Positions 1 to 7,117 of a DNA stretch of 7,117 bases are shown piece after piece (within the stretch, counting starts at the first letter, position 1; each line of letters begins with the position of its first letter). The notes beneath the pieces were generated by a model. That model did no database searches. It worked only from the letters and a program-made list of their open reading frames with translations, and was not told the origin of the DNA. The position numbers and the translations under genes were made by a program. Source of the stretch: a virus; IMG/VR virus record IMGVR_UViG_3300011982_000002, positions 1 to 7,117 of that record; one strand, written 5' to 3'.

Positions 1-99
1 TCTGAGGATGTCGTGCGTCAATTCTATGAGTATAATATGAAGCATTTTACGGATTATCGAAGTCGTGCTTATGATAATTTGAAGCTTGCTAACAAGTCA
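1..99. repeat. Terminal direct repeat, copy 1 (circular-assembly overlap)
   Basis: Base-by-base comparison shows 1..99 is identical to 7019..7117. The reading frame of the Rep ORF is continuous across the implied junction. Confidence 0.95.
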
Positions 100-138
100 A
101 AGGAAGCTAATAGTGATGTTATTGATTATCTTATTTAG
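1..138 (+). CDS. VP4: 3' end of the replication initiator (VP4/Rep) ORF, wrapped around the circular junction (last 45 codons plus TAG)
   Basis: Frame 1 is open from nt 1 to TAG at 136..138 (SEDVVRQFYEYNMKHFTDYRSRAYDNLKLANKSKEANSDVIDYLI*). Positions 1..99 duplicate 7019..7117 in the same codon phase as the ORF that starts near 5372. Confidence 0.85.
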   Translation, partial: SEDVVRQFYEYNMKHFTDYRSRAYDNLKLANKSKEANSDVIDYLI

Positions 139-160
139 TGTTTAACTTAATATTTTTATT

Positions 161-2260
161 ATGCAAAAGGTTCCTAAAATTGACGTGAGTCCTGCAAAGC
201 GGCCGCGTAATGGTTTTGACCGTAGTGAAACGCATTTGTATACGCAGCCAGCTGGTATGCTCTTGCCTGTTTTTCAAATGTTTCTCAATCCTCATGATCA
301 TGTGAGTATTGATACAACGAGTATTGTTCAGGCGCAGACGTTACAAGGTCGTCCGTTCCTCGGTATGAAGCAGAATTTTGCTTTTTATTTTGTTCCTGCT
401 CGTCTGATGTGTAGTTATTCTAAGGCATTTTTTAGTGGTGTTAATCCTAAGAATACGCTTGTAAGTAGTTCTTTGGCCTTTGACAGTCATGGAGGTTCTA
501 AGTTGAAAGCGCCTACTTTCAAGCCTTATCAAGTGTTTGCTCGTTTTGCTGGTGTTCCCGATGCAGACGGTCATATTTATGATAATGCCGAATTTGGAGG
601 TTCTGCTTCTAATCCTCAAGGTAGTGGTGACGGTAATTTACATTTTCATCAGGGTGGTTTTTTTGGTGGTTTTCGCCGTGGTACGGGTTCTGATGTCGGT
701 ACGCGTCCTACCTTGGGAAATGGTATTCCTGCGGGTAAGTTTGAGGATAAGGATATTAAGAAGCCTTTTGGTGAGATATTGGCGAAGTCTCCTGGAATAA
801 CTGATATTTTTGGTTATGATATTCTGAATTCCTATATCCGTTTTAGTGACATGATGAAATACGGTGCTATGCCTTTTGTCGGTGGTAATGTTAATGTCAA
901 TTCTGTTACTAAGGATATGATGAACTATGAGGCTAATTTGTATTATTGGCTTGCTTATCAGAAGATTTATCAGGACCATTTTTTGGATTCGAATTATGAG
1001 CAGGTTAACCCTCGTAGTTATAACGTTGATGATTTGTACGATAAAGCTACGAATTCATTTGTTTTTGATTTCTTCCCCGATAAGTCACATGCCGACCGTG
1101 CACTTGATATTTTCTCACCTCGTTATATCAAGTACAGCAAGGATTTGTTGAGCAATATTCATCCGTCACCGTTGTTCCTTGATGATGTTTCTTCTACGAT
1201 AAAGTCTTTCGTAGGTTCTGATACGCTTTGGAATGGTGCTAACACGACTATTATTAAGGATAGTCCGGGTGTGTTGTCTGCTGCTAATCTTCGTAATGTT
1301 ATGGCGCTTGACAGAATGGCACAGATTACCAGTCGTGCGCCTAAGACGTATAAAGGTCAGATGTTGGCGCATTATGGTGTTAATGTTTCTGATGATTTGA
1401 CACAAAGTTTTTATGTCGGTGGTTTTCAAAAGGCGCTTGAAGTCAGTCCCGTTATTGCTACTGCAGACGGTAAAGCTGATGATAGTTCAACGAATTTTGG
1501 TCAGCAAGGTAGTTATATTGATAGTGGTCAGTCTGGGCATGTCAATTTTGATGCAAAGGAACATGGTGTTCTGATGTGTATTTCCTGGTTCTCTCCGTCT
1601 ACTCTTTATGATGCGGATGGTATTGATGCGTTTAATGTGAAATTTGCACGTGAGGATTATTTTGTTCCCGAGGTTGAAGATTTAGGTATGCAGCCTGTTG
1701 AGTTTTCTCGTTTGCTTCCGCCCTGGATTAAGTTTTCGCAGTATCGTCTTCCAGATTTGACAGGTGAAGTTCAGGCTTATTACGATAAGCACAAAGATGA
1801 GATTGCTAAAGGTTATGGAGGCCTTTTAGGTAATCATTCTGGTGTTTTGAGTGTTGGTCAGGCTCTTGGACGTTCTAATGCTGTGTTTGATGTAAACAAA
1901 GTTTATGGTTGGCAGCCTCGATACCATGAATTCAAGGCTGGTGCTGATTATATTCACGGAGAGTTCAAGACAGGACGCAGTATGCAGGTTTTGAGTGTTC
2001 ATCGTCCTACGTATTTTAATGCCGAATTGGGTTTGAATTTGCGTTCGTATTTCCATAATAACGCTTTGGTTCCTGGTGTTTCTTCTAAGGAATACAGAGG
2101 CGTTCCTGTCAGCTTTTTGTTTGTAGACCCTGCTGTTACGAATGAAGTTGTTGAGGTGAATTATGACGGTACGGAGAAGACAGACCCATTCCGCATATCG
2201 ACCCGTTTTTCTGTGAATTATATTACAGATATGTCTGTTGCAGGTATGCCTCGTGTTTAA
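161..2260 (+). CDS. VP1: Major capsid protein (Microviridae VP1 / F-protein family)
   Basis: 699-aa ORF from ATG 161 to TAA 2258..2260. N-terminal blocks RNGFDRS, QPAGMLLPV, FLNPHDH and FAFYFVPARLM match the conserved N-terminal pattern of microvirus F/VP1 capsid proteins as I recall it (RNxFDlS, GxLxP, PGD-like, FFVPxR). It is the largest ORF and lies directly downstream of Rep. Confidence 0.93.
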   Translation: MQKVPKIDVSPAKRPRNGFDRSETHLYTQPAGMLLPVFQMFLNPHDHVSIDTTSIVQAQTLQGRPFLGMKQNFAFYFVPARLMCSYSKAFFSGVNPKNTLVSSSLAFDSHGGSKLKAPTFKPYQVFARFAGVPDADGHIYDNAEFGGSASNPQGSGDGNLHFHQGGFFGGFRRGTGSDVGTRPTLGNGIPAGKFEDKDIKKPFGEILAKSPGITDIFGYDILNSYIRFSDMMKYGAMPFVGGNVNVNSVTKDMMNYEANLYYWLAYQKIYQDHFLDSNYEQVNPRSYNVDDLYDKATNSFVFDFFPDKSHADRALDIFSPRYIKYSKDLLSNIHPSPLFLDDVSSTIKSFVGSDTLWNGANTTIIKDSPGVLSAANLRNVMALDRMAQITSRAPKTYKGQMLAHYGVNVSDDLTQSFYVGGFQKALEVSPVIATADGKADDSSTNFGQQGSYIDSGQSGHVNFDAKEHGVLMCISWFSPSTLYDADGIDAFNVKFAREDYFVPEVEDLGMQPVEFSRLLPPWIKFSQYRLPDLTGEVQAYYDKHKDEIAKGYGGLLGNHSGVLSVGQALGRSNAVFDVNKVYGWQPRYHEFKAGADYIHGEFKTGRSMQVLSVHRPTYFNAELGLNLRSYFHNNALVPGVSSKEYRGVPVSFLFVDPAVTNEVVEVNYDGTEKTDPFRISTRFSVNYITDMSVAGMPRV

Positions 2261-2278
2261 TTTTTGTTTTTTTTGATT

Positions 2279-2716
2279 ATGAAGAATTGTTATTTTAATC
2301 GTGTTGCTGTTGATAATTCGAATGCTTTTGTTCCTAAGTCTTCGAATGTTGTGACGGTAGATGTTGAAAGTACGGAGTTGTTTGAGAAATTGAACCCTGT
2401 TTTGTCAAATGGGCATCGTGCTAATATTATTACGCGTCTTGTTGATAAGAATGTACCTCGTGAAGTAGCTGATGTTATTTCGCAGTTGGTGTCTAATGTT
2501 CCGCATGATAGTTCAAATAAAGGTTGGACTGATGAGCAGATCAAGCAGACGATTGTTTCTCGTGGTTATGAGAATGAAATTGAGTTGGACATTGTCCGTA
2601 AGGAGTTGGACGCTGTTCTTGGTGATATGTTCCCTGACGAACCAGCACCTACAGAACCAGCACCTACAGAACCAGCATCTACAGAACCAGCACCTGCAGA
2701 ACCTAAAAATGAGTAG
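2279..2716 (+). CDS. Hypothetical acidic protein with a C-terminal (EPAPT)n repeat tail; possibly a scaffolding-type protein
   Basis: The track ORF 2264..2716 starts at TTG. The first ATG is at 2279 (MKNCYFNRV...), giving 145 aa, with stop TAG 2714..2716. It is Asp/Glu-rich and sits between the capsid and pilot genes. I recognise no family from the sequence alone. Confidence 0.6.
   Translation: MKNCYFNRVAVDNSNAFVPKSSNVVTVDVESTELFEKLNPVLSNGHRANIITRLVDKNVPREVADVISQLVSNVPHDSSNKGWTDEQIKQTIVSRGYENEIELDIVRKELDAVLGDMFPDEPAPTEPAPTEPASTEPAPAEPKNE
2639..2704 (+). repeat. Tandem 15-nt repeat (gaaccagcacctaca, 4 units plus a partial unit) encoding EPAPT EPAPT EPAST EPAPA EP
   Basis: Units lie at 2639..2653, 2654..2668 (identical), 2669..2683 (1 mismatch) and 2684..2698 (1 mismatch), with a partial unit at 2699..2704. 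The repeat is in frame inside the 2279..2716 ORF. Confidence 0.9.
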
Positions 2717-2718
2717 TT

Positions 2719-3699
2719 ATGAAGTGTTTTAGATTGATTAGGGGAGATACTCTCTCCCCTATCTGTGACTTGCGAAAGTGTAATCCTTTGCTTGCTGCTG
2801 GTATTAGTGCAGGTGCTTCGATATTAGGTGCTAAACTTAACAATGATGCAATAGAGCGTAATAATCAGCGTCAAGAGGGATTAATAAACAAACAGAATAG
2901 TTATAATAATCCTACCGAGCAAGTTGCCCGTATGCGGCAAGCAGGTTTGAACCCTTACATGATGTTAGGACAGGTAAATTCTGGTAATCAGGCTGCTATT
3001 GCTACTACCCAGGCAGGAAATTATGATACGGCTGCAAATGGTGTTGGTAATGCTGTCACACAAGCGCTTACAGCTAAGTTGAATGATAGCACGATAGATC
3101 TGAATAATGCTAATTCACAGAATGCTCATGCTGATGCTGCTTTGAAGCGTGTCGATTTGATTTCGCGTGCTGCTAAAAATGAAGCTGAGATTAATAGTCT
3201 TGTTAAGCAAGGTAAGCTTTCAGAACAGCAGGCAGAGCAATTGCGTTTGCAGAATGATTTAACGCAGTTAACGTGGGATGAGCAGATTAAAAAGCCTGGT
3301 TTAGAGAATGGTGCTTTACTTAGTTCTAATTCTAAGTTGAATGAAGAAACTGTGGCTTTGAAGTTACAGAATGCTATTACTAAAGAGAATGGGAAGAAGA
3401 TTTCTGATGCTCAATTGCGTCTTTTGTCTGCGCAGGTTGTTGATATGTTAGAAAGTGCGAAATTGAAGTCTTCTCAGAATGATTATTATAATATAACTAA
3501 TCCTTTGCAAGGTGCTTTGATTGGTTCTCAAATCGAGGCTAATAAGACATCTTCGCCTATTGGTGCAGTTGTTGGTTCTGTTCGAGATAGTAAGGCTTTT
3601 AAGGCTCTTGTTTCTATTTTTGACGGTGATTTTGGTAAATCTGTAGATTTTTTAAAGTCTCTTGTAGGTTTAGGTGATAAGTCTAATCCGAAAAAGTGA
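2719..3699 (+). CDS. VP2: Minor capsid / DNA pilot protein (Microviridae VP2-like)
   Basis: 326-aa ORF ending at TGA 3697..3699. It has a Gly/Ala-rich hydrophobic segment (LLAAGISAGASILGA) followed by an MRQAGLNPYMMLG block, which I recognise as typical of VP2 pilot proteins. The centre is long, Q/N/A/L-rich and coiled-coil-like. The start is uncertain: ATG 2719, or in-frame TTG 2788 just before the Gly/Ala segment. Confidence 0.8.
   Translation: MKCFRLIRGDTLSPICDLRKCNPLLAAGISAGASILGAKLNNDAIERNNQRQEGLINKQNSYNNPTEQVARMRQAGLNPYMMLGQVNSGNQAAIATTQAGNYDTAANGVGNAVTQALTAKLNDSTIDLNNANSQNAHADAALKRVDLISRAAKNEAEINSLVKQGKLSEQQAEQLRLQNDLTQLTWDEQIKKPGLENGALLSSNSKLNEETVALKLQNAITKENGKKISDAQLRLLSAQVVDMLESAKLKSSQNDYYNITNPLQGALIGSQIEANKTSSPIGAVVGSVRDSKAFKALVSIFDGDFGKSVDFLKSLVGLGDKSNPKK
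2739..2761 (+). other. Perfect 9-bp GC-rich hairpin (t-aggggaga / tactc / tctcccct-a)
   Basis: Pairing is 2739..2747 with 2753..2761 around a 5-nt loop at 2748..2752. No T-run follows, so it is not a canonical terminator. It lies 20 nt after ATG 2719. Confidence 0.6.
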
Positions 3700-3736
3700 T
3701 TTATTTGTATAATATTTATTTTTAATTTACGTTATT

Positions 3737-3823
3737 ATGAAAAAAGTTAATTTTTGGAAGTTGTTAATTAATGTCGGAATCAGCGCTCTTACTGCTCTTG
3801 CTACTGCTGTTGGTGTTCAGTAG
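3737..3823 (+). CDS. 28-aa micro-ORF encoding a single-pass membrane peptide (MKKVNFWKLLINVGISALTALATAVGVQ)
   Basis: ATG 3737 to TAG 3821..3823. It is below the ORF-track length cutoff. It has an N-terminal KK, then about 20 uncharged hydrophobic residues rich in Ala/Gly/Thr/Val, unlike the Leu/Phe/Ile-rich off-frame artefacts. It sits 38 nt after the VP2 stop on the coding strand. Confidence 0.4.
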   Translation: MKKVNFWKLLINVGISALTALATAVGVQ

Positions 3824-3939
3824 TCGGTTTCGTAGTTTTGCCTTTCATTTCTTAAAAAGTGGTGTTAAAGGTTGTTTGTTTTTTGTACTTCTATTGTTTT
3901 TAATAGGTGTATTAAGTTATTTTATTTCTCTGTTAATTT

Positions 3940-3970
3940 AGCGTGGCTTCGGCTGCGCTATTTTTGTTTT
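3940..3970 (+). terminator. Intrinsic terminator: 8-bp stem closed by a C(UUCG)G tetraloop, followed by a T-run
   Basis: agcgtggc-ttcg-gctgcgct occupies 3940..3959 and includes two G-U wobbles. It is followed by a-tttttgtttt at 3960..3970. Confidence 0.75.
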
Positions 3971-3971
3971 G

Positions 3972-4000
3972 TTAACAATTAATGTGTTATTGATTGTTAA
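3972..4000. repeat. AT-rich inverted repeat ttaacaat / attgttaa (extendable to about 12 bp)
   Basis: 3972..3979 pairs perfectly with 3993..4000. After a T-G pair at 3980-3992, 3981..3983 pairs with 3989..3991. It lies between the terminator and the TAnnTTTG motif at 4029. Confidence 0.5.
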
Positions 4001-4028
4001 TTTACTTGCATTTGTCGTTATTTTTTCG

Positions 4029-4036
4029 TATCTTTG
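4029..4036 (+). promoter_or_regulatory. Candidate Bacteroidetes-type -7 promoter element (TAnnTTTG = TATCTTTG)
   Basis: Exact match to the TAnnTTTG consensus, 34 nt upstream of ATG 4070. The only upstream TTTG (4011..4014) is closer than the usual -33 spacing, so support is partial. Confidence 0.3.
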
Positions 4037-4069
4037 TATATATAAAAGTTAAACAATAACTAATTGATT

Positions 4070-4258
4070 ATGAAGAAAAGATATTATGTTACTAATGTTG
4101 TGTTGAAAAAAGATGGTGATGGTGAAATCCTGTCTTGGACTTATGCTGGTGTTGATTATTATGCTTTTGGTCCTTTTTATGTTGATCATAAAGGTTATCT
4201 TCATCATTTGTTTGATACTCCTGCTGGTAAGGAGGTTGATGTTAAGATTAAATATTGA
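4070..4258 (+). CDS. Hypothetical small protein (62 aa)
   Basis: The track ORF 4064..4258 begins at TTG. ATG 4070 gives MKKRYYVTNVVLKKDGDGEILSWTYAGVDYYAFGPFYVDHKGYLHHLFDTPAGKEVDVKIKY, ending at TGA 4256..4258. The composition is balanced and looks non-artefactual. No family recognised. Confidence 0.55.
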   Translation: MKKRYYVTNVVLKKDGDGEILSWTYAGVDYYAFGPFYVDHKGYLHHLFDTPAGKEVDVKIKY

Positions 4259-4262
4259 ATTT

Positions 4263-4505
4263 ATGGATACGATTTTTTTGAGTGATGATTTTAAAGGTGT
4301 TAAATCTTTTTGTGCGCGTGTTGGTTTTGCCTTTTCAAAATGGCAAGTTGATAATTATTATTTTGATGTAGAGGTTGCAGTTGAAAATGGTGTTTATGTG
4401 GATTTGAGAATTTTTGACCCTTATCAAAATGTATTTCATGGTTATGTTAATCCTGATGGATGGTCAAATTGGCTTTTGGATAATGTAGATGAAGATTGTG
4501 AGTGA
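4263..4505 (+). CDS. Hypothetical small acidic protein (80 aa)
   Basis: An internal ATG at 4263 of track ORF 4113..4505 gives MDTIFLSDDFKGVKSF...LLDNVDEDCE. It starts 4 nt after the preceding stop. The upstream 50 codons overlap the 4070 ORF and look like T-rich off-frame translation. Confidence 0.55.
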   Translation: MDTIFLSDDFKGVKSFCARVGFAFSKWQVDNYYFDVEVAVENGVYVDLRIFDPYQNVFHGYVNPDGWSNWLLDNVDEDCE

Positions 4506-4526
4506 TTTTCTTGTTTTTATCTATTT

Positions 4527-4558
4527 AAAGGGTGTGATTAATCACACCTTTTTTTTTT
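4527..4558 (+). terminator. Strong intrinsic terminator (ggtgtga-ttaa-tcacacc followed by T10, preceded by AAA)
   Basis: Perfect palindrome at 4531..4548, then ten consecutive T at 4549..4558. It lies 22 nt after the stop at 4503..4505. Confidence 0.8.
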
Positions 4559-4800
4559 GCTGTAATGGCGTATGCCCATCGACGGGGGTATAGGGGGCAG
4601 CATTGCCCCCATAGCGATAGCACAAATAAACGAAGTGGTTAAATGGACGCCCGAAAGCGTAGAGAGGTACGAACGTAGCTTATGCGTCCGAGTTGTAGCT
4701 TTAGCGAAAACGACCCTATAAAAACCTTATTATTAATAGTTTATGATATTTTCAGTTTCCGAGTAATCGGCGTGCGCCCTCCGTGCCACGTACTTTACCT
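4559..4800. other. GC-rich, hairpin-dense non-coding island (candidate ssDNA replication/priming element or structured RNA)
   Basis: My hand count gives 81 G+C in the 160 nt of 4561..4720, against 48 of 160 in 4061..4220. No ORF of 60 aa or more exists on either strand. Hairpins: 4565..4579, 4593..4610 (7 GC-rich bp), 4645..4650 with 4684..4689, and 4759..4770 (ccga-GUAA-tcgg). Confidence 0.5.
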
Positions 4801-4818
4801 CTTGATATATATTGTAAA
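4794..4818 (+). other. Candidate plus-strand origin nick site: CTTGATA in the 15-nt loop of a short hairpin
   Basis: tttac (4794..4798) pairs with gtaaa (4814..4818). The loop is ctcttgatatatatt. cctcttgata (4798..4807) matches 8 of 10 positions of the phiX174 ori decamer CAACTTGATA as I recall it. Confidence 0.2.
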
Positions 4819-4895
4819 ACTGACAGCTATCAAATAGACTTAAACTCCTTATTTCTGTAAAATATGTTAAAAAATAATTTATCATACTATATATT

Positions 4896-5348
4896 ATGTC
4901 ATTTTTTTATTATATTTGCAGAAAAATAATTGTTATTATGGTAGATTTCAATATTTCTAAACATTTTACTTATCTTGAGATGTGTTTTACTCGTACATCT
5001 TTTGATAATCTGTGTGTAAACCCTTTTTATATTACAAATCTTGTTCGTTTGTGTGATGTTCTTGAGATTATTCGTGACGCTGTAGGTAAACCTATTCATG
5101 TAAATTCTGCTTATCGTTCAATTCGTGTCAATCATGCTGTTGGCGGTGTTCTTACTTCTGATCATCTTTATGGTTTTGCTGCAGATATTTATGTTGATAA
5201 TATGTCTTCTTTGGATTTGTTTAATTTGATTAAGTCTGTTCATACTAAGGTTGGTATTGATTTTGGTCAGGTTATAAGATATAAAACTTTTGTTCATGTG
5301 TCTATCAATGTTGAAAGACATAAGAATGAATTTTTTGAGAAATTATAG
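4896..5348 (+). CDS. Zinc D-Ala-D-Ala carboxypeptidase-like peptidase, M15 family (Peptidase_M15_3-like); probable endolysin
   Basis: Motifs: ISKHFTYLE near the N-terminus, SAYRSIRVNHAVGG, an H-x6-D zinc-ligand motif SDHLYGFAAD (5163..5186), and a C-terminal FVHVS with His at 5295..5297. Stop is TAG 5346..5348. ATG 4938 (MVDFNISKHF..., 136 aa) is an equally plausible start. Confidence 0.85.
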   Translation: MSFFYYICRKIIVIMVDFNISKHFTYLEMCFTRTSFDNLCVNPFYITNLVRLCDVLEIIRDAVGKPIHVNSAYRSIRVNHAVGGVLTSDHLYGFAADIYVDNMSSLDLFNLIKSVHTKVGIDFGQVIRYKTFVHVSINVERHKNEFFEKL

Positions 5349-5371
5349 TTGTTTATAAATATTGTTTTATA

Positions 5372-7117
5372 GTGCATCCTCTTGTTGAATTAGTAAAGGA
5401 AAAAGAAGTATTATTGCCTTGTGAAGATCCTGTGATTGTTGAAAACAATGGTAGGAAATATGCTGTTCCTTGTGGTAAATGTATGCTCTGTCTGGAGCGA
5501 AAGGCCAATATCTGGCGCACTCGTTTACGCCAGGAATGTAAGGATAATAAATATTGTATTTTCTTTACGCTTACTTACGATAATTTACATGTTCCATTTT
5601 TTAGACCTGCTGAAGACGCTGACTGTTATATACTCGATGATGCGCAAGGATATAGATTTCAAGGCGATGATGAAACTTCTTATTCGAAAAGATTGTCTGT
5701 TCGTGGTTCGCTTTGTCGCGTTTATACACCTCGTGTCACCAATTTTGACGTTTGTAATTCTTTTGCTGTTGTATCTCGTGTTGATGTTCAAAAGTTCATG
5801 AAGCGTTTTCGCTGGCATTTACAAAATTTATTGACTTGTCATTATAAATTGAAGTTTTATGATAAGTTGTTTTCTTTCACTTATAGTTTAGGTTATGACG
5901 GTAAGGTTCCGTTTGCTGAATGGTTAAGTGATTTGGATGATGAAAGTTATGATTTGTATTATCAGATTTATAAATATTATTTATTGAAGTATGAAAAGGA
6001 AAAGAAACAAGCTAAACAAGTTACGCGCTACTTCATCTGCAGCGAGTACACCCCTACTACATTTAGACCTCACTACCATGGTTTGTTTTGGTTTGACAAT
6101 GAAAAGGCGTACAAATTTGCCTTTCGGTGTATATACAAGGCTTGGCAGATGTGTGATAAAAGGAATATCGACGTTCAACCTGTCACAGGTGGAGACGCTT
6201 ACTCCTATGTATCGAAATATGTTACTGGCAATCTTAATCTGCCAGAAGTTTTACGCGTTAAATCTACCCGCACATTCAGTCTGGCTTCTAAAAACCCAGC
6301 TATCGGCTATAAGTCGTATGATGCGGACAAAGTACAAGGATTGTTCAACCGACAGAATATATTCAGATGTGATGTCACAGTTACACGGGACGGCCAACAG
6401 TCTTTTGTTTCCGTTGTTCCCCCGTGTGTTGTATCTCGATATTTCCCAAAGTGTTACCGCTATGGCACGTTATCTGATATGGATAAATTACGTGTATATA
6501 CGCGATTTATCAAGCTTTCAAGAGTCAATGGAGTTGAGAGAGTAGACGTTGATGCTTCCTTGGCATGTCTGAAATGGTATAAAGATAATACGTTGCTTTA
6601 TTCCAAGCGTGCAGAAGATGAACTCGGAGATAGTTATAATGCTGAACAGTCCTGGTTTCATTCTGCGGATGTCAATGCGGCCCGTGCGTGTTTGAATTGG
6701 TGTATTAGGTATAATTGTCACCCCTCGCATTATATGTGCATGCTGGATTGGTTTTGGAAAGAATATGCGATGTACAATCTTTATCAGCAGTATCATTTTG
6801 TGGATAAGCTTTCGCGTATTTTTGTTTGGAAAGGTGATGAAGTCTATAAAGAAAATTGTGATGTCAAGTTGTTTGATGTTCAGATGTGTCTTGACCCCGT
6901 TTTTTTACGTGAATTGCCTTTATATCTTGATGATGCAGTTTTGGATGATGATATTTGTTCGATTGTCGAGAGTTATGGAATGGATATATCTTCGTTCTAT
7001 GATATTCACGGTATGTTGTCTGAGGATGTCGTGCGTCAATTCTATGAGTATAATATGAAGCATTTTACGGATTATCGAAGTCGTGCTTATGATAATTTGA
7101 AGCTTGCTAACAAGTCA
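5372..7117 (+). CDS. VP4: Rolling-circle replication initiator (Microviridae VP4 / gpA-like HUH endonuclease), truncated by linearisation and continuing at 1..138
   Basis: I translated this frame codon by codon. It is open from 5339 to 7117 with no stop and is absent from the ORF track. Motifs: PCEDP...VPCGKCMLCLERK, motif I FFTLTYD (5561..5581), HUH motif HYH in RPHYHGLFWF (6071..6079), and a double-tyrosine motif YVSKY (6206..6220) like phiX174 gpA YVAKY. The start is GTG 5372 (594 aa in total) or TTG 5414 (580 aa, giving M-P-C-E-D-P). The first ATG is at 5483. Confidence 0.9.
   Translation, partial: MHPLVELVKEKEVLLPCEDPVIVENNGRKYAVPCGKCMLCLERKANIWRTRLRQECKDNKYCIFFTLTYDNLHVPFFRPAEDADCYILDDAQGYRFQGDDETSYSKRLSVRGSLCRVYTPRVTNFDVCNSFAVVSRVDVQKFMKRFRWHLQNLLTCHYKLKFYDKLFSFTYSLGYDGKVPFAEWLSDLDDESYDLYYQIYKYYLLKYEKEKKQAKQVTRYFICSEYTPTTFRPHYHGLFWFDNEKAYKFAFRCIYKAWQMCDKRNIDVQPVTGGDAYSYVSKYVTGNLNLPEVLRVKSTRTFSLASKNPAIGYKSYDADKVQGLFNRQNIFRCDVTVTRDGQQSFVSVVPPCVVSRYFPKCYRYGTLSDMDKLRVYTRFIKLSRVNGVERVDVDASLACLKWYKDNTLLYSKRAEDELGDSYNAEQSWFHSADVNAARACLNWCIRYNCHPSHYMCMLDWFWKEYAMYNLYQQYHFVDKLSRIFVWKGDEVYKENCDVKLFDVQMCLDPVFLRELPLYLDDAVLDDDICSIVESYGMDISSFYDIHGMLSEDVVRQFYEYNMKHFTDYRSRAYDNLKLANKS
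7019..7117. repeat. Terminal direct repeat, copy 2 (identical to 1..99)
   Basis: Exact 99-nt identity with the window start. Confidence 0.95.

Follow-up and report, generated by a model that had tools for sequence, protein, structure and literature searches.

A GC-rich island between a terminator and a promoter is a composite of two modules

The window, the whole 7,117-nt stretch of DNA that was analysed, is a complete circular genome of the Microviridae, small single-stranded-DNA phages, and carries a promoter of the Bacteroidota type. The GC maximum of this genome is an island at positions 4559-4800, in which G+C is 47.5% relative to a genome mean of 37%; none of the 688 windows of 242 nt was higher. 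A sequence-only reading of this DNA had described an abrupt shift to about 51% G+C together with a loss of T-richness. The shift is evident, although that figure was too high, and T content drops to 25% in the island from 44-45% on either side. G+C is uneven within the island, at 51.9% over 4559-4714, 18% over 4715-4758, and 61.9% over 4759-4800. The sequence-only reading had treated the island as a single unit, but it is a composite of two modules (4584-4716 and 4753-4794), the second of which is specific to microviruses and lies next to a probable plus-strand origin. Every sequence feature listed in that reading was found in place.

4527..4558, plus strand: intrinsic-terminator-like hairpin (11 bp) followed by T10, closing the upstream gene block
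4559..4583, plus strand: 5′ flank of the cassette, with a small hairpin (atggc/gcccat) at 4565-4579
4584..4623, plus strand: near-invariant 40-nt core S5, comprising the G5 run, hairpin P2, and ATAGCG..AGCAC with mini-hairpin P2′
4584-4588, plus strand: G5 run at the start of core S5
4589-4613, plus strand: hairpin P2 (9 bp), with TAT at 4589-4591, bulged A4592, and GGGGGC at 4593-4598
G4614-C4621 and C4615-G4620, plus strand: mini-hairpin P2′ (2 bp), from covariation
4624..4644, plus strand: linker ending in the conserved GGTTAAAT (4637-4644)
4645..4689, plus strand: long covarying hairpin P3, with outer stem GGACGC 4645-4650 / GCGTCC 4684-4689
AAGC 4655-4658 / GCTT 4678-4681, plus strand: inner stem of P3, from the alignment
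4690..4716, plus strand: 3′ tail GAGTTG...AGCGAAAACGA and then CCC; the right border of the swapped cassette is at 4714/4715
4717..4752, plus strand: AT-rich spacer (within the 18% GC stretch 4715-4758), whose length varies among relatives
4753..4794, plus strand: module 2, microvirus-specific, with conserved CAGTTTCC and hairpins H4 and H5
4759-4762 / 4767-4770, plus strand: hairpin H4, from covariation
4771-4774 / 4787-4790, plus strand: hairpin H5, with a conserved 12-nt loop CGCCCTCCGTGC at 4775-4786
4799..4826, plus strand: candidate plus-strand (Rep) origin CTCTTGATAT...AAAACTGACAG, conserved in at least 20 microviral loci
4911..4918, plus strand: -7 promoter box TATATTTG of the Bacteroidota type, serving an M15 peptidase gene

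The setting of the island recurs among the loci compared (numbered here with the prefix L). In L002, L003, L006, L007, L011, L019, and L020 the element likewise comes after an equivalent terminator hairpin, and the TATATTTG box lies at the equivalent place in L002, L003, L005, L008, and L020; in the window, the likely start of the M15 peptidase gene is ATG 4938. The terminator is also the left border of a swappable cassette, with identity to L001 (OR149003) resuming at 4530-4558. The small hairpin at 4565-4579, noted in the sequence-only reading, recurs only in one plasmid-like contig (L041), where atggcgtatgcccatcga of the 5′ flank also precedes the element; atggcgtatgcccatcga is absent from L001.

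Module 1 belongs to a covarying family

Module 1 (4584-4716) is part of a conserved structured element, a folded cassette of approximately 135 bases. The sequence-only reading had suggested aligning homologous regions and looking for covariation, and the stems do covary: across 90 distinct copies, 95.1% of module 1 cells were paired, relative to 40-58% when the pairing partners were slid, and 97 cells were compensatory, relative to 7-16. Compensatory changes occurred in 16 of 27 pairs. The element thus forms a family that folds, as covariation makes evident, and G.T wobble is almost missing from the well-supported stems.

Comparison of the copies also refined the individual helices. The hairpin previously noted at 4593-4610 extends to a 9-bp stem, P2, in which TAT, a bulged A, and GGGGGC face a 3′ half made up of GCCCCC (4605-4610) and ATA (4611-4613) across a loop at 4599-4604. 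The G5 run that precedes it never varies among copies, and the alternative pairing suggested for this run gains no support from covariation. A pair in the extension of P2 covaries (A:T in 68 copies, G:C in 21), as does a pair in P2′ (G:C in 63, A:T in 26). The proposed pairing of 4645-4650 with 4684-4689 likewise has comparative support as the outer stem of P3, with compensatory changes in 7/7 outer and 5/5 inner pairs (for example GTGCGC/GCGCAC, GCGCGC, and AGGGCT/AGCCCT). The inner cgta/tacg stem proposed with it is not supported; the alignment favours AAGC with GCTT instead, and the internal loop of P3 opens with a conserved CCGA. A 12-nt direct repeat and a pair of motifs at the two ends of the island, which the sequence-only reading had also singled out, are present, but relatives do not conserve them as repeats.

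The folding energies that the sequence-only reading had proposed to calculate were no better than those of shuffled sequences, for either the island (z +0.15, +0.53, and -0.91, as RNA or DNA and on either strand) or module 1 (z -1.35 and -0.97). None of these scores is significant, and so energy alone cannot support the finding. A long-range helix predicted by RNAalifold, P1, which would join the G5 run to the C-run at 4714-4716, was rejected: it has no compensatory change, is unpaired in up to 17 sequences, and is missing from L005, L008, L020, and L026-type copies. Rfam covariance models had no match in the window (E<=1) and none at the element in eight host loci (E<=0.1), and a tRNA/tmRNA search of the window returned nothing. 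No earlier description of the element turned up in the literature, whether searched by sequence string or for Microviridae together with oriT, and it goes unmentioned in the main text of an S. copri RNA atlas and of a microbiome structured-RNA survey.

Module 2 adjoins a candidate plus-strand origin

Module 2 is paired in 98% of cells relative to 21-45% when slid, with compensatory changes in six of its eight pairs. The stem that had been noted at 4759-4770 is H4, but its proposed GNRA cap is not conserved (gtaa, ttaa, gtca, and atta all occur). Just downstream lies a phiX174-origin-like CTTGATAT motif, and the candidate origin at 4799..4826 resembles the start of the 30-nt origin of phiX174/G4, CAACTTGATATTAATAAC, which in phiX174 occupies positions 4299-4328 within gene A. 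CTTGAYAT has four matches, relative to 0.78 expected. Module 2 is kept in L001 and L009, both of which are without module 1, and it probably belongs to the plus-strand origin. Module 1 was itself considered as the Rep origin and was excluded by the 93% identical Rep of a phage without it; non-phage elements carry module 1 as well.

The element is found in divergent phages and is exchanged between close ones

Module 1 occurs in very divergent microviruses (MCP identity 20-63%), including phages with only 20-30% MCP identity. It is co-oriented with the genes in 28/28 scored microviral loci and hence on the packaged strand in all of them, so that its strand is fixed. A Rep-based search for related loci gave one close relative only. 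In OR149003, a phage 90-93% identical with a Rep that is 93% identical, an unrelated cassette sits at the same place with abrupt junctions, and the nearest relatives L009 and L046 are likewise without the element. Relatives that are without it hold another GC-rich cassette in its place, not nothing. The replacement in L001 had no covariance-model hit to the element and no plasmid match, and shares with it only short motifs such as AAGCGAGCTTGCGA.

The sequence-only reading had held that a functional region should be neither absent from nor freely variable in near-identical genomes. The sequence at 4559-4714 is formally absent from OR149003, and this absence reflects cassette exchange, not free drift. 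Judged from these genome comparisons, the element is an exchangeable cassette that is independent of the phage Rep. Microvirus sequences were also found on long Prevotella contigs (L028 and L029).

The same core lies beside three relaxase families in Prevotella mobile elements

The element is also present in Prevotella plasmids and integrative mobilisable elements (IMEs), beside transfer genes. The earlier suggestion of a horizontally acquired insert is borne out to the extent that the element is shared with these and swapped in a 90-93% identical phage. Host range is narrow: nearly all genome hits were to Prevotellaceae, and 7/7 plasmid hits were to Prevotella. In 72 of the 77 metagenome contigs that bear a relaxase, its gene starts no more than 700 nt upstream of the element and on the opposite strand, which is the geometry of the RSF1010 oriT relative to mobA. 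No relaxase gene is encoded by the window or by the other microviruses.

Three relaxase families accompany the same core: an unannotated MobA/VirD2-like family, a second PF03432 family, and Mob_Pre. The cores are near-identical although the relaxases are only 33-38% identical, and the element is independent of relaxase family. Each family has its own inverted repeat and nic-like motif (ATAACCTG, GCTACCWG, or YATCCTG) between gene and element. Such motifs lie upstream of 62/120 non-phage copies but of 0/28 phage copies, where 5.4% would be expected at random; the phages carry the shared element only. Transfer polarity in the Prevotella plasmids was deduced by analogy with RSF1010/RP4, and on that basis the element is predicted to lie on the transferred strand, just 3′ of the family-specific motifs.

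Two neighbouring proteins, of 597 and 483 amino acids, had no match in Pfam, NCBIfam, PHROGs, or PDB sequence searches, and a large homologue search retrieved unnamed proteins only. BLASTP against plasmid mob proteins tied both to PF03432 relaxases. Of the seven Prevotella plasmids, at least four encode the unannotated relaxase family even though their PLSDB type is 'non-mobilizable'.

The element may be a single-strand initiation signal

We favour, with about an even chance of its being right, the reading of module 1 as a signal on single-stranded DNA that the host recognises and that initiates synthesis of the complementary strand. Within the cassette 4559-4714, module 1 would act as strand-specific folded single-stranded DNA: the packaged plus strand would fold the conserved hairpin set, a Prevotella host factor (primase, the PriA primosome, or RNA polymerase are candidates) would recognise it, and the complementary-strand start would turn the entering circle into the double-stranded replicative form. 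In Prevotella mobilisable plasmids and integrative elements, the same element comes first on the strand that is predicted to pass into recipients, and could do the same job there. A G4/phiX174-like complementary-strand origin had already been proposed for the whole island; it is the best-supported reading for 4584-4716 and is an inference still. That the element acts as DNA and not RNA, that it primes synthesis, and which enzyme reads it are likewise inferred.

Several observations bear on this reading. In the window, with a terminator upstream and the promoter downstream, the element is in an apparently untranscribed setting, and in L039 it lies between divergent promoters. A TAnnTTTG box occurs within 100 nt upstream in only 3 of 43 distinct copies; the boxes in L014 and L023, at 25 nt upstream, count against an initiation signal. 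Other points against it are that the commonest chromosomal (IME) form is the core alone, without P3, and that the plasmid initiators, several of them annotated as replication initiation protein, are of the theta-type Rep_3 class, so that plasmids would need such a signal only after transfer. The window's element contains no TAnnTTTG box, the nearest sense box being 326 nt downstream, and with no Bacteroidota promoter mimic within the element an RNA-polymerase mechanism of the Frpo/M13/ssoA type is unsupported. The tight relaxase linkage and very high core conservation are also compatible with a role in the relaxosome or in transfer.

An oriT, or a relaxosome or coupling-protein site, is the foremost of the alternatives and in our estimate an unlikely one. 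Resident Prevotella relaxases and conjugative elements would then mobilise the phage replicative form in trans, or it would recombine at plasmid oriT sites. The unvarying place of the element, upstream of relaxase genes and divergent from them, points this way, as does the RSF1010 oriT geometry, in which an inverted repeat comes before a conserved single-stranded stretch antisense to mob. In L026-type copies conservation breaks off immediately after AGTACC, which is what a nick or recombination point would produce, and there are known elements that have no relaxase and borrow their oriT (PMC5704250). What argues against an oriT is that one core serves three families whose relaxases are only about 33% identical, that family-specific inverted repeats and nic-like motifs lie elsewhere in the gap, the motifs accompanying 0/28 phage copies, and that the covarying multi-helix structure is more than oriTs need. 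GTGCGCCC in P3 resembles the nic core of MOBQ systems, but this string is not conserved, the window having GGACGCCC and others AGGGCTGC. It is quite improbable that the microviruses carry a working conjugation part, with the core read by relaxosomes or coupling proteins of Prevotella mobile elements; were this so, the replicative form would be nicked and its plus strand sent through a conjugative pore to arrive like an injected genome, giving receptor-independent spread. We regard a structured non-coding RNA, be it a small RNA or a cis-regulatory leader serving, for instance, anti-defence or copy control, as similarly doubtful. Strong covariation and fixed orientation would suit an RNA equally, the orientation is that of the downstream gene in phages and several plasmids, and L014 and L023 have their upstream box. 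Such an RNA would, however, have a strong terminator directly upstream, the next promoter 200-330 nt downstream, no upstream box in 40/43 distinct copies, and no terminator after it. The element is moreover antisense to all flanking genes in L026-type contexts, its relation to rep genes is not constant, G.U pairs are nearly missing from supported stems, and no Rfam family matches even at E<=1. An independent small RNA was rejected for want of a consistent upstream promoter, and structured RNA is the least supported of the earlier proposals.

A functionless passenger, that is, a plasmid-derived fragment gained by recombination, is very improbable. The closest relatives are without the element and its horizontal exchange is clear, but position, strand, and compensatory changes are kept across microviruses with capsid identity of only 20-60%, and the relatives that are without it carry another GC-rich cassette there. 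Least probable is a folded single-stranded recombination site, comparable to CTX-phage attP or integron attC, at which host XerC/D or another recombinase would integrate the phage or exchange cassettes. Microviruses of Bacteroidales can exist as proviruses, for which use of dif-like sites upstream of rep has been proposed (PMC3091885); the conserved extrahelical A in P2, the coincidence of element borders with cassette junctions, and the microvirus sequences of L028 and L029 would fit. Against this, no 28-mer resembling dif was recognised in module 1, an integrase is missing from most of the plasmids with the element, and no provirus flanked by two copies was seen among the loci compared.

The microviruses that infect Bacteroidota rank with the most common phages of the human gut and mouth, and we know of no complementary-strand origin for them; the element is a concrete, testable candidate. 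The same folded signal on the first DNA to enter recipients with three relaxase families suggests a common host-specific step, namely the establishment of any incoming single-stranded DNA in the Prevotella clade. The element could serve as a marker of Prevotellaceae hosts for uncultured microviruses and as a candidate vector part for a genus that is notoriously difficult to manipulate, and it offers a handle on a large, unannotated relaxase family.

Comparison with known single-strand origins and oriTs

The MOBQ/MOBP oriTs of RSF1010 and RP4 resemble the element in lying upstream of and divergent from relaxase genes, and in the order of an inverted repeat and then a conserved single-stranded stretch antisense to mob. 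A cognate relaxase is adjacent in plasmids and IMEs but not in the window or other microviruses. Whereas an oriT would be expected in one type per relaxase family, the element is common to three, has separate family-specific nic-like motifs nearer the genes, and occurs in phages with neither relaxase nor nic-like motif. Frpo and the M13/f1 minus origin, which start RNA synthesis for priming, are also folded single-stranded DNA, in the leading region or the phage plus strand, but their promoter mimic (TTTG and TAnnTTTG boxes in a stem) was not found in the element.

The ssi class includes the G4 oric, the phiX174 primosome assembly site, and homologues in plasmids F, R6K, R100, and ColE2. They set a precedent for one class of priming signal that occurs in Microviridae as well as in conjugative or mobilisable plasmids (Nomura 1991; Masai & Arai 1997, both through PMC11541004). 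They are intergenic hairpin clusters on the viral strand, as the element is, and are read by host enzymes, as it would be. The element differs in having no detectable sequence or model similarity to them and in a 40-nt core far more conserved in sequence than a purely structural signal predicts.

The sso elements of rolling-circle plasmids are approximately 160 nt, orientation-dependent, host-restricted, and exchangeable as cassettes with abrupt junctions (PMC5703833). In ssoA, the RSB has the conserved sequence 5′-TTTATGCCGAGAAAA-3′ (PMC6395029). It had no match in the window with up to three mismatches. Module 1 contains the CS-6 hexamer TAGCGA twice, at 4612 and 4702, with neither copy in a supported terminal loop, and TAGCG(A/T) has three matches genome-wide relative to 5.1 expected. 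Membership of ssoA was rejected, with the RSB absent and CS-6 not enriched. The element has no sequence relationship to sso elements, whose hosts are Firmicutes and not Bacteroidota, and no host-promoter mimic, so that priming by RNA polymerase is not indicated. In many rolling-circle plasmids the sso lies upstream of the leading-strand origin, as the element does here relative to the candidate plus-strand origin. ssoA, ssoU, ssoT, and ssoW (for example in pT181 and pMV158) are, like the element, non-coding, foldable, and approximately 135-160 nt, and are found in one orientation on the displaced or entering strand as host-restricted, Rep-independent, interchangeable cassettes with abrupt junctions. 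The features expected in general of sso and ssi signals were found in the element: single-strand folding maintained in evolution, a fixed single-stranded strand (28/28 microviral loci and 72/77 relaxase contigs, the latter with respect to the predicted transferred strand), and independence of the replicon's own initiator, in that the cassette is replaced where Rep is 93% identical. If it does the same job in phage and in transferred DNA, the element would be a counterpart, in Prevotellaceae, to the sso/ssi signals known from rolling-circle plasmids, G4/phiX174, and F-type plasmids.

A GC-rich island in a microviral genome

The window is a Microviridae genome, and its 99-nt terminal direct repeat (window 1-99 = 7019-7117) indicates that it is circularly complete at ~7018 nt. 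The + strand carries every gene, including one for a 150-aa protein and two small ORFs. The M15 peptidase gene is listed from ATG 4896 but likely begins at ATG 4938, as both the promoter box (4911-4918) and the start of its homologue in L001 (microvirus D_HF5_96, OR149003) indicate. The same TAnnTTTG box indicates a Bacteroidota host.

Main genes and signals of the window
161-2260, + strand, major capsid protein (Phage_F match)
2719-3699, + strand, pilot protein
4527-4558, + strand, strong terminator-like hairpin and T10, preceding the island
4911-4918, + strand, TAnnTTTG promoter box TATATTTG, preceding the M15 peptidase gene
4938 (likely start), + strand, M15 peptidase gene
5372 across the circular junction to ~138, + strand, Rep ORF

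The sole long non-coding stretch (4506-4937) holds the GC-rich island. The sequence-only reading had put 4559-4800 at 51% G+C; the measured value is lower, 47.5%, and the region is GC-rich as described, being the top 242-nt window genome-wide. The reported loss of T-richness was confirmed (from ~45% to 25%), and every sequence feature that had been listed was found in place. The island is bipartite, with 51.9% GC at 4559-4714 and 61.9% at 4759-4800, separated by a spacer (4715-4758) of 18%. Folding energies, computed as RNA and as DNA on either strand, were not better than those of dinucleotide shuffles, so energy lends the island no support, and a search of Rfam gave no match for the window even at E<=1. 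What supports the island's elements is instead comparison with related sequences.

Covariation in module 1

Module 1 (4584-4716) was examined in 105 covariance-model matches, 90 of them distinct, using the structure of the model plus two helices absent from it. Among the 90 distinct copies, 95.1% of cells pair; in slid controls, with the 3' partners moved by 1-3 columns, the share is 40-58%, and no shuffle matched the observed pairing values. The covariation that the earlier reading had called for was present, with compensatory changes in 16 of 27 pairs (97 cells, against 7-16 in the slid controls). The supported stems are almost free of G.T wobbles. At one extension pair of P2, 68 sequences have A:T and 21 have G:C; the first pair of P2' is G:C in 63 and A:T in 26. 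The long-range helix that would join the first G5 run to the C-run at 4714-4716 showed zero compensatory changes, was often broken and was not adopted.

Helices of module 1
TAT 4589-4591, bulged A4592 and GGGGGC 4593-4598, with GCCCCC 4605-4610 and ATA 4611-4613, P2, supported
G4614 with C4621 and C4615 with G4620, P2', supported
4645-4650 with 4684-4689, P3 outer stem, covariation at all 7 pairs
4655-4658 with 4678-4681, P3 inner stem, covariation at all 5 pairs, though not fitted by the model

Distribution and cassette exchange

BLASTN against phage records turned up a stretch of ~40 nt (4577-4626) shared at roughly 90% identity by 13 microviruses that are divergent elsewhere; in each of them it falls in unannotated DNA. 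A scan for the core pattern (G4-5 / YATA / GGGGRC-loop-GYCCCC / ATARCG-N2-4-AGYAC) found it in 15 IMG/VR contigs, in 21 contigs from GTDB genomes, of which almost all are Prevotellaceae, in at least 120 contigs from metagenomes and in seven complete plasmids from cultured Prevotella species. A covariance model based on 14 copies from phages and prophages recovered every pattern-bearing locus, and gave no hit at E<=1 in L001, L009 (OR148991) or the compared locus L046. Some metagenomic contigs hold several copies (three in L059; two each in L062, L086, L087 and L112); these may represent mobile elements that are composite or multimeric. Two long bacterial contigs, L028 (Prevotella sp. SGI.027, 59 kb) and L029 (41 kb), carry microvirus genes together with the element, and these regions are probable proviruses.

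The element occurs in microviruses with capsid proteins only 20-63% identical to that of the window, and lies on the coding, and hence packaged, strand in all 28 scorable microviral loci. Most of L001 matches the window at 90-93% identity, and its Rep is 93% identical, yet an unrelated 128-nt GC-rich sequence (L001 4261-4388) stands in place of window 4559-4714; identity ends directly after the terminator and restarts at CCTATAAA. The replacement cassette is also found in L009 (~3949-4073, 74% identity) and had no plasmid match. In these closest relatives it occupies precisely the position of module 1. A GCATCC/GGATGC hairpin is peculiar to it, only short motifs (AAGCGAGCTTGCGA) are common to it and module 1, and it may represent a second family within one functional class. 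Immediately before the terminator, window 4063-4529 and L001 3948-4231 form a second dissimilar block within otherwise 90% identity; it includes an ORF without family match (4113-4505, 130 aa) and is another swapped accessory cassette.

Relaxase genes beside the element

The complete plasmids come from P. nigrescens, P. corporis, P. denticola and P. veroralis, measure 4.1-7.9 kb and all encode an annotated replication initiation protein. Their copies of the element sit a short way upstream of a mobilisation gene and are divergent from it, a layout repeated in the plasmid-like contig L041 with its Rep_3 initiator. By BLASTP, the adjoining proteins are one family over their N-terminal 200-270 residues, which takes in an unannotated protein of 597 aa, found in the chromosomal context met most often, and one of 483 aa from locus L039. 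Three proteins match Pfam Relaxase PF03432, namely two family members (plasmids L048 and L050) and the L041 relaxase, which BLASTP did not connect with the first family and which was counted as a second one. At E<=1e-5 this large Prevotella family has 436 homologues; not one carries a Pfam domain or a telling name, and those few that are named at all read "hypothetical protein". Through its BLASTP linkage to plasmid mob proteins it is predicted to be a MobA/VirD2-like relaxase. PLSDB calls all seven element-bearing plasmids "non-mobilizable", and at least four (L047-L050) encode a protein of this family.

Relaxase-family genes
L026 (compared locus), 581-2374, - strand
L039, 4789-6240, + strand
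L047, 1327-2697, - strand
L048, 3338-4558, - strand
L050, 2759-3661, - strand

Among the matches listed, 122 copies are metagenomic: 77 with a relaxase gene, 9 microviral and 36 with neither detected, many of these at contig ends. For 72 of the 77 listed, the relaxase gene starts on the opposite strand, no more than 700 nt upstream; in the remaining five the gene, again on the opposite strand, is farther off, as would fit a circularly permuted contig. Three relaxase families adjoin the element with characteristic spacings: ~190-230 or ~395-450 nt (MobA/VirD2-like), ~629 nt (second PF03432 family) and 542 nt (Mob_Pre). The chromosomal contexts are integrative elements, encoding an integrase, DUF3853, DUF6043, a DnaC-like ATPase and a DnaD-like protein, or an integrase and primases. 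L026-type copies keep the 40-nt core alone, conservation stopping abruptly after AGTACC.

Rival readings: transfer origin or RNA

The order of a mob gene in antisense, an inverted repeat and a conserved stretch matches that of RSF1010, for which the oriT sequence and its orientation relative to mobA were checked in PLSDB. A role of the element as nick site for one particular relaxase is argued against by a single core common to three relaxase families and to relaxases only 33-38% identical, and by the fact that each family has its own inverted repeat and nic-like motif between gene and element. The motifs are GTGGGCTATAACCTG(C/T) (also as ATAACCTG(C/T)), GTGTGCTACC(T/A)G, that is GCTACC(T/A)G, and (C/T)ATCCTGC, which equals the IncP/Ti-type nic consensus. 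A third point against is that such motifs occur within 300 nt upstream in 62 of 120 non-phage copies and in none of 28 phage copies (random expectation 5.4%). These family-specific repeats and motifs are themselves candidate nic sites of Prevotella mobilisable elements; if so, the element starts ~75-200 nt into the strand entering the recipient first.

Inverted repeats with nic-like sites
L048, ~4640-4695
L053, L093, L109 and L112 (compared loci), ~150 nt upstream of the element
L026-type copies, ~120-150 nt upstream of the element

That the element acts as an RNA is the weaker reading. A terminator precedes it in many phages, the distance to the next promoter box downstream is 200-330 nt, and a TAnnTTTG box within 100 nt upstream was found in only 3 of 43 distinct copies. 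In L039 it sits between divergent promoters, in L026-type contexts all neighbours are antisense to it, and its relation to rep genes is not constant. One small clade (loci L014 and L023) has a good Bacteroidota promoter box (TACATTTG / TATTTTTG) 25 nt upstream, directly before the element, which in that clade, unlike most copies, may be transcribed.

Module 2 and a candidate plus origin

Module 2 (4753-4794) is microvirus-specific and is kept in L001 and L009. When seven phages are aligned with plain MAFFT, pairing is seen in 98% of cells compared with 21-45% when slid, with compensatory changes in six of eight pairs. The loop of H4, read earlier as GNRA, is not conserved.

Features of module 2
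4753-4760, conserved CAGTTTCC
4759-4762 with 4767-4770, hairpin H4
4771-4774 with 4787-4790, hairpin H5, conserved 12-nt loop

Just downstream, CTCTTGATAT...AAAACTGACAG (4799-4826, CTCTTGATATATATTGTAAAACTGACAG) is conserved across many microviruses, and its start resembles the phiX174/G4 origin CAACTTGATAT (CAACTTGATATTAATAAC), which was confirmed at 4299-4328 of phiX174. CTTGAYAT occurs four times in the window (0.78 expected). The 4799-4826 stretch is probably the Rep nick region; the candidate site is intergenic and outside the rep gene, and the phiX174 origin sits inside gene A. Module 1 itself was rejected as the Rep origin: Rep is 93% identical in L001, yet the cassette there is unrelated. 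If 4799-4826 is the nick region, module 1 lies ~85-215 nt upstream of it, matching a common order in rolling-circle replicons, in which the sso precedes the dso.

A possible single-strand initiation signal

We give an even chance to module 1 being a Prevotellaceae single-strand initiation signal for complementary-strand synthesis, the role first suggested for the island as a whole. The element would work as a folded, strand-specific DNA signal. Two kinds of replicon carry it, both of which enter cells single-stranded, and in each it lies on the only strand present as ssDNA. It does not depend on the replicons' own initiator proteins, is exchangeable as a cassette with abrupt junctions and is confined to one host clade. 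No Bacteroidota promoter mimic was found within the element, which disfavours an RNA-polymerase mechanism (Frpo/M13/ssoA-type) and leaves a primase or a PriA-type primosome as better guesses for what reads it. Membership of the ssoA family was rejected, the window having no RSB match at up to 3 mismatches; CS-6 is not enriched genome-wide.

Searches of the literature by sequence string, on Microviridae oriT and on Prevotella plasmid oriT, found no description of the element. The functional class is already known; what appears to be new is the element family, its structure and its sharing by gut and oral microviruses and Prevotella mobilisable elements. Priming signals common to Microviridae and plasmids have precedents in the G4-type ssi of plasmids F, R6K, R100 and ColE2 and in Frpo (as cited in PMC11541004). 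Single-strand origins of rolling-circle plasmids are ~160 nt long, orientation-dependent, host-restricted and cassette-like (PMC5703833). It is the match of folding, strand, initiator independence, cassette exchange and clade restriction to such descriptions that suggests an initiation signal; like these origins, module 1 is strand-specific, found in one host clade and exchangeable as a cassette.
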